Below, one piece after another: positions 1-62,913 of a DNA stretch of 62,913 nt (positions within the stretch are counted from its first letter, which is position 1; each line of letters opens with the position of its first letter). Position numbers and translations under genes: made by a program. The notes beneath the pieces are model-generated. The model had not been told where the DNA came from, did no database searches, and was given only the letters and a program-made list of their open reading frames with translations. Where the stretch lies: contig JBLHIK010000001.1 of assembly GCA_047614005.1 (NCBI GenBank), forward strand, positions 1 to 62,913. The letters are read 5' to 3'. This stretch comes from Flavobacteriaceae bacterium (GTDB lineage Bacteria > Patescibacteriota > Minisyncoccia > Phycocordibacterales > UBA1006).

Positions 1-947
1 GTAAGTGCTGATTTGAAACCAGTCACATGCATACCACCTTCTGCTGTATAGATGTTGTTGGCGAAAGGAACAATACGAGATGAAATATCATCAACATATT
101 GCAGAGCTATCTCTACACCTACATTTTCCGGTGTTTCTTTTTCAATATAGAAAATGTTTTTATGTATAGCTTTTTGGTCTTTGTTGTAATACTGAACAAG
201 AGACAAGAGACCTCCTTCAAAGTAGAACGTCTCGCTTGGCGCTTCATGTTCACTTTCGCTAAAGAAATAGAATTTACTTGTATCTATGTCTCCTTCTATT
301 TCTCGAGCATCAATAACAGTGATACGTAGTTTTTTTACTAAATATGCTTGTTGGCGAAGCTCTGTAACAATACGTTTGTAGTCAAAATCAATAGCATTAA
401 AAATAGTTTCATCAGGTCTAAAAGTGATAATAGTACCAGTACGATCTGACTTTCCAATCTTCTTTGTATCAGCTATTTTCTTTCCTATTGAATATTCCTG
501 TACATAGATACCTCCATCTCGATGAACCTCAGCCCGAGTAAGAGTAGAGAGAGCGTTTACTACCGAGGCACCTACACCATGCAAACCACCAGATACTTTA
601 TATCCATCACCTCCGAACTTACCTCCTGCATGAAGAGTCGTCATGATAGTTTCCAGAGCAGAAACCCCTGTCTTTCCATGTTTGTCTACTGGGATACCTC
701 GCCCATTATCTACAACACGAACAGTACTGTCAGGAAGTAGAGTAACTTCTACATGATCACAATATCCTGCCATAGCCTCATCTCGAGAGTTGTCAAAAAT
801 CTCACGTACAAGGTGATTAAGTCCATCTGGTCCAGTAGAACCAATATACATACCAGGACGTTTACGTACTGGCTCGAGTCCTTCGAGGACTGATATGTCT
901 TTTGCTGAATAACTTGATGTATCTTTTGAGTCTTTCTGTGATGCCAT
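1..947 (-). CDS. gyrB: DNA gyrase subunit B, N-terminal part (gene runs off the left edge of the window)
   Basis: Not in the ORF track because it is open to the window edge. My translation from ATG at 947 reads MASQKDSKDTSSYSAKDISVLEGLEPVRKRPGMYIGSTGPDGLNHLVREIFDNSRDEAMAGY..VDNGRGIPVDKH..GGLHGVGASVVNALS, a GHKL ATPase N-terminus typical of GyrB. Confidence 0.9.
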   Translation of the reverse strand, partial: MASQKDSKDTSSYSAKDISVLEGLEPVRKRPGMYIGSTGPDGLNHLVREIFDNSRDEAMAGYCDHVEVTLLPDSTVRVVDNGRGIPVDKHGKTGVSALETIMTTLHAGGKFGGDGYKVSGGLHGVGASVVNALSTLTRAEVHRDGGIYVQEYSIGKKIADTKKIGKSDRTGTIITFRPDETIFNAIDFDYKRIVTELRQQAYLVKKLRITVIDAREIEGDIDTSKFYFFSESEHEAPSETFYFEGGLLSLVQYYNKDQKAIHKNIFYIEKETPENVGVEIALQYVDDISSRIVPFANNIYTAEGGMHVTGFKSAL

Positions 948-1036
948 AATAAAACTGAATATATAATTAAAAAATAAAAGGCTAAAACCCTATTACCTCT
1001 CTAGTATAGCAAAAAAATATCAATTTGAATATGTTA

Positions 1037-2926
1037 TTATCGCACTTCCCAACCCTCTGAAGTGATATTTTCTTCAAGTTTTTTCATAATCAATCCCACC
1101 TTTTCGTCAGTAAGTGTTTCTTTAGATGATTGAAATACCAAACGATACGCGCGTGATATCTTGCCCTCTTTCTCGAATGTATCAATACACCTGGGATGAG
1201 TTGCAAGCAACTCTTCGTCTGAAGCAGAGAGAATATCCACAAGCTCTTTCTCTTCTACAGAAGAAGGCATCCAAACAGCAATATCTCTTACAATATATGG
1301 AAAGAGAGACCATGGATGGAAACCACTTTTCCTTTGAAGAGTAATATCAGAAAGCAAAACGTCCGATGAGGCATTTTCAAGAGAAAAATCTGCAAGGTTA
1401 TACTCTCTTACATTTTCACTTTCTTTATATGAAATATTTCCAAAGATTTCTTCTATTTTTTCATGAATATCATTGAGTTTATTTTTCCATTCTTCTTTTT
1501 TATCTTTTCCTTTATTTACTCCAAGTATAAGGTGTCTTTCTTCGGACGGAATAAACACTGTTCCTATTTCAAATAGAAACACCATCTCACCTCCTAAGAG
1601 TTCGCTAAAAGAAACATTGCGTGCAAGTGCGTCACTAAAACCAGACGCCAGGTTTTCTCGAAGATGACTCTTGTCTTTAGAAAAAGGATTCAAGAGAGCC
1701 ATCTTTCCTTTACTTTCAAATGTATATGTCAAAATATCATAATACCCTTCCTTGATAAGCAAGTCTCGAAGAAATCGCTCAAGAACAAAACTCTCATCAT
1801 GAGATATCGGTGCTATATGATTTGGAACTAGAGGCTTTATAGAGTTGTAGCCATATATGCGCCCTACCTCCTCTATGACATCTTCAGGGATAGAAACATC
1901 AAGCCTATCTTTAGGGATGGATACCTTCCACGAATCATCAGAAAAAGTAACAGCCCATTTCAATGCAGTAAAAATATTTTCAATATCATCTTGCATGAAC
2001 GTCGTACCTAAAAGACTATTGATATGAGCAAGAGAAATATCAACCGTTCTTTTTTCTTGTACTTCTTGATATGTGTCAGCAATAGTACTCACAAGAGTAT
2101 TTTCATTTCCTGAAAAACTCAATATATAATTTGTCAGTACCTCCATAGCAAGAGTCGCTCTCTCTGGAGTGAGATTGTTTTCATATCTCTTACTTGCATC
2201 AGTATGAAGCTTCATAGTGCGCGCTGTGGCTCTTGTCGATAGAGGTTTAAAGTTCGCAACTTCTATAAGAATATTTTTTGTATGATCATCTACTTGAGCC
2301 TTTATACCCCCCTTAATTCCAGCAAGTGCCAAAGGGGCGATACTATCTGCAATCACTACCATAGAAATATCAAGAGCTCGAGGTTCTTCTTCTCCCAAAA
2401 GAGTGATGATTTCTCCCTCTTTGGCATATCGTACGCAAATATCACCTTCGACTTTATCAGCATCAAAAACATGTGTTGGATTGTTTGTCTCAAAGAGTGC
2501 AATATTCGTAGCATCCACCACAGCGTTAATAGAGCGATTACCTGTATTCTCTAGAAATTCAATATACTCTTGTGGCGTTTCTGTGAAAGATATATTTTCT
2601 ATGAGGCGAAGCATGTATCTACGAACTTCTTTTGTTTCGAGAGTTATCATAGGAGCTTCAAGAGATTCGCTATACTGAACCGTTGGAGATACGTCTTCCT
2701 TGCATTCTTGTGAAGTAAGAGCACTCACTTCTCTAGCAACTCCAATATGACACAGACAGTCCCCCGCTCTGTTGGGCAGGACATCAATATCTATGATAGT
2801 GTCATTTCCTTTTGCTTCCAATCCTTCAAGTTCAAAAGAATGAAGCGAGAGCAAATCAGCCACTTTATCTACCGATGGAAGTGGAGTATCAAAATATTTT
2901 GAAAGATGTTTATAGCTGATTTTCAT
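1037..2926 (-). CDS. pheT: phenylalanine--tRNA ligase beta subunit (short form, 629 aa)
   Basis: Lies immediately downstream of pheS. PheT-like N-terminus (MKISYKHLSKYF..DIDVLPNRAGDCLCHIGVAREV) and a C-terminal anticodon-binding-like end (RDIAVWMP..AYRLVFQS). Confidence 0.85.
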   Translation of the reverse strand: MKISYKHLSKYFDTPLPSVDKVADLLSLHSFELEGLEAKGNDTIIDIDVLPNRAGDCLCHIGVAREVSALTSQECKEDVSPTVQYSESLEAPMITLETKEVRRYMLRLIENISFTETPQEYIEFLENTGNRSINAVVDATNIALFETNNPTHVFDADKVEGDICVRYAKEGEIITLLGEEEPRALDISMVVIADSIAPLALAGIKGGIKAQVDDHTKNILIEVANFKPLSTRATARTMKLHTDASKRYENNLTPERATLAMEVLTNYILSFSGNENTLVSTIADTYQEVQEKRTVDISLAHINSLLGTTFMQDDIENIFTALKWAVTFSDDSWKVSIPKDRLDVSIPEDVIEEVGRIYGYNSIKPLVPNHIAPISHDESFVLERFLRDLLIKEGYYDILTYTFESKGKMALLNPFSKDKSHLRENLASGFSDALARNVSFSELLGGEMVFLFEIGTVFIPSEERHLILGVNKGKDKKEEWKNKLNDIHEKIEEIFGNISYKESENVREYNLADFSLENASSDVLLSDITLQRKSGFHPWSLFPYIVRDIAVWMPSSVEEKELVDILSASDEELLATHPRCIDTFEKEGKISRAYRLVFQSSKETLTDEKVGLIMKKLEENITSEGWEVR

Positions 2927-2929
2927 AAT

Positions 2930-3637
2930 TTATATAATACTTGTATTAAACCTAGCATCTCCTCCATAGCTATATCGAACATCAGATACGCCGTATTTCA
3001 TCATCATAAGTCTATCGAGACCAATACCAAAGGCAAAACCTTGGTATTTTTTACTATCTATTCCAGCAGATTCTAATACAGATGGATGTACCATACCTGC
3101 ACCTAAGAGTTCTAGCCACTTTTCTTTGAAAATAATGTCTACTTCGACGCCAGGTTCAACAAAAGGGAAAAAACCAGGACGAAATCTCATCTCCGTTTCT
3201 TCTCCGAGGAATTTTTTCAGAAATGTCTCCAAGACCCCTCTTAAATGAGCAAGAGTGATATTTTCTCCTACCATCAGACCTTCAATCTGGTGAAATTGCG
3301 CCTCGTGAGTTGCATCGGTTGCTTCATTGCGAAATACTTTTCCTGGAACAATAATAGCAAAAGGAGGTTGATTGTTCTCCATATATCGTATTTGCACTGA
3401 CGATGTATGGGTACGCAATACATAAGGGCGACCTTCATCATCTTTTTTTGGTACGAAAAAAGTATCTTGCATATCTCGAGCAGGATGATCTTTAGGAACA
3501 TTGAGTGCATCAAAATTGTGCCACTGGTCTTCCATTTGTGGACCAGCTACTACAGAAAAACCAAGGTCTTCAAATATTTGAACTGCTTCATACATAACAG
3601 CATGAAGAGGATGAATGTGCGACTTCTTTTCTTTCAT
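2930..3637 (-). CDS. pheS: phenylalanine--tRNA ligase alpha subunit, catalytic core only (235 aa)
   Basis: Class II motifs HPARDMQDTFF, LRTHTSSVQIR, FRNEATDATHEAQFHQIEG, GAGMVHP and GFAFGIGLDRL. The ORF starts right at the HPL..IFEDLGF element. Confidence 0.9.
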   Translation of the reverse strand: MKEKKSHIHPLHAVMYEAVQIFEDLGFSVVAGPQMEDQWHNFDALNVPKDHPARDMQDTFFVPKKDDEGRPYVLRTHTSSVQIRYMENNQPPFAIIVPGKVFRNEATDATHEAQFHQIEGLMVGENITLAHLRGVLETFLKKFLGEETEMRFRPGFFPFVEPGVEVDIIFKEKWLELLGAGMVHPSVLESAGIDSKKYQGFAFGIGLDRLMMMKYGVSDVRYSYGGDARFNTSII

Positions 3638-3654
3638 ATTTCTATCGTATCACA

Positions 3655-4608
3655 CTATCTCATTTTTTTTGCTTTGAGTTTTTGTTTTTTAGAAAAAAAT
3701 TGTTTTATTTTCCCGATGATTCCAGTACACTCTGGACACCCTACTCTGTCACATCCTTCGCTACAACTATCACATGCAAGGAATTGTTTGTCACACATTG
3801 AATAAATACAGTTCACATACACGTCGTTTGGAGCGTGGCATTTTGAACATTGTGACAATATCTCGTGCTTTTCGCTATCTGTTTCAAAACCTATAGCAAC
3901 CCTGTTATCAAAAACATAGAGCTTTCCTTTAAAATCCTCATTAGGATATTTTTCCATATATGACACGATACCTCCATCGAGCTGATAGACATCAGAAAAC
4001 CCTTCATTGACGAGAAATCCACTCGCTTTTTCACATCGTATTCCACCAGTACATACTGTTACTACTGTCTTATCTCGTAAGTGTTCGAGACCAGATAAGA
4101 GTTCTGGCAAATCTTTAAATGAATCCATAGGCGGACACACTGATCCTTCAAAATTACCAATGATGTGTTCATAAGCATTTCTCATGTCAACAATAGTAAA
4201 TTCTCTATCGGAATGAATCCACTCATGAAGGGTCTCAGGTGAGAGTTTCTTTCCTGTTGTATGTTCTGGTGAAAAATCTGTATCCCCAAGACCGAGAGTT
4301 ACTATCTCGTCTCGAATTTTTATTGAGAGTTTTGGAAAAGCACTTCCAATGCCTCCGCTCCTCTTCCAGTGTATATCAGAGAATTTTTCTTGTGAATTCA
4401 TCCAGTCAATATATTTTTGTATATTCTCCCTAGCACCTTCGAAAGTTCCATTGATTCCCTCGTGGGCAACTATTGTACGCCCAGTAAGAACAAGCTCTCT
4501 GCACTTTTGTATCTGATCTTCTTTGAAGGCTTCAACATCTGGAATATCTGTATATTTATAAAATAAAACAATTTCATAATTTTTATTATCTTCTTTCGTC
4601 TGATTCAT
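3655..4608 (-). CDS. trhO: rhodanese-domain tRNA U34 hydroxylase-like protein (UPF0176/YceA family)
   Basis: LFYKYT N-terminal domain, rhodanese active-site loop CTGGIRCEKA, and a Cys-rich C-terminal tail. Confidence 0.75.
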   Translation of the reverse strand: MNQTKEDNKNYEIVLFYKYTDIPDVEAFKEDQIQKCRELVLTGRTIVAHEGINGTFEGARENIQKYIDWMNSQEKFSDIHWKRSGGIGSAFPKLSIKIRDEIVTLGLGDTDFSPEHTTGKKLSPETLHEWIHSDREFTIVDMRNAYEHIIGNFEGSVCPPMDSFKDLPELLSGLEHLRDKTVVTVCTGGIRCEKASGFLVNEGFSDVYQLDGGIVSYMEKYPNEDFKGKLYVFDNRVAIGFETDSEKHEILSQCSKCHAPNDVYVNCIYSMCDKQFLACDSCSEGCDRVGCPECTGIIGKIKQFFSKKQKLKAKKMR

Positions 4609-4731
4609 AAAAGATATGATATGTTAAAAAACAATACACTGCAAGGCATGTAATGTATTTACATTCGACACTCAATATAGTATAATAAAATTAAGAAATT
4701 GTTCTTAATAAAACCTTATAAAATTATAATT

Positions 4732-5220
4732 ATGGAAACCTCAGTTATTGAAACTCCAACAAAAGATTTTATTGCTGCGTATTGGATATGTAGCAATTTA
4801 AGAAAACAAGGGCAGATAAAATCATTTGAGAATTTTTTAAATAAGATGAAGCATCTCCCTGATAATATCTGGGATAAAATTCATCAATACAAAGAAAAGA
4901 AAGAAAATAGAAAAGAGGGAGAATGTTTCTACCCAATAACAAAGGGAGACAAATGGTCTATTGGTCTTAATCCTATTTTAAATTTTTTTAATGATATTAT
5001 TCAAGGAAATGTTACTGAAAGAGATGAGATTATGCAATCAATATCTATTGATTGCATTCTATACTTCCTTAAGGTAAATAATTTTTGCCTTAAGGAAAAC
5101 ATGAAAGTAATCACTAGGCACGTAGCAAGACACCTTAACTCATATGGGATTTATCTTTCTTTTTCTGAGGTTTTTATCCTTCTCGCTGAACTTGAAGATA
5201 AAAAATTAGAAGAGGTCTAA
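4732..5220 (+). CDS. hypothetical protein (AT-rich, only plus-strand gene in this stretch)
   Basis: ORF 4699..5220 in the track. The first ATG is at 4732 (METSVIETP). No recognisable motif. Confidence 0.5.
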   Translation: METSVIETPTKDFIAAYWICSNLRKQGQIKSFENFLNKMKHLPDNIWDKIHQYKEKKENRKEGECFYPITKGDKWSIGLNPILNFFNDIIQGNVTERDEIMQSISIDCILYFLKVNNFCLKENMKVITRHVARHLNSYGIYLSFSEVFILLAELEDKKLEEV

Positions 5221-5417
5221 TACCATAATTATTCTTTAAAAAAGCCAAGGTATTTTACTTTGGCTTTTTCTTATGCAATGTATTTTATCTGATATACTTA
5301 TAATATGAAAAAGATATCATTGGCTGTTGTCACAATATCACTTATCCTTATTGGAGTAGGTTTCTTCCTTGCATACAACGACAATGGCCCTACTACTCAA
5401 GATACGAATGCTTCTCT

Positions 5418-8400
5418 CTAACACTTCCCTTCAAGTAAATCATCCACAAACTCCATAGTTCCTTTGTAATCTTGTGAATATTTTGAAATATCTGGAAAAT
5501 CTAAATTCTTTATTTTTTCAAAAACTATATCAATAAGCTTTTTTAATTTCTCTATTTTTTGATCTTCAAAAGGTATTATCATGCTACCAAGCTCTCCATT
5601 TTTCTTTGGCTCGACGAAGAGAAATTCTCCATGACTCACTTCATATTTCCCTTTAAAATCTCGGGAGTTTTCAATAAGCAGTTTATAAAACATCATTTGG
5701 TTTTCATATGACCAGTATTTGAGCTTGTCATCACTCTCTTTTTCCAACACCTTTCCAGTCTTAAAATCATACACCGATATAGATTCTCCCTTATCGAGAA
5801 TATCTATCTTTCCAGAAAGAAGAGCATCTCCTACTACCACTCCTGGCCATGAGAAAGAATATTCGCTTTCAAAAGATGGTTGTATGGTTTTTTTATATCT
5901 TTCATAAAATTGCTTCAGTACTGCATTACCTTTTTCTATATATCTCTTTTTATCTTGTTCACTAATACGAGCTCTTTGCATTTCATTTTCAAATACTGTT
6001 TGTACATAAGAAAAAGCAGGAGGTTTTGTATCAAGTTTTGTTTTTACTACAGACATCTCAAGCGCCTTGTGCACAGCAGAACCAAACACATTTGAAACGC
6101 TCATGGGCTGAGGAAATCTCAAAATATTATTTTCAAAAAAAGCAACAGGACCACCGTATTTTAGATTGAGAAAGTTATTGAAATGAGTCACACTCATGCG
6201 ATAGTTCTCTAGGATGGGTTGCAAGAGCGCTTTTTCATCCGCCACAAAAGAACCTTTTGTGTAGTCAGGTACTGTCATTTGTAGAACAGGAGTGAGCTTG
6301 AGATTATCAATATCTTCATGAATACATTCTGCTTCCCTTCCAGCTAAAAAGCTCACTATTTCTTGCTCTTTTCCATTGTCTTTTTTGTTATGTGAAAAAA
6401 TAAAGAGATTATTCTTTGCGCGAGTAAGAGCTACAAAAAACAAACGTCTCTTATCATCCTCTGTGTCTCCCGCAGGAGAGAGAGGTAGGTTTTCTGGTAG
6501 CTTGAGTGTATTGCGTGAGTTATTGCTCTCCCACATGTCTTTTTGGGCCGATACGATACATACAGTGTGATACTCGAGCCCTTTTGCTTTGTGAGCAGAA
6601 AGAAGATTGACGGCATCATGCCCTCCCACAAAAGGACTTGTATCGTTTACGAACATATTGTTTTTCTCATGTATGTCTACGAAAACCACAGCATCAGATA
6701 CCGAGAGGACGCGGCCTTGCCTATATTCACGAAGTGCTTTTATGAAAACGCGCAGTGCAGAAAGAAACCTCAGATACTCAAAGAGCTTTTCATCTTTCAT
6801 TTTGTCTGAAAAATAATACTCTTTGTACGGAGAGACAAAATCTCTCTCGAGAGTATTCTCACTCTCTTGCATATCTTCTTCTAAAATATTACTTTTTCCT
6901 ATGAGTGATTCGAGGATGTACTCGACTGGCTCATATTGAGAGCGCGTTGCTACTGAAAGCAGAAAATCTCCTATAGTGCGCAATTCTTCATGTTCACTTT
7001 CCAAAATCTCGCTCATCCAGTCTGTCTCTTTTTCTTTGCTATTCTTTTTATATACACTACGAGATATTTGCCATATATATTTTCGTGGAATATTCCAAAA
7101 AGGAAATGAGAGTATTTCCTGCAAAAGAGCATCTCTTTGTGAATCATCAATATCCGTTTGCAGAGATACATCACAAAAACGAAGCATCACAATGAGCTGC
7201 CGTATATGCTCTTCCATAAGAACATTTTGTTGTCTTTCATACATGAGTGGTATTTTCGCTTCATGAAAATATGGCACAAGAGAAGAAAGCTCTTTGTGAT
7301 TACGAGCAATTACCGCAATGTCACTATAAGGCACACCTTCAGCATGTACCTCTTCTATTTTTTGTACAAGAGAGTGAAACTCATGTACTTGAGACGAATA
7401 TCCAAAGTGAGCAACCTTTCCTTCTATGCGTTCTGGGTTTTTTGCAGTCAATACTTTTTCTATGTCATCATACATATTTTCAAGGCGCTCTTCTCCTTCT
7501 TGTATAATATCTCGAGAGAGATTGAGGATGTCTTGAGTAGAGCGATAGTTATCTGTCATGGTGATGAGCTTTACATCATCATAGCGTTCTTTAAATTCCA
7601 TAATATGAGAAAGCTCTGCGCCTTGGAAGCGATAGATAGCCTGGTCGTCATCTCCTACTACGCAGATGTTTGGTTTGTTTTCATTATGATATGTATCAGA
7701 CAATGCTCTCACTATACGCATTTGAGCATCGTTGGTATCTTGAAATTCATCTACAAGCGTATAGAGGAATTGCTCCTGTAGCTCTGATCTAAGGGTCTCA
7801 TTTTCTTCAAGAGTGTGTACTACACGGACTATCATGTCGTCATAGTCATAATAACCTGACTGATACATCATATCCACATAAGAAGCATACATATCACTCG
7901 CTTCACGTAGAAGAGGTGCATAATACTGCGCAGTAAGAATATCTTTTTTATCTTTATCTTTTTTTATGTGATTTTTTTTCCATTCAGTAAGTGACTGTGT
8001 CTTTTCTGTTTCTTGCGCGATAGAGAGAGCTTTTTCAAGAGAAAGAAAGAGAACATCTCCAATAGCTTTAAAATAATGAGATGAGGTAGTGCTGTTTTTC
8101 TGAAAACTATCAAGAAGCTTTTGATACTCTCCTATAACTTTCTTTGAAAGTCTCTGACTACAAACCTCTTCTACTATGTCACCTACTTTTTTGAAAAATA
8201 GTTCATTTTCTGAAAGAATTGCATTGAAATCTTGAGGAGAGAGTCCACCTTTTTTCAAATCACGAATAAGGTTTTTCAAACTAGGTAAATGACTAAAACC
8301 TTTTTCAGGATGATATGATCGCAACAAGCTATCATGAGGAAGATTTTCAAATACTTCAGTAAAGATTTCGTGAGCAGTGAGCTCGTCAGCGGGAAGAAAA

Positions 8401-8750
8401 TGAGCACCATCAAAAAAGTATTCTGGATATCTCTCTATAATATGATTACAGAAGGCATGAAAAGTAAAGATACCTACCCTGTATGCCTCAGGACCTAAAA
8501 AACGAGAAAGTCTTTCTCTCATGTTGACAGCTCCCGCATCAGTAAAAGTAAGGCACAGTATTCCGTGACTTGGAGTATCTGTCTCTTTGAGAATATTTGC
8601 AACGCGAAGAGAAAGGACTTGTGTCTTTCCAGAACCAGGACCCGCCACTACCATCACGGGACCATCTATGGTATCCACTACTTCTTTTTGCTTGTCATTG
8701 AGACCATTATAGCTTGCTTCAAATTTCTTTTCATAATCAACTCGTTCCAT
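5418..8750 (-). CDS. UvrD/PcrA-type SF1 helicase fused to a C-terminal PD-(D/E)XK (RecB/AddA-like) nuclease domain
   Basis: Walker A AGPGSGKTQV, motif II VDEFQDTN, VGDDDQAIYRF, DNYRST, SAHKAKGLEY and FFVALTRAK. The C-terminus has GKIDILD..VYDFKTGK, a nuclease-like D..D/ExK pattern. Confidence 0.85.
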   Translation of the reverse strand: MERVDYEKKFEASYNGLNDKQKEVVDTIDGPVMVVAGPGSGKTQVLSLRVANILKETDTPSHGILCLTFTDAGAVNMRERLSRFLGPEAYRVGIFTFHAFCNHIIERYPEYFFDGAHFLPADELTAHEIFTEVFENLPHDSLLRSYHPEKGFSHLPSLKNLIRDLKKGGLSPQDFNAILSENELFFKKVGDIVEEVCSQRLSKKVIGEYQKLLDSFQKNSTTSSHYFKAIGDVLFLSLEKALSIAQETEKTQSLTEWKKNHIKKDKDKKDILTAQYYAPLLREASDMYASYVDMMYQSGYYDYDDMIVRVVHTLEENETLRSELQEQFLYTLVDEFQDTNDAQMRIVRALSDTYHNENKPNICVVGDDDQAIYRFQGAELSHIMEFKERYDDVKLITMTDNYRSTQDILNLSRDIIQEGEERLENMYDDIEKVLTAKNPERIEGKVAHFGYSSQVHEFHSLVQKIEEVHAEGVPYSDIAVIARNHKELSSLVPYFHEAKIPLMYERQQNVLMEEHIRQLIVMLRFCDVSLQTDIDDSQRDALLQEILSFPFWNIPRKYIWQISRSVYKKNSKEKETDWMSEILESEHEELRTIGDFLLSVATRSQYEPVEYILESLIGKSNILEEDMQESENTLERDFVSPYKEYYFSDKMKDEKLFEYLRFLSALRVFIKALREYRQGRVLSVSDAVVFVDIHEKNNMFVNDTSPFVGGHDAVNLLSAHKAKGLEYHTVCIVSAQKDMWESNNSRNTLKLPENLPLSPAGDTEDDKRRLFFVALTRAKNNLFIFSHNKKDNGKEQEIVSFLAGREAECIHEDIDNLKLTPVLQMTVPDYTKGSFVADEKALLQPILENYRMSVTHFNNFLNLKYGGPVAFFENNILRFPQPMSVSNVFGSAVHKALEMSVVKTKLDTKPPAFSYVQTVFENEMQRARISEQDKKRYIEKGNAVLKQFYERYKKTIQPSFESEYSFSWPGVVVGDALLSGKIDILDKGESISVYDFKTGKVLEKESDDKLKYWSYENQMMFYKLLIENSRDFKGKYEVSHGEFLFVEPKKNGELGSMIIPFEDQKIEKLKKLIDIVFEKIKNLDFPDISKYSQDYKGTMEFVDDLLEGKC

Positions 8751-8843
8751 GGGAGTATTATATCACAAAGGTTGAGAGCGCTTATGTGTTTGCATTCATA
8801 TATTTAGAGGAGTATACTAAATATGAACCAATAATCTCGTACT

Positions 8844-9260
8844 ATGAAAATAAAAAATAAAGAAGTACCAATGACATTTGAAGAAGAATTTGGCTTCGAA
8901 GAAACTAAAGAAATGTTTTTAAAACAACATGTTGATTTATCTCCGTCTGATCGGAAGAAAAAACTAGAGGGGTGGGAAAAAGAACAAGAACAAAAACAAG
9001 CTGAGCAAAGAAGAGCATCTCTTCTATATAGCATCACTCTGCGCATCAGAAAGCTATCTGAATACCCTTCTCGAATAGAAGCAAAAGAGATAAAGCAAAA
9101 AATGCAAAATAAAGGCATTAGAATTAAGGAATGTGATTTAACAATTAATGAAAAAAATTGTTTTCACAAACTACTCAAAAAACGTCCTGAAGGGAAAAAA
9201 ACAAGGGACGAACGCAAAATTTGCAAGAAGCTCCCAGATCATTATCACACTGCTGCTTAA
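8844..9260 (+). CDS. hypothetical highly charged protein
   Basis: 138-aa ORF, Lys/Glu rich, no motif recognised. Confidence 0.4.
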   Translation: MKIKNKEVPMTFEEEFGFEETKEMFLKQHVDLSPSDRKKKLEGWEKEQEQKQAEQRRASLLYSITLRIRKLSEYPSRIEAKEIKQKMQNKGIRIKECDLTINEKNCFHKLLKKRPEGKKTRDERKICKKLPDHYHTAA

Positions 9261-9379
9261 ACACTGCTGCGTGAAGTACAAAAAACTGCCCCGTAATATA
9301 CATTATTATCGGGGCTTAATTTTACCTAAAAATTTACAAGACTATCTACCCTTTTCTCCGTTATTTGATGGAGATTTTT

Positions 9380-9769
9380 TTATTTCTTTTTTTCAAAATC
9401 AAGAGAGACAGAATTGATACAAAATCTATTTCCTGTTGTTTCTTTTGGCCCATCAGGAAATACATGCCCAAGGTGTCCTCCACACATAACACATACAACC
9501 TCTGTACGCTCCATATCTAAAGATGTGTCTCTAACATACTCCACGGAACCTTCTTTTGCATTATCAAAAGAAGGCCAGCCACAACCTGAATCATATTTAT
9601 GAAAAGAATCGAAAATCTCATTTTGACATCCAGCACAACGATATATGCCACCTTCTTCGTGATGAAGATATTCTCCTGTACCAGGATATTCAGTACCTTT
9701 TTCTCGCAACACTTTGTACTGTTCTTCTGATAATTCTTTCTTCCAATCTTTTTCTACTTTTTTTATCAT
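9380..9769 (-). CDS. msrB: peptide-methionine (R)-S-oxide reductase
   Basis: CxxC..CxxC zinc sites (CAGCQNE, CVMCGGHLGHVF), GCGWPSF, and a catalytic RFCINS end. Confidence 0.9.
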   Translation of the reverse strand: MIKKVEKDWKKELSEEQYKVLREKGTEYPGTGEYLHHEEGGIYRCAGCQNEIFDSFHKYDSGCGWPSFDNAKEGSVEYVRDTSLDMERTEVVCVMCGGHLGHVFPDGPKETTGNRFCINSVSLDFEKKK

Positions 9770-9771
9770 AT

Positions 9772-10485
9772 TTAAAATTCTAAAGGTATCAAAATCTGCA
9801 TCAATGAGTCTTGTCCTTTATACAAATCTTCTTTTTCAAACAGAACCAGCACTCCTCCTTCAGTAAATACAATATCATCGAGATTCTCCCCCATGGTCGC
9901 TTGTATGATTGACTGTTTTTCTTCGTCAGTTCGCTCATTAGTAAGAAGTACTTCACGCAGTGCATTTGATAGTATTTGTTTATCAGGACTCGTTAAAGAC
10001 CCAAGGATATACTCATCCATGTCATTAAAAGGCTGACTAGGGTAATAAAGAGAAAGAACTTTTACTTCATCATTTACTATAAAAACGATAGAGAGTGTTG
10101 TAGTGGTATGAAAGAAAGTAGACTCTATAGTGAGAGAGCTTATATCTTCTTTATTTTTTTCTTCGGAGAGGATGTCTTGAATATAGTCATGGATATGTCT
10201 ATTGATATGACGCTCACGTATATCCCTGTTTTCTGTACGCACTTGAGGATATGACATCACATATGAAAAGCGTGGATCACCACCACTCATAGCATGAGAG
10301 AAAACAGACAGACTCTCCCCTGACAAAGTAATAGTATCTATATATGCTGCTTCAGTAGGAGCATTGTATATAAGGATATAACCAAAAAGAAATAAAGCGA
10401 GAACCAGCACAGATCGTCTATACCAAAAACGCCCACTAAAAAACTTTTTTATTTTTTGTTTATATATGTCGAGTTTTTCTTTCAT
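9772..10485 (-). CDS. hypothetical membrane-anchored protein
   Basis: 237-aa ORF with one N-terminal TM segment (VLVLALFLFGYILIY). Confidence 0.55.
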   Translation of the reverse strand: MKEKLDIYKQKIKKFFSGRFWYRRSVLVLALFLFGYILIYNAPTEAAYIDTITLSGESLSVFSHAMSGGDPRFSYVMSYPQVRTENRDIRERHINRHIHDYIQDILSEEKNKEDISSLTIESTFFHTTTTLSIVFIVNDEVKVLSLYYPSQPFNDMDEYILGSLTSPDKQILSNALREVLLTNERTDEEKQSIIQATMGENLDDIVFTEGGVLVLFEKEDLYKGQDSLMQILIPLEF

Positions 10486-10515
10486 GAAGTAAAGTATAAC
10501 AAATTTTATGTATAT

Positions 10516-11034
10516 CTATGAGTTATTTTTTATAAGTGTAATTTCAGGTAATACAACACCTTCTTTTAAAATAAATCCTTTATCATTAAAATCTTCCTCT
10601 GTTTTTTTGAAGCCATTTTTTATATAAAATTCAATTGCATTTTTATTATAGGTTACTACATGCACAATAATATCTTTGTCGCTTTTGAGAAAATCAAATG
10701 ACTGCCCTAATAGCTTTTTACCTATTCCCTGACCTTGATATTTAGGAAGGATATATATGGCTCTTATTTCATTATTTTTTATGCCTTTATAAGCAGTACA
10801 AACACCCACTACAGTGTCGTTTTCTTTTGCGACAAATGTCTCTGCTTTAGGATTTTTATTTTCAAGATAGTTCTGAAGTTCTTCAGTTTTCTCTTTTGTT
10901 TTTCTCTTATTTACAAAATCTTCAACATCTCCATAACTAACACCGTGTTCTTCATTAGGATATGTTGCAAGCCACGTTGCAGTACCAACATCTATAATAC
11001 CCTGAGCATCATTTGAAAGAGCGGGAGAAATAAT
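10516..11034 (-). CDS. GNAT family N-acetyltransferase (start codon unresolved or frameshifted)
   Basis: Acetyl-CoA motif QGQGIGKKLL and NAIEFYIKNGF. The frame is open up to 11046 and encodes the N-terminal half of the fold (IISPALSNDAQGIIDVGTATW), but has no in-frame ATG/GTG/TTG before GTG at 10809. The start drawn at ATT 11034 is a guess. Confidence 0.6.
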   Translation of the reverse strand: MISPALSNDAQGIIDVGTATWLATYPNEEHGVSYGDVEDFVNKRKTKEKTEELQNYLENKNPKAETFVAKENDTVVGVCTAYKGIKNNEIRAIYILPKYQGQGIGKKLLGQSFDFLKSDKDIIVHVVTYNKNAIEFYIKNGFKKTEEDFNDKGFILKEGVVLPEITLIKNNS

Positions 11035-11297
11035 ATAACCTCTGTTTTATTTTCAAAATGTTTATTTTCCATATGTGTATAGTTTAACAGAAAAATTTAT
11101 AATTTTGAAAGACTAGAGACTAATAAAAAAAACCTTACCCTCAAACCATGGAGGTAAGGCGTTCATAATTCGCATACCTTTTTGGTAGGTAATTTTGATT
11201 TGACCACAATCTTTCCAAGCATCGTGCTAAACGCATAAGCAAACCATATTGCGCTTATTTCACCCAATGCGCGCGCAAGCGTTACTCCCTCATTGTG

Positions 11298-12671
11298 TTA
11301 ATAAATATACACATTATATAATTCCGCAAATTTTTCTAACGTTAAATTATTATCAACAGTTTTCAGCTGTGTCTGATATTTTGTAAATATATTAGTGATT
11401 ATTTGTATACGTTCTCCTTTAACTGCTTTGTGTATTTTTCTATGGCAATGAGGACATAGTGGGATTAAGTTTATTGTACAGTCTAAGTTTCTTTTTTTAT
11501 CAGTCCAATACTGTTCTTGAAACTCCATTGGAATCATATGATGACCCTCTACATAAAGTTGTTTTGTTGAATCTGAAACGAAGTAAAGATGTTTTTCATC
11601 ATCACAAGCACATTTATATCCATGTACATTAAAAGATTCTTTCTTGAACACTCTTTGTGTTTTGAAAACCATTTTACCTTTTTTATTGTAATCAAAAATA
11701 GGTTCTTGCTCGTAGCATGGGACACCTGCTTTTTTGTCTTTTTCTCTCCGTAATTTATCCTTTGTTTTTATAATTTCAATAATTTCCACTTCTCTTTCTT
11801 CATCATCTACAGATACTCTAAAAATATTATATGGTGTTAAATCTGTTTTCTTTAAGAATTCAGTGAAACCGTGCATTACACGCAAAGTAATATCACTTGT
11901 TTGTTCTAGCGCTTTAGAAATATCAACACCCTGACCTTTTTGTAATATAATAACTGCGTATAATTTTAAAGCAAAAAATTTAATATCTTGACCTTTAGGT
12001 ATGGATTTAAATTTGGCAGAATATATATCGCCCTTTTTTGTAATCTGCTTAAATTGAGAATTGCTTGCATTTTTGCTTTGCAAATAATTAGCATGGTCAA
12101 CTAATTCATCTACACTATTATATTTAGAGTGGATATTTAAATTTTTTATATGTATTAAGTCGATAACATCAAAACCAATCGTATTAATGTATTTAATACT
12201 CATTTGTATATTAGATATTCCTGTATCAGAAATTTCATTGGAATCTGGAGTAAATTTATCTGACTTGTGCGTTGTCAGAATACATATTTTTTTAATTCTA
12301 TCGTCCAATAAAAATTTTTTGCCGTCTTTCTCTTTAAGTTTACTGGTTATCATTGGCATAACTTGCTGACTTAAAAAGACATTTCCTTCTTTTCCGTGAA
12401 TAGTTGTGAAAGAAATTGTAATTAAATCATAATCAATGAAATCTCCTTTTATATATCCGTTATATTGGTGGTATTTACCTTCCTCTTTTGTATCTAAAAG
12501 CGAATATTCCGTTATATTCAAAAAATCATAGCGTTTATTTAATTCACTAATTATATTTTTAATAAACAATTCTGGTGAATCAAAACCGTAAACTCGCAGT
12601 ATCTTTTTAGACTTATCATTACCTAGAGATTTAAAAAATTTCTCATGTATTTTTAGTGTATGTTTTTTCAT
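11298..12671 (-). CDS. restriction endonuclease candidate with C-terminal HNH (beta-beta-alpha-Me) nuclease domain
   Basis: C-terminal CACDDEKH..EGHHMIPMEFQ..NLIPLCPHCHRKIH. The ~340-aa N-terminal region is unassigned. Abuts the methyltransferase gene with a 1-nt gap and is very AT-rich. Confidence 0.7.
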   Translation of the reverse strand: MKKHTLKIHEKFFKSLGNDKSKKILRVYGFDSPELFIKNIISELNKRYDFLNITEYSLLDTKEEGKYHQYNGYIKGDFIDYDLITISFTTIHGKEGNVFLSQQVMPMITSKLKEKDGKKFLLDDRIKKICILTTHKSDKFTPDSNEISDTGISNIQMSIKYINTIGFDVIDLIHIKNLNIHSKYNSVDELVDHANYLQSKNASNSQFKQITKKGDIYSAKFKSIPKGQDIKFFALKLYAVIILQKGQGVDISKALEQTSDITLRVMHGFTEFLKKTDLTPYNIFRVSVDDEEREVEIIEIIKTKDKLRREKDKKAGVPCYEQEPIFDYNKKGKMVFKTQRVFKKESFNVHGYKCACDDEKHLYFVSDSTKQLYVEGHHMIPMEFQEQYWTDKKRNLDCTINLIPLCPHCHRKIHKAVKGERIQIITNIFTKYQTQLKTVDNNLTLEKFAELYNVYIY

Positions 12672-12672
12672 A

Positions 12673-14526
12673 TTATTTTCTTTTACCTTTCACAATATTG
12701 TAATTCGTAATTAAAACCTCCTTACGCACGCCTGATTCTAGTTTAAAAATATTAAATTCGTGAGTATCAATCCACTCTTTCAAAATATGATTTGTTTTAT
12801 TTTTATGTTCTATAATATTGGACAACATAAACCTATATCCATTATTATGTAGAGATGTTATATACTTCAATAATTTTGTCTCTAAATCTGCGTCCCAGCC
12901 ATTAAAACCACGCTTGCCGTCATTATATGAACCATTTGTTATAAAATATGGCGGATCAAAATAAAACAAGGATTCTTTACTAAACTTTTTGTAGTCTAAA
13001 TTTTGAAAATCAAAATTTAGCAGGTTAATCTTTTTGACTTTTGGCTTAAAATTAAGAATGCGTTGTCCCAAAGTTTCGTTAAATGCACAATTCCCAACAG
13101 GTGTATTAAATTCAAAAGAGGAGTTGAATCTTAATTGATTTTGAAATGAAAACATAGACAAAACAAACAAGTCCATTGAAGTTTGTTTATTATTGTAAAT
13201 TATTCTAAATTTATTAAAAGTTTTACTATTACTTCTATTTAAATCATGTTTCTCAATTTGGTTTTTGGTATGCTCCAATATTTTTTTAGGTGATGTTTTT
13301 AGCAACATCGCTATCATTTCATAAACATATGGATTGTATTCATTATATATAACCTCATCAGCGACAACATTGACACCAACATTAAATGCTCCACCCATAA
13401 CATCAACGAAAGAATCAATTTGTCCAGGTAAGTACTTTGTTATTTGAGGCATTAATCTATTTTTGCTACCAGAGTAGTTTAAAGGTGATTTGATTACTGT
13501 GTTATCTTTTTTAAAATAAATCAGGACTTCAAATAAATTTTTGCTTTTTTTGCTTTTTCTTATATTTTTGTATGTTCGGTATGAAATCTTTTTGATGATA
13601 ACCTTACTATTAACAGCATACTTTTTTAACATTTTCTCTAAATCATCTATTGGTATTAGAGATTCATTGCTATAACTTATAACAACATGCTTAAAATTTG
13701 CTTGTCTAATTAAATCTTCAAAAGCTATAATTGCTTCTTTTTTACGCGTGTAGACAGATTTTCTATCATTACAAACTCTTCTGCCAGTTATCCCTGCTAT
13801 ATTAGGAAAATCATATCTAGATAGAGTTTCTAACACATGATACGCCGAAGAATATTCTGTTACTGTGTATGGTGGGTCAATGTATAAAATATCTCCCTCA
13901 ATTTTTCTGATTACAGAATTAGAATCCTCATTGTAAACTTCGTTATCATCTTTCAATTTGTAATTAAACAGTCCAATTGGAGATAATACAAAATCTTTCA
14001 AAGACCTTTTGTCCCATTCTTTCAAAAACGCTTCATATGTTCCAGATGTATTTGAAAAACTCATAGCACTCTCTAGCAAACTAGCAAGCAGGAAATAATA
14101 TTCTTGTTCATTGAAAATTTTATTTTTGTATATTTCCTCAATTTCAATTCTAATTCCATCTATTTTAACCGCATTCTTATCAGAAAAATATTGTCGATTG
14201 CCAGTAGGTGCATAGTTATTAGTTATATAGAAATTTTTATCATATTCATATTTTTTTTCATTAAAGTATTCAAAAGGTTCTGTTTGATATTTTTTTTTAA
14301 AGTTTTTGAAATGAGGAATTTTTGAATTCCATAATTTTGCTTTAGCAAAATCTGTAGAGAATTTTAAAAAGTCGTTTGAAATAATTTTATATTTTGATTT
14401 AAAATAATCCCCAACACTAGAAGTGCCAGCAAAAATATCGCAGAAAGTATTTCCAGAAATTTTGTTTTCTTGCAAAAATATTTCTATTTCTTGCAAAAGT
14501 CTTGTTTTGTTTCCAATAAATCTCAT
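12673..14526 (-). CDS. fused double N6-adenine DNA methyltransferase (two Dam/D12-like DPPY domains)
   Basis: Domain 1: MRFIGNKTRLL, DIFAGTSSVG, YIDPPY. Domain 2: PLNYSGSKNRL, DVMGGAFNVG, YFDPPY. Confidence 0.85.
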   Translation of the reverse strand: MRFIGNKTRLLQEIEIFLQENKISGNTFCDIFAGTSSVGDYFKSKYKIISNDFLKFSTDFAKAKLWNSKIPHFKNFKKKYQTEPFEYFNEKKYEYDKNFYITNNYAPTGNRQYFSDKNAVKIDGIRIEIEEIYKNKIFNEQEYYFLLASLLESAMSFSNTSGTYEAFLKEWDKRSLKDFVLSPIGLFNYKLKDDNEVYNEDSNSVIRKIEGDILYIDPPYTVTEYSSAYHVLETLSRYDFPNIAGITGRRVCNDRKSVYTRKKEAIIAFEDLIRQANFKHVVISYSNESLIPIDDLEKMLKKYAVNSKVIIKKISYRTYKNIRKSKKSKNLFEVLIYFKKDNTVIKSPLNYSGSKNRLMPQITKYLPGQIDSFVDVMGGAFNVGVNVVADEVIYNEYNPYVYEMIAMLLKTSPKKILEHTKNQIEKHDLNRSNSKTFNKFRIIYNNKQTSMDLFVLSMFSFQNQLRFNSSFEFNTPVGNCAFNETLGQRILNFKPKVKKINLLNFDFQNLDYKKFSKESLFYFDPPYFITNGSYNDGKRGFNGWDADLETKLLKYITSLHNNGYRFMLSNIIEHKNKTNHILKEWIDTHEFNIFKLESGVRKEVLITNYNIVKGKRK

Positions 14527-14528
14527 AT

Positions 14529-14723
14529 TTATTTTATTAAATCATCAACACTAACCTCGAGTGCTTTTGCAATGAGTCTCAAGGTCTCAACTCTAGGATT
14601 TTTCGTTGCACCAGACTCTAGTTTGATGATTGTATTATAAGTAATATCAACAAGTTTTGATAACTTGTCTTGCGATACTCCTTTTTTATTTCTGTATTTC
14701 TTTAAATTTTTGGCGATTGACAT
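14529..14723 (-). CDS. XRE-family HTH protein, probable R-M controller (C) protein
   Basis: 64 aa, HTH (VSQDKLSKLVDITYNTIIKLESG). First gene of the operon and preceded by a perfect palindrome. Confidence 0.75.
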   Translation of the reverse strand: MSIAKNLKKYRNKKGVSQDKLSKLVDITYNTIIKLESGATKNPRVETLRLIAKALEVSVDDLIK

Positions 14724-14743
14724 AATAATATTGAAAATTGTGG

Positions 14744-14761
14744 ATAGTAAATATTTACTAT
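14744..14761 (-). promoter_or_regulatory. candidate C-box operator (perfect 18-bp palindrome ATAGTAAATATTTACTAT)
   Basis: Read directly from the sequence, ~20 nt upstream of the C-protein ATG. Confidence 0.45.
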
Positions 14762-15087
14762 TACTTTTGGATATAGTATAACAGGAGTAGGTTCATCTGA
14801 ACCTACTATGAATTATAACACTTTTTAAAAAAATTTAGTATAGTGTTACTAACAACATGAAGCGAAACCGACCGACAAAACCCTTACTTTTCTATGGAGG
14901 GGCCTAGGGAGGAGCCGAAAAGGAAATGGTTTTGGTTGGGCGGGTCGCCCGAAGCATGAGGGCGATGGCGCGGTGGAGTTGTTTCGCACTCCGCAGAGTG
15001 CAAAAGAAAGCACTCAAAGCGTTCCGCTTCCTATTCTGGATTTTCTTCAAAAAAAGTTCGGATTTCGTCCAAAAGGTACCGCAAAAA

Positions 15088-15114
15088 ACAGTACAGAACG
15101 ATGTTCTGTACTGT
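15088..15114 (-). terminator. rho-independent terminator hairpin (copy A)
   Basis: ACAGTACAGAAC-GAT-GTTCTGTACTGT, followed by a T-run on the minus strand. Confidence 0.6.
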
Positions 15115-15125
15115 AATGTTTTATG

Positions 15126-15263
15126 TGGAAGAGACAGGATTCGAACAGGAGTCCTTATTTTTATAAATAAAAATATAGGCTCACGTTCCTGGCTCGCTGG
15201 TGCTCGTACCTCGCACATCACTCCGCCTTTCGAATCTTATACAAGCGATGCTTGTATCTCTTC
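15126..15263 (-). pseudogene. tRNA-Ser-derived tRNA-like element or decayed copy (X1)
   Basis: The 3' end ...GTTCGAATCCTGTCTCTTCCA is identical to the tRNA-Ser T-loop/acceptor. A 5' GAAGAGA can pair with TCTCTTC. The T stem cannot form and the body is non-tRNA, with GC-rich and AT hairpins. Confidence 0.3.
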
Positions 15264-15294
15264 TCGAAAAATATATTCGTAAACTCATTATTTT

Positions 15295-15397
15295 GCGGAA
15301 GAGACAGGATTCGCCTACTCTCATGGATATTTATTTCGTCTTGTAGACTCATAAATATCTCATTCCCTTAGTCTCCACTCGGCCATTCATCTCTCCC
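15295..15397 (-). pseudogene. tRNA-Ser-like pseudogene (X2)
   Basis: 5' GGGAGAG..ATGGCCGAGTGG (class II D-loop motif) and 3' CGAATCCTGTCTCTTCCG, but the T-loop lacks 2 nt and no canonical anticodon arm could be folded. Confidence 0.35.
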
Positions 15398-15456
15398 TTT
15401 GGTCGAGATGGCTTCGCATGGCCTCGGTTCGAATCCTGTCTTCCGGTAAAACAAAA

Positions 15457-15483
15457 ACAGTACAGAACGATGTTCTGTACTGT
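15457..15483 (-). terminator. rho-independent terminator hairpin (copy B) after tRNA-Ser
   Basis: Same hairpin as 15088..15114, followed by a T-run on the minus strand. Confidence 0.65.
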
Positions 15484-15494
15484 AATGTTTTATG

Positions 15495-15579
15495 CGGAAG
15501 AGACAGGATTCGAACCTGCGGGGGATTACTCCCCACACACTTTCCAAGCGTGCGCCTTAAACCACTCAGCCACTCTTCC
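15495..15579 (-). tRNA. tRNA-Ser (anticodon GGA), class II, CCA not encoded
   Basis: Folded by hand: GGAAGAG/CTCTTCC acceptor, GCTGAGTGGTTTAAGGC D-arm, CACGC-TTGGAAA-GTGTG anticodon arm, GGGG..CCCC long variable arm, GCAGG-TTCGAAT-CCTGT T-arm, G73. Confidence 0.9.
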
Positions 15580-15606
15580 ACCCTACGGATAAAATATAAC
15601 ATATTT

Positions 15607-16503
15607 TTACATCTCTTTTCGGAGGCGTTGAACCCTCTCTTGCAGTGGAGGATGTGTAGAAAACATTTTACTGATTCCAGAAAGTGATTTTTTAGCACCG
15701 AAAGGATTTGATATAAAGAGATGCGCTATCGCTTTATTTTGAATCTTCATTTTGCCACCATAATGAGATATTTTCTCCAATGCATTTGCAAGACCATCGG
15801 GATATCGAGTCAGAAGAGCACCACTTGCATCAGCAAGATATTCTCTCTTTCTTGAAATGGAAAGCTGTATTAAAATACCTATAATTGGTGCAAGTATCAT
15901 AAGAGCAATACCTACAATCATAAATATAGAACCCAGCTGACTATCTGAATCTCGCCCTCTCCCTCGAAACAGAAGACTTCGCAGAAAGAAATCAGATAAA
16001 AGAGTAATAAAGCCCACCAAAACCACCACCATGGTAGATATGAGCATGTCCTTGTTTCCAATATGAGCAAGCTCATGAGCTACCACCCCTTCTAATTCAT
16101 CTTTTTCAAGAAGAGACAAGAGACCGGTCGTCACTGCTACAACGGCATGTTTTTCATTGCGACCTGTGGCAAAGGCGTTAGGAGCATCGTCGTGTATCAC
16201 ATAGAGTTGTGGCATAGGCAATCCTGCAGTAATAGCGAGATTCTCTGTGAGAGTATACAGATCAAAATACTCTTCTCGAGAAGCCTTTTTTGCTCCTGAC
16301 ATTTTCAATACCATTTTGCTTGAATTCCAATATGCAAAGATATTCATTCCCAGTGCAAAAACTACTGCAAAGAGCAATATATCAGGTCGCCCATAGTACA
16401 AAGAGATGAAATACCCCACAGAAATAACAACAATCAAAAAAACAAAGACAAGAGTCCATGTCTTGCGAATGTTTTTTGATTGTTCTGTGTAGAGTGTTGC
16501 CAT
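15607..16503 (-). CDS. htpX: M48 zinc metalloprotease HtpX
   Basis: HELAHIGNKD (HExxH), four TM segments, C-terminal FSTHPPLQERV. Confidence 0.9.
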   Translation of the reverse strand: MATLYTEQSKNIRKTWTLVFVFLIVVISVGYFISLYYGRPDILLFAVVFALGMNIFAYWNSSKMVLKMSGAKKASREEYFDLYTLTENLAITAGLPMPQLYVIHDDAPNAFATGRNEKHAVVAVTTGLLSLLEKDELEGVVAHELAHIGNKDMLISTMVVVLVGFITLLSDFFLRSLLFRGRGRDSDSQLGSIFMIVGIALMILAPIIGILIQLSISRKREYLADASGALLTRYPDGLANALEKISHYGGKMKIQNKAIAHLFISNPFGAKKSLSGISKMFSTHPPLQERVQRLRKEM

Positions 16504-16595
16504 GGGTTAAGAGATAAGGAGCAGTGATTAGGAAACAGGGAATCTACATCCTAAACAAGCAAGTACTAGGTATTATAATTTTTAATACTTAATCT

Positions 16596-17201
16596 TTATT
16601 TTTTTCTAAATGAATTATATAGATATTCCGCCTCTTCAAGACTATCTATTCTAGGTGAATCACCAATATGAATAATGAAGACGAGTTTCAAGTCTTGAGC
16701 GTCAATTAAAACTTTTACTGTTTTATAATTACCAGAAATATTTTGTTCATATATTTGTGCATCAAAACCGTCAATTTTCACATTTTTGGGCTCAGGTGCA
16801 TTTGTGTATTTTGGTATATAACTTTCGAAGATTTTTGTACCAACTTCATCCTCTTTCACTATGGACATAAACAGTTCTCCATCATATCCTGAGCCAAAAA
16901 AATCTTCTGGATTACCAAAAATAACACTACCTCCACTAGAGCTTATTTCTTCATTAAAGATAGCAAATTCGCGTGGAATAGATACAGAGAATCCAAGTTC
17001 TTCGTTTTCATAGCGAACCCAATCACCTACCACTTCTTCTATTTCAGATATTTCTTCATTTTGCTCCATAGCCTGTTGTATATTTTCATGCGTTTTCTGC
17101 TCTCTACCTTCCCATATCATTGTTGAAATAAAAACAGTCATGAGCAAGATAGCTGACAGTAAAATAATAATAAGTTTATGATTGTGATTGTGGTCTTCCA
17201 T
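16596..17201 (-). CDS. hypothetical membrane-anchored protein
   Basis: 201-aa ORF with an N-terminal TM segment (LIIILLSAILLMTVFISTMIW). Confidence 0.55.
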   Translation of the reverse strand: MEDHNHNHKLIIILLSAILLMTVFISTMIWEGREQKTHENIQQAMEQNEEISEIEEVVGDWVRYENEELGFSVSIPREFAIFNEEISSSGGSVIFGNPEDFFGSGYDGELFMSIVKEDEVGTKIFESYIPKYTNAPEPKNVKIDGFDAQIYEQNISGNYKTVKVLIDAQDLKLVFIIHIGDSPRIDSLEEAEYLYNSFRKK

Positions 17202-17219
17202 GATTATATATATTTATAA

Positions 17220-17780
17220 TTAAAATTTTACTGCTACTGGCTCACGAGCTTCTTGTTCATTTTCTGAAAGTTCAAAAAACTCTTTTTTAGCAAATGAAAA
17301 CACTCCAGCAATGATATTTGATGGGAAACTTTCTATCTTTATATTTAGATCTCTCACATTTCCATTATAAAACCTACGAGCAGCTTGTATCTTGTTTTCT
17401 GTATCAGAAAGTTCTCTTTGAAGCTCTTTGAAGTTTTCGTTGGCCTTAAGGTCAGGATATGCTTCAGCAATAGCAATGATAGATTTTAGAGTACTTGAAA
17501 GCATATTTTCTTTCTCCATCATTTCTTCTATATTTCCATCTTGCTCTGCACCCATAGCTGCAGCACGGGCTTTTGTTACATTTTCAAAAGCCTCACGCTC
17601 GTGCTCTGCGTATCCTTTTACAGTATTTACAAGATTAGGTATGAGGTCATACCGACGTTTGAGCTGAACATCAATATCAGCCCACGCTTCTTCCGTGCGA
17701 GTATTTAATCGAACAAATCCATTGTAGTAAGAGACAAGAGCAATAATAACAACAGCAATAATAATTCCAATAAGTAGCAT
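17220..17780 (-). CDS. lemA: LemA family protein
   Basis: N-terminal TM segment plus YNGFV..EEAWADIDVQLKRRYDLIPNLV..ERE..AARRFYN, the LemA signature pattern. Confidence 0.85.
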   Translation of the reverse strand: MLLIGIIIAVVIIALVSYYNGFVRLNTRTEEAWADIDVQLKRRYDLIPNLVNTVKGYAEHEREAFENVTKARAAAMGAEQDGNIEEMMEKENMLSSTLKSIIAIAEAYPDLKANENFKELQRELSDTENKIQAARRFYNGNVRDLNIKIESFPSNIIAGVFSFAKKEFFELSENEQEAREPVAVKF

Positions 17781-17808
17781 AAAAATATATAACTATGATA
17801 ATACCTCC

Positions 17809-17832
17809 AGTATATCAAATATCAGGTTGCAA
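17809..17832 (-). promoter_or_regulatory. repeated promoter-like module TTGCAACCTGATATTTGATATACT (extended -10 TGATATACT), copy 1, upstream of lemA
   Basis: A 24-nt sequence identical to 18434..18457, ~30 nt upstream of the lemA ATG. Confidence 0.35.
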
Positions 17833-17838
17833 AGATAT

Positions 17839-18393
17839 CTATTTCTTTATATCAAAAGAATTAACTACAAAATCAAAATTTTGATTATCTTCTCCTAAGA
17901 ATGAAATGTATCTGTATTCAGAAGACAAGGGAAATGCTGCCATTTTTTGACTCTCATGGAAACATGTTATTTCACAATTTTTTGCTTTTCCTGCTGAAAG
18001 AAAACCGCCATGCTGTAATCCTGTTTTATTTTCAAATTTACCATCTTCATAAACCAAAGAATAACCCATTTGCCATATCGGTGGCTCACATTCCAGACAT
18101 GAAATACCCCCTGCAACAACAGTATTATTATTGATAAACTTTATCACAAACTTTTTTCTATAAATAATATCACCATTATTATGAGAATACTCGTCTAGAG
18201 TAACTGGTTTTTTCTCGGAAAATTTTATTTCTAATTCTCCCCACTGTTCTGGATATTGAAATGAAAAACCCAACTCTTTGTTCACATAAGTAACTAAATT
18301 TTCTCCTACTTCTTGGGTACCAACAACAGTAGACAAATACAACCCCACGGCAACTCCAATTGCAAATATAAATATTAATTTTATTATTTTCAT
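17839..18393 (-). CDS. hypothetical secreted or membrane-anchored protein
   Basis: 184-aa ORF with a signal/anchor (MKIIKLIFIFAIGVAVGLYL). Confidence 0.55.
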   Translation of the reverse strand: MKIIKLIFIFAIGVAVGLYLSTVVGTQEVGENLVTYVNKELGFSFQYPEQWGELEIKFSEKKPVTLDEYSHNNGDIIYRKKFVIKFINNNTVVAGGISCLECEPPIWQMGYSLVYEDGKFENKTGLQHGGFLSAGKAKNCEITCFHESQKMAAFPLSSEYRYISFLGEDNQNFDFVVNSFDIKK

Positions 18394-18433
18394 ATATTTT
18401 ATATTAAATTATAACTAGTAAAAACTTACTTTG

Positions 18434-18457
18434 AGTATATCAAATATCAGGTTGCAA
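18434..18457 (-). promoter_or_regulatory. repeated promoter-like module, copy 2
   Basis: Identical 24-mer upstream of ORF 17839..18393. Confidence 0.35.
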
Positions 18458-18576
18458 GTATATGCTTTCATTAAGATTATATTAGCAAGATCGAACTTTA
18501 CTAAACAGATGTAGGGGAATATAAAAACACCAAGCAGAACTTGATGTTTTTATATTGTCTATATAGATAGAGGGTT

Positions 18577-19485
18577 TTAGTTCTTCTCTTTTTTATTCCA
18601 AAGCACAAGAAGAGGAGATGCAAGGAAGATAGATGAGTATGTACCAATAAAGATACCTACTGCAAGAGTAAGGGCAAATATTTTTGTACTTTCTGGCCCC
18701 CATAGAACAAGAGCACCAAGAACGAAGAGAGTAGAAAGTGATGTATTGAAAGAACGCACCAACGTTTGAGAAAGGCTTGTCCCTACTGTCTGAGAGAAGG
18801 CTTCTTTTGTATCTTCTTCTTTGTTTTTAAGAAGATTTTCACGCACACGATCAAATACTACGATAGTGTCATTGATAGAGAGTCCTAGCACAGTAAGAAG
18901 AGCCACTATGAACAGTGTATCAGCCTGTGCACCCATAAACTTCGTAAAGAAGACAAACACACCTGATGTTATGAGAACATCGTGTATGAGCGCTATAATA
19001 GCTACAAATCCATATTTCCAAGAAGAAACAGGCTCTGAAACATGCCGAAACACATAAGCAATAAAGAAGACGATAGCAATAATGACTACTACGATAGCAA
19101 GTATCGCTTTTTTACGTAATTCATCCCCCACTGATGGGCCAATAGATGTAAAAGTCTTTAGAGAGACATTGTCTTCTCCTTCTATATTTCCTCCAAGAGT
19201 ATCGAGTATGGTACCTCGCATTACTTCATCAATGATATTCATTTTCAGAATAAGACCTTTTTCTCCTGTAGGCTGCAACACTACAATACCCAGCTCGAGA
19301 TCTGTAAGACTATTTTGAATAAAGTCATTTGAAGGACGCTCAGTCATGTATTCTACTTCCATGAGAGTTCCTCCCTTAAAGTCTATTCCCGGGTTAAGTC
19401 CAAATACGACAAGCACTGCTATAGCAGAAGCTACAAGAAGAGCTGATATTGAAAGAAATATTTTTTTGTATTTTATTATGTTCAT
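18577..19485 (-). CDS. secF: protein translocase subunit SecF
   Basis: GIDFKGGT, six-TM pattern, SINDTIVVFDRVRE. Follows secD. Confidence 0.9.
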   Translation of the reverse strand: MNIIKYKKIFLSISALLVASAIAVLVVFGLNPGIDFKGGTLMEVEYMTERPSNDFIQNSLTDLELGIVVLQPTGEKGLILKMNIIDEVMRGTILDTLGGNIEGEDNVSLKTFTSIGPSVGDELRKKAILAIVVVIIAIVFFIAYVFRHVSEPVSSWKYGFVAIIALIHDVLITSGVFVFFTKFMGAQADTLFIVALLTVLGLSINDTIVVFDRVRENLLKNKEEDTKEAFSQTVGTSLSQTLVRSFNTSLSTLFVLGALVLWGPESTKIFALTLAVGIFIGTYSSIFLASPLLVLWNKKEKN

Positions 19486-19486
19486 A

Positions 19487-20863
19487 TTATTTTTTGAAAC
19501 CTGATGAAAATACAGTACGAGTGAATCTTGTATCTTTATTAGTAATAGCCATGAGAAGTATGCGACTTACTGTAATAGCCGATATCATAGAGACGAGCAC
19601 TCCTAGTCCGAAAGTAAGAGCAAATCCACGTATAAGTGACGGCGCTGTGATAAAGAGAATGAAAGCAGAGATAATACTTGATGCATTAGAATCTCGAATA
19701 GAAATCCATGCCCTAGCAAAACCATCTTTCATGGCTGTTACCATGTCTTTGTCTTTGTTTTTCATTTCTTCCTTAAGTCGTTCAAATATAAGGACATTTG
19801 CATCAACTGCAATACCAACAGACAAGACAAACCCCGCTATACCAGCTGCAGTAATAGTCACAGGTATTACCTTAAAGAGCCCTAGCATGACAGCTCCGTA
19901 AATACCTAGTGATATTACAGCTATGACTCCTGGTAATCGATACCAAAGAATAAAGAAAAGTGCGACGATAAGAAAACCAATAATAGCCGCTCTCACCCCT
20001 GCTTCAGTAGTAGATTTTCCAAGTGTCGGACCAATCTCTTGCGTTGCAACGAGACTAATCTCGACAGGTAAAGCTCCAAGAGAGAGTCGGCTTGCAAGGT
20101 CTTTTGCTCCATCGAGAGTAAAGTCTCCAGAAACAATAGCTTCTCCACCTGAGATGGCATCTCGTATCACTGGTTGAGAGATAGGAGATCTATCGAGAAA
20201 TATAGCAAGAACATTTCCGATATTTTCTGATGTGATCTTCTCAAATATATCTCCACCCTCTTTGGTAAACGTCAAAGCTACAATAGGTTCTCCTCCGAGT
20301 CCACCATTACCGCCTTGAGAAAAATCTACTCGTGCACTTTTAAGGTACTGACCAGTCAGCTCTGTCGTGATAAATGGTTCTATTATCTTTACCTCACCTG
20401 TAATTTCATCAGTTACCACATTTACATAAGGTCCACCTTCTGGAGCAAGAGTGATGTCGAACTCTGGATTTAAAAGGCGAAATTCAAGGAGAGGTGTTTC
20501 TCCTATGACTCCTGTTGCTTGTTCCACGTCGGTAACACCAGGAAGTTCTACGAGGAGTCGTGCTGTATTTTCATCACGAAGAAAACCTCCTTTTTCTACG
20601 CGAATAGTAGGCTCGAGAACTCCTAGTGCTCCCGATACATCACTGTTTACACGACGTTCAATAACATCACGAAGAGAGTCGAGGCGACCATCTATTTCAG
20701 CTGCAGGAACGTTAGAAATGTCTGCATCATAGGTGAGAAGCACTCCTCCAGAAAGATCGAGACCTAGTCTAAAAGGTTTTGTTTGATTACTTGAAAATGT
20801 TGCAAATGCGATGAGAACACCGAGAGCAAGAACTACTAAAGCTATTATTCTTTTCTTTAACAT
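19487..20863 (-). CDS. secD: protein translocase subunit SecD
   Basis: GLDLSGGV, periplasmic domain, C-terminal TM bundle with GIAVDANVLIFERLKEE. Confidence 0.9.
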   Translation of the reverse strand: MLKKRIIALVVLALGVLIAFATFSSNQTKPFRLGLDLSGGVLLTYDADISNVPAAEIDGRLDSLRDVIERRVNSDVSGALGVLEPTIRVEKGGFLRDENTARLLVELPGVTDVEQATGVIGETPLLEFRLLNPEFDITLAPEGGPYVNVVTDEITGEVKIIEPFITTELTGQYLKSARVDFSQGGNGGLGGEPIVALTFTKEGGDIFEKITSENIGNVLAIFLDRSPISQPVIRDAISGGEAIVSGDFTLDGAKDLASRLSLGALPVEISLVATQEIGPTLGKSTTEAGVRAAIIGFLIVALFFILWYRLPGVIAVISLGIYGAVMLGLFKVIPVTITAAGIAGFVLSVGIAVDANVLIFERLKEEMKNKDKDMVTAMKDGFARAWISIRDSNASSIISAFILFITAPSLIRGFALTFGLGVLVSMISAITVSRILLMAITNKDTRFTRTVFSSGFKK

Positions 20864-20901
20864 GTTTCTGAGTATAGCTCTTTGAAAAAGATATGTCTAG
20901 T

Positions 20902-20938
20902 AAAAAATAAAAACCACAATCAAGATTTGATTGTGGTT
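20902..20938 (-). terminator. rho-independent terminator after ORF 20957..21958
   Basis: AACCACAATCAA-atc-TTGATTGTGGTT followed by a T-rich tract on the minus strand. Confidence 0.6.
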
Positions 20939-20956
20939 TAATTCAAAAATAAATAT

Positions 20957-21958
20957 TTAGCTTTTAAAAGAATTTATTAAATATAGATTACATAAATCTT
21001 CTTCTTTGCAACCCACAACTAAAAAACTTTTTTTAGTTTTATGAGTTTTGGTAGTATTCATTTGAATATACATATTATCAGGTTCGCAAATAATAAAAAT
21101 ATTTTCTCCAAAGTACTCCCTTGCTTGTTCTATGCTTTTTTTTATTGGGGCACAAATTTCATTTGAAAATTTATTTTGTAACAAAAAATCAACTTTAAAA
21201 GACACCTTACTAGAAGCCCCATACATTTGAGCATGGGAACTGTGGTCTTTATAATCTTTATAAAATAAAGGGAATAATAATCTTAAATCATATTCATTGC
21301 ATTTAAAAAATTTAGTAAAATTTTGTTTAAAAAAATAAAGATTACTTACATCTGAATAATATTTCTTAAAAATATCAGGCATACTGATAGACCAGATTAT
21401 ATTATTATCAAAATTATCTATTTCTTTCTTCATAAAATTTTCGAAAGTAGTTCCTCCAGAAGAGTCATCAGTTATTTTCCAAATGTTTTTATACGAAAAA
21501 GATATCTCAAAATTATTACCATGTAAAGAAAAAGGAATTACAAAAGGAAACCCTTTATCATTTCTCTGATTCAATACTTCCTTTTTTATTATTTTGTATT
21601 TTTTCAACAAGTGTTCATTTTTTTTAAAAAATGATTCCTTTTCTAAAATAATTTCTTTTTCTTTTGCAAGATCTTGCAAGTCACCAGAAAATTTAATATT
21701 TTGGTTTTCAAGATCCATAATTTTTCTATCAAATTCCTCTTTTTTCAGATTTTCTATGTTTAATAAATTTTTCTGTGCACTCTTATACTTTTTTATTTCT
21801 GTATCATTGCAATCAATTTTATGTTTTGCAATCAATATTTTTTGATCTATGGAACTTATCTTATAACTTAAAGAATATTCTTCTTCTGATACTTTTATAT
21901 AAGTTGCATCTTGTAAAATTCTCTGTATTTCTGTAACATTTAATTCTTGAACACTCAT
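20957..21958 (-). CDS. hypothetical protein with N-terminal coiled coil (very AT-rich gene)
   Basis: 333-aa ORF, no recognisable motif. Composition is visibly more AT-rich than the flanking secD and PAP2 genes. Confidence 0.55.
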   Translation of the reverse strand: MSVQELNVTEIQRILQDATYIKVSEEEYSLSYKISSIDQKILIAKHKIDCNDTEIKKYKSAQKNLLNIENLKKEEFDRKIMDLENQNIKFSGDLQDLAKEKEIILEKESFFKKNEHLLKKYKIIKKEVLNQRNDKGFPFVIPFSLHGNNFEISFSYKNIWKITDDSSGGTTFENFMKKEIDNFDNNIIWSISMPDIFKKYYSDVSNLYFFKQNFTKFFKCNEYDLRLLFPLFYKDYKDHSSHAQMYGASSKVSFKVDFLLQNKFSNEICAPIKKSIEQAREYFGENIFIICEPDNMYIQMNTTKTHKTKKSFLVVGCKEEDLCNLYLINSFKS

Positions 21959-22130
21959 AATATTTAGTTTTTAAAGAACAGGTGTATGTATTTATCTACC
22001 TACTCTTGAGTTAATACTTACGTTATCATTTTTTATTCTACAGGTTTATGAACTATTGTCAAGAATTTTCTTGACTTATTTATATAAATATATAGAGTTT
22101 GTATAAACGAACCATAAAAACTTAAACATT

Positions 22131-22547
22131 ATGAACAAGCGACTTGGAATTACTTATTTTATTATTACATTAGTATTTTTTGTACTATTGTACCGGCAAG
22201 ATTATCTTGCAAATATTGATCTTTTCTTAATATTAATATTTTTTGGATTTGCTCTAGTGATTAGTATCGTATCTAAATTACTTTACAAAAATATCAGACT
22301 TAAGAATCTAGAACCATTAGACCTGTGTGAAGTGTTGAGCTTTCACACAGATAAAGATGTTTTCATCATAGAAGATACTTTCACTGAAGGTCAATACAAA
22401 TTTACCTTTAATTATCTATCAATAGATAACAGGTATTCGACTATTGTGAAAAGTAAAAATAATTTAATAAGGATGTATGATTTTACTGGTAACGGAAACT
22501 ATGCCATAAGAAAATATAAACATGGCTTGAAATTAGAAAGAAAATAG
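22131..22547 (+). CDS. hypothetical two-TM membrane protein (AT-rich)
   Basis: 138-aa ORF, divergent from 20957..21958. Confidence 0.5.
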   Translation: MNKRLGITYFIITLVFFVLLYRQDYLANIDLFLILIFFGFALVISIVSKLLYKNIRLKNLEPLDLCEVLSFHTDKDVFIIEDTFTEGQYKFTFNYLSIDNRYSTIVKSKNNLIRMYDFTGNGNYAIRKYKHGLKLERK

Positions 22548-22572
22548 CACTGAGGCATAAAAGTTTTATCTT

Positions 22573-23097
22573 TTATGCCTTATTTTTTATGTATTTTTTT
22601 ATTATTGAGTGAACGAGAAGAGCGACCAAAATACCTATTATTGCTCCTGCTACCACATCACGCATGAAATGAACATGAGAAAGAACGCGCGCAGTAGCTA
22701 TCAGTCCTGCCCCCACCAAGCCCACTATTCCTGCTTTTTTATGATGAAGAAAAAGAGAGAGAGCGAGCCCAAAAAATATAGCAGAATGTCCTGAAGGAAA
22801 CGATGCATCCGAACCCGTGTATTGAAAAAAGGAAACAACATCCAGAGATTCTTGATAAGGACGAGGAGCGTCTATGTATAATTTCAGAAAATACACGAGA
22901 GTACCTGTAACAATACTAGTATATGCCATTTCCAAAAGATGACGTGAATGCCTCACTTTGAGAGATACTACTGAAACCATATGACCCTTGTGTATAAATT
23001 CAAAAAGAAAAAATGTACATAGAAAAAAGATATCAAAATCGCGTGCAAAAAATATAACAATATCTTTATACATTTCGTTCATAGTACAAAACAACAT
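22573..23097 (-). CDS. PAP2-family phosphatase (undecaprenyl-diphosphatase-like)
   Basis: KLYIDAPRP, PSGHS and SHVHFMRDV match the KxxxxxxRP / PSGH / SRxxxxxHxxxD pattern. The true start is probably an internal Met, since the ORF overlaps the folD end. Confidence 0.8.
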   Translation of the reverse strand: MLFCTMNEMYKDIVIFFARDFDIFFLCTFFLFEFIHKGHMVSVVSLKVRHSRHLLEMAYTSIVTGTLVYFLKLYIDAPRPYQESLDVVSFFQYTGSDASFPSGHSAIFFGLALSLFLHHKKAGIVGLVGAGLIATARVLSHVHFMRDVVAGAIIGILVALLVHSIIKKYIKNKA

Positions 23098-23905
23098 TTT
23101 CGAATAAAGAAGAAACAGTAAGAGGCCCTATCCCTCCTGGTACTGGAGTGTATCCATATGCTTTTTCATATGTCGAAGAATCAAAATCTCCTACAATAGA
23201 AACTCCATCACTAGTCGTTCCTGCGTCTATGAGAATACAACCCTCTTTTATATCATTGCCTTTAATAAGAGAAGGAACTCCTGTCCCAGAAATGATAATG
23301 TCAGCATCTCGTACCTCATCTAAGAGATTATCAGTGTGGTCAATGATGGTATATGATATACCATCTCTGTCAAAGAGACGTGCTATCTGAAGTCCCACTA
23401 ATGGCCCTTTTCCTATAATAAGTACTTTTTTATTCTCTAGAGATATACTATATTCTCTTACAATATCCATAACAGCTCGCGCCACAGGTGGAACAAATTC
23501 TGTATTATTATGAATAAAGCTATCTATAGCCAGAGAAGATAGTATATCTATGTCGTATTCTTCTGGAACGCACGAAAGTATATTTTCTTTTGAAAATATG
23601 TCAGGCAAAGGTAATTGAATAATACATGGATTGCCTACTCTCAAAAGAGATTCTTTGACTTTCTCTTCGGATGTATTTTCTGGAAAATGTATCACTTCCA
23701 CTTTGACACCAATCTTTTTTCCATATCTTTTTTTGACTTCGATATATTGTTCTATGACGGGATTGTTCCCAATATAGAAAATACTCAAAAGAGGAGCATG
23801 AGATAAATTCCCTATGCGTTTCTTTTGTTTTTCTAAAATCTGTTTTTGTATTTTTTTTCCGTCAAACATCATATTATAATCCAACAAAATCTTTCTGTCT
23901 GTCAC
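23066..23905 (-). CDS. folD: bifunctional methylenetetrahydrofolate dehydrogenase/cyclohydrolase
   Basis: FDGKKI..., GKGPLVGLQIA Rossmann motif, TPVPGGIGPLTV. The likely start is Met at 23872, just after the SEDS stop. Confidence 0.85.
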   Translation of the reverse strand: MTDRKILLDYNMMFDGKKIQKQILEKQKKRIGNLSHAPLLSIFYIGNNPVIEQYIEVKKRYGKKIGVKVEVIHFPENTSEEKVKESLLRVGNPCIIQLPLPDIFSKENILSCVPEEYDIDILSSLAIDSFIHNNTEFVPPVARAVMDIVREYSISLENKKVLIIGKGPLVGLQIARLFDRDGISYTIIDHTDNLLDEVRDADIIISGTGVPSLIKGNDIKEGCILIDAGTTSDGVSIVGDFDSSTYEKAYGYTPVPGGIGPLTVSSLFENVVLYYERNV

Positions 23906-24986
23906 TATAGCGAACTTTTTGACTAAAGCGTCTCATTCCCATAAGCATTCCAAGGGCTAAGAATAGCATAACAAGATATGAACCACCATAACTCACAAAA
24001 GGTAGATTAATACCCGTCACCGGAAGCAGTCCTATGTTCATACCAATATTTACAATACTATGTGTCACTATCATACACGCAACACCAATACCAAAAAGCA
24101 TCTCGAAATTATTACTACTACGAAGAGATATAATGCATAAGCGCAGAATAACAAGACAGAGGAACATAAGGAAAAAGGACACCCCTACAAAACCCCATTC
24201 TTCTGCAAATGACGCAAATATAAAGTCTGTTTCATTTTCGGGAAGAAACTGCAAGCGAGACTGTGTTCCATACCCCACCCCTTTTCCTAGCACTTGCCCA
24301 GACCCCACTGCTACGAGTGACTGATATGCATTATATCCTGCTCCTTGAATATCAGTCAGAGGATTAAGGAAGCTTGTGATACGAGCTTTCTGATAAGGTG
24401 CAAATACAAATGACCAAAAGACAAAAAAAGTTGATACTAAAATAGCAGCTAATATAAAAAGATGCTTTTTGGAAATACCAGATATGAGTGCCATACCAAA
24501 CCAAATAGCAAACAAAACCATAGCAGAACCAAAGTCAGGCTGAAGAAGAACGAGAGAGAAAGGAATAAGCATATATATAGCGGAAATAATAATATGTTTC
24601 ATTCGAGATATCTCGATGTGTCGCCGTGAAAAGTATTTTGACAGGACGAGAACAAGGGTGATTTTTGCAAAGTCTACAGGCTGAAAAGAAAAACCACCAA
24701 AATCAAACCAGGATTGAGCCCCCTTAATAGTCGATCCCACAAAAAAAAGAAGAACGAGAAGTAATACTGAAACACCATAAAGAATAATGAGTGTTTTTCC
24801 TTTTTGCAAAAATGAAAAATCAATAAAAGAAGCAGCAGTAAAGACAACAAGGGAAATAACTATCCATAGTAATTGCTTTTGGAAAAAGTTTGTCTCACCT
24901 GTAAATGAATACATAGATAAAAGTCCAGCTCCTAAAAGAGGAACAATAAAAAGAAGCAAAGGATAATCTATGGCATTCTTTTTCAT
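23874..24986 (-). CDS. SEDS-family peptidoglycan glycosyltransferase (FtsW/RodA)
   Basis: Multi-TM 370-aa ORF with QPDFGSAMV, ETDFIFASFAEEWGF, and LPFVSYGGS. Confidence 0.85.
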   Translation of the reverse strand: MKKNAIDYPLLLFIVPLLGAGLLSMYSFTGETNFFQKQLLWIVISLVVFTAASFIDFSFLQKGKTLIILYGVSVLLLVLLFFVGSTIKGAQSWFDFGGFSFQPVDFAKITLVLVLSKYFSRRHIEISRMKHIIISAIYMLIPFSLVLLQPDFGSAMVLFAIWFGMALISGISKKHLFILAAILVSTFFVFWSFVFAPYQKARITSFLNPLTDIQGAGYNAYQSLVAVGSGQVLGKGVGYGTQSRLQFLPENETDFIFASFAEEWGFVGVSFFLMFLCLVILRLCIISLRSSNNFEMLFGIGVACMIVTHSIVNIGMNIGLLPVTGINLPFVSYGGSYLVMLFLALGMLMGMRRFSQKVRYSDRQKDFVGL

Positions 24987-24992
24987 ACTTTT

Positions 24993-25775
24993 TTATATAT
25001 CCAGTGAATAAAAATTAAAACGAGGAATATATTCTTCTCGTACTATTTTTTCTTCAAAAGGTTTTTGCCATGTAAAGAAAATATCTGTCTCTTTACCAGG
25101 GGCCACATAAGAGAGCTCTGTCTTACTTGAATGGACTGCGTTTCCTCTTTCATCATAAAGAATAGTAATGAGCTCTAACTCAGGGAGAGTATAAAGTGAA
25201 TCGTTGAGGATTTTTCCTGAGAGACGAGGACGACTTTCTTCTTTAGAAAAACGAAAATCTCGAACAGGAAGAGAAATAGCATCGAGGGTTTTTTTCGACA
25301 ATGTCTCCCATGGGGTAATTGGAATAAATTCAAAAGTAGTACGCACGACAGGTCTATTAAGAGAACCTACAATACGAGGTTCGAAAATAGCAGTTGTTCC
25401 ATTTGGATTTATAAAGGTCTCTCCTGTCCTCTGAGTAATCAACGCATTTTCTTTGTCGAGGAGTTTAAAACGATACGAGATACGCTCTATTCCTGCATAA
25501 GGGTTTCTGTTTTCTAGATATGCTACTGAGTTGTACTCTCTATTAGATACTTCAAAAGATCGCGCCCATTGCACAGCGAGTTCAGATACTTCTGCATTGC
25601 AAGCTTTCGAGCAGTCCCCTCCACAATCTATCCCTGACTCAACACCATTTCTCATATCATCAAAACATGTAGGTTTTTTATTTATGGCAGGTAAAATAAA
25701 TAAAAAAACAATAAAAAGAAGAACAGCAACTGTTCCAAAAAAATATAGTAATTGCCTCTTTTTTGCCCATATCAT
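24993..25775 (-). CDS. hypothetical membrane-anchored protein with a Cys-rich segment
   Basis: 260-aa ORF with an N-terminal TM segment and CFDDMRNGVESGIDCGGDCSKAC. Confidence 0.55.
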   Translation of the reverse strand: MIWAKKRQLLYFFGTVAVLLFIVFLFILPAINKKPTCFDDMRNGVESGIDCGGDCSKACNAEVSELAVQWARSFEVSNREYNSVAYLENRNPYAGIERISYRFKLLDKENALITQRTGETFINPNGTTAIFEPRIVGSLNRPVVRTTFEFIPITPWETLSKKTLDAISLPVRDFRFSKEESRPRLSGKILNDSLYTLPELELITILYDERGNAVHSSKTELSYVAPGKETDIFFTWQKPFEEKIVREEYIPRFNFYSLDI

Positions 25776-25865
25776 ATAGATAACTATAGCATATTACCTC
25801 ATAGTATATAATCCTTCATATTTCATTATTTCCCAATTTGCAAGTCACTTGCAAATTCAAAATAA

Positions 25866-25890
25866 CTGCAGGAGGTCCGACCTCCTGCAG
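25866..25890. repeat. GC-rich perfect palindrome CTGCAGGAGGT-CCG-ACCTCCTGCAG (dispersed family, copy 1)
   Basis: Read directly. The same element occurs at 38441, 39037, 39764 and 39811, with a degenerate copy at 42643. Confidence 0.85.
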
Positions 25891-26129
25891 TTTTCACGAT
25901 AAGGTTGTTTTGATTGAATGGTTTTAAATTTGGAAAAACGTTGCAATTATTTCTTGAAGATAGGGTTCAATTGATTGACATATACATGCAAACCTGCCAT
26001 ACTACATATCAAGAAGTACATTGAAAAACATTTAGTTGAAGTCGCCTTTTGATTGGTTCATCTCAGTTTCTCTATGGAAGTTGAGATGAGTCAATCACGA
26101 AGGTAGATTTTTAACTAATAATTATAATT

Positions 26130-26354
26130 ATGAAAAAAACATGGTTTTATTATGGATTTTCAGATCGAAGAAGAGGAATCTGGACAACAGGTACTTTCTT
26201 TGGAACTACAGAGGAACTGTTTAAAAACGGAGACTTTTTAAGAACTTTTGCACAGAGCTATTCCATATCTTTTTATTATGAATTAACACCTGAAGGTGAA
26301 AAAATTAAATTAGAATTCACTGGAGATCAGTTATATAAATTCAGAACAGCTTGA
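26130..26354 (+). CDS. hypothetical small protein (74 aa)
   Basis: ORF with ATG and a downstream hairpin plus T-run at about 26405..26445. No motif. Confidence 0.4.
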   Translation: MKKTWFYYGFSDRRRGIWTTGTFFGTTEELFKNGDFLRTFAQSYSISFYYELTPEGEKIKLEFTGDQLYKFRTA

Positions 26355-26496
26355 GATCTTATGAAAAAGAGGAAGCTGAAAGTAATGCTTAAATTACAGA
26401 TTGATTAAAAACCAAGCGCCTAGATAGATATTCTATTTAGGTGTTTTTTATATACAAAAATACCACATCAATAACAAGCTATCACTTATTGTTATT

Positions 26497-26855
26497 AGAT
26501 TCTGGAGTTCGTCAATTTTTTCTCAAGAGATTCATTAAAAGTTTTAAACTTAAAGCAACAAAAAAGCAATATTATTGCTTTTTTGAGGTATAAAAAAATA
26601 CTGCATCAGTGTCTGGCTGTCGTCTATCTTTTCTCAAGGGGTTTTAGCAAAAAGTTTAAAATTTGGAAAAACAAAAAAGCAATATTATTGCTTTTTTGAG
26701 GCTATAAAGCCGATTTTACGGTATAAAAAAAATACCGCATTAATGTCTGGATATCGTCTATCTTTTCTCAAGGTATTTCATTAAAAAATTTAAAGTTTGA
26801 AGCAACAAAAAAGACATTTTAATGTCTTTTTTGGGTATAAAAAAATACTGCACAA
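26497..26855 (-). repeat. tandem array (about 3.5 units of ~114-134 bp), each unit a decayed 5S 3'-end fragment plus an A6-stem-T6 terminator hairpin
   Basis: Hairpins AAAAAAGCAATATTATTGCTTTTTT at 26558..26586 and 26672..26697, and AAAAAAGACATTTTAATGTCTTTTTT at 26806..26832. TGTCTGGCTGTCGTCTATCTTTTCTCAAGG-type segments align to the 5S 3' end TGTCTTGGCGACGACCTACTTTCCCCAAAG. Confidence 0.75.
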
Positions 26856-26965
26856 TGTCTTGGCGACGACCTACTTTCCCCAAAGAGTATCATCGGCGCA
26901 AAGAGGCTTAACTTCTGTGTTCGGAATGAGAACAGGTGTTTCCCTCTCGCTTTATCACCAAGACA
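26856..26965 (-). rRNA. rrf: 5S ribosomal RNA
   Basis: Minus strand reads TGTCTTGGTGATAAAGCGAGAGGGAAACACCTGTTCTCATTCCGAACACAGAAGTTAAGCC...GTCGTCGCCAAGACA. Helix I closes and the CCGAAC loop is present. Confidence 0.9.
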
Positions 26966-27061
26966 TTACGCAGTATTTCATATGTAATGTATGTGTAACG
27001 CAAGTTACAAGTATCTTATAGCAATCACGCTATAGATTTGATTTTTATTTTGATATACAGT

Positions 27062-30442
<3,381 letters not shown>

Positions 30443-30825
30443 TATATATCAATGAAATCTTTTTACAGATTTTGATGACCAACTATATAAATATAGTTGG
30501 TTCAATTTTTTGTCTAGCTGCACAGACCGCTCCGTACAGCATCAACTAACCTCGTCGTTCCTACACGATTTGGTTGTTCAGATAGTACGTATTGTACAAA
30601 ATACTATCCGCTGGTAAAGATTAGCAATAAATATCTTTACCTCCACATACACTACCTGCATTCACAGTGATTAATCTGTGAGATGATGCTGTGGGATTTA
30701 GTTGACAAAGTAATTTGCCGATTAGTAATAAAAAAACGCCTTACGGCGAATGGAAAGCATGAAAAGTTTCAGGGGCTAACTATTCGCTGTGTGTCTCTTT
30801 TTTATTACTCATATCAACGGAAGCG

Positions 30826-30854
30826 AGTATATACGAAGTACCTTTCTATGTCAA
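30826..30854 (-). promoter_or_regulatory. sigma70-like promoter candidate (TTGACA-17 nt-TATACT) upstream of the 23S-5S unit
   Basis: Read on the minus strand: TTGACAtagaaaggtacttcgtaTATACT. It lies ~380 nt upstream of the 23S 5' end. A short CGCC-GTAA-GGCG+T7 hairpin lies between, so assignment to rRNA is uncertain. Confidence 0.4.
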
Positions 30855-30946
30855 GAAAATTCCAAAGAAATATTTGTAATAGAAAAGAGGTATTGTACTA
30901 AGCTTATTTTGCATGTTTGAGTTTTGATATTTTGAGGCAAATTATA

Positions 30947-30974
30947 AAAGCGCAGGCCTTTGGCCTGCGCTTTT
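30947..30974 (-). terminator. bidirectional rho-independent terminator after ORF 31003..31683
   Basis: AAAAGCGCAGGCC-TT-TGGCCTGCGCTTTT. Confidence 0.7.
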
Positions 30975-31002
30975 ATGTCATAGATAAATAATCTAAAAAA
31001 GA

Positions 31003-31683
31003 CTATTCGTGAATGTCTCTTTTTACTTTTTCAAGTAGTCGAGCCGCAAGATCTTTTCCTCCAAGTCCGAGTGAAAGTCCACCTGCAAGAGCAAGCATTC
31101 CTACGATTGCGATAAAGAGTGTCTGCATAAATGCAGGAGCAATACCAAGCTCAGAAAGAGCGATGATAAATGCAAAAATCCAAATAGCATAATATACGAT
31201 AGTCCCGAGCATTTTTCCTGAAGTCAAACCTGCACCTTTTGCTGATCCAGAAACAAGCTTTTTCATAAAATCAGAAACTATAGTTGCCGCCATAAGAACG
31301 AGAACTGCAATTATGATTTGTGGAATGTATGCAAGAACATTTTGTAAGAAAACATTTACTTGTGTAAGTCCGAGGATTTCAAGTGATGCTGTAAGAAAAG
31401 CAATTGCAAGAAACCATTTTACAATCTCTCCTAGGAACTGAGCTACGTTGAGCTGATACCCTGCTTTTGATACTGTTCGCTCTACTGATGAGTTTGCGAA
31501 AATTTTGTTAACGCGTGCTGCCTGTAGGATATGAGAAACTGCTTTCCCTACTACTACAGAGATCCACCACCCAAGAATAAAAACTATAACACCTCCTATA
31601 AGAAGTGGAACAAAAGCTATAAACCCTTCCCATAGTCCGAAAAGAGAATTTTGCAGAACTGCACTCCATGTTTGTAATACCAT
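31003..31683 (-). CDS. multi-pass membrane protein (conserved TM-helix repeat / mechanosensitive-channel-like)
   Basis: 226-aa ORF with repeated TM-helix pairs. Family assignment is from memory of the pattern only. Confidence 0.5.
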   Translation of the reverse strand: MVLQTWSAVLQNSLFGLWEGFIAFVPLLIGGVIVFILGWWISVVVGKAVSHILQAARVNKIFANSSVERTVSKAGYQLNVAQFLGEIVKWFLAIAFLTASLEILGLTQVNVFLQNVLAYIPQIIIAVLVLMAATIVSDFMKKLVSGSAKGAGLTSGKMLGTIVYYAIWIFAFIIALSELGIAPAFMQTLFIAIVGMLALAGGLSLGLGGKDLAARLLEKVKRDIHE

Positions 31684-31819
31684 ATAATATATAAATAACT
31701 AATAATTAATAAATGACCTTATATATTTATTATATCAAGTAGAAAAATAAAAAGTTATTTCATGTGGATAACTTTAAAGAAAAAAACAATACATATAGAT
31801 GTATTGTTTTAAAATATTT

Positions 31820-32503
31820 CTATTTTCGTTTTGTGTTAAGAGAGATTGGATTTACTTGAAATACAACATCATGATCATAATCGAGAACATCATAGATGAG
31901 CTTGTCTCTCATCTCGTATCGATAGAGAAAATCAGATGTGACGAAAGTGGCATATGAGAGCTCTCTTCCTATTTCTGATTCTATTATCTTTACTACGCTT
32001 TCTACAGCAGATAGATTGAGCTTGTCCCCTACGAGAAGTATATCGAGACGAGCATCTTCGTCTCGAAGAAACACACCTGATGCAATAATGAGTTTAATTT
32101 TTCCAGTTTTATCAAAACGCTTTTTGAGTTCCTTTCCAGAATACGAGTCAGTGTCGAGAAGAAGAGTACTGAGGGGTTTGTTATATTCGAAAGTTTCATC
32201 AAGGATAAAACCTGTTACTTTTTTCTTTATTATTTTATCTCCTTTTTTTAGTTTTTTTATTATCTCTTTTGTAAATGTTTTTTCTTTGATTACATTTGTA
32301 TCTTTCAAGAGTTTGATTTCTTTGTTGAGAAGAGCTTGCTCGACACGTGTGCGTTTGAGCACTTCTTCTTTTTCAAAAATGTATGAAGGATTTGAGAGGA
32401 AAAGTCGGAGAACTTTTACGCGAGCAGTTGAGCCAAAAAGTTTTGAGAGAATATCTTTTTTCATAGACCCCAGTATAAAACAGAAGAGACTTTTTCGCAA
32501 CAA
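31820..32503 (-). CDS. hypothetical protein with N-terminal winged-helix-like segment
   Basis: 227-aa ORF. FGSTARVKVLRLFLSNP resembles an ArsR/wHTH start. The likely true start is MKKDIL at 32464. Confidence 0.5.
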   Translation of the reverse strand: MLRKSLFCFILGSMKKDILSKLFGSTARVKVLRLFLSNPSYIFEKEEVLKRTRVEQALLNKEIKLLKDTNVIKEKTFTKEIIKKLKKGDKIIKKKVTGFILDETFEYNKPLSTLLLDTDSYSGKELKKRFDKTGKIKLIIASGVFLRDEDARLDILLVGDKLNLSAVESVVKIIESEIGRELSYATFVTSDFLYRYEMRDKLIYDVLDYDHDVVFQVNPISLNTKRK

Positions 32504-32541
32504 AAAAAGCGATGCACACTACGCATCGCTTTTACCCAGAC

Positions 32542-32775
32542 TCATTCGTTTTCAGTATAACTGTAGAATGAATCTTTGTTTATTTTCCATCTCGAAAATA
32601 AAATACAAAAGAGAGATAAGACAAAAATAAGCAATATATATAACATTGATTTAAAATCTGAAAAGGGTTTATAAAAACACCCTCTCGTAAACCAATTTAT
32701 TATAAATAAAACAAGTAATATTCCTAAAATAGCTAGAAGGATTGTATTCTTTTTCTTTCTTTCTTTAGTCTTCAT
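32542..32775 (-). CDS. hypothetical small two-TM membrane protein
   Basis: 77-aa ORF. Confidence 0.4.
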   Translation of the reverse strand: MKTKERKKKNTILLAILGILLVLFIINWFTRGCFYKPFSDFKSMLYILLIFVLSLFCILFSRWKINKDSFYSYTENE

Positions 32776-32777
32776 TT

Positions 32778-33038
32778 TTAAAGTTTTAATTGTTTTCTAC
32801 TTTCTCTATTAAACCAGAAAAAGATAGCCATCGCTGCATAGAAAGCAACAATAAATACTCCATATTTTTCAAAATCAATAATGTCTTTAAAAGTAAAAGA
32901 GCCTATGGCTACTGTAATACTTATGAATACGAATACCCAAAAGAAAATTCTGTTTCTTCTTATCTTTTTTTCAATCATGGTTGTTTTTTTTAGATGTGAA
33001 ATAACAATTTGAATTTGTAGATTATCTACAATGCGCAA
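32778..33038 (-). CDS. hypothetical small two-TM membrane protein
   Basis: 86-aa ORF. An internal Met (MIEKKIRR) is the more likely start. Confidence 0.4.
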   Translation of the reverse strand: MRIVDNLQIQIVISHLKKTTMIEKKIRRNRIFFWVFVFISITVAIGSFTFKDIIDFEKYGVFIVAFYAAMAIFFWFNRESRKQLKL

Positions 33039-33081
33039 TATAACACATGCTAAATATAATGCAAGTCTTTTGAAGTAAAAT

Positions 33082-33107
33082 AAAAAACGCCCGTAAGGGC
33101 GTTTTTT
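33082..33107 (-). terminator. rho-independent terminator after rplL
   Basis: AAAAAACGCCC-GTAA-GGGCGTTTTTT. Confidence 0.75.
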
Positions 33108-33128
33108 ATTTGTAAGAAAAATGAATTG

Positions 33129-33641
33129 TTATTTTAATTCTACTTTTCCTCCAGCTGCTTCAATCTTCGCTTTTATTTCTTCAGCTTCTTCTTTTTTGAT
33201 TCCAGTTTTGATCATTGCAGGTGTTCCTTCTACAAGGTCTTTTGCTTCCTTAAGACCAAGTCCAAGTACTTCCTTTACAACTTTCATCACAGGGATTTTA
33301 GCACCTCCATCTGATGTAAGCTCTACATCGAATTCAGTTTTCTCTTCCCCTGCATCACCGGCAGCAGGACCAGCTACTGCAACTGCAGATGCTGATACTC
33401 CAAATTTCTTTTCGAGAAGTTTTACAAGCTCGTTGAGTTCAAGAACAGTCATGCTTTCTACTTGTTCTACAAGAGCTTTGAATTGTGCTGGCACTTCTAC
33501 GTCAGCTCCTTCTTCTTCTACTTCTTCTACTTTAGCTTCTTCTTTTACTTCTTCTACTTTAGCTTCTTCTACTACAGGAGCTTCTGTCGCTTCTGTTATA
33601 GTTTCTTCTACAGCGTCTTGTGTTGTATTTTCGTCTGTCAT
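33129..33641 (-). CDS. rplL: 50S ribosomal protein L7/L12 with an acidic N-terminal extension
   Basis: Core [31 protein letters not shown]...[46 protein letters not shown], preceded by ~45 extra Glu/Val/Lys-rich residues. Confidence 0.9.
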
Positions 33642-33681
33642 ATTTCTATTACTAGATTATTAAAAGTTAGTTGTTTTGTAT

Positions 33682-34173
33682 CTATGCTCGCTTCTGTGCA
33701 ATCTGCCCGAGAGCCACTGCAAGTCCTTGTATTGGAGAGTTGATAACATTTACGAACATTCCTCGGAGAGTCTGAAGATCTGGGATCTGTGCGATGTCAT
33801 TCATCTCTTCCATTGTTCTGTATCTATTTTCAAATACACCACCTACAATAGACATAGATTTTTTATTTTTCTTGTGGAATTCAAATATCTCACGAGCAGG
33901 TGCTGTAGGATCATCATTGCTCCACGCAAGAGCAATGTTGCCTGGCATCTCTGGCATAGAACCCTCATACCCTTTTGAGTCGAGTGCTCGCCCTATGAGA
34001 GTCTTTTTTGCAACACGGTATGATATACCTTGCTCTTGAAGTGTGCGACGTATCTCTGTAGCTTTTCCTACAGTAAGACCATTGAAGTTTACAAACACTA
34101 CTGATGTAGCATCTGCCATACCTTTTTCAAGTCCACTGATTATTTCTTTTTTCTTAGCTTTTGTAATTGCCAT
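33682..34173 (-). CDS. rplJ: 50S ribosomal protein L10
   Basis: MAITKAKKKEII..VVFVNFNGLTVGKATEIRRTL..YRVAKKTL. Lies directly upstream of rplL. Confidence 0.9.
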   Translation of the reverse strand: MAITKAKKKEIISGLEKGMADATSVVFVNFNGLTVGKATEIRRTLQEQGISYRVAKKTLIGRALDSKGYEGSMPEMPGNIALAWSNDDPTAPAREIFEFHKKNKKSMSIVGGVFENRYRTMEEMNDIAQIPDLQTLRGMFVNVINSPIQGLAVALGQIAQKRA

Positions 34174-34349
34174 GTTTATTTTTTTAAATTAAAAAAACGG
34201 CTTATAACGCCGTCGCACAAATATACTATGTATATTATTTGTATCGACCACAACTAAGTAGGTTTTATTTCTCAATATGAGAATACCTACTGTCTTTGCT
34301 ACGGCAGATATACCATATCATAGACATTTTGTTTTGCAAATAGGAGATT

Positions 34350-34715
34350 TTAAAAACCAATAGAAGTAATATGGGAAAATAGCAAAAATGAGAAAAATGA
34401 AATTAAATATACATAGTATATAAATCCAGTTACAAAATTCACTAAATGTAGTTTTATAGATATCCCTTTTTTAACAAAACTCTTTGTTAAAAAGATTAAA
34501 AAAATTAAATGAGTAATTGGTGTAAAAAATAAACCACTCCAACGTAAATCTTTAATAAGGATATTGTTTAAATCTTCTATATTAAATAAGAATCTAAAAA
34601 AATCTATTCCTTTAAATTTTGAATCAAAAATAATAAAACAAAATAATAAAACAAAAATAACTACCAAATATCCTGCATGCCATTTTAATAATTGTTTTTT
34701 AATTTCTCTGTTCAT
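34350..34715 (-). CDS. hypothetical multi-TM membrane protein (AT-rich)
   Basis: 121-aa ORF. Confidence 0.45.
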   Translation of the reverse strand: MNREIKKQLLKWHAGYLVVIFVLLFCFIIFDSKFKGIDFFRFLFNIEDLNNILIKDLRWSGLFFTPITHLIFLIFLTKSFVKKGISIKLHLVNFVTGFIYYVYLISFFSFLLFSHITSIGF

Positions 34716-34727
34716 ATAGTAATTTTA

Positions 34728-37700
34728 TCATGATTTTCTTTTAAACAAATGAAATACTCTCTTGAAAAAGTTTCTTATCCTGTGCCAGAGATTTTCCGAA
34801 GTAGCATCACTCACCGAAGCAGAGAGAAGAGCAGGCACATCTCCCTCTTTTATATCTTCTACTTTTTCTACATCTGCGATACTCACCTCATCTTCTTCAG
34901 TATTTTCTTCTTCCTTTTTCTCTTTTACTAACTCTTTTTCTATGAGTATTTCCTGTACGGATTCTTCTGTTGTTTCTTCTACCATTACTTCTTCTATCGC
35001 TTCATCTGTTTCTTCTTCCTTTTTTTCTTTTACTGCCTCTTCCTCTTCTTGTACTACTATTCTCTTTTGTCTAGAACTACTTCCTGACGAGACAGTGTGT
35101 TGTACCTCTATATTACTACTCTTCATACTCTCAGTATTTCCCGCAATATCTATAGAAAAATACGATACAGTCGAGGAGCTCTGAGCGAGGAATGGATATT
35201 CATAGATCTGCCACTCACCACTATCGAGCCGGTACCATGTTCGTAGTATCTCACTCTCGTCTTCTGTAATGAGAGTGATTTCTTTTTCCGATGAACCACT
35301 CTCAGAGAGGTGTGTCACAGGAGACACAACATCTACAGAAGTACTCACAGAAACTTCGCTGATGAGAGTATCTATCGTGCCGTCGTTTTCATCGTCTATA
35401 GAGAGCTCTATAGACGAGAGATCTTCTGTATCGAGAGTGAACGTCGTCACAGAAGTACTCGTCACTAGCTCTACGTCGTTATAGAGACGCGTCTCTATAT
35501 ACTCGCCATTATGTACCTTTTGTATATATAGATCATAGCTCCCTGTATCGTAGGCATCTATCTGTATATCGAGAGATCCAGAGACAGACTCGTCGATAAA
35601 CATATACATCACATCCTCTATCATCTCTACATGCACGCCTTCAATGCCCTCTTCGAGAGTGCCATCTTCGAGCAGTCCTACATGTCCTCCTGAGCTGTCA
35701 TATATATGAAGATTCACAGGACTATGAGTGCTCACGACTGTCCCTGATATATCACCGCACGCACCTACTCTCGAAGAGAACTCCGACTCGCTCGCAGTAC
35801 CACCTGAGAGTATATCGAGTATCCCTTTTCTCACATCTGTATCATTCATCATGAAAGCATGTGAGGTTTCGTTGACATAATATATCTCATCTACTTCCTG
35901 ATGAGAGGCACTCTCTATAGGCACTACATCATCTCCGTTGATATATAGTATCTTGTAGTCGAAAGAGTCTTCGTCTCCTATGAGAGCCTTGCTACTATTG
36001 TTGCCTATGATAAATTCTCCGAGAGTCGGAGACTGACAACCAGCAAAGGTATAGGTTTGCACCTCTCCAAAATCCATATTTTCTATTGAACTATGCAGTG
36101 GCTCTATAGTATCAAACATGAGAGAGTTTCTTCCTTGATCCTGTAAATACCCTCTCGTCTCGTCGTAGTCATATGAGCCATCGGCAAAGACTGTGGTCGT
36201 ATCTGTGACGTATTCCCCTCCTCTCTCTTCAAAGTATTTACCTGTCGGCAAGAGCTGATAGACTGATGGGAAGTTTTGGGATATTTCTTGTATGCGTTTT
36301 TCATTGAGTTTGAAAGGTCCAACTCTAAATCCCATACTATCTCCCCACATGAGAACTTTAAAAGCTTTGGGAGCTCCTATATGTGGTGTCCCCACGAAGA
36401 CGACCTTGTCTATACTCTCCTTACCATAATCTGCTGCATATGATTTTGCCACGAGACCTCCCATGGAGTGTGCTATGAGAGTGACTTGTTCTGCTTCTGT
36501 CTCGAGAAGTACTGCGTCTATCTTTGCCTTTAATAGCTCGCCTGTCATACGTGTATCAAAACGCCAGTCATAAGGAAAGGGAAAGAACGTCTCTCCTTCT
36601 ATATATCCTATACTTTCTAAATCTTCAATGAAATCTTGTGTGATATTTTTATTCACAACTTCTCGAAAAATATCCCCTTCTTTCACATCATTCACAGAAT
36701 TCTGTCCGTCATTAAAAAGAGATAATTCTTTAAGATAATTATCATCAGGGAGTAATACTCCCTTCAAAGCTCTCGGCCATTTCTCCTCTCCATTTTCTCC
36801 ATCTATGAGATAGCTCGCAGTAATTCCAGGGATAAATATCACAGGTGTGAGCTTTTTCTCTACGCCGTATTTATCAAAAGGTTGCATTCCTGCTTTTATC
36901 TCTGGCTTTTCTGTGAGCCAGTCAGAATAGTCGACATCTCCCTCCACTACTCCCCCTTCTCCATCTGGATTATTTGTATGTGTCGGACCAGTCTCGCTCC
37001 CCCAGTAATTCCCCCTTGCTACCACAGGATCATTCCCTTCCATGAAAACATCCCTTTCTCTACTATTCTCAAAAATACTATTTTCTACTGTCACTCTTCC
37101 ATTTCCTGTAGCATAGATGCCTCTATTATTTCCAGAAAAGACTGTATTTTCTATAAGAGTATCTGAGGTAAATCTTTCGTATCTTTGATATCTTCCAGAT
37201 CTAGTATAGATAGCTATGTTTGCATTTTGTATTCTATTGTTATACAGATGTGAATTCGGGTCAGTTCCAATATATATTCCGATATTGCTATCGTCATAAC
37301 TATCAAATGCAAAATCATTGAAACCCATTTTCATGTTACTATCTTTTCCTATACTTCCTATACTTGCACTAGTGTCAAAATGAAAAGCATTATTAATAAG
37401 AGTGAAATTCCCATAAACACCCAATCTAAAACCCTTCTTGGATATATGACGAGCTACGCTGTTTTGCATGGTGATATGAGCAGCTTCGCGAGTCGTCAAA
37501 AGAGTCCCAACATGCGTTGCCTCCAGCTCATCTATGAGAGTGTGGCTAGTATTATAAAGACCTTCTACACCTGTTTCAACATGAGAGAGAACAGGCCTGA
37601 CGAGATGGCCCCTCGATCTATAAAATAAAAACCCTCTTTCTCCATATGATATGTGTATATCTTTATACTGACCATATTGATTTGTAAAAAAAAGATAAAG

Positions 37701-38156
37701 ACCCGTGCTTGCGTGATAGATATTCAAGTGAGAGAGTGAAAGAGTGGTATCTTTTCCAATTCTGATTCCTCCCCAACAGTATCCATCACAATATTCTTGG
37801 TCGAGATTGCCACCTTGTGCATTTCTACTTGCAAAAAGTATCGGGAGGTCTTTTGTACCATTGGCAGTAAAGGTAGCTCCTCCACCAGTAATGATTCCAT
37901 AATACGGATATCCATCAAAATCTTCTGGAGGTGCATCTACGTAGACCTCCACACCTGGCTCTATGGTAAGACTAGTGTATTCGCCCCACATGTTGATATT
38001 TGTTTGCAGGATATACGGAGACCCCTCAAGAGTCCACGTCACCTCACTTTCAATATTTTCGGTAACAAAAGTCTCTGCAAATGCACTTTCTAAAGGAGAC
38101 AACAAAAAGAAAAAACCACATACAACAAGAAAGATAATGTATCGCTTTCTACTCAT
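34728..38156 (-). CDS. large secreted protein: signal peptide, right-handed beta-helix repeats, LCAT-like alpha/beta-hydrolase (lipase/acyltransferase) domain, Ig-like region, acidic low-complexity tail
   Basis: Signal MSRKRYIIFLVVCGFFFLLSPLESAFA. Repeats of the NosD/pectate-lyase type (NNRIQNANIAIY.., ENTVFSGNNRGIYA.., ENSIFENS). VIFIPGITASYL..PYDWRFD..IAHSMGGLVAK..GTPHIGAP matches the LCAT/PGAP1-like lipase pattern (YDWR, GxSxG). Confidence 0.75.
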   Translation of the reverse strand: MSRKRYIIFLVVCGFFFLLSPLESAFAETFVTENIESEVTWTLEGSPYILQTNINMWGEYTSLTIEPGVEVYVDAPPEDFDGYPYYGIITGGGATFTANGTKDLPILFASRNAQGGNLDQEYCDGYCWGGIRIGKDTTLSLSHLNIYHASTGLYLFFTNQYGQYKDIHISYGERGFLFYRSRGHLVRPVLSHVETGVEGLYNTSHTLIDELEATHVGTLLTTREAAHITMQNSVARHISKKGFRLGVYGNFTLINNAFHFDTSASIGSIGKDSNMKMGFNDFAFDSYDDSNIGIYIGTDPNSHLYNNRIQNANIAIYTRSGRYQRYERFTSDTLIENTVFSGNNRGIYATGNGRVTVENSIFENSRERDVFMEGNDPVVARGNYWGSETGPTHTNNPDGEGGVVEGDVDYSDWLTEKPEIKAGMQPFDKYGVEKKLTPVIFIPGITASYLIDGENGEEKWPRALKGVLLPDDNYLKELSLFNDGQNSVNDVKEGDIFREVVNKNITQDFIEDLESIGYIEGETFFPFPYDWRFDTRMTGELLKAKIDAVLLETEAEQVTLIAHSMGGLVAKSYAADYGKESIDKVVFVGTPHIGAPKAFKVLMWGDSMGFRVGPFKLNEKRIQEISQNFPSVYQLLPTGKYFEERGGEYVTDTTTVFADGSYDYDETRGYLQDQGRNSLMFDTIEPLHSSIENMDFGEVQTYTFAGCQSPTLGEFIIGNNSSKALIGDEDSFDYKILYINGDDVVPIESASHQEVDEIYYVNETSHAFMMNDTDVRKGILDILSGGTASESEFSSRVGACGDISGTVVSTHSPVNLHIYDSSGGHVGLLEDGTLEEGIEGVHVEMIEDVMYMFIDESVSGSLDIQIDAYDTGSYDLYIQKVHNGEYIETRLYNDVELVTSTSVTTFTLDTEDLSSIELSIDDENDGTIDTLISEVSVSTSVDVVSPVTHLSESGSSEKEITLITEDESEILRTWYRLDSGEWQIYEYPFLAQSSSTVSYFSIDIAGNTESMKSSNIEVQHTVSSGSSSRQKRIVVQEEEEAVKEKKEEETDEAIEEVMVEETTEESVQEILIEKELVKEKKEEENTEEDEVSIADVEKVEDIKEGDVPALLSASVSDATSENLWHRIRNFFKRVFHLFKRKS

Positions 38157-38217
38157 ATAAAAAGTATATCTATAATATATAAAAAAACAAGCAAACTAAA
38201 ATTAGAGATTCAAATAT

Positions 38218-38331
38218 TTAGAAAATATCTTTATAGCTTCCTCCCCATGCTTTATCGATAATAAAAAACAACAGGAGTGAAATACCTAAAATAAGGGTAA
38301 AGACGAGGATTGTCTTGAGGTAATGTTTCAT
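38218..38331 (-). CDS. possible 37-aa membrane peptide
   Basis: My own ORF call: MKHYLKTILVFTLILGISLLLFFIIDKAWGGSYKDIF. Too short for the track. Confidence 0.2.
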   Translation of the reverse strand: MKHYLKTILVFTLILGISLLLFFIIDKAWGGSYKDIF

Positions 38332-38440
38332 ACACTCATTATACCTTATATTGCTTTGTTTCGTAATATATTGATTTATATGTGAAAAAATGGATTCTTT
38401 AATCTTATGAAGGATCTGCCTTAATAAGAGGACTTATGTG

Positions 38441-38463
38441 TGCAGGAGGTCCGACCTCCTGCA
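38441..38463. repeat. GC-rich palindrome TGCAGGAGGT-CCG-ACCTCCTGCA (copy 2)
   Basis: Read directly. Lies inside the conserved 5' module of cassette 1. Confidence 0.85.
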
Positions 38464-38520
38464 TGTTATGGTGTTTTTATAGAAAATGTGATATGTTGAA
38501 TGAAACTTAAAACTTGTACT

Positions 38521-38889
38521 ATGAAAAATGAATCAAAATCTATTAGAGTTATTATTTATGGAGAAGCAGACAGCGAAGGTATACAAAAAGGTATTGAAGA
38601 ATACCTTCTTGGAAAAGATATCTCCCTTGTGAAAACACAATACATCCCAAATGTTTTATACTCTGAGACTACTCTCAAAACAATAACAAACCTGGTTAAA
38701 CATCCAAGGGAAACTATTTTTATTTTTGGGATAAATAAATATGATGATCTCACTCATGCTGTTGTAAAAAACATAAAGCATTTAATTGAAAATGAAAAAG
38801 CATTTCAATACATCAATGGTCTCTGGAAACAAGAAGATACCAACAAGATGATGGATGCCTTCTTGAAGAGTTCAGAAGTACCTGCGTAA
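38521..38889 (+). CDS. hypothetical small protein, cassette gene 1
   Basis: Track ORF 38500..38889. The start is placed at the ATG in gtactATGAAAAATgaa because the same context precedes cassette gene 2. Confidence 0.55.
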   Translation: MKNESKSIRVIIYGEADSEGIQKGIEEYLLGKDISLVKTQYIPNVLYSETTLKTITNLVKHPRETIFIFGINKYDDLTHAVVKNIKHLIENEKAFQYINGLWKQEDTNKMMDAFLKSSEVPA

Positions 38890-38912
38890 TAGTAAAAAAC
38901 TATACGCGAAAG

Positions 38913-38941
38913 AGCCTGCGATACGTTGCAGGCTTTTTTTT
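38913..38941 (+). terminator. rho-independent terminator of cassette 1
   Basis: AGCCTGC-gatacgt-tGCAGGCT followed by T8. The identical element follows cassette 2. Confidence 0.75.
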
Positions 38942-39036
38942 ATGTGTGAAAATGAGTAATTGAATCTTTTTCTTGTTAAGATCGTCTTTTTAAGGTTTTC
39001 TTATGAAGGATGTACCTTAATAAGAGAATCTATGCG

Positions 39037-39059
39037 TGCAAGAGGTCCGACCTCTTGCA
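39037..39059. repeat. GC-rich palindrome TGCAAGAGGT-CCG-ACCTCTTGCA (copy 3, compensatory G>A / C>T change keeps pairing)
   Basis: Read directly. Lies inside the conserved 5' module of cassette 2. Confidence 0.85.
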
Positions 39060-39121
39060 TGTTATGGTGTTTTTATAGAAGATGTGATAGATTGATATAA
39101 ATTTAACTTAAAAATAGTACT

Positions 39122-39529
39122 ATGAAAAATAAAAATCCATATCTACATCTACCCCGTATCATATATATGAACATATATGGTACAACAGACCGTAACAAGA
39201 TTGAAGCCCTTTGTAGTGAATACAACATAGAGAACTCTTCTGTCCAAGATAAGATAGAGTTTATATTCAATTATCACCCTGATATATCGACTGCGAAAGA
39301 ATCTCTTGGGAAACTTACTACAGAGATAAGCACGAACATGTTTATGCTTGGAAGTATAGAATCTACCAAGGAAAACAAAGAGTTTACAAAAAATTTTGTA
39401 CATTTACTTGAACAACGCGAAGCGTTTTTCAGATACAAAGTTCCTTTAAATCTTAAAGGGTTTAGCAATACTCTCTACAATTTCGGTGTGTACTTTTGTA
39501 AACATCAAAAGAATTTTAAACGTTCTTAA
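39122..39529 (+). CDS. hypothetical small protein, cassette gene 2 (weak similarity to gene 1)
   Basis: 135-aa ORF. Shares MKN.., I.IYG, and E..AF..Y patches with gene 1. Confidence 0.55.
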   Translation: MKNKNPYLHLPRIIYMNIYGTTDRNKIEALCSEYNIENSSVQDKIEFIFNYHPDISTAKESLGKLTTEISTNMFMLGSIESTKENKEFTKNFVHLLEQREAFFRYKVPLNLKGFSNTLYNFGVYFCKHQKNFKRS

Positions 39530-39562
39530 TATTATCTATTTACTATCTGTAAATAGCACAAG

Positions 39563-39590
39563 AGCCTGCGATACGTTGCAGGCTTTTTTT
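39563..39590 (+). terminator. rho-independent terminator of cassette 2
   Basis: Same AGCCTGCGATACGTTGCAGGCT plus T-run. Confidence 0.75.
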
Positions 39591-39763
39591 ATGTGTGAAA
39601 AAATGAGTTATTGAATCTTTTTATAGTACATATATTGACATATCATCGCATGAGTTTGATCTCTCACCTTTGATCTCGTGTCTTTTTTTGAAAACTTTAA
39701 AAATAAATTTCTATTGTCTTACTCTTTCAAGAGTTAATTAAGATTAGTTAAGTGTCTTGCGTG

Positions 39764-39833
39764 CAGGAGGTCGGACCTCCTGTTGTTGCTGTTGTTATGA
39801 AGGATTTGCGTGCAGGAGGTCGGACCTCCTGCA
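39764..39833. repeat. two further palindrome copies in inverted orientation (loop CGG): 39764..39782 and 39811..39833
   Basis: CAGGAGGTCGGACCTCCTG and TGCAGGAGGTCGGACCTCCTGCA, the second preceded by ATGAAGGATTTGCG as in the cassette modules. Confidence 0.85.
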
Positions 39834-39903
39834 GTTAGGCTTGTGCCTTTGCCCTCTTGTCTTTGACCTCGTGCCTTTAATTTCGTACCTTTTTATGGGA
39901 TAC

Positions 39904-39932
39904 AAAAAACCACCCTTGCGGGTGGTTTTTTT
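39904..39932 (-). terminator. bidirectional rho-independent terminator after the surface-protein gene
   Basis: AAAAAACCACCC-TTGC-GGGTGGTTTTTTT. Confidence 0.8.
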
Positions 39933-39983
39933 GTAACTTCACACGTATTTCTACGTATTCAGAACTATACTAGTTTATTAACA

Positions 39984-42011
39984 TTAGTTAACAATTTTGT
40001 ATGGAGTTCGTGAATCTTCTTCTAGTTGGAATGTGTAGTTGTTCATGTCAGCTACTGAACCATCTTTAGATGTAGCAGCTTCTACGCTATCTGATGTCCA
40101 TTGGATATCAGCTAGGTATGCACGAATTTGTTTAGATTCTCCTGCGTTAGTTCCAGAAATGTTAATTGTAACAGTTCCTGTTGAACCTTTCGCAATTTTG
40201 TAGAGTAGATCTGAGTTGTACTCTGTACCATATGCAGTATCGTCACCTGTTACTTCTGTAACATCAGTATCAGATTCTGTCATAGTAGCACTTACAGAAC
40301 CAAGAGCTGTACCAGTGTTATCTACACCATATAGTACGTTTACTTCTGTAGCAGAGTTTGCAGTTAGGATTTGCGCAACATCACGGTTGATGTATACAGC
40401 ATTATCTCCAAATGCAGTGATGTCTAGTGTCCATGAGAACTGAACGATATCGTTATCAGCTAGATCTACTGAAGTAACATCAGTAGTAGCTGATTTAACA
40501 TCTACCATAATTCCTTCAGTTCGTAGTTCATGAGCGTCTCCTAGGAATGATCCAGTTTCTGTGAAGTCACCGTCATCATTTCCATTAGCATCTGTATATT
40601 CTGTTAGGTTTATAGCAGTTACTTGAAGAGTATCACCTTCAGCGTATCGAGCACCATCATTTGTATCATCAAGATCAACAATAACATATACTGTTACTAT
40701 TTCATCTCCTGAGATATCAAAATCAATGTTGTCGAATGTTACTGTAGTACCTGTAACAGATTCTTCTGCAAACTTATTATCTACATCTTCTGATGTAGAT
40801 AGGTATGCTTTTTTAACAATGTTTGCAACTGTACCTGTACCTGTAGTAGCTAGAGTAGCTACCATCTCAGAGATGTTAACGTTTACGTCATCACCTTCTT
40901 CGATTTCAAATACTCCGATAACAACACCATTTGTAGCTGTTGAGTCATCTACTTCTATTACCACAGCTTCAGGATCTTCTGATGCAGCAGCAATGTCTAG
41001 AGAAGCTGTTTCTTCTGTATCAAAAGAAAATTCATCGTCTAGATCAAAACCATCTGTAAATGTGAATCCTGTTCCATCAACAAATCGAAATGATGAAGAT
41101 GTAGTACCTATTTCCCAGTCAGCACTTTCGTCATCTGAATCAATGTTGTTAAGTGTAGTGAATAGGAATCCTACTTCTGTAGTCTCATCAGATGCAAGAG
41201 CTGCATCTATTCCTGAGAAACGTAGTCGGTATTCTTGGTTTGTAGTTGTAAGAGTTCCTGTGTCATATTCTGACCAGTCAGATGAAGAGTCAGTATTCTC
41301 ACGAGCTACTTCTTCTCCATCAACAGTAACTGCGATTTCTGAGAAATAGTCCCAAGGTTTTGATGATTCAGAACCTGCAAGATCTTCTCCCATGTATAGA
41401 TCAAGTCGATTTAGCATAAGATCACCGTCGTCAGAAAGTTCAATATCAAGAACAAATAGTTCAACATTTTCTTGATCTTCGCTTACGTCAGTTTCTTTTG
41501 CAGATCCAACTGTGAATGAATCAACTGAACCTTCTGTTCCTTCAAAGTCTGAAGGAGTAGTAGATTCTCCAGGAGCGTCTGTACAGTTTGAAGCTAGAGT
41601 CATGCCGTTAGGACATAGATCTTCTGCAGGAGTATTTCCTGCTGGAGCTTCTGTACAGTTTGATGCTAGAGTCATGCCGTTTGGACATAGATCTCCTGCA
41701 ACAACTACTGTTGCTGATCCTGCTAGTACTGCACCAGTGTTTGGTCCAGCAATACCATCAGCCTCTAGGCCGTTAGCAGTTTGGAAAGCTTTAAGACCAG
41801 CAATTGTGTTTGGTCCGAAGTTTCCGTCAACGTCTAGTACTGGGTTTGCACCAGCCATGTTTAGAGCAGATTGTAGCTCTATTACTTGTGATCCGTTTGA
41901 ACCAGCACTAAGTGTAGACGTATATGTGTACGCTTGTGCTGACATAGTGAATCCAAGCATCATTACTGCTGCAAATGCAAGAGTAAGGATTGTATTCATA
42001 ACTTTAGTCAT
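39984..42011 (-). CDS. secreted cell-surface (S-layer-like) protein with N-terminal peptidoglycan-binding domain
   Basis: Signal MTKVMNTILTLAFAAVMMLGFTMSAQA. PG_binding_1-like SNGSQVIELQSALN..VDGNFGPNTIAGLKAFQTANGLEADGIAGPNT. Two DLCPNGMTLASNCT(E/D)AP repeats. A long acidic Thr/Asp/Ser-rich beta-type region. Confidence 0.7.
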   Translation of the reverse strand: MTKVMNTILTLAFAAVMMLGFTMSAQAYTYTSTLSAGSNGSQVIELQSALNMAGANPVLDVDGNFGPNTIAGLKAFQTANGLEADGIAGPNTGAVLAGSATVVVAGDLCPNGMTLASNCTEAPAGNTPAEDLCPNGMTLASNCTDAPGESTTPSDFEGTEGSVDSFTVGSAKETDVSEDQENVELFVLDIELSDDGDLMLNRLDLYMGEDLAGSESSKPWDYFSEIAVTVDGEEVARENTDSSSDWSEYDTGTLTTTNQEYRLRFSGIDAALASDETTEVGFLFTTLNNIDSDDESADWEIGTTSSSFRFVDGTGFTFTDGFDLDDEFSFDTEETASLDIAAASEDPEAVVIEVDDSTATNGVVIGVFEIEEGDDVNVNISEMVATLATTGTGTVANIVKKAYLSTSEDVDNKFAEESVTGTTVTFDNIDFDISGDEIVTVYVIVDLDDTNDGARYAEGDTLQVTAINLTEYTDANGNDDGDFTETGSFLGDAHELRTEGIMVDVKSATTDVTSVDLADNDIVQFSWTLDITAFGDNAVYINRDVAQILTANSATEVNVLYGVDNTGTALGSVSATMTESDTDVTEVTGDDTAYGTEYNSDLLYKIAKGSTGTVTINISGTNAGESKQIRAYLADIQWTSDSVEAATSKDGSVADMNNYTFQLEEDSRTPYKIVN
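41572..41694 (-). repeat. 72-nt-period direct repeat inside the surface-protein gene (encodes the two CPNGMTLASNCT modules)
   Basis: ggagcgtctgtacagtttgaagctagagtcatgccgttaggacatagatct versus ggagcttctgtacagtttgatgctagagtcatgccgtttggacatagatct. Confidence 0.8.
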
Positions 42012-42591
42012 AAAATTTAATTTACTAATAATTAATAATGTACGTATATGAAGCGTTCCCTCTGTCGATACCTTTATCGTATCTTCGTTGCGAAAACTTC
42101 CGTACTATATATATGTACGTTTGCGTCGACTAACGAAAACGAGATATATATGATTTTTGAGATGTTCGATAGTTCTTTACGCTATCACAGAGTCTCACTC
42201 TGTTGACAATAAAGACATACGTCTCGATTGCCCTGTCGACAAGACAATGCCTGTCGCAGTATCCTAAATCGAAGAGTGAAAAAGCTTTTAGGCTTTTTCT
42301 CTCAACTTGTTTTAAGTTTACAACGATCAGGCTATTCTTTTAGCGCATGGACGTCACTTGTATAAAAACAAATAACGCACAATGCGCATAGAAATAGTGT
42401 ACCCCTCTTTGCACGAAAATGCAAACAGAAACACTTCTCTATGTGGATATCTCAAAGAGAATCCACCAGCCAGCTCAGCCTCTTGTAGATAGTACTGTCA
42501 GTTGAAATAACAACTGACAATACTTCTACGAAAAGGCGAAAGTTCGCCTAGTATACTAGACGAGCTCTTACATGTTTTCTTACAGCGGAAA

Positions 42592-42621
42592 ATATTATGA
42601 TGTTTTTCTATCTTCTGTCAA
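42592..42621 (-). promoter_or_regulatory. sigma70-like promoter candidate (TTGACA-18 nt-TAATAT), ~570 nt upstream of the surface-protein ATG
   Basis: Read on the minus strand: TTGACAgaagatagaaaaacatcaTAATAT. Confidence 0.45.
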
Positions 42622-42681
42622 ATATAGGTTTTCTATGTCTTGTGCAGGTCGGATCTACATAAGAGAACCTTAATAAGAGAG

Positions 42682-43638
42682 CTATTTATCTGAGAGTGAA
42701 TACGTACTCCATCTCTTGTCCCCTTCTTTTGCAACGAGTCCTTTATCAATGAGTTCATTGAGAGTTCTTTGGATAGTTTTCTCTGAGCAATCGAGAATGA
42801 TTTCGGAAATGTCTTTTATGGAAACTTTTTTCTTGTCCTTTACTACTTGTAGTATTGCCCTTGTTCTCTCTGCTCGTATACTCTTTTTCATAACCCTGTT
42901 AAAGACATCTGTCTTATTGTTTTTTCTTTTAGCGAGCTGTCCTTTAATGGTGTCTTTTATGTTTTCTTGTCTTTTAGTTTTGTCTTTTATTATATCTTTT
43001 AAGGACTGTGTGTCCTTGATACTTTTTTTCGATGATGAAGACTCTGGAGGATTGTCTCTCTGAGATTTTTCTAATGGTTTATCTGAAAGAGTATTGTCTG
43101 ATGAAGAAGTGCTATCAGTAGAAGAATCTTTTGTTTTCCCCTCTTCATCGAAGATACGAGAAAGAGATACTCCAGCATCTGGACTCGAAGTAGTTCCTGG
43201 AAAGAACATGTCTATGTTTTCTTTTTGGCGAGATTGAATGCTACTGAAAAGAGAGAGGCATTCCTTTTCTATAATCTGATAGTTCATGTCTGAGATAAGT
43301 CCTCCCATGCGAGCTACAGAAAGAAAAGAAAGCATAGAACGAACCTCTTCTGTAGCCTCAGTAAGAACATAGTATGAATCTCGTCCTCGCACTGACAAAA
43401 GAGAATGCATATCGGACAAGAGTTCGAGAGAGATGAGTCGTAGCTTTTCTCGAAGTGGCTCTTTTTCGCTCATGCAACCTGTGACCATATAGAGAGCTGT
43501 GACTATTTTTTCTGTCCGTGACGTTTCGTCCTTTATAAAGACGGAGAGGCTTTTCGCCTTGTTTTCAAACGTTGTAATAAAGGACATATCATTTTGTCCT
43601 TGAGAATTGTTCTGAGGAATGTTTGAATCGTTGTTCAT
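42682..43638 (-). CDS. hypothetical regulator with C-terminal winged-helix DNA-binding domain
   Basis: The C-terminus VSIKDISEIILDCSEKTIQRTLNELIDKGLVAKEGDKRWSTYSL is DeoR/MarR-like. The central linker is Ser/Lys-rich. Confidence 0.55.
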   Translation of the reverse strand: MNNDSNIPQNNSQGQNDMSFITTFENKAKSLSVFIKDETSRTEKIVTALYMVTGCMSEKEPLREKLRLISLELLSDMHSLLSVRGRDSYYVLTEATEEVRSMLSFLSVARMGGLISDMNYQIIEKECLSLFSSIQSRQKENIDMFFPGTTSSPDAGVSLSRIFDEEGKTKDSSTDSTSSSDNTLSDKPLEKSQRDNPPESSSSKKSIKDTQSLKDIIKDKTKRQENIKDTIKGQLAKRKNNKTDVFNRVMKKSIRAERTRAILQVVKDKKKVSIKDISEIILDCSEKTIQRTLNELIDKGLVAKEGDKRWSTYSLSDK

Positions 43639-43875
43639 ATATGTCTTTTATGTTTGTCTTTTAAAACAGTTTTTGTCCCTTATGTATTTTCTTCTAACGG
43701 ACAACTTTTAACTGAAAGACAGTATACATTTTTCAAAAAGAATTTCAACTTTACAATATGTATTTTTCTGATTTTGTGCGTTATAGGTAAGAGAGAGATG
43801 GATGGCCTTGTGCGGAGCACAAGGCCATCCATCTCATTTTAAAAAACCACTTGGAAATGTTATACTGACAGTATT

Positions 43876-46158
43876 ATGACAGCAAGAAAAATACAGAAAA
43901 CCAAAGGGAGAAAGCCTTCAAGAAATACGACAAAAGAAACTTCAAAAAAGAAAACTATACCAAGGAAAAAATCACAAGAAACAACAACACCACGAGAACC
44001 TCTACTGAAAAAAGAGACACGCTACAGTATCTTTGCTATCGGCTTTATCATTATAGGTGTCTTCTTTATCTTTGCTGGATTTAGCGGAGGTGGCGTGGCT
44101 GGAGACTTTTTCTTCACTCAGTTCAAGGCACTTCTAGGAGCTGGATATGTTCTCCTTCCCGTTTCTCTTTTTCTTCTTGCTGGGTCATATTTCAAAGCAC
44201 ATCACCCTCGCTTTGCCCTCCCTCATGCTATTGCGGCACTCATCTTTCTTCTCTCAAGTCTAGGAATACTTTCTCTGGTAAATGAAACGGGTGGATCACT
44301 CGGACATATTGTCGCAATGCCTTTTGTGGCACTTTTCGATGTTCTCTTTTCGAGTCTCATTCTCTTTGGACTTCTCGTCACTTCTCTTCTCATTATGTTT
44401 GACACTCAGCTCAAACTCACACCTTTTATCACTCTCTGGGACCGACTCTTTAAAAAGAAAGAGAGAGAAGAAAGCGTACTTTCTGAAGATGAGGAAGATC
44501 TCATAAACAATAGACAAGAGTCTCTCGAAGAAGAGAAACCTGCAGAAAAAGAAACACCTAACAAAGAAATGAAGGAAGACATTCAGGAAGAGCCAAAAGA
44601 GGAATCTCTCCTCGATAGCTTCTTGGGAGCACCAAAGAAAAAGAGCTCTTATACTCCTCCCCCTCTCTCTCTTCTTACTCAGAAAAACACAAAGCCAAAT
44701 ACAGGAGATGTAAAAGCAAATGCAAACATCATAAAGAGAACATTCCTCAACTTTGGAATAGAAGTAGAGATGGATGAAATCACTATCGGTCCGACAGTGA
44801 CGCGATATTCCCTCAAGCCAGCACAAGGTGTCAAACTCTCTCGCATACTCAGCCTACAGGACGACCTTGCTCTTTCTCTCGCAGCTCACCCTATCCGTAT
44901 CCAAGCCCCTATTCCTGGAAAATCTCTTGTAGGTATCGAAGTACCAAACAGAGTAAAAGCAACAGTATCTATATCGAGTCTCTTTACAGATAAGGCATAC
45001 AAGGAAACAAACCTCACTCTCCCTCTTGCTATTGGACGAGGTATCACAGGACAAGGAATGTACGCTGACCTCGCTCGTCTCCCCCATCTTCTTATTGCAG
45101 GTGCAACAGGATCTGGTAAATCTGTAACAGCTCACGCTCTTATCAACTCTCTTATCTTTAGTAATGGTCCTGAAGAGCTTCGCTTTATCATGGTAGACCC
45201 GAAGCGAGTGGAACTCACTCTCTATAACGGAATACCTCATCTTCTCACACCTGTGATCACAGAAGCAAAGAAAGCTATCCTCGCTCTCAAATGGGCAGTA
45301 AATGAAATGGAACGGCGATATGAAGTCCTTCAAGAGTTGCGCGTACGTGACATAGGCTCATATCACGAAACCATAGCAAAAGTAAAAGGTATCAAAAAAG
45401 ACGGTACTGAACATGAAAAAATGCCATATATCGTTATCATTATCGATGAGCTTGCTGATATCATGACTACGTACCCTCGTGAGCTCGAGAGCGGTATTGT
45501 ACGGCTTGCACAGATGTCACGTGCTGTTGGAATGCATCTCATACTCTCTACTCAAAGACCGAGTGTCAACGTCATCACAGGACTCATCAAGGCCAACATA
45601 CCAGCACGTATTGCTCTTCAAGTATCCTCACAAATAGACTCACGAACCATACTCGATGAAGGTGGTGCTGAGAAACTCCTCGGACAAGGAGACCTTCTCT
45701 TCAACTCAGGAAAAATGTCTGCACCAGAGCGACTTCAAAGTGCATACATATCAGAAGATGAGATAAAAGACATCGTGGCTTTCCTCAAGAAACAATACGA
45801 GGACGAAGTACCAGATACTCTCACTCTCTCTTCTGGAGTAGACGATGAGAGCAACAATACTTCTATCTTTGACCATGTTACTCTCGATGAAGACAAAGAG
45901 TCTCAAGACGATAGATATGACGAAGCAAAAGATATAGTCCTCCGAGAAAAGAGAGCAAGTACTTCATATCTGCAACGTCGCATGGGTATAGGATATACAC
46001 GTGCTGCACGAATGATAGACATCCTCGAAGAAAACAATATCATCGGACCACAAGATGGATCTAAACCTCGCGAGATATTTGAGACTCGTGATACCTCACA
46101 AGTCCCTGATGTAACTGAAGATGACACTCTTCTCGGAGCTCATTTGATGGAAGAATAA
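43876..46158 (+). CDS. ftsK: DNA translocase FtsK/SpoIIIE
   Basis: N-terminal TM segments, Walker A GATGSGKSV, IIIDELADIM, gamma domain ASTSYLQRRMGIGYTRAARMIDILEE. Confidence 0.9.
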   Translation: MTARKIQKTKGRKPSRNTTKETSKKKTIPRKKSQETTTPREPLLKKETRYSIFAIGFIIIGVFFIFAGFSGGGVAGDFFFTQFKALLGAGYVLLPVSLFLLAGSYFKAHHPRFALPHAIAALIFLLSSLGILSLVNETGGSLGHIVAMPFVALFDVLFSSLILFGLLVTSLLIMFDTQLKLTPFITLWDRLFKKKEREESVLSEDEEDLINNRQESLEEEKPAEKETPNKEMKEDIQEEPKEESLLDSFLGAPKKKSSYTPPPLSLLTQKNTKPNTGDVKANANIIKRTFLNFGIEVEMDEITIGPTVTRYSLKPAQGVKLSRILSLQDDLALSLAAHPIRIQAPIPGKSLVGIEVPNRVKATVSISSLFTDKAYKETNLTLPLAIGRGITGQGMYADLARLPHLLIAGATGSGKSVTAHALINSLIFSNGPEELRFIMVDPKRVELTLYNGIPHLLTPVITEAKKAILALKWAVNEMERRYEVLQELRVRDIGSYHETIAKVKGIKKDGTEHEKMPYIVIIIDELADIMTTYPRELESGIVRLAQMSRAVGMHLILSTQRPSVNVITGLIKANIPARIALQVSSQIDSRTILDEGGAEKLLGQGDLLFNSGKMSAPERLQSAYISEDEIKDIVAFLKKQYEDEVPDTLTLSSGVDDESNNTSIFDHVTLDEDKESQDDRYDEAKDIVLREKRASTSYLQRRMGIGYTRAARMIDILEENNIIGPQDGSKPREIFETRDTSQVPDVTEDDTLLGAHLMEE

Positions 46159-46159
46159 T

Positions 46160-46567
46160 ATGACACTTCCTCATACAAAAAAATATTTTATGAGGGCGAG
46201 TATTACCTTAGGAATATTGCTCCTCGTAGGATATGGAATCTTTTCAGGTAGAAAGATAATCCTCGGACCCTCTCTCGATGTGACTATTACAGAGTATGAT
46301 TCGTACATACTCTTTGAAGGAAATTCCCACTCGGCACAAACAGTCTCTATCAACGACAGGTCTATCCCTATCTCTCTTGAAGGAGACTTCTCTGAGTCAT
46401 TGCTGAAAGTCCCTGGATATTCTATAATTACCCTAGAGGCGATAGACCGCTTTGGAAAAGTAAGACATCGCACCTATCATTTTTATTCACCCTTAGAAAG
46501 AGAAACACTCTCATACATACAATATGACAACAAAGAAAACACAACCGAAAGCGAAAGCTCCCTCTAA
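46160..46567 (+). CDS. hypothetical membrane-anchored protein
   Basis: 135-aa ORF between ftsK and recA. Its 3' end overlaps the recA start. Confidence 0.5.
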
Positions 46568-47594
46568 AAAAGACACAACAAAAACAAAAGAAAGTAATCT
46601 CATAGATGACTTGCGAGATACTATCGATTCTATTCAAACAAAGTTTGGAGAAGATGCCATTATGCGTCTTGGAGATAAACCAAAAGTAGATATCGATGCT
46701 ATATCAACTGGATCACTTGGTCTGGATAATGCTCTCGGTATCAACGGTGTTCCTCGTGGACGCGTTATAGAAATATATGGACCAGAAAGTTCTGGTAAGA
46801 CCACCCTCTCACTACATATCATTGCTGAAGCTCAAAAAGCTGGAGGTATATGTGCTTTTGTAGATGCAGAGCATGCCATGGACCCTGTCTATGCAAAGAT
46901 TCTTGGCGTAAAAACAGAAGACCTCCTCATCTCTCAACCAGATACAGGAGAGCAGTCTCTCGAGATCACAGAATCTCTCGTACGTAGCGGAAAAGTAGCT
47001 GTAGTCGTCATAGACTCTGTTGCTGCACTTACTCCAAAAGATGAAATCGAAGGAGACATGGGAGCTCATCATGTAGGAAAGCAAGCGCGACTCATGAGCC
47101 AGGCTCTTCGAAAACTCACAGGTATAGTAGCAAAGAGCAACACTACAGTAATCTTTATCAACCAGATTCGTATGAAGATAGGTGTGATGTTTGGTTCACC
47201 AGAAACTACTTCCGGTGGTAAGGCTCTCAAGTTTTATGCATCTGTGCGTCTTGATATTCGTCGTATTGCTCAGATAAAGAAGGGAGATGATGTAGTAGGA
47301 GCGCGAACGCGTGTGAAAGTAGTAAAGAACAAAGTAGCCTCCCCTTTCAAGCAGACAGAGTTCGACATCCTCTACGGAGAAGGAATATCTCGAACAGGAG
47401 AATTGCTTGCTCTAGGAGAAAAGTTCAAGCTCGTGAGTAAGGCAGGTGCATCATATAGCTATCACCCTGAAGAAGGTGAGAAAATAGCTCTCGGCCGTGG
47501 ATATGACGCAGCGCGAAAAAAGCTCGCAGTAGAAAAGAAAATACAAGCTGAACTAAAAAAACGCATACTAAGTGCAATGAAAGAAGAGAAATAA
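46524..47594 (+). CDS. recA: recombinase RecA (Lys-rich N-terminal extension)
   Basis: [65 protein letters not shown]. Confidence 0.92.
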
Positions 47595-47595
47595 T

Positions 47596-48171
47596 ATGAT
47601 ATCGTATAGTGAAATAAAAGAGAGGAAATATATTATTTATGAGAATGAACCTTATGAGGTTCTCTCATCGCATATTTTTCGGAAACAACAAAGAAAGCCC
47701 GTCAATCAGACAAAGTTGCGTAATGTTCGCACAGGTAAAGTTACTGAACAGACTTTTCATCAAGCAGATAAAGTAGAGGAAGCGGACCTTTCTCGGAAAG
47801 AAGTCATATATCTTTATACAAATGCTAAAAGTGGAGAGATATTCTTTTGTGATGTAGAAAACAGAGGAAACAGGTTTGCTGTGGATAGCTCTCTTGCTGG
47901 TGGTGTACAGGACTATACAGAAGAAAATGGCACAGTAGATGCTCTTGTTTTCGAAGAAGAAATAATAGGTATTAAACTCCCTCTCACTATAGACCTCCCT
48001 GTAGCTGAGGCTCCACCTAATGTAAAAGGTAACTCTGCATCAGGTACAACCAAGCCTGTCACCATGACGACAGGACTCATGGTAAATGCTCCCCTCTTTA
48101 TAGAAGTTGGAGATGTATTGCGCGTGCATACTGATGATGCAAGATACATGGAAAGAGTAAGTAAGGCATAA
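47596..48171 (+). CDS. efp: elongation factor P
   Basis: VNQTKLRNVRTGKV.., VAEAPPNVKGNSASGTTKPV. The ATG overlaps the recA stop. Confidence 0.85.
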   Translation: MISYSEIKERKYIIYENEPYEVLSSHIFRKQQRKPVNQTKLRNVRTGKVTEQTFHQADKVEEADLSRKEVIYLYTNAKSGEIFFCDVENRGNRFAVDSSLAGGVQDYTEENGTVDALVFEEEIIGIKLPLTIDLPVAEAPPNVKGNSASGTTKPVTMTTGLMVNAPLFIEVGDVLRVHTDDARYMERVSKA

Positions 48172-48225
48172 ACAACCAATAAAGATAAGAGATCAGACCT
48201 CTCTTCTTTATATACTTAGATAATT

Positions 48226-48262
48226 AAAAAGAACGCAAAGCCGAAGGCTTTGCGTTCTTTTT
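48226..48262. terminator. bidirectional terminator between efp and rpsR
   Basis: AAAAAGAACGCAAAGCC-GAA-GGCTTTGCGTTCTTTTT. Confidence 0.8.
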
Positions 48263-48272
48263 AATGTTGTAA

Positions 48273-48458
48273 CTAATATGCAATGTATGGAAGAAGTCCC
48301 ATGAACCGAGCACGCTTTATTTCTCGTGAAAGAAGGCGTTGGTTTTTTGCAGAAAGATTTGTTTTCTTGCGGTTCATAATACGTCCATTTGGGTTTATGA
48401 AGTGTGCAAGAGTTTTTATATCTTTATAGTCAAGGATAATTGTGTTTACGTCTATCAT
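48273..48458 (-). CDS. rpsR: 30S ribosomal protein S18 (short, 61 aa)
   Basis: DYKDIKTLAHFINPNGRIMNRKKTNLSAKNQRLLSREIKRARFMGLLPY. Confidence 0.9.
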   Translation of the reverse strand: MIDVNTIILDYKDIKTLAHFINPNGRIMNRKKTNLSAKNQRLLSREIKRARFMGLLPYIAY

Positions 48459-48485
48459 GTTTATATTTACTTAATTATTTTAAAA

Positions 48486-48956
48486 TTAGAAAGGAATGTC
48501 ATCAGGGTTTATATCACCTTCTGGATATTCAATCTTTTCAGAAGAAGGAGCTGAGGCTGGCGCTTGAGCTGGAGCTGGAGCAGAAGCTGGAGCTGAATCT
48601 GAAGCAGTAGAATCTGATTGTCCTGATCCTTTCGGGCCAAACTGGACTTTTTCTGCAACTATTTCAGTTTTGTACATTTTCTTTTGTGTCTCAGAATCAT
48701 CCCAAGAACGAGTCTGTAGGCGTCCCTCTATCATGAGAGAACTTCCTTTTTTCATATATTGAGAAGTGCTGTCAGCTTGTGCACCAAACACTACTATATT
48801 GTGAAATTCTACTTGTTCTTGTTTTTGACCAGATTGATCTTTCCATACACGATTAGTTGCAATACCGAGATTACATACTGATATTCCTGATGGAAGAGAT
48901 TTGAGCTCTGGATCACGAGTAAGGTTTCCTATGATGATTACTTTATTGAGATACAT
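48486..48956 (-). CDS. ssb: single-stranded DNA-binding protein
   Basis: MYLNKVIIIGNLTRDPELK OB fold, Ala/Pro/Ser-rich linker, C-terminal tip DDIPF. Confidence 0.9.
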   Translation of the reverse strand: MYLNKVIIIGNLTRDPELKSLPSGISVCNLGIATNRVWKDQSGQKQEQVEFHNIVVFGAQADSTSQYMKKGSSLMIEGRLQTRSWDDSETQKKMYKTEIVAEKVQFGPKGSGQSDSTASDSAPASAPAPAQAPASAPSSEKIEYPEGDINPDDIPF

Positions 48957-48991
48957 ATTTAGAAATTGCTAGCTAATATAGTTTTAGTCTA

Positions 48992-49516
48992 CTACTCCTC
49001 AGATTTATCTGCAACCATAGTGTCGATACCTTTATCAACAGCATCTGCATCAAGATCTACTTTTTCTTCTTCTTTCTTAGTATATGTTGCATCAAGAACT
49101 TCTACTACAGGTGTTGCAGATTCCGCAACAACTTCTTTCTTGTCAGCATACTCATCTTCTTCTATATCTTCTGGAATATACTCTACAACATTTGCAGAAG
49201 CTTTTACCATAAGAATACGAAGTGCTTCTGGAAGCTTTTCTGCTTTGTCGTGAATTTCGTCTGCAACAGATGAATCTGCCTCAAATCGAATCCAGCCGAA
49301 ATATGCTTCGTCAAAATACTTATACTCGTTATTAATGTTTTTTCGCATACTATATGCGAGAGAAATCGTTGAAGACTCTCCTTCTACTGTGAAACTTCCC
49401 TTTTCGTCGATAAGAGCTCGCAATGCAGCATGTGCCGCAGAAGCTTTAGCCTCATCGATAGTCGGAATGAAAAGATATGAAAGTTCGTAGCAGGTTGCTT
49501 TTTTTTGTTCTGTCAT
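48992..49516 (-). CDS. rpsF: 30S ribosomal protein S6 with acidic C-terminal extension
   Basis: YELSYLFIP.. and WIRFEA.. match the S6 pattern. Conserved rpsF-ssb-rpsR gene order. Confidence 0.8.
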   Translation of the reverse strand: MTEQKKATCYELSYLFIPTIDEAKASAAHAALRALIDEKGSFTVEGESSTISLAYSMRKNINNEYKYFDEAYFGWIRFEADSSVADEIHDKAEKLPEALRILMVKASANVVEYIPEDIEEDEYADKKEVVAESATPVVEVLDATYTKKEEEKVDLDADAVDKGIDTMVADKSEE

Positions 49517-49762
49517 ACAAACAAGATACTAACAGAACAGAGTAGTGTTGTAAAGATAAAAAAAGAAAATAAATTCAAAAGAGAAGTCTACTCAACTTTT
49601 CCAAGACAAAAAAGGTTCATGGACTGCCCCTGATAATATCAAAGCTTTGAATGCATCATATATTTAAATTTCAACATATAAAAATACACTACTTTCTATG
49701 CGTTCTGTAATATCTTCCTTCATATATTATTTTTTCTTTTTCTTTTTCTTTTTTTCTGTTTT

Positions 49763-50608
49763 TTAAATTTTCCAGACTCGATGTACATTGTCCGCAATAG
49801 TCGAGGCACATTCTTCAAGTGAAATACCTTTTATATCAGCTATCGTTTTGTACACTTCTATGACATGCACTGGCTCATTCCTCTCTCCCCTGTGCGGTAT
49901 TGGTGAGACAAAAGGAGCGTCAGTTTCGGCAAATATCATATCCATCGGAGTATATGATATGACTTCTTCGTAGTGTTTACGCGCAAAGGTAATCACTCCT
50001 GTATATGAAAGAGTAAATCCTCGAGAAAGAAACTCTTCTGCAATAGAGATATCACCTGCAAAGAAATGAACATCTCCACGTAGTTTTTCTCCATATGAGC
50101 TATATTCATCGAGAATAGACAAACAGTCTCTGTAGGCATCGAGAGAGTCTTGTGTCGGCCTTATGTGGAGCATGAGGGGCAGATCATTTTTCAGAGCAAA
50201 CTGTATCTGTGAGTGAAATGCGATTCGCTGTTTTTCAAGAGAACTCTTCTCTGTGCGATAATAATCAAGACCACATTCTCCTACTCCTACTATCTTTTTA
50301 TTAGTATTAAAAATTTCTTGATATTTTTCACTATCAAATATCTCACCGCGAGAAGTAAACTCATCTCCACCTTCTCCTATTTCTTCTTCGTCATGATAGC
50401 TCTTGTCTGTGTGTACAGGATGAAGACCTATTATCGAGTAGCAACTCTCATGGGTGTTTGATATTTCAACAGCCTTGAGAGAGGTTTGGTACTGTGTTCC
50501 AATATTTATAAGAGATACTCCCCCTTTGAGAGCTCTCTCAATCACATCCTCTCTATCATTTTCATATGTCACAAAATTCAGATGAGTATGTATATCAAAA
50601 TACTTCAT
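49763..50608 (-). CDS. tatD: TatD-family metal-dependent hydrolase/DNase
   Basis: FDIHTHL, GECGLDYYR, LMLHIR, FAETDAPF. Confidence 0.85.
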   Translation of the reverse strand: MKYFDIHTHLNFVTYENDREDVIERALKGGVSLINIGTQYQTSLKAVEISNTHESCYSIIGLHPVHTDKSYHDEEEIGEGGDEFTSRGEIFDSEKYQEIFNTNKKIVGVGECGLDYYRTEKSSLEKQRIAFHSQIQFALKNDLPLMLHIRPTQDSLDAYRDCLSILDEYSSYGEKLRGDVHFFAGDISIAEEFLSRGFTLSYTGVITFARKHYEEVISYTPMDMIFAETDAPFVSPIPHRGERNEPVHVIEVYKTIADIKGISLEECASTIADNVHRVWKI

Positions 50609-50611
50609 ATA

Positions 50612-51607
50612 TTATTTTTGGATAAAGTCGTCGACTATCTTTTCGAACATGGCATATATTCTATCTTCAGCTTCTTTACCGAGAGTGACATAGTGATTGA
50701 AACCAAGAGAGCCGTTGAGTTCTATGATGGATTCTTTCGAATCATCTTTTGAAACATCTCCATCTATAATCATATCAACCCCACACAAAGGAAGATTAAG
50801 TGCTTTTGATGACTGTATTGCAAGCTCTCTAAAGCGAGGAGCAAGAATATCTGATATATCTTCAAGATCACCTCCTGTTTTTGCATTTGCGCTATCAAGA
50901 AGAGTCAGAGTAGTACCTTCTTCTAAAACAGATTCCGGTGTGTATCCTTCTCTCTCTAAGGTAAATACAATGCGATTATATTGACTATCTATATCAATAT
51001 CTCTATGAGAAAGAGCTTCTTTTTTCTTTTCAATAAGTTCTGTCACAGTAGATACACCATCTCCTTTAAGAGAAAGAGGTGTTCTAATATATGCTGCAAA
51101 ATACTCTCCATTATAAATAACCACTCTCACGTCAAAACCAGATACACACTCTTCTACAAGACATTCATGCCCTTCGTTATGAAGAGAAATGAGGTGTTTT
51201 TCTACATCAGCTTTTGTTTGACATTTATATACGCCTCGTCCCCACGAGCTTGCGTTTGGTTTTACAATCACTGGAAATCCTATTTTTTCTGCGTACTCTG
51301 CACCCCAGCGAGCATCTCTCACTGTACCATCAGCCTCTGTCCACGCAGTACTACACGTCGCACCTTTTGGAATAGAATATCCTTCTTGTTCGAGAAAAAA
51401 CCGTGTGTATGATTTGTTTTTTGCAATAGTCGCTGCACCAAAAGGATTCACATCAAGAGTAGTACGAGCAAAGTACATACGTTTATCCCCCGGAAGCACT
51501 ATATATCCCATCATTTTATTTGAAGGATGAGTAACTGCTGTAATATTTCTTTTCTCTGCAATATCAAGAATTGCATTTGGTACAAAACTAGGTGTAGGGT
51601 ATTTCAT
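50612..51607 (-). CDS. ATP-grasp family ligase (RimK/cyanophycin-synthetase-like)
   Basis: FPVIVKPNASSWGRGVYKC, LVEECVSGFDVRVVIYNG, and IIELNGSLGF fit an ATP-grasp fold. The substrate is unknown. Confidence 0.6.
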   Translation of the reverse strand: MKYPTPSFVPNAILDIAEKRNITAVTHPSNKMMGYIVLPGDKRMYFARTTLDVNPFGAATIAKNKSYTRFFLEQEGYSIPKGATCSTAWTEADGTVRDARWGAEYAEKIGFPVIVKPNASSWGRGVYKCQTKADVEKHLISLHNEGHECLVEECVSGFDVRVVIYNGEYFAAYIRTPLSLKGDGVSTVTELIEKKKEALSHRDIDIDSQYNRIVFTLEREGYTPESVLEEGTTLTLLDSANAKTGGDLEDISDILAPRFRELAIQSSKALNLPLCGVDMIIDGDVSKDDSKESIIELNGSLGFNHYVTLGKEAEDRIYAMFEKIVDDFIQK

Positions 51608-51616
51608 AATTGTTAT

Positions 51617-53188
51617 TTATTTCTTACGATTAAAAAGAGGATCTGATAGTGGTGTTATGGTACATGATACTGGAACACCTTTTTCATTACGATTTATTCC
51701 GCAATGTTTTTTTATTGCCTCTGCTGTTTCTGGCATAAAAGGAATAAGTAGATTTGATACATGATCAAGTCCAATTGCAACATTCCACAATACTGCTTTG
51801 GTCTTTGTTTCGTCTTCTTTAATAAGTTTATAAGGTTCATACTCTGAAATGTATTTATCAAGCAAGGTAATCAGAGACCATAGAGTACTACTAGCATGAT
51901 GAATTTCAAAATTATCCATATATTTTTTATATTGAGGGATGATAGTATGAGTAACAATACCATCGATACTATCAATTTCTATCATCTGATCTTCTGCAAA
52001 CATTTCTACTTGATGTCTCACGGGGGCTAGGGATGCATCAGCATCTTCGAGCATTCCTCCAAAATATAATGAAATCATTTTTAATGTTCGAGAGACGAGA
52101 TTACCTATACCATTTGCAAGATGTGCATTATATTTTTCAATAATATCACTATGAGAAAAGTCGACATCTTCAAACGGTGTCCACTGATGAGCCATATAGA
52201 AACGAAGTGCCTCTGTGCCATATGTTTCTATGACTTCAAAAGGATCGATGACATTTCCTAAGCTCTTACTCATCTTCTGCCCTTCTACGTTTATAAAACC
52301 ATGTGAAAGTATTTTTTTGGGAAGTGGCAAACCTGCTGACATGAGCATTGCTGGCCAAAAAAGAACATGAAATCGTACAATATCTTTTCCTATCACATGA
52401 ATATCTGCTGGCCACAACTCTTCGAAGGATTCCTTATCTCTTCCATAACCTATGGCTGAAATATAGTTTGAAAGAGCATCACACCAAACATACATAAGCT
52501 GATCAGGGTCCGATGGAACAGGTATGCCCCACAATACTGCTTCGCTCTTTCGAGAGAAAGAAATATCTCTCAACCCCTCGTCTATCATTGCAAGCATTTC
52601 ATTTTTTGCACGCTCTGGAACAATCTCTATTTCGTTACTTTCTATTTTCTTTTTCAGTTTACCTGCATATGAAGAAAGTTTAAAAAAGTGATTTTCTTCG
52701 GAAACCATCTCAGGCTTTTTATGGTGAATAGTACACGCACCTTCACTGTCGAGCTCTTTCTCTGTAATGAATGCTTCACAACCAACACAATACAGACCTT
52801 CATAGCTATCTTTATAGATATCACCCTTCTCTTCCATTTTCTTCCACAAGGCTATTGCTCCTGGCCAATGAATCTCTTTGTCTGATGTTCGAATAAACTG
52901 GTCATGGGAAATATTAAAACTGTCACATAGCTTCAGATACATTTCTGCTTTTTTATCAACAAAATGCTGAGGAGATATACCTGCTGCATCAGCACTACGT
53001 GCTACTTTCATTCCATGCTCATCCATTCCGGTAAGAAAATGCACCTTATAACCCTCCTGTCTTTTGTACCTTGCAATTACATCAGCAAGAAAAAGCTCAT
53101 AAGCGAAACCAATATGAGGGTCACCGTTTGGATAAACGATAGCTGTCGTAATATAAAATGAAGGTTGTAGATCTTTTTTTGCGTTCAT
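51617..53188 (-). CDS. metG: methionine--tRNA ligase (no C-terminal tRNA-binding appendix)
   Basis: YPNGDPHIGFAY (HIGH-type), CxxC knuckle YCVGCEAF, QKMSKSLGN (KMSKS). Confidence 0.9.
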   Translation of the reverse strand: MNAKKDLQPSFYITTAIVYPNGDPHIGFAYELFLADVIARYKRQEGYKVHFLTGMDEHGMKVARSADAAGISPQHFVDKKAEMYLKLCDSFNISHDQFIRTSDKEIHWPGAIALWKKMEEKGDIYKDSYEGLYCVGCEAFITEKELDSEGACTIHHKKPEMVSEENHFFKLSSYAGKLKKKIESNEIEIVPERAKNEMLAMIDEGLRDISFSRKSEAVLWGIPVPSDPDQLMYVWCDALSNYISAIGYGRDKESFEELWPADIHVIGKDIVRFHVLFWPAMLMSAGLPLPKKILSHGFINVEGQKMSKSLGNVIDPFEVIETYGTEALRFYMAHQWTPFEDVDFSHSDIIEKYNAHLANGIGNLVSRTLKMISLYFGGMLEDADASLAPVRHQVEMFAEDQMIEIDSIDGIVTHTIIPQYKKYMDNFEIHHASSTLWSLITLLDKYISEYEPYKLIKEDETKTKAVLWNVAIGLDHVSNLLIPFMPETAEAIKKHCGINRNEKGVPVSCTITPLSDPLFNRKK

Positions 53189-53203
53189 GAAGAGAACTAT
53201 GTC

Positions 53204-54340
53204 TTATTTTTCAGTTTTTTGCAATGGTGATTGAAGGGAATCTTCATAAACGAGAGATTTTGCTCGCGGTGAATTTGGAGAAGTATCTTCTGACATACTT
53301 TTTCTTTCCACATCACTTACAAACTCTAGAAGAAGAACTGCGACAGGTATAGCTAGTATAAGCCCCCAGAAGCCAGCTAGCTTTGCACCAACAAGAACAG
53401 AAAGTATAACCACAAGAGGAGAAATACCTACCACGCGATTTACAATAAGAGGAGAAATAATATAGTTTTCAAGTTGTTGAATAAGTATATATAAACCACC
53501 CACCATGACAGCAAGTTGGAGGCCACCCTCTACAAATCCAAAAGAAATTGCAGGAATGATAGCGAGAATAATACCGAAAGGAATAAGTTCAAAAATGGCA
53601 GTTATGAGTGCTAAGAAAAAAGCATATTCAACACCCAACAAACTAAGTCCGACGAAAGTAAGCACTCCTATAATTACTGCTAGAAGAAGTTGTCCCTGAA
53701 CCCAAAGAGATATTTTCTTTCTTACTCTTTCCCATAGACCCACGACATAGCCTTCGTGTTTAAGAGGAGTTACAATACGAAGAAAGTGTTCTATCCCCTT
53801 TTCTTGCATAGACAAGTAGAAAGAAATTATAATAATTAAAATAAAGTTTACAACCCCACCGAACAAAACAGAGAATGTTTGGAAAAATCCACTCGATATA
53901 CGAGAGAAAAAAGAACCAATACTTGAAAATGCACTTATATCGAGAGAGAAAGTTGTGATAATCTCAGCAATACTATTGAGAGTAGGACTATCTGCTTGAG
54001 AAAGGAAATTATCCTCTGGTAGATAGCCAGAAATCAAGGAAATGAGGTTGGTGGTTTCTCTGAAGAAAGTAGGTGCGAGTAGGTAAAAGAGCACTGCAAG
54101 CATTAAAAACGTAATAATATAAATACACACTACAGCAAAAGTACGCCCTATTTTAATTTTACGAAATTGAGTAATACCTGTTTCTACAAAAGAAGCAATG
54201 ACAATAGAAGTAAGCACTACAAGAAGGAGGTCCTTGAGCTTAAAAAGAGCAAGCAAAAGAACACCAAACAAAGCAATACGAACGAGCGTTCCTGTTGATA
54301 TATCAATTTGTAATTTTTCTTTTATCATTTTCATAGACAC
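53204..54340 (-). CDS. AI-2E family (UPF0118/PerM-like) transporter
   Basis: 378-aa multi-TM ORF with the LQQLENYIISPLIV..VGISPLVVILSVLVGAKLAGFWGLILAIP pattern. Confidence 0.75.
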   Translation of the reverse strand: MSMKMIKEKLQIDISTGTLVRIALFGVLLLALFKLKDLLLVVLTSIVIASFVETGITQFRKIKIGRTFAVVCIYIITFLMLAVLFYLLAPTFFRETTNLISLISGYLPEDNFLSQADSPTLNSIAEIITTFSLDISAFSSIGSFFSRISSGFFQTFSVLFGGVVNFILIIIISFYLSMQEKGIEHFLRIVTPLKHEGYVVGLWERVRKKISLWVQGQLLLAVIIGVLTFVGLSLLGVEYAFFLALITAIFELIPFGIILAIIPAISFGFVEGGLQLAVMVGGLYILIQQLENYIISPLIVNRVVGISPLVVILSVLVGAKLAGFWGLILAIPVAVLLLEFVSDVERKSMSEDTSPNSPRAKSLVYEDSLQSPLQKTEK

Positions 54341-54396
54341 ATTGTATCACAATAAAAAAAGAGAGGGAGCATTCCATCACATTTTAATGTAAGTTT

Positions 54397-55779
54397 TTAT
54401 GAAAGATATTCTGTGAGTTTTGAAATATCCATGCGCTCTTGCTCTCCCGTATCTCTGTCACGTACAGTCACTGTATTGTCCTCAAGAGTATCAAAATCTA
54501 TCGTGACACAGTAAGGAGTACCTATTTCATCTTGCCTGCGATAACGTTTTCCTATGTTTCCATTGTCGTCGTACATGACATGAAGAAATTCTCCTTTAAT
54601 AGAAGAGAAAACTTCTTCTGCTTTTGCCTTGAGTTCTTCTTTATTTCGAAGCAGTGGAGATATGGACGCTTTTATAGGGGCCAGTATTCTCGGAAGAGCA
54701 AGATACACTCTCTGTCCTTCTCCAAGAGTATCTTCTCTGTAATATTCACAAAGTATTGCAAGTATCATTCTATCAAGACCTACCGATGATTCGAGGACAT
54801 ATGGAATATATTTTTCATTTGTCAGAGGATCAGTGTATGTCAGTTTTTGTCCTGAAAACTCTTGGTGTTGAGAGAGATCATAATCACTGCGGTGATGAAC
54901 ACCTTCAAGCTCTGCCCATCCGAAAGGATATTTGTACTCTATATCCCATGCGTCTTTTGCATAGAATACGAGATTGTCATGCTGCTTGAAACGAAGATGT
55001 TCTGGATCAAACCCTAATACATCTACATAGAAAGACATTCTTTCAATTTTTAATTTTTCATATTCCTCAGCTGCATGTTCTGGTGATACGAAATATTGAA
55101 ATTCCATTTGCTCAAATTCTCTTTTGCGAAAGATAAACTGACGTGGAGCTATTTCGTTTCGAAATGCTTTACCTATCTGTCCTATACCAAAAGGTATTTT
55201 ATAGAAACCTGTATCAAGAACATTTTTGTAATTTATATATATTCCTTGTGCTGTTTCCCCTCTCAAATATGAAGGATTATCACCTGTTCCTGTAAAATCA
55301 CCTAGATTTGTCTTAGTAAGTAAATTAAAATTACGCACAGGAGAAAAATCGTTTGATTTACATGATGGACATTTGAGATCTGAGATGTTTTCATCTACGA
55401 GCTTTTGTATATCACTTTCTGACATTTTTTCATCTGCAACAACATCTAAGGCTTCGAGCATATGGTCCACTCGACTTCGTGCATTGCATTTTTTGCATTC
55501 TATAAGAGGGTCAGAAAATCCACCCACATGCCCTGATGCTTCCCATACTTTTGGATGAGTTACTATCGATGAGTCTATCTCGGCACAGTTTGTTTTTTTA
55601 TAGATAATATTATTTCTCCATATATTTTCAATATTTTTTTTGAGAAGAATTCCAAGAGGTCCAAAATCATATGTACCTGCAAAACCACCATATATTTCAG
55701 ATCCAGGGAAGATAAAACCTCTGCGCTTTGAAAGAGAAACAATATCTTCTAATAATTTTTCATTATCTGTATTTTTCAT
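54397..55779 (-). CDS. glyQS: glycine--tRNA ligase (alpha2, GlyQS type)
   Basis: RRGFIFPGSEIYGG, GIGQIGKAFRNEIAPR, SVGLDRMILAIL, and a C-terminal anticodon-binding domain. Confidence 0.9.
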   Translation of the reverse strand: MKNTDNEKLLEDIVSLSKRRGFIFPGSEIYGGFAGTYDFGPLGILLKKNIENIWRNNIIYKKTNCAEIDSSIVTHPKVWEASGHVGGFSDPLIECKKCNARSRVDHMLEALDVVADEKMSESDIQKLVDENISDLKCPSCKSNDFSPVRNFNLLTKTNLGDFTGTGDNPSYLRGETAQGIYINYKNVLDTGFYKIPFGIGQIGKAFRNEIAPRQFIFRKREFEQMEFQYFVSPEHAAEEYEKLKIERMSFYVDVLGFDPEHLRFKQHDNLVFYAKDAWDIEYKYPFGWAELEGVHHRSDYDLSQHQEFSGQKLTYTDPLTNEKYIPYVLESSVGLDRMILAILCEYYREDTLGEGQRVYLALPRILAPIKASISPLLRNKEELKAKAEEVFSSIKGEFLHVMYDDNGNIGKRYRRQDEIGTPYCVTIDFDTLEDNTVTVRDRDTGEQERMDISKLTEYLS

Positions 55780-55812
55780 ATCAGTACTATATCATACCTC
55801 TTCTATAAATAA

Positions 55813-57774
55813 CTACTGGGATTCCTGCACCTCTCCTCCTGGATAACCTGGATCATTGCGCAGATCAGTAGTGATTTCATCTTTTGTAATTGTTATTTTT
55901 TCTTCTGTTTTTGTATCTATAAATGTCATTATTATTTCTCTCGTAAGAGGAATAGTAATACCAACATCATTAATAGATGGAGTGACCTCTACTTGAAAAG
56001 CAACACTGTAAGGATCCTGCCCTGAACCAACACCTGCCTTTATACCATCTATAAACCACATCACTTCACGAGAAGATTCATTGTATGTTACTGACTCATA
56101 TGAGGGCACTGTAGCACCCTTAAAGACAACATTGGTAGGTAAAATAGTTTTTATAGCAACCTCAGATATAGGGTTTGAGGAGTTAGCTATATCATAGGCT
56201 ATCGTATATGTTGTTGGTTCTCCTGGTTCAGGAGGAACAGGACCTGAATTTTCTATTGGACCACCAAAATATTGACCCTTAGCAAGAAGCCTAGTGTCAG
56301 TATTAAAGAGTATTACTGTTTGCTTAAAATTCTTTATTTCTTCTATTTCTGTTTCTCCCGACAGTCGCCCTCTCATTGATAGCTCTATGAGAATCTCCGG
56401 AGAAATAATAGAAGAATTACTATTAGAAAAGATAAGAGGAGTAAATTCAAAATCCACAGAACCTATCCCTTTTGGCTTAATAGAAATAAATTGATTAACA
56501 GAACTTCTATCCCACACAATACGCTGCTCTGTATTACTATAAAAACCTTGCCGTGGCTGTATATCTTTATTATTAAAAGCATTTCCAGAGAAGCGAATAG
56601 AGAGTTCAATATCTTCCAAGGAAACATCAAGATTATTTATCCAGTTTATTGTTCCAATCAACGGTCGCCCTCCATTTGCAATAATCTCTTTTCCTCTTTG
56701 ACCATTAACCATAAAATCAACTTCAAGAAATGGACGAAGTATTGAAATCTCATGAACAATAGTATTGTAAGCAACTGACACTATTCCTTGTGCTCGAGAT
56801 TGAGACTCACCTACCTTAACTTTTATAAAGCGACTCTCTCCCTCTTGTCCACCTACCGTACCCTCTATAGTAATAACTTTTTTCTCAAAAGGTTTCAGAG
56901 AAGATAACTCCCAAAAATTGTTTTCGGTTCGAGGCAACGGAGAAGCTGTAATAAACTGAAAACCAGGTGGGTATATTGCCTGTACTCCAACATTCCTAAG
57001 GACCCCCTCGCTCGCAGATGTTATTTCTATATCAAAAGATATTTGTTGATTAGGGCCAATACTTTCTGTTCCTACAATAGCAAGGTCAATAGGTGCACTT
57101 TTTATACGGACAGGATATGTAGTTTCTTTCACAAAAATAGCATTTGATCCTTTGATTCTAAATTCAAGCTCGACAGTAATGTCTTTGTCACTTTCTCTTT
57201 CCCCAAACAGTACAATACGAATCTCTTCTGAAAGTGATTGACCTGCAGGTACTTCTCCGAGAGAAATACGTTGTGTTACTTTGTCATCATCGCTCTCGCC
57301 ACCTCCTTTGTGATAAAAAACGATCAAGTCTGCGAGCTCTAAATCAATAGTATTTTTATTGGAAACCTCAATATCAAGAATAAGCTCCTCTCCTCCTTCT
57401 ACAAAATTATTTCCCTTAATAGAGATATCTACGTTTTCAGTAGAGATATTATTATCACCAAAAAAAGATGTTATGAGAACAACAATAACTGCTATTGAAA
57501 AAAAAGAAATTGCAAAGATAAAAAATTTCTTAAAAATTGAACTTTTCTTTTTGTAATCCTCAACAGAAGGCTGACTCTGATCTACTTCTTGATATTCTTT
57601 CTTACGCAAAGTACTCCAATCTTTTTCAACAGAAAAGGTATTCTTCTTTAAGTGACCTTCATCGTGTTCCTCATCTTCTGTGAGAGGTTTCTTTCGATGA
57701 ATAAAATGTTCCAACGCATCAACATGGTCGGTATTTTCTATTTCTTTCTTTTTTCGAGATAATTCATCAGACAT
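55813..57774 (-). CDS. hypothetical membrane-anchored protein with large extracytoplasmic beta-rich region
   Basis: 653-aa ORF with a charged N-terminus, one TM segment (FFIFAISFFSIAVIVVLITSFF), then repeated Ig/CARDB-like segments (pattern only). Confidence 0.55.
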   Translation of the reverse strand: MSDELSRKKKEIENTDHVDALEHFIHRKKPLTEDEEHDEGHLKKNTFSVEKDWSTLRKKEYQEVDQSQPSVEDYKKKSSIFKKFFIFAISFFSIAVIVVLITSFFGDNNISTENVDISIKGNNFVEGGEELILDIEVSNKNTIDLELADLIVFYHKGGGESDDDKVTQRISLGEVPAGQSLSEEIRIVLFGERESDKDITVELEFRIKGSNAIFVKETTYPVRIKSAPIDLAIVGTESIGPNQQISFDIEITSASEGVLRNVGVQAIYPPGFQFITASPLPRTENNFWELSSLKPFEKKVITIEGTVGGQEGESRFIKVKVGESQSRAQGIVSVAYNTIVHEISILRPFLEVDFMVNGQRGKEIIANGGRPLIGTINWINNLDVSLEDIELSIRFSGNAFNNKDIQPRQGFYSNTEQRIVWDRSSVNQFISIKPKGIGSVDFEFTPLIFSNSNSSIISPEILIELSMRGRLSGETEIEEIKNFKQTVILFNTDTRLLAKGQYFGGPIENSGPVPPEPGEPTTYTIAYDIANSSNPISEVAIKTILPTNVVFKGATVPSYESVTYNESSREVMWFIDGIKAGVGSGQDPYSVAFQVEVTPSINDVGITIPLTREIIMTFIDTKTEEKITITKDEITTDLRNDPGYPGGEVQESQ

Positions 57775-57800
57775 ACTTCTATAATATCATAAAAATAATT

Positions 57801-58361
57801 TTACAGATGTGTTTCCCGGAGAGAGGTGTTGATTGCCTCGATACAGTCTGCCTGAAAAGCTCGTGATACTTTCATTGATTCATAAAAAGGAGAATCTATC
57901 AAACCCTCGAGATTATCTTTTGGATTCATATACCCCAAGTGATATAGCATCCTGAAGACTGCAACGCACTCTAGATCAGCTATTTCACTATTTGAAATTT
58001 CTTTCAGTAATGAGAAATACTCCACAAGAGTTACAAATAACATTTCATTTTTCTCTTCTCCTGAGCATAGGCGAGTGACAAGTTGCGCGATACGCGAAAA
58101 ATCATTAAAGCGAGATACTGGTATATATTGACATGTGTGTGCATGAATAAATCTCCATCCACTCAATCCATAGATACATTCCACATGAATGTATGAAAAG
58201 AGCTGGAAGCGATTACGCAACTTCCCTTCAATCTTACGAACACTATAAAGAAGGCCTTTTATTAGACCAAACTCTTTCGTATAGACAGAAATATACTGAT
58301 TTGATTCTCCTGTATTTTTTATAGAGACAACAAATCCCTCTGTTTGATAAACAGGATACAT
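57801..58361 (-). CDS. recO: DNA repair protein RecO (short form)
   Basis: TEGFVVSIKNTGESNQYISVYTKEFGLI OB-fold start. Position and size are compatible. Moderate support only. Confidence 0.55.
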   Translation of the reverse strand: MYPVYQTEGFVVSIKNTGESNQYISVYTKEFGLIKGLLYSVRKIEGKLRNRFQLFSYIHVECIYGLSGWRFIHAHTCQYIPVSRFNDFSRIAQLVTRLCSGEEKNEMLFVTLVEYFSLLKEISNSEIADLECVAVFRMLYHLGYMNPKDNLEGLIDSPFYESMKVSRAFQADCIEAINTSLRETHL

Positions 58362-58371
58362 ACTACAATAT

Positions 58372-61300
58372 TTATGTATTAATTTTTATGATAGATAACT
58401 CCGTACCAAATAAAATATCTTGTGTCTGAGTGATTGCCTTAATCTCATTTTCAAATTGAGAAATAGTATCTTTCATAGATGAAGGTATAGTGAGTTCAAT
58501 GACATCGTCTGGAGTGAGTCCCTTTTCTTTACGTAGTGATTGAATAGTGCGAATAAGGTCTCTTACTTTCCCCTCTCTTTCAAGTTCTTCAGTAAGAGAT
58601 GTATCGAGCAAAACAGAGAGTATTTCATCTTCAATACATTCTATCTTTTTCACATTTATCTCATCTGCAATAATCTCTTTTATTTCTTCTGAAAAGGAGA
58701 TGCCTTTTATAGTAAGACATGCGAGAGGTTGCCTTACTTTTATTCCTGCTTTTTGGCGAGCCTCAAGAGCAAGTGTCACCACCTCTCGAACCTTTTCCAT
58801 TTGAGTGATTGCCTCTTGCGAATATTCTTCTACCTCTTTCCATCCTTCTAGGTGAACTGACTCATATTTTGTCGGAGAGATTTTTTTCAGTTTTTGATAT
58901 ATATCTTCTGCTATAAAAGGTGCAAAAGGTGCGATAAGCTTGCTGAGTTCGAAGAGAATATAGTGTGTTGTGGCAAGAGCTTGTTTTGAATCATCACTAT
59001 TTCCTTTTAATCTTTCTCGTGATCGTCTGATATACCATGTTGAAAAATCTTGAACAAAGTCACGATAAGCGCGCACAGCATCTATCATGTTATATGCTTC
59101 CATAGATTTAGTCATAACTGAAGTAAGCTCTTGTAGTCTTGCATGTATCCATACATCGAGAGCATGGGAGAAATCTGGAGATACCATCTGCGAAGTGGCA
59201 TACGTCTCATAGAGAGAAAGGCAGTTTGCAAGAGGGTTGCAAATCTTGTTCTGCACATCACTCACAGTACGCTCATCAAAGTTTTTCATTTCACCTGGTT
59301 GATTCACGGAATACATCCACAGACGCAAAACGTCTGCACCATACTTGTTCATCATATCCCATGGAGATGTTGTATTTCCTTTACTTTTACTCATCTTTTT
59401 TCCTTCAGAGTCTAAGATAAGACCGAGACATAGGCAGTTTTTATAAGGAGCTTCTTTTCCGAGAAGTGTCGAAATAGCGAGAAGTGTATAGAACCAACCG
59501 CGCGTCTGGTCTATTCCCTCTGAAATATAATCAGCAGGGAAAAATTCCTCTTCTTTTGATTTTTCTGTGAAAGGATAATGTTCCTGAGCATACGGCATAG
59601 CACCAGAATCAAACCACACATCGAGCACTTCTTTTGTTCGAGTCAAAGAAGACCCATCAGTATCGACGAGCTGTATTTCATCTATGTAAGGCTTGTGAAG
59701 ATCGAGTTCAAAATCAAGATTGTGAGGAAGTGGAGTAAATTCGAGCTCGTGTACTTGAGCATTTTTGAAATACGTAAAACCATTTTCAAACATGCCTTCA
59801 GTCTGCTTTGCATCGAGTCCATTTGATACGGCATGCAAGAGCCACAAAGGAGTACCATGACTTACGATAAGTATATTTTTTCCTACATACGTACATTCTA
59901 AGTCATAGAGAAAGTCCCCCATCCTTTTCTTTACATCACTTAAAGATTCTCCTTCCTCTGGAGCATTTGTAAATGATGTGTCTGTGTTACTGTCACGAAA
60001 ATCTGTGTGCCATTTTTCTACTGATTGTCCTTCAAAAATACCAAAACCTACCTCTCCTATTCTGTCATCAAACAATATCTTCTCATCAGATACTCCGAGC
60101 TTTTCTTGCAAAAGAAGAGCCGTTTCTTTTGTGCGAACAAAAGGAGATGAGACTATGAGGTCTACGTTTAATTTTTCCAATTCAGATACAGTTTCTTGTA
60201 TTTGTTCTTTTCCTTTTTCTGTAAGAGAGTGAGGATTGTTCTTCTCTCCACTCAAAAGACCCAAAACATTACTCTCTGCCTCTCCGTGTCTTATAGTAGT
60301 ATATATATTACCTGATTTTTTTGCGTGGGATTTTATATCTTCAATAGACCCAAGAACTTTTGCAACGCCATTTTCATTTTCCCAAATAGGAAGAGGTGTC
60401 CCCCAATAACGCTCTCGCGAAATAGCCCAGTCCTTGATATCTCTGAGCCACTCACCGAAACGTCCGTCTTTTATATAGCTTGGTTCCCAGTTGATAGTTT
60501 CATTTCTTTTCAATAGCTCATCTTTGAGCTTACTCATCGCGATATACCACGAGTCTCTCGCATAGTAGATCATAGGAGTTTTACATCTCCAGCAGTGTGG
60601 ATATGAGTGTTCGTATTTTTCTTTTGAGAAAAGAAGACCTCTGTGTGCCAAGTCTTTTATAACATCAATAGCAACCTGTTCATCTTTCACAAAACGCCCT
60701 GAGAGAAACTCCATACCATCTTCAAAATTTCCATATTCATTTACAAGGTGGTATTTAGGGAGACCTATCTTTGTACCGAGCTCAAAGTCATCCTGTCCAT
60801 ACATGATAGCAGTGTGCACTACACCTGTTCCGTCTTCTGTCGTTACAAAATCAGCTCCATATATTTTATATGCTTTTGAACTATCTATGTTTTCTTTTTC
60901 TAATTTCTCTTGAAGGTATGGATAAAGAGGTTCGTATGAAAGACCTATGAGATCTTTTCCTTTTATTTCTTCTACTACTTGAATTTCTTTATCTTTAAAT
61001 ATTTTCTCAGAAAGCTTTTTTGCAACGATAAAAAGCTCATTCTCAAAAGAAACTTTTATGTAATCAATATCTCCCCCCACTGCAAGAGCTACGTTTCCTG
61101 GAAGAGTCCATGGTGTTGTCGTCCATGCAATGATGTAGGTGTTTTCCATTTCTTTTATTTTAAATTTGGCCGTCACTGAAAGGTCTTTTACATCTTCATA
61201 TCCTTGTGCGAGCTCATGAGAAGAAAGAGCTGTCGTACACCTCGGACACCACGGAAGAACCTTGTAGTCTTTATATAAATATCCTTTTTCATTTATTTTT

Positions 61301-61800
61301 TGTACTATATTCCAAACACTTTCCATGTAGCTAGGATGATATGTCACATAAGGATTTTCCATATCGAGCCAGTATCCCATTCGGTCAGTAAAAGCCTCCC
61401 ATTCGGAACGATATGTCCACACACTAGCGCGACATTCTTCGTTGAATTTTCCGATACCATATTTTTCAATATCTTTTTTACCAGCAAAACCAAGACGCTT
61501 TTCTACTTCAAGCTCCACAGGAAGACCATGAGTATCCCACCCTGCTTTACGCCGCACGTGATATCCGCGCATAGTCTTGTATCTTGGAATCACATCCTTA
61601 AAAGCGCGTCCTTCGAGATGATGAATACCAGGACGTCCATTTGCTGTTGGAGGACCTTCGTAGAAGACATACTCCCCTTCTGGAGAATCTTTCTCGAGGC
61701 TCTTCTTGAAAATATTGTTGTCTTTCCAAAATTCTAAAATAGACTCTTCGAGAAGAGCTCGCTCGCTTTTATCTGATGTGTGGTAATTTTGTTCTTTCAT
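58372..61800 (-). CDS. ileS: isoleucine--tRNA ligase (type 2-like) with an inserted histidine-phosphatase (PGAM-like) domain
   Basis: PPTANGRPGIHHLEG (HIGH), WTTTPWTLPGN, WAISRERYWGTPLPIW, KKMSKSKGN (KMSKS). Residues ~498-697 carry IRHGEAESN, SSPFVRTKETA and IVSHG. Confidence 0.9.
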   Translation of the reverse strand: MKEQNYHTSDKSERALLEESILEFWKDNNIFKKSLEKDSPEGEYVFYEGPPTANGRPGIHHLEGRAFKDVIPRYKTMRGYHVRRKAGWDTHGLPVELEVEKRLGFAGKKDIEKYGIGKFNEECRASVWTYRSEWEAFTDRMGYWLDMENPYVTYHPSYMESVWNIVQKINEKGYLYKDYKVLPWCPRCTTALSSHELAQGYEDVKDLSVTAKFKIKEMENTYIIAWTTTPWTLPGNVALAVGGDIDYIKVSFENELFIVAKKLSEKIFKDKEIQVVEEIKGKDLIGLSYEPLYPYLQEKLEKENIDSSKAYKIYGADFVTTEDGTGVVHTAIMYGQDDFELGTKIGLPKYHLVNEYGNFEDGMEFLSGRFVKDEQVAIDVIKDLAHRGLLFSKEKYEHSYPHCWRCKTPMIYYARDSWYIAMSKLKDELLKRNETINWEPSYIKDGRFGEWLRDIKDWAISRERYWGTPLPIWENENGVAKVLGSIEDIKSHAKKSGNIYTTIRHGEAESNVLGLLSGEKNNPHSLTEKGKEQIQETVSELEKLNVDLIVSSPFVRTKETALLLQEKLGVSDEKILFDDRIGEVGFGIFEGQSVEKWHTDFRDSNTDTSFTNAPEEGESLSDVKKRMGDFLYDLECTYVGKNILIVSHGTPLWLLHAVSNGLDAKQTEGMFENGFTYFKNAQVHELEFTPLPHNLDFELDLHKPYIDEIQLVDTDGSSLTRTKEVLDVWFDSGAMPYAQEHYPFTEKSKEEEFFPADYISEGIDQTRGWFYTLLAISTLLGKEAPYKNCLCLGLILDSEGKKMSKSKGNTTSPWDMMNKYGADVLRLWMYSVNQPGEMKNFDERTVSDVQNKICNPLANCLSLYETYATSQMVSPDFSHALDVWIHARLQELTSVMTKSMEAYNMIDAVRAYRDFVQDFSTWYIRRSRERLKGNSDDSKQALATTHYILFELSKLIAPFAPFIAEDIYQKLKKISPTKYESVHLEGWKEVEEYSQEAITQMEKVREVVTLALEARQKAGIKVRQPLACLTIKGISFSEEIKEIIADEINVKKIECIEDEILSVLLDTSLTEELEREGKVRDLIRTIQSLRKEKGLTPDDVIELTIPSSMKDTISQFENEIKAITQTQDILFGTELSIIKINT

Positions 61801-61816
61801 AATAGTTTTAAATAAT

Positions 61817-62000
61817 AAAAAATCGTCCTTATAAAAAATCTCAATGGATTTTTTATAAGGACGATTTTCAATCGCGTTACCACCTTATTTCTTTTGTCGT
61901 TTCGACAAAAGCACTTCATGACAGCTATGACGGGCTTGCCCGTTGGATTCTACTTGCCATGTGGCGTTCTTTCCAAAGCTCAGGAGTGATAACTCCTTCG
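61817..62000 (-). promoter_or_regulatory. T-box leader (Ile specifier AUC) with terminator/antiterminator upstream of ileS
   Basis: T-box sequence AATAAGGTGGTAACGCG (61873..61889). Specifier-loop candidate GGAGTTATCACTCC, with ATC at 61990..61988 followed by A. Terminator AAAATCGTCCTTATAAAAAATC..GATTTTTTATAAGGACGATTTTTT (61817..61868). Confidence 0.8.
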
Positions 62001-62052
62001 TTGCTTATACAGTCATCTTATCAGAATTTTCTCAAAATGAAAGATAGAAAAT

Positions 62053-62084
62053 AAAAAAAGCCCCTTTCTAAAAAGAAGGGGGCT
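62053..62084 (-). terminator. rho-independent terminator after ORF 62091..62660
   Basis: AGCCCCTT-ctttttaga-AAGGGGCT followed by T7 on the minus strand. Confidence 0.75.
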
Positions 62085-62090
62085 AAGTAT

Positions 62091-62660
62091 TCAAGAAAAT
62101 AAGTGTCTAAGTCTACACCACCAAGATGCTTGACAAGGTACTACAAAGGTAAAAGGGTGGTGCGCAGGCCAACGAATGTCACTCGAGAAACAACGCACAT
62201 ATATATTCAACTCACCCGATACGAAGTTCACGCACGCAACGAAGAACTTTTCTTCACCCTTTACTTTTGCAGTAAACAAGAAAAATTTTCCCCGCATGCG
62301 TGTGAGTAACCATTGTTTGTTTTCCTGACAGAATGTTTCAAGCTGCTCTTGAGATTCAAAAGCAAGGTTGTTTTTCTTTAGCGACTGTTCGATTTCATGT
62401 CGTACATCCTCATTTTCTAAATCAAGTTTTTTTATTCCTTTATATCTGTACTTTTTTACAAGATCAGGACACAATGAAACAAATAGTGTTTTGAAATCTG
62501 CGCTTTTATTATACTTATTATACATTTCATAAACACGAAACTTATTACCTATTTTTTTTACAAAACGAAGATAAGGATTTCTAAAAATGCGTCTAATAAA
62601 AAACAAAAGTACACAAACTATTACAATACCTACTAATATTTGAAAAATTGTATTTTCCAT
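62091..62660 (-). CDS. hypothetical membrane-anchored protein
   Basis: 189-aa ORF with an N-terminal TM segment (IFQILVGIVIVCVLLFFI). Confidence 0.5.
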   Translation of the reverse strand: MENTIFQILVGIVIVCVLLFFIRRIFRNPYLRFVKKIGNKFRVYEMYNKYNKSADFKTLFVSLCPDLVKKYRYKGIKKLDLENEDVRHEIEQSLKKNNLAFESQEQLETFCQENKQWLLTRMRGKFFLFTAKVKGEEKFFVACVNFVSGELNIYVRCFSSDIRWPAHHPFTFVVPCQASWWCRLRHLFS

Positions 62661-62768
62661 CTTTTTAATTTTAAATAAACCTACTTTCTTTTATTCTCTT
62701 TCGAGAAACGGCATTTTGGCTTTTTCCTTCTTTATTAGATTAGCATGTATTATATATACTGTCAAGCA

Positions 62769-62913
62769 CTACATCTTCTCAACCTCCTCTGCACCAAGAA
62801 GATGGAGGCATGTTGAGAGTATTTTTTCTACTGTTTGCACAATCTCAATATGATATGAGAGATACTGGTTTTCCTCGCTCAGTATATGAGTATTTCCATA
62901 CCATGAACTAAAG
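62769..62913 (-). CDS. argS: arginine--tRNA ligase, C-terminal end (gene runs off the right edge)
   Basis: My translation is ..SWYGNTHILSEENQYLSYHIEIVQTVEKILSTCLHLLGAEEVEKM*. The ..LLG....E.M* ending is the typical ArgRS C-terminus. Only 48 codons are visible. Confidence 0.55.
   Translation of the reverse strand, partial: FSSWYGNTHILSEENQYLSYHIEIVQTVEKILSTCLHLLGAEEVEKM

Follow-up and report, generated by a model that had tools for sequence, protein, structure and literature searches.

The window analysed here is a 62,913-nt stretch of contig JBLHIK010000001.1 from an ultra-small CPR bacterium, within which two consecutive units each combine a matching 5' block, a small ORF and a terminator block. 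The array is divergent from a lipase gene on the minus strand (34728-38156), as the preliminary description had stated. No ortholog of this gene was found in the family genomes, and hence the site offers no synteny comparison between relatives. A 37-aa open frame, read off the sequence, lies between the lipase gene and the array.

On the plus strand the array opens with a decayed leftmost copy of a spacer block of about 32 nt (ATGTGTGAAAA..TGAATCTTT, 38372-38402), which is 63% identical to 38934-38976 when compared over 38372-38414 and contains an 18-nt stretch (38375-38392) matching 39588-39605. Unit 1 continues with hairpin 1 (CTTATGAAGG-ATCTG-CCTTAATAAG, 38404-38428), a predicted fold with the same stem as in unit 2, which includes a mini-frame read off the sequence (ATGAAGGATCTGCCTTAA, MKDLP*, 38407-38424). 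It is followed by the first REP-like palindrome (TGCAGGAGGTCCGACCTCCTGCA, 38441-38463), a member of a dispersed family with the core AGGTCSGACCT, by a promoter-like extended -10 (TG-a-TATGTT, 38489-38497) 23 nt 5' of the ORF1 start, and by ORF1 itself (122 aa, 38521-38889). The predicted intrinsic terminator of ORF1 (stem AGCCTGC..GCAGGCT plus T run, 38910-38940), on which repeat, terminator and fold analyses agree, leads into spacer copy b (38941-38971). Unit 2 has the same order: hairpin 1 with loop ATGTA (39000-39024) and mini-frame MKDVP* (39003-39020), both placed by alignment and fold; palindrome copy 2 (TGCAAGAGGTCCGACCTCTTGCA, 39037-39059), which carries a symmetric G>A / C>T change relative to copy 1; a promoter-like extended -10 (TG-a-TAGATT, 39085-39093) 28 nt 5' of the ORF2 start; ORF2 (135 aa, 39122-39529); and a terminator (39560-39590) identical to that of ORF1. 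A third unit start without an ORF, reported earlier, is borne out by repeat search: spacer copy c (39591-39622) is followed by a palindrome doublet (39762-39784 and 39811-39833, together 39762-39833) in which the central base is flipped (CGG). Between the two copies, which are able to pair with each other (fold -54.1 kcal/mol, z = -7.3), sits the left half of hairpin 1 (TTATGAAGGAT, 39795-39805). A putative bidirectional terminator read off the sequence (AAAAAA-CCACCC-TTGC-GGGTGG-TTTTTTT, 39904-39932), overlapped only by sub-threshold Rfam matches, closes both the array and a convergent surface-protein gene on the minus strand (39984-42011).

The flanks of the two units are near-identical, in agreement with the preliminary description. 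The 5' blocks (38403-38510 and 38999-39106) share 86% identity ungapped and 90% over 91 nt by BLAST, and the terminator block AAGAGCCTGCGATACGTTGCAGGCTTTTTTT (38910-38940 and 39560-39590) is identical at 31/31 positions. Together with the next ~32 nt, the terminator block keeps 94% identity over 64 nt (38910-38971 versus 39560-39622). A k=31 public contig, L031, which derives from run SRR28417443, ends exactly at the 38910-38940 repeat. Substitutions in the 5' block fall in the loop of hairpin 1 or form the symmetric pair in the palindrome, and identity drops from 90-100% to random within about 20 nt of the start codon and 20-30 nt past the stop. The string ATGTGATA of the unit 1 -10 region is conserved in unit 2 and has a counterpart, TGaTATAAT, upstream of a gene on contig C29; a consensus promoter scan found no full -35/-10 sigma-70 promoter at the ORF1 -10 site. 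The extended -10 elements appear promoter-like, with a weak consensus match. In a genome-wide BLAST search the complete block was present at no other site, its terminator, spacer, small hairpin and promoter-like -10 being confined to this locus, whereas the palindrome is dispersed. A 24-mer of the 5' block had no match in the metagenome scan.

Such a pattern could in principle be produced by assembly, if two strain alleles of one gene had been joined in tandem via the 31-nt terminator. The genome assembly, of metagenome type, comprises 30 contigs; the break of a k=31 contig coincides exactly with the repeat, and contigs C21 and C29 both begin inside the palindrome. We nevertheless regard an artefact as scarcely credible, given that the 5' blocks differ by about 10%, indels included, and that the decayed third spacer copy and truncated third unit fit evolved tandem copies, not collapsed alleles. 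In addition, the exact repeats in the array are 31 and 25 nt long and no more, which is shorter than the largest k-mers commonly used by assemblers; these exceed 31 nt, although the settings for this assembly may differ.

The enclosed ORFs had been called weakly similar, and this is confirmed: ORF1 and ORF2 align with 26% identity over 102 aa (BLASTP E = 4e-4), with a Smith-Waterman score of 61-64 against 29-30 +/- 5.4 for shuffles (z about 5.7-6), and their DNA alignment is no better than that of unrelated sequence. Each is the sole match of the other among the 3901 ORFs of the genome. The codon score of ORF1 is 0.248 (gene mean 0.252) and that of ORF2 is 0.100; both scores are gene-like, and every other frame is negative in both cases. 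Neither a 5.8-billion-sequence word index nor 1.84 billion HMMER representatives contained relatives beyond the two themselves. A two-ORF profile run over 54 family genomes found none either, with one marginal match inside a 560-aa frame, and Pfam plus NCBIfam searches with both ORFs gave sub-threshold noise only. Structure prediction was partly informative: the AF2 model of ORF1 is mediocre (pLDDT 68.6), with generic Rossmann-like fold matches (TM 0.30-0.44) and a beta-alpha-beta three-layer fold predicted at low confidence, but that of ORF2 is unusable (pLDDT 45.8). Judged from their sequences, ORF1 and ORF2 are real genes, true distant paralogs and orphans. The array would therefore have arisen by duplication and not by import of unrelated cassettes. 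The earlier suggestion of cassette exchange or recombination is retained in part, in that recombination between blocks is our preferred reading of the flank identity, but import of unrelated cassettes is disfavoured because the ORFs are paralogous. The flanks, at 86-100% identity, are much more conserved than the coding part at 26%, which is unlike ordinary paralog decay, as first proposed, and the ORFs are clearly not as conserved as their flanks.

Known systems resemble this arrangement in part. Integron arrays (attC, IntI) likewise present a row of small, mostly orphan genes split by a recurring hairpin element, with intergenic sequence better conserved than the genes. The locus differs in having neither an integron integrase nor the R''/L''-L'/R' attC architecture, and in having a promoter-like signal and an intrinsic terminator for each of two paralogous genes. 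An integron array was accordingly rejected: no IntI-type recombinase with attI adjoins the array, the only Phage_integrase-family gene of the genome being on contig C2; the palindromes are perfect and 23 nt long, and the GTTATGG that follows them in both units misfits the attC motif GTTRRRY; and integron cassettes are promoterless, whereas each ORF here has its own terminator and -10-like signal. A diversity-generating retroelement was also rejected, as the genome (~91% complete) has no RVT_1 match. Mycoplasma variable-lipoprotein genes, which have conserved 5' regions, are an example of concerted flank evolution in tandem families. As in such families, the upstream region and the first codons (MKN) are nearly identical and run into divergent coding bodies, but the array has two members only and no signal peptide, repeat-rich surface protein or sign of an invertible or slippage switch.

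Beyond the array, the palindrome is widespread. The 598-kb genome contains 22 copies of the core AGGTCSGACCT, compared with 0 for a reversed control, and no copy lies inside a credible gene, though the genome is 90% coding. The 9-nt core GGTCSGACC has 25 sites against ~0.75 expected, as estimated from base composition. About 12 copies have the long (21-nt) form, with the consensus AACTGCAGGAGGTCSGACCTCCTGCAGTT; a fifth 23-nt copy in the window lies at 25867-25889, and the chance expectation for these copies is 0. Core copies are found between convergent genes and in divergent promoter regions, including three at 20-nt spacing on contig C3. The latter positions rule out a pure terminator reading, and a DNA-uptake sequence was rejected by reasoning, the density being too low and the motif itself palindromic.

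The core is also enriched in the same-order genomes G036, G060, G057, G027 and G038 (5-11 copies each, control 0), in which the arms are genome-specific: they are uniform within a genome and differ between genomes, with complementarity kept. Over 64 copies, drawn from 8 genomes and three contigs of one metagenome, arm covariation reaches 0.444, compared with 0.168 for shuffles (0/500 reach it) and 0.13-0.19 for slid controls, and arm pairs 8-12, each with 4-6 pair types, are paired in 72-89% of copies. Scanning genome contigs for the exact 21-mer gave 3 matches, about the chance number by a rough estimate, and in the sole Patescibacteria genome matched the core was not enriched over the reversed control.

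A regulatory explanation of these copies deserves consideration. The palindrome might be the operator of a dimeric transcription factor, with the 5' block kept by purifying selection and the dispersed copies forming a regulon. In both units some 53 nt separate the palindrome centre from the inferred transcription start downstream of it, the triplet on C3 is in a divergent region, and a second dispersed palindrome of the genome (TGCAAGTSACTTGCA), a 7-1-7 box of Fur-family type, precedes a Fur-like gene in the source genome and two relatives. However, copies between convergent genes have no promoter there, in-frame copies occur inside a transposase-like gene of relatives, and arms that covary, uniform in each genome and different across genomes, are not expected of independently evolving regulon sites. 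We therefore consider an operator quite improbable.

The transposase-like genes in question provide a candidate partner. The source genome has a single-copy RAYT-like gene (contig C2, 20907-21491, minus strand) encoding 195 aa with the HUH motif NHFHLIL and the Tyr motif SYVTLNH. It scores 30.9 bits against PF01797 (cut-off 23) and 27 bits against NCBIfam REP_Tyr_transpos, for which the cut-off is 80. Homologs are present in 6/6 core-enriched genomes, compared with 18/61 overall. In G057, G036 and G060, palindrome copies are located directly upstream, directly downstream and in frame inside the RAYT-like genes, and on metagenome contig L094 a RAYT-like gene 48% identical to that of the source genome is bracketed by copies with the same 25-29-nt palindrome as the source genome. 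Flanking the source genome's own RAYT-like gene is another repeat, R3, and not the AGGTCSGACCT palindrome.

The parallel with REP/REPIN elements and RAYT (TnpA-REP; the 'REPtron' of E. coli and Pseudomonas) is close. Both involve short (21-29 nt) hairpin palindromes in many extragenic copies that are alike within a genome and different between genomes, with doublets, and a single-copy Y1/HUH transposase homolog, here repeat-bracketed in relatives (cf. PMC3116915, PMC3733652). Classical REPs have an unpaired GTAG or CGTC tag at one end (PMC3733652); here no such tag stands at the stem foot, and neither the consensus nor the arms of relatives contain one. Conservation is instead in the hairpin apex (AGGTCSGACCT), which several families of an order have in common; because the palindromes are perfect, orientation is visible only in the central base; the copy number is low, at about 22; and the RAYT-like gene of the source genome has another flanking repeat. 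Rickettsia palindromic elements and intragenic REPs offer a second likeness, in that the palindrome is tolerated in frame inside genes of relatives, with the difference that such copies were seen only in their RAYT-like genes and that no intragenic copy was found in the source genome. In the literature library searched, no paper tied REP/RAYT systems to CPR bacteria. The array palindrome is thus a REP-like element of unusual type, with a conserved apex and without the GTAG tag. The preliminary description had proposed a dedicated regulatory or processing signal of the array; the palindrome belongs instead to a dispersed REP-like family tied to RAYT-like transposases.

The same result bears on a further reading, in which the block is a transcribed leader RNA whose hairpin 1 with its 5-codon mini-frame, and whose palindrome hairpin with the U-rich stretch after it, would serve the small genes as attenuator, processing site or stabiliser. 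Compared with shuffles, the two leaders have much stronger folds (z = -4.5 and -4.8), the palindrome with its tail was classed as terminator-like by the terminator scan, the changes are in the loop or compensated, and the mini-frame MKD(L/V)P* is conserved, in a comparison that rests on two sequences. Even so, we judge a leader very unlikely: the palindrome is present in many contexts unable to be leaders, the T run begins ~10 nt past the stem, and the promoter scan finds none upstream of hairpin 1. Across 38150-40000 no Rfam family matches at gathering score, and an E-value scan gives only sub-threshold terminator-like matches.

The best explanation, to which we assign a probability of roughly 0.6, is an old local tandem duplication whose flanks were kept alike by recombination and structural constraint, with a palindrome that is REP-like and RAYT-linked. 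Duplication of a lineage-specific small gene would have given two full units and a truncated third, every unit carrying the same intergenic block of intrinsic terminator, ~32-nt spacer, small hairpin, REP-like palindrome and promoter-like extended -10. The palindrome family combines an invariant 11-nt apex (AGGTC-S-GACCT) with variable self-complementary arms; by analogy with REP/RAYT, the RAYT-like enzyme would act on the repeats in the form of single-stranded DNA hairpins, cutting and copying them. The coding parts would have drifted to 26% identity, while recombination among the repeated blocks, probably gene conversion or unequal crossing-over as judged from the identity pattern alone, and structural constraint on the two hairpins of the block would have kept the flanks 90-100% alike. 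This constraint is suggested by changes that sit in loops or are compensated. Purifying selection alone could account for part of the 5' block conservation.

A more dynamic role for the blocks was also weighed, in which the terminator-promoter blocks or REP hairpins serve as portable homology or recombination arms for inserting, excising and swapping genes. Possible routes would be RecA-type single crossover of a circle (giving block-gene-block), transformation with DNA of relatives, or the action of a Y1 transposase on single strands bounded by hairpins. Elsewhere in the genome, at least 15 loci have one or two genes between direct intergenic repeats of 59-265 nt with 91-100% identity, and the genes adjoining near-identical blocks on contigs C3, C10 and C28 are unrelated (z about 0); blocks can therefore spread without gene duplication. 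The sharp drop in identity at the ORF edges points the same way, as does the palindrome bracketing single genes on C21, C25 and L093 and the RAYT-like genes of relatives. However, ORF1 and ORF2 are paralogous to one another alone, a pattern favouring duplication in place, and no integron-type integrase is nearby, the genome's single tyrosine-recombinase gene lying on another contig. Hence, we consider gene turnover through the blocks unlikely at this locus. In its general form, which we find distinctly doubtful, blocks often equipped with REP-like hairpins would make up an integrase-free cassette system that loops or swaps small accessory genes in a CPR genome, acting by block recombination or a RAYT-like single-strand enzyme and leaving genes between near-identical direct repeats.

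The GC palindromes of this genome can now be identified concretely as REP-like repeats, with a hairpin apex conserved across the order and a candidate partner enzyme. In a genome of 0.6 Mb, intergenic blocks can outdo the genes they enclose in conservation, here and at at least 15 other loci. If the blocks do not drive gene turnover, the locus amounts to a duplicated orphan gene of ordinary kind whose flanks were homogenised; if they do, they would offer organisms that have very few mobile elements a simple way to vary their accessory genes.

The genome under study (598 kb in 30 contigs, 36% G+C, estimated completeness 91%) consists of 90% coding DNA by crude gene calling. In the window, its contig C1, a preliminary description had proposed a tandem gene-cassette array at 38365-39625, and the sequence features it named are borne out by reading of 37800-40600, a repeat search and pairwise alignment of the two units. 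The 5' blocks (38403-38510 and 38999-39106) are 86% identical without gaps and 90% identical across 91 nt by BLAST, and the terminator block at 39560-39590 is identical to 38910-38940, with 94% identity across 64 nt when the next ~32 nt are included. The longest exact match between the units measures 31 nt in the terminator and 25 nt in the 5' block. DNA enclosed by the conserved blocks aligns no more closely than unrelated AT-rich sequence would. A decayed spacer copy sits before unit 1, and a third spacer copy (39591-39622) is followed by ~135 nt of unique sequence and then by two palindromes, at 39762-39784 and at 39811-39833, which enclose the left half of hairpin 1. A bidirectional terminator (39904-39932) is common to the array and a convergent surface-protein gene; on the other side, a hydrophobic 37-aa open frame (MKHYLKTILVFTLILGISLLLFFIIDKAWGGSYKDIF; 38219-38332, minus strand) separates the array from a lipase gene.

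The in-frame codon score is 0.248 for ORF1 (38521-38889, 122 aa) and 0.100 for ORF2 (39122-39529, 135 aa), compared with 0.252 ± 0.068 for long genes of the genome, and all five other frames of either ORF score negative. Their proteins are 26% identical across 102 residues (E = 4e-4), match only each other among the 3,901 open frames searched, and score 61-64 against each other versus 29-30 ± 5.4 for shuffles, a difference that persists when the first residues, which they share, are left out. Judged from these sequence comparisons, the ORFs are genuine genes and true paralogs of great age. Pfam and NCBIfam returned only noise for both, a word-indexed search of 5.8 billion proteins retrieved only the ORFs themselves, and no credible match came from a full HMMER pass of ORF2 against 1.84 billion representatives or from an ORF1+ORF2 profile against 54 family genomes. 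ORF1 is predicted to fold as beta-alpha-beta-alpha-beta-alpha-alpha (pLDDT 68.6), with only generic Rossmann- or flavodoxin-like structural matches (TM 0.30-0.44); the ORF2 model is unusable.

Protein identity of 26% implies that neutral sites are saturated, yet flank identity of 90-100% extends to the terminator loop and to positions without evident constraint. Hyperdivergence of the ORFs through point mutation is unlikely, and a search of the genome found no reverse transcriptase, such as a diversity-generating retroelement (DGR) would need. Hence, we infer that the blocks have been repeatedly homogenised, via gene conversion or unequal crossing-over, with structural constraint on both hairpins probably contributing to flank identity. 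Tandem arrays under concerted evolution are expected to decay at their edges, and the decayed leftmost spacer and truncated third unit fit this expectation. Self-BLAST of the genome found at least 15 other loci in which one or two genes lie between direct intergenic repeats of 59-265 nt with 91-100% identity. Genes beside near-identical blocks on contigs C3, C10 and C28 are unrelated (z about 0), so intergenic blocks of this genome can spread independently of gene duplication, which keeps alive, as a minority reading, cassette turnover mediated by the blocks; no integron integrase was found near the array. The most likely reading of the array is that an orphan gene was duplicated in tandem long ago and that its flanks have been homogenised. 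The repeat-bracketed loci occur on C2, C3, C4, C7, C8, C10, C15, C25, C26 and C28, and several blocks hold a terminator; on C3 and C4, the copies of this terminator are set apart by compensated changes or an inverted loop (ctacg versus cgtag).

The stem of hairpin 1 (38404-38428 in unit 1, 39000-39024 in unit 2) is the same in the two units, its loop differs at two positions, and the palindromes differ in one symmetric pair; the two leaders fold well, with z = -4.5 and -4.8, and a canonical terminator stands at the end of each ORF. Past the palindrome, ATGTGATA is conserved in both units and reads as a putative extended -10 element (TG-a-TATGTT / TG-a-TAGATT) 23-28 nt ahead of the start codon; if so, the palindrome centre would lie near -53, outside the mRNA. 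A cleaner TG-a-TATAAT lies downstream of a palindrome on C29, and a consensus promoter scan found no sigma-70 site at the extended -10 position. Hairpin 1 also holds a five-codon mini-frame, MKDLP* (38407-38424) or MKDVP* (39003-39020), whose third, partial copy at 39797 continues into the palindrome; in AT-rich DNA, so short a frame may arise by chance.

The palindrome is dispersed well beyond the array, with five copies in the window (none expected) and about a dozen copies of GCAGGAGGTCSGACCTCCTGC across the genome. Its 9-nt core GGTCSGACC has 25 sites versus about 0.75 expected by our estimate from base composition, and the 11-mer AGGTCSGACCT has 22 (reversed control, 0), none within a credible gene. 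Apart from the palindrome, neither the 5' block nor the terminator occurs anywhere in the genome outside the array. Copies of the 11-mer occupy divergent, tandem and convergent gaps alike, a spread unlike that of an element acting solely as an operator or solely as a terminator. Some core copies carry very different arms (for example gtgtgagaGGTCGGACCtctcacac on C3), and the first bases of contigs C21 and C29 are the interior of a palindrome copy. The long form is absent from the 40 relatives searched. The 11-mer is enriched in five genomes of the same order but other families (G036, 11; G060, 10; G057, 9; G027, 6; G038, 5; controls, 0), where the arms beside it are genome-specific, self-complementary and mostly uniform inside each genome: agtaCOREtact in G036 and tttgagCOREctcaaa in G057, against tgcaggCOREcctgca here. 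Across 64 non-identical copies picked by core alone, the five core-proximal arm pairs are 72-89% paired, each with 4-6 pair types, and the covariation score is 0.444 versus 0.168 in shuffles, of which none out of 500 scored as high, and 0.13-0.19 with slid partners. The palindrome family is therefore a hairpin whose apex is invariant and whose stem is free to change.

Also dispersed is a second palindrome, TGCAAGTSACTTGCA (7-1-7), with 14 perfect copies in the genome: one at 25839-25853 in the window and 13 at other sites. At least 8 of the 14 lie within 6-27 nt of the first palindrome, intact or decayed; this proximity suggests a Fur-type box that was dispersed within a mosaic repeat. One copy lies about 30 nt ahead of a Fur-like gene (C5:511-867), and two relatives have one exact copy each (L049 and L050, around position 1510) directly upstream of a Fur-family regulator gene, whose divergent neighbour in G023 (L049) is a ZIP-type transporter gene. 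Nearby, a ~190-nt leader (25947-26137) is 71-84% identical to C25 6483-6654 and C7 20141-20347, with a promoter-like TTGACA-17-CATACT followed by a long hairpin TGATTGGTTCATCTCA...TGAGATGAGTCAATCA. It has no Rfam match, the small genes downstream on C1 and C25 are unrelated, and it could be a cis-regulatory RNA not described so far.

The genome has a single Y1_Tnp gene of IS200/RAYT type (C2:20907-21491, minus strand), with HUH and tyrosine motifs kept. Of 61 relatives, 18 have a homolog, among them all six core-enriched genomes (hypergeometric chance 3e-4, uncorrected for kinship). In G057, G036 and G060, copies of the core are placed 30-121 nt ahead of the RAYT-like gene, 3-11 nt past its stop, and in frame within it. 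The in-frame cores read NLRGPTSQ twice in G057 (L072, C32), NEGRTFI in G036 (L066, C11) and KGRTSL in G060 (L082, C12), where AGGTCAGACCT occurs as a further variant of the core. A metagenome scan found the 25-nt palindrome form on three contigs, all from one sample, one with a gene of 69% DNA identity to our genome. The RAYT-like gene of the metagenome contig L094, whose protein is 48% identical to that studied here, is flanked on both sides by longer-armed copies holding the same CTGCAGGAGGTCSGACCTCCTGCAG palindrome. In the metagenome relative (L093 4591-5241), a 216-aa gene with a copy of this palindrome on either side lies downstream of a gene for a homolog of the PG-binding surface protein encoded in the window. 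In G036 (L066 / L097, C11 3-8 kb), a beta-helix/LCAT-type lipase homolog adjoins a palindrome, the RAYT-like gene and a triple-palindrome cluster, and at 34728-38463 in the window the lipase adjoins the palindrome-bearing array; this vicinity may be an old common neighbourhood or coincidence.

REP/RAYT systems have as their signature a repeat-bracketed RAYT gene (PMC3116915, PMC3733652), an arrangement that L094 shares. Two features that define such systems are missing here: the palindrome lacks the GTAG/CGTC tag, and the RAYT-like gene of our genome lies between copies of a different repeat, R3, and has no copy of the core close by. R3, the third repeat of the genome (CAGAGCTAAGCTGTTTTTCTTTCACGTGAAACAC), includes the palindrome GTTTCACGTGAAAC and is present six times (C2 20364-20401, 21507-21540, 23633, 24487 and 25246; C17 3783), the first two copies flanking the RAYT-like plus YraN-like operon in direct orientation. 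We class the first palindrome, tied as it is to RAYT-like genes, as REP-like: an unusual type of repeat with a conserved apex, and a variant of the REP/RAYT kind.

Follow-up and report, generated by a model that had tools for sequence, protein, structure and literature searches.

How a gene for an essential aminoacyl-tRNA synthetase (aaRS) can hold a second enzyme domain within its catalytic core, and what that domain might do there, is the question raised by ileS in the window, the whole 62,913-nucleotide stretch of DNA analysed here. Aminoacyl-tRNA synthetases that gain extra domains are usually regarded as a trait of complex eukaryotes. The present locus belongs to very genome-reduced bacteria, in which a second, apparently active enzyme, as predicted from its residues, sits inside the core of an essential synthetase and is kept across a class-level lineage. 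The original prediction had noticed, in the isoleucyl-tRNA synthetase (IleRS), a segment with the hallmarks of a histidine phosphatase. The features of the locus are collected in Table 1.

Table 1. Positions in the window of the ileS gene, its parts and the neighbouring recO gene (residue numbers refer to the ileS product; fractions give conservation among full-length family members).
Feature	Position	Strand	Remark
recO, 3' gene of the conserved argS-(hisPhos)-ileS-recO block	57801..58361	-	Pfam RecO_N
ileS ORF, type-2 IleRS with nested phosphatase domain	58372..61800	-	1142 aa
IleRS N-terminal part (aa 1-494): first Rossmann half, CP core, CP1 editing, CP2, CP3 start	60319..61800	-	aligns to 8c8w 13-479
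GxHH version of HIGH, G58-I-H-H61 (non-canonical)	61618..61629	-	reads RPGIHHLE
WGTPLPIW (aa 466-473), conserved element just ahead of CP3	60382..60405	-	
Histidine phosphatase insert, aa 495-691 (197 aa), nested in CP3	59728..60318	-	IleRS2 alignment gap and PF00300
R504-H505 of RHG, phosphate-binding Arg and nucleophilic His (predicted)	60286..60291	-	171/171
R556, second phosphate-binding Arg, within SSPFVRTKETA	60133..60135	-	171/171
E583, predicted proton donor	60052..60054	-	E 167/171, D 3/171
H648, second catalytic His, within IVSHG	59857..59859	-	171/171
IleRS C-terminal part (aa 692-1142): CP3 end, second Rossmann half, anticodon-binding, C-terminal domain (DUF5915)	58372..59727	-	Pfam and 8c8w alignment
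DLHKPYIDE (aa 700-708), IleRS CP3 sequence restarts past insert	59677..59703	-	aligns to 8c8w ELHKPYVDD
KMSKS (aa 802-806)	59383..59397	-	KKMSKSK; kept across family

The host synthetase and the inserted domain

The ORF and its translation display a single uninterrupted frame of 1142 residues, as originally described, in which the quoted motifs WGTPLPIW, IRHGEAESN, SSPFVRTKETA, IVSHG and DLHKPYIDE are all present. The host enzyme retains all synthetase features. The ileS equivalog model TIGR00392 scores the whole protein at 889 bits, above its curated cut-off of 621.4, the insert notwithstanding, and Pfam identifies tRNA-synt_1, split in two, together with His_Phos_1, Anticodon_1 and DUF5915. 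A phmmer comparison with Priestia megaterium IleRS2 (PDB code 8c8w) is collinear across the whole enzyme (E=3.9e-250), and residues 200-402, which comprise the CP1 editing domain, align to the isolated Thermus editing domain (PDB code 1wk8). The full-length AF2 model presents a pLDDT of 90.7 and a pTM of 0.85, with both junctions confident and rigid, and Foldseek relates it to IleRS2 (8c8v/8c8w; TMt 0.79) and to 1ile (TMt 0.92). The editing domain, the KMSKS motif and the anticodon-binding and C-terminal domains are common to the window protein, to the type-2 (eukaryote-like, mupirocin-resistant) IleRSs 8c8u, 8c8v and 8c8w and to Thermus thermophilus IleRS (1ile). Most family members share the GxHH variant of HIGH; 8c8w, the best PDB match, is described as a 'mupirocin hyper-resistant HIGH motif mutant' and carries PGVHH, its GxHH being engineered. 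Scores against the models of the MupA and MupB resistance IleRSs (NF000257 and NF000258; 787.9 and 810.2, respectively) remain far below their cut-off of 1900.

The window protein differs from these type-2 IleRSs in CP3, the connective peptide with the most variable structure, where it adds 197 residues that form an independent enzyme domain and has lost the zinc-knuckle cysteines. CP3 of Thermus IleRS bears a zinc knuckle; the corresponding cysteines are missing in the window protein and in 95 of 171 family members. In the phmmer alignment, query residues 17-494 pair with residues 13-479 of the 8c8w chain and query residues 692-1096 with residues 479-893. Since no IleRS2 residues lie between the two aligned blocks, the extra segment corresponds to residues ~495-691, within the catalytic core, flanked by WGTPLPIW and DLHKPYIDE, and absent from the canonical P. 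megaterium enzyme, much as first proposed; the initial borders (59710-60309) lie ~20 nt or less from those based on the alignment. The junctions read KKSG/NIYTT and ELEFT/PLPHN.

The assignment to the histidine phosphatases is borne out by Pfam, in which His_Phos_1 (PF00300) covers residues 503-668 with an E-value of 1.7e-31 and 109.9 bits against a gathering cut-off of 21.7. Modelled alone with AF2 (pLDDT of 87.7), the insert has PspA (PDB codes 4ij5/4ij6; TM 0.76, probability 1.00), GpgP, PhoE and CobC as its best Foldseek matches. PspA (4ij5), the glucosyl-3-phosphoglycerate phosphatase GpgP (Rv2419c; 4pza), PhoE (1h2e) and CobC (6e4b) display the same fold as the insert (TM 0.72-0.76, 25-30% identity), a similar length of ~190 residues and the same catalytic Arg-His, Arg, Glu and His set, from which the insert is distinguished by being nested inside another enzyme. 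No solved aaRS structure with such a phosphatase domain was found by Foldseek with the full-length model. The superfamily catalytic core, comprising the Arg and His of RHG, the second Arg, the acidic donor and the second His, is complete. The models thus show the insert as a complete branch-1 histidine phosphatase with a bona fide His_Phos_1 fold. Inserts of different family members are only ~35-48% identical, and the conservation listed in Table 1 shows every predicted catalytic residue to be under strict purifying selection.

No curated subfamily claims the domain. The best NCBIfam match of phosphatase type is the 194-aa archaeal model NF038349 (dPGM_arch; 89.5 against a cut-off of 225), whereas other dPGM models (TIGR01258 and related) give at most 37 bits against cut-offs above 300, the CobC alpha-ribazole phosphatase model TIGR03162 gives 75.2 against 162.9 and the PspA phosphoserine phosphatase model NF045917 gives 67.5 against 350. 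Falling under every curated equivalog cut-off, the insert is a member of none of those subfamilies.

Distribution, free homologues and variants

The fused IleRS is not unique, as exhaustive HMMER and full-length searches revealed. The former retrieved 156 representatives (50% clustering) at E<=1e-30, while in the latter PF00300 was present in all of the best 120 IleRS clusters listed. Of the 150 cluster representatives listed (50% identity), more than 100 have the nested architecture, and a 271-aa query spanning the junction was matched in one stretch by most of the representatives listed. Complete members comprise ~1130-1200 residues, and the source names of the clusters are Parcubacteria, Patescibacteria, Pacebacteria or Nomurabacteria (MAGs). 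By these comparisons the nested-phosphatase IleRS is the usual form in a large CPR/Parcubacteria clade of ultra-small bacteria, and the shared architecture marks it as inherited across a large Parcubacteria/Patescibacteria clade. Searches of the accessible literature found no account of a synthetase that contains a histidine-phosphatase or PGAM domain, and the original prediction likewise knew of no aaRS-nested phosphatase; the arrangement is nevertheless the standard form of a large clade, and public databases already contain such proteins under generic names. Hundreds of these entries, which bear the name 'class I tRNA ligase family protein', are predicted to be bifunctional IleRS or ValRS.

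Sister CPR lineages encode the two proteins by separate genes, with a free phosphatase, 34-45% identical to the insert, located between argS and an ileS that lacks the insert (933-1020 aa). Examples are P0003 (Candidatus Staskawiczbacteria, GCA_026395195) and P0017 (Candidatus Moranbacteria, GCA_018001175). These free proteins differ from the insert in their own C-terminal tail, although on the insert HMM they score 150-208 bits, compared with 90-113 for unrelated His_Phos_1 proteins. The stand-alone homologues directly follow argS at 17 of 18 distinct loci and lie at most 3 kb upstream of ileS at 10 of the 13 loci with enough DNA; at one locus (L002) the stop codon of the phosphatase and the start codon of ileS overlap. 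Loci of the embedded type, by contrast, have ileS directly after argS and no free phosphatase gene, and the two states were never seen side by side at the argS-ileS locus. The argS-(hisPhos)-ileS-recO order also recurs at related loci. A single-protein scan yielded 12 genome loci. As a negative control, ~60 loci with more remotely related His_Phos_1 genes had no ileS nearby. Two further proteins were rejected as stand-alone homologues: P0001 is a piece of an embedded IleRS broken by a frameshift, and P0010 is probably another.

The occurrence of a free homologue beside an insert-less ileS in a shared block indicates that the phosphatase and IleRS are an evolutionarily linked pair, whether fused or neighbouring. 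From these gene arrangements we infer that the insert is a relocated form of the operon neighbour, or interchangeable with it. NJ trees, which carry no support values, suggest repeated switches between embedded and stand-alone states, whose direction and number were not drawn from the trees. Together, the fused and neighbouring forms constitute a Rosetta-stone signal, so the job of the phosphatase is probably tied to translation. However, the gene neighbourhoods tie the phosphatase more closely to argS than to ileS, and part of the linkage may therefore reflect inherited synteny, not function. The argS-ileS-recO synteny with insert-less orthologues also argues that the window gene is the housekeeping copy, and no second ileS lies within the 63-kb window.

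Some IleRS relatives carry tandem phosphatase domains, in two to three copies, and two (P0071 and P0108) present a second insertion site between the catalytic and anticodon-binding domains. All of these extra copies keep the catalytic residues. A nested His_Phos_1 domain also occurs in the ValRS of Gracilibacteria/Peregrinibacteria, inserted in CP3 at the homologous position, flanked by RQxWWGxxIP and DTWFSS. Similar to the IleRS inserts, those of ValRS are widespread and include tandem copies. On the IleRS insert HMM they reach a median of 98 bits, no closer than generic family members, and ValRS thus probably acquired its His_Phos_1 domain separately from IleRS. The catalytic set is complete in 56 of 84 ValRS inserts, at least one residue being lost in the other 28. 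A Rosetta-stone test for ValRS was negative, two insert-less valS loci that were checked having no neighbouring His_Phos gene.

Possible function of the nested phosphatase

The reading that we favour, with a probability of roughly one half, is that the insert is an autonomous, active phosphomonoesterase that acts on a diffusible substrate and is docked in a permissive CP3 loop; the same estimate includes the ileS product being the organism's housekeeping type-2 IleRS. Catalysis would proceed through a phospho-His505 intermediate, with E583 as the predicted proton donor. By analogy with PhoE, PspA, GpgP and CobC, the substrate would most likely be a small phosphorylated metabolite or nucleotide. 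IleRS would provide a permissive, rigid docking loop and would keep the domain strictly co-expressed and co-localised with the translation machinery, and the phosphatase would take no part in the aminoacylation chemistry itself. A diffusible substrate is favoured by the variable copy number, by the second insertion site at which the catalytic residues are kept, by the existence of the orthologue as a free protein in relatives and by the surface of the insert, whose net charge (mean of -4.7 across the family, -14 in the window protein) is not conserved, leaving no conserved basic RNA-binding surface. The presence of His_Phos_1 in ValRS at the homologous position of CP3 and the rigid, confidently modelled junctions could point in the other direction, as position near the synthetic site may matter, which would favour a role in cis on the tRNA or the enzyme. 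In one formulation of such a role, which we consider rather improbable, the domain might serve class Ia synthetases of episymbiotic CPR bacteria as a built-in module for repair or counter-defence, stripping inactivating phosphates from the tRNA CCA end (blocks of the toxSAS or ribotoxin type) or from the KMSKS loop of the synthetase itself (HipA-type kinases), the same fold having probably been recruited separately to CP3 of IleRS (Parcubacteria) and ValRS (Gracilibacteria/Peregrinibacteria) for its closeness to the acceptor-end/ATP pocket.

Action on the tRNA end, raised in the original prediction, stays among the possibilities, although it is not the best supported reading and we consider it rather improbable. 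The phosphatase would remove a 2'/3'-phosphate, or a pyrophosphate stepwise, from a CCA end left blocked by ribonuclease toxins or modified by toxSAS effectors, so that the bound tRNA could then be charged by IleRS. Toxins and antiphage systems are known to block aminoacylation by pyrophosphorylating the tRNA CCA end (10.1101/2021.04.30.441581; PMC11559606). The location of the domain in the catalytic core of an enzyme that binds tRNA, its probably separate acquisition at the homologous ValRS site, the stand-alone orthologues within an argS-X-ileS cluster and the rigid junctions of the full-length model are all consistent with such healing. In contrast, the closest structures are small-molecule enzymes, the insert is acidic on average with a charge that is not conserved, a single bound 3' end would hardly call for tandem copies or alternative insertion sites, and repair confined to tRNA-Ile would be of little use. 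PADLOC, searched for a link with anti-phage defence, gave no match for the insert, the stand-alone homologues or the upstream ORF. To our knowledge, no member of the histidine phosphatase superfamily acts on RNA ends.

Branch-1 histidine phosphatases also include the protein phosphatases PGAM5, Sts-1 and SixA, and the domain is associated with argS, ileS and valS, all three encoding synthetases of class I. It could reverse an inhibitory phosphorylation of IleRS, for example at the KMSKS serine, or of neighbouring translation proteins, providing a built-in guard against HipA-like kinase toxins; HipA-family kinases phosphorylate and inactivate the class I synthetases GltX and TrpS (PMC6581861, PMC8262856). 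This phosphoprotein substrate is unlikely, however, as the nearest structures are small-molecule enzymes, the NCBIfam matches listed for the insert are small-molecule enzyme families with no SixA among them, the conserved neighbourhood contains no kinase gene and copy number varies. Nor do we know of a kinase that targets IleRS or ValRS.

Slightly less probable still is a module without turnover, which would replace or extend CP3 structurally or tune IleRS as a sensor of a phosphometabolite. Among IleRSs the structure of CP3 varies (PMC7191050). Moreover, the zinc knuckle that normally staples it is lost in many family members, including the window protein, and about a third of the ValRS inserts (28/84, see above) lack a complete catalytic set. 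In the IleRS inserts, on the other hand, the five catalytic residues are essentially invariant (n = 171) despite 50-65% divergence elsewhere in the domain, and the extra copies keep them as well, a pattern expected for catalysis and not for scaffolding.

A moonlighting glycolytic role, in which the domain would be a short cofactor-dependent phosphoglycerate mutase covering the PGM step in reduced genomes, is very doubtful. The archaeal dPGM model is the best NCBIfam match of phosphatase type, and retention of the phosphatase in every lineage examined, embedded or stand-alone, suggests an essential function, but the score falls far short of the cut-off of that model and the top structural matches are phosphatases. 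Moreover, the sequences GEVGFGIFEG and SHGTP, which follow the catalytic Glu and His, are of the phosphatase type, the dPGM type having ERxYG and HGN at the corresponding positions.

Finally, there is a negligible chance that the locus reflects a chimeric assembly, a pair of frameshifted genes or a selfish, intein-like element removed by splicing. Although the gene is broken into four ORFs on a related contig (L001), the identical in-frame junction recurs on more than 100 independent contigs (NCBI, JGI, ENA, Logan), so that it is no chimera, and the full-length fold is predicted with confidence. Pfam gave no Hint/intein match and the junctions lack splicing residues (N-terminal Cys/Ser, C-terminal His-Asn plus Cys/Ser/Thr), the original prediction having also seen no splicing motifs. 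The composition of the insert equals that of the remainder of the gene (GC 0.372 against 0.387; GC3 0.274 against 0.311), and a recent horizontal insertion was likewise rejected.

Precedents and wider use

A nested phosphatase whose job is probably tied to translation offers a concrete and cheap experimental entry into the biology of uncultured CPR bacteria. CP3, in turn, is identified as a natural site in class Ia synthetases that tolerates domain insertion, which is of use for enzyme engineering. Two families, whose cut-offs the window protein does not reach, provide precedents for the architecture. The bifunctional RNase H/acid phosphatase of the Rv2228c type (NF005567; 80.6 against a cut-off of 326) has His_Phos_1 fused to an enzyme of nucleic-acid metabolism, the phosphatase being terminal there and nested here, while an IleRS with an N-acetyltransferase (GNAT) domain (NF040702; 349.7 against 1999) exemplifies an extra enzyme domain on an IleRS. 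One relative, P0095, combines a His_Phos domain with a GNAT-like one.

Host enzyme and nested phosphatase domain

The ileS ORF of the window forms, as the original prediction had it, a single unbroken frame; it encodes 1142 residues, and its sequence has the features of a functional IleRS. The protein exceeds the TIGR00392 ileS equivalog cut-off (889 bits against 621; NCBIfam), and its top match among solved structures is Priestia megaterium IleRS2 (PDB code 8c8w; E = 3.9e-250). Pfam identified a class I synthetase catalytic domain in two halves with His_Phos_1 (PF00300; aa 503-668, E = 1.7e-31, 109.9 bits against a cut-off of 21.7) between them, together with Anticodon_1 and DUF5915. The predicted histidine phosphatase is thereby borne out, and all of the motifs originally quoted are present in the protein. 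In the alignment with 8c8w, which supplies the comparison with type-2 IleRS suggested at the outset, chain residues 13-479 pair with query residues 17-494 and residues 479-893 with 692-1096; the intervening aa ~495-691 constitute an insert for which P. megaterium IleRS2 has no residues. An intein was likewise correctly dismissed, as neither a Hint/intein domain nor splicing residues were found by Pfam or in the junction sequences. Composition of the insert (GC 0.372, GC3 0.274) and of the remaining gene (GC 0.387, GC3 0.311) is alike.

Features of the window, in forward-strand numbering
Feature	Position	Strand	Remark
5S rRNA gene	26858-26962		adjoins 23S
23S rRNA match	27063-30437	-	3375 nt against a 2925-nt model
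ORF inside 23S rRNA gene	27617-28006	-	129 aa
LCAT-type ORF	34728-38156	-	exactly 1142 aa
ileS ORF	58372-61800	-	
D713 and D715 of IleRS	~59656-59664	-	knuckle positions
Phosphatase insert	59728-60318	-	unmatched stretch in 8c8w alignment
N475 of IleRS	~60376-60378	-	knuckle position
HIGH signature (RPGIHHLE)	61618-61629	-	aa 58-61; non-canonical class I motif
Gene immediately upstream of ileS	62091-62660	-	189 aa; no Pfam or PADLOC match

What separates WGTPLPIW from DLHKPYID...DVWFDSG is the CP3 subdomain of IleRS. CP3 forms the connection between CP2 and the second Rossmann-fold half, varies in topology among Candida, Thermus and Staphylococcus IleRS, and carries a zinc-binding motif in Thermus (PMC7191050). 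Zinc-knuckle cysteines (CxxC...CxC) flank the insert on both sides in 76 of 171 homologues, while the window IleRS lacks the knuckle and presents N475, D713 and D715 instead. The phosphatase is nested at the tip of this naturally variable, stapled hairpin. The full-length AlphaFold2 model (pLDDT 90.7, pTM 0.85) is confident at both junctions as well. At its C-terminal end the insert has ~20 residues that are disordered when the domain is modelled alone and confident in the full-length model, which suggests that they would pack onto the host. Foldseek with the full model returned IleRS structures only (1ile, TMt 0.92; 8c8v, 0.79), and none of the solved synthetases covers the insert. The HIGH signature has the GxHH form, shared with 8c8w, whose PDB entry text reads 'mupirocin hyper-resistant HIGH motif mutant' of IleRS2. 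Among IleRSs with the insert, GxHH or AxHH prevails, a second large branch keeping the canonical HxGH, and the phosphatase is present in both branches.

The insert adopts a His_Phos_1 fold whose active site is under selection. Across 171 full-length members aligned with MAFFT, R504, H505, R556 and H648 are invariant, residue 583 (Glu in the window protein) is Glu in 167 and Asp in three, and S552, G530 and T560 are invariant or almost so; the remaining insert sequence is only ~35-48% identical between members. On these residues the phosphatase looks active. Structures nearest to the isolated-domain model (pLDDT 87.7) are the phosphoserine phosphatase PspA (4ij5/4ij6, TM 0.76), Rv2419c GpgP, PhoE (1h2e) and CobC, all small-molecule phosphatases.

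Distribution and genomic pairing with ileS

The embedded architecture is no singular case but marks a family inherited across a clade. HMMER, run exhaustively over 1.84 billion cluster representatives with a 271-aa query that bridges both junctions, gave 156 matches at E<=1e-30; most of those listed cover the query in one stretch, and complete proteins measure ~1130-1200 aa. The survey of relatives proposed earlier found PF00300 in all of the best 120 clusters of the full-length search (55-60% identity), with Parcubacteria, Patescibacteria, Pacebacteria and Nomurabacteria MAGs as named sources. This recurrence excludes a chimera or sequencing artefact; that an insert-only word-index search missed embedded relatives was an artefact of sensitivity. 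The window protein is already public as 'MAG: isoleucyl-tRNA synthetase [Flavobacteriaceae bacterium]', a label that almost certainly stems from misbinning. Parcubacteria/Patescibacteria MAGs match both the IleRS of the contig and its argS/ileS/recO-type neighbourhood, and contig GC is 36.5%; a mistake in binning or taxonomy probably explains why the contig as a whole is labelled Flavobacteriaceae.

The closest free-standing relatives of the insert are CPR proteins of ~190 aa (34-45% identity), which score 150-208 bits with the insert HMM against 90-113 for unrelated His_Phos_1 proteins. Their genes follow the order argS, phosphatase, zero to four genes, insert-less ileS (933-1020 aa), recO. 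Counting additional loci from a metagenome scan, the phosphatase gene comes immediately after argS in 17 of 18 distinct stand-alone loci, and in 10 of the 13 with sufficient sequence it has ileS no more than 3 kb downstream; no ileS was found near more distant His_Phos_1 genes in ~60 control loci. The ileS start overlaps the phosphatase stop codon in a Staskawiczbacteria locus (L002), and the two genes are 1-2 nt apart in another (L005). In 7/9 loci of the embedded type, ileS::phosphatase stands between argS and recO with no other gene after argS, and no stand-alone phosphatase gene was found at that position. In the window recO follows ileS::phosphatase; the 189-aa gene upstream of ileS takes the place that argS has in those loci, and only 1.1 kb of contig remains on that side of ileS, too little for an argS to come into view. 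The phosphatase is thus paired genomically with ileS/argS, found at this locus inside ileS or beside it, never both, a Rosetta-stone pattern. In rough neighbour-joining trees without support values, neighbour-type IleRSs fall among embedded-type ones, stand-alone phosphatases fall among embedded domains, and the embedded P0159 and a stand-alone Moranbacteria group are adjacent in both, which hints at repeated switching between the two states.

Family-HMM domain searches mapped further variants. Two or three tandem phosphatase domains occur in IleRSs P0161 and P0168, and a second copy lies between the catalytic and anticodon-binding domains in P0071 and P0108; complete extra copies keep all five catalytic residues. 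P0095 adds a REP-type tyrosine-transposase-like domain in the editing region and, behind the phosphatase, a GNAT-like domain; an in-frame ~170-aa block without domain assignment also occurs within this set (P0095, P0071, P0108, P0147, P0161, P0168). PF00300-bearing ValRSs are widespread in Gracilibacteria/Peregrinibacteria: one to three copies occur in 70 of 119 relatives, and the ValRS P0104 has four (proteins P0104 and P0293-P0410). The RQxWWGxxIP-to-DTWFSS interval, homologous to the IleRS site, holds 74 of 84 ValRS phosphatase domains, a minority lying at a second site before RQxWWG. The catalytic set is complete in 56/84, about a third of copies lacking the Glu or the second His. ValRS domains resemble the IleRS insert no more than generic family members do (median 98 bits, ~29% identity), so separate acquisition is likely; no phosphatase gene adjoined insert-less valS at two loci examined. 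In CPR bacteria, class Ia synthetases seem to accommodate inserted domains with unusual ease.

Candidate roles of the phosphatase

The nested domain would act as an autonomous phosphomonoesterase through a phospho-His505 intermediate, and we favour a diffusible substrate, a small metabolite or nucleotide, with IleRS providing a permissive loop and obligatory co-expression. This reading is favoured because the orthologue works unattached to IleRS, neither the number of copies nor the site of insertion is fixed, the closest relatives that have been characterised act on small molecules, and the net charge of the insert is unconserved and acidic on average (mean -4.7, window -14). Since all curated NCBIfam subfamily cut-offs were missed (dPGM_arch 89.5/225, CobC 75/163, PspA 67.5/350), the substrate is not deducible from homology. 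One locus of the stand-alone type (L021) has a gene for a HIT-family (DcpS_C/HIT) hydrolase (2211-2669, +) placed after the phosphatase gene and before ileS. Nucleoside monophosphoramidates and aminoacyl-adenylates are substrates of HIT enzymes, and the gene may further hint at nucleotide-related chemistry in the cluster.

Recurrence at the homologous ValRS site and junctions modelled as rigid argue for a position-dependent role. Among cis or near-cis functions, freeing tRNA CCA ends of blocking phosphate or pyrophosphate, for which toxSAS offers a precedent (10.1101/2021.04.30.441581, PMC11559606), would be unlikely though credible; undoing the phosphorylation that HipA-type kinases place on class I synthetases, also with a precedent (PMC6581861, PMC8262856), appears more doubtful still. 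PADLOC detected no defence-system signature in the insert, its stand-alone homologues or the gene upstream of ileS. Mutase activity is less likely given the score below the dPGM_arch cut-off; judged by family features, the sequence following the catalytic Glu and His is phosphatase-type rather than dPGM-type. A purely structural role is also less likely in view of the (near-)invariant catalytic residues.

Searchable full-text literature yielded no description of a synthetase carrying a histidine-phosphatase or PGAM domain, and public sequences of embedded IleRSs bear generic names. That enzymes of this sort can bear an additional catalytic domain is already known as a kind from NCBIfam, which has models for a GNAT-containing IleRS, the domain being inserted, and for a bifunctional RNase H/acid phosphatase. 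The nested phosphatase matters to the study of synthetases and of CPR bacteria alike, and what it does biochemically can be tested directly.

Other features of the window

The 23S rRNA gene carries ~450 nt beyond its model and encloses a short ORF; group I/II intron families gave no match at gathering score in this region. A 5S rRNA gene is adjacent, and no 16S rRNA was found within the window. A second ORF equal in length to ileS combines a right-handed beta-helix region with an LCAT/alpha-beta-hydrolase domain; it is not a synthetase, and the equal length is a coincidence.
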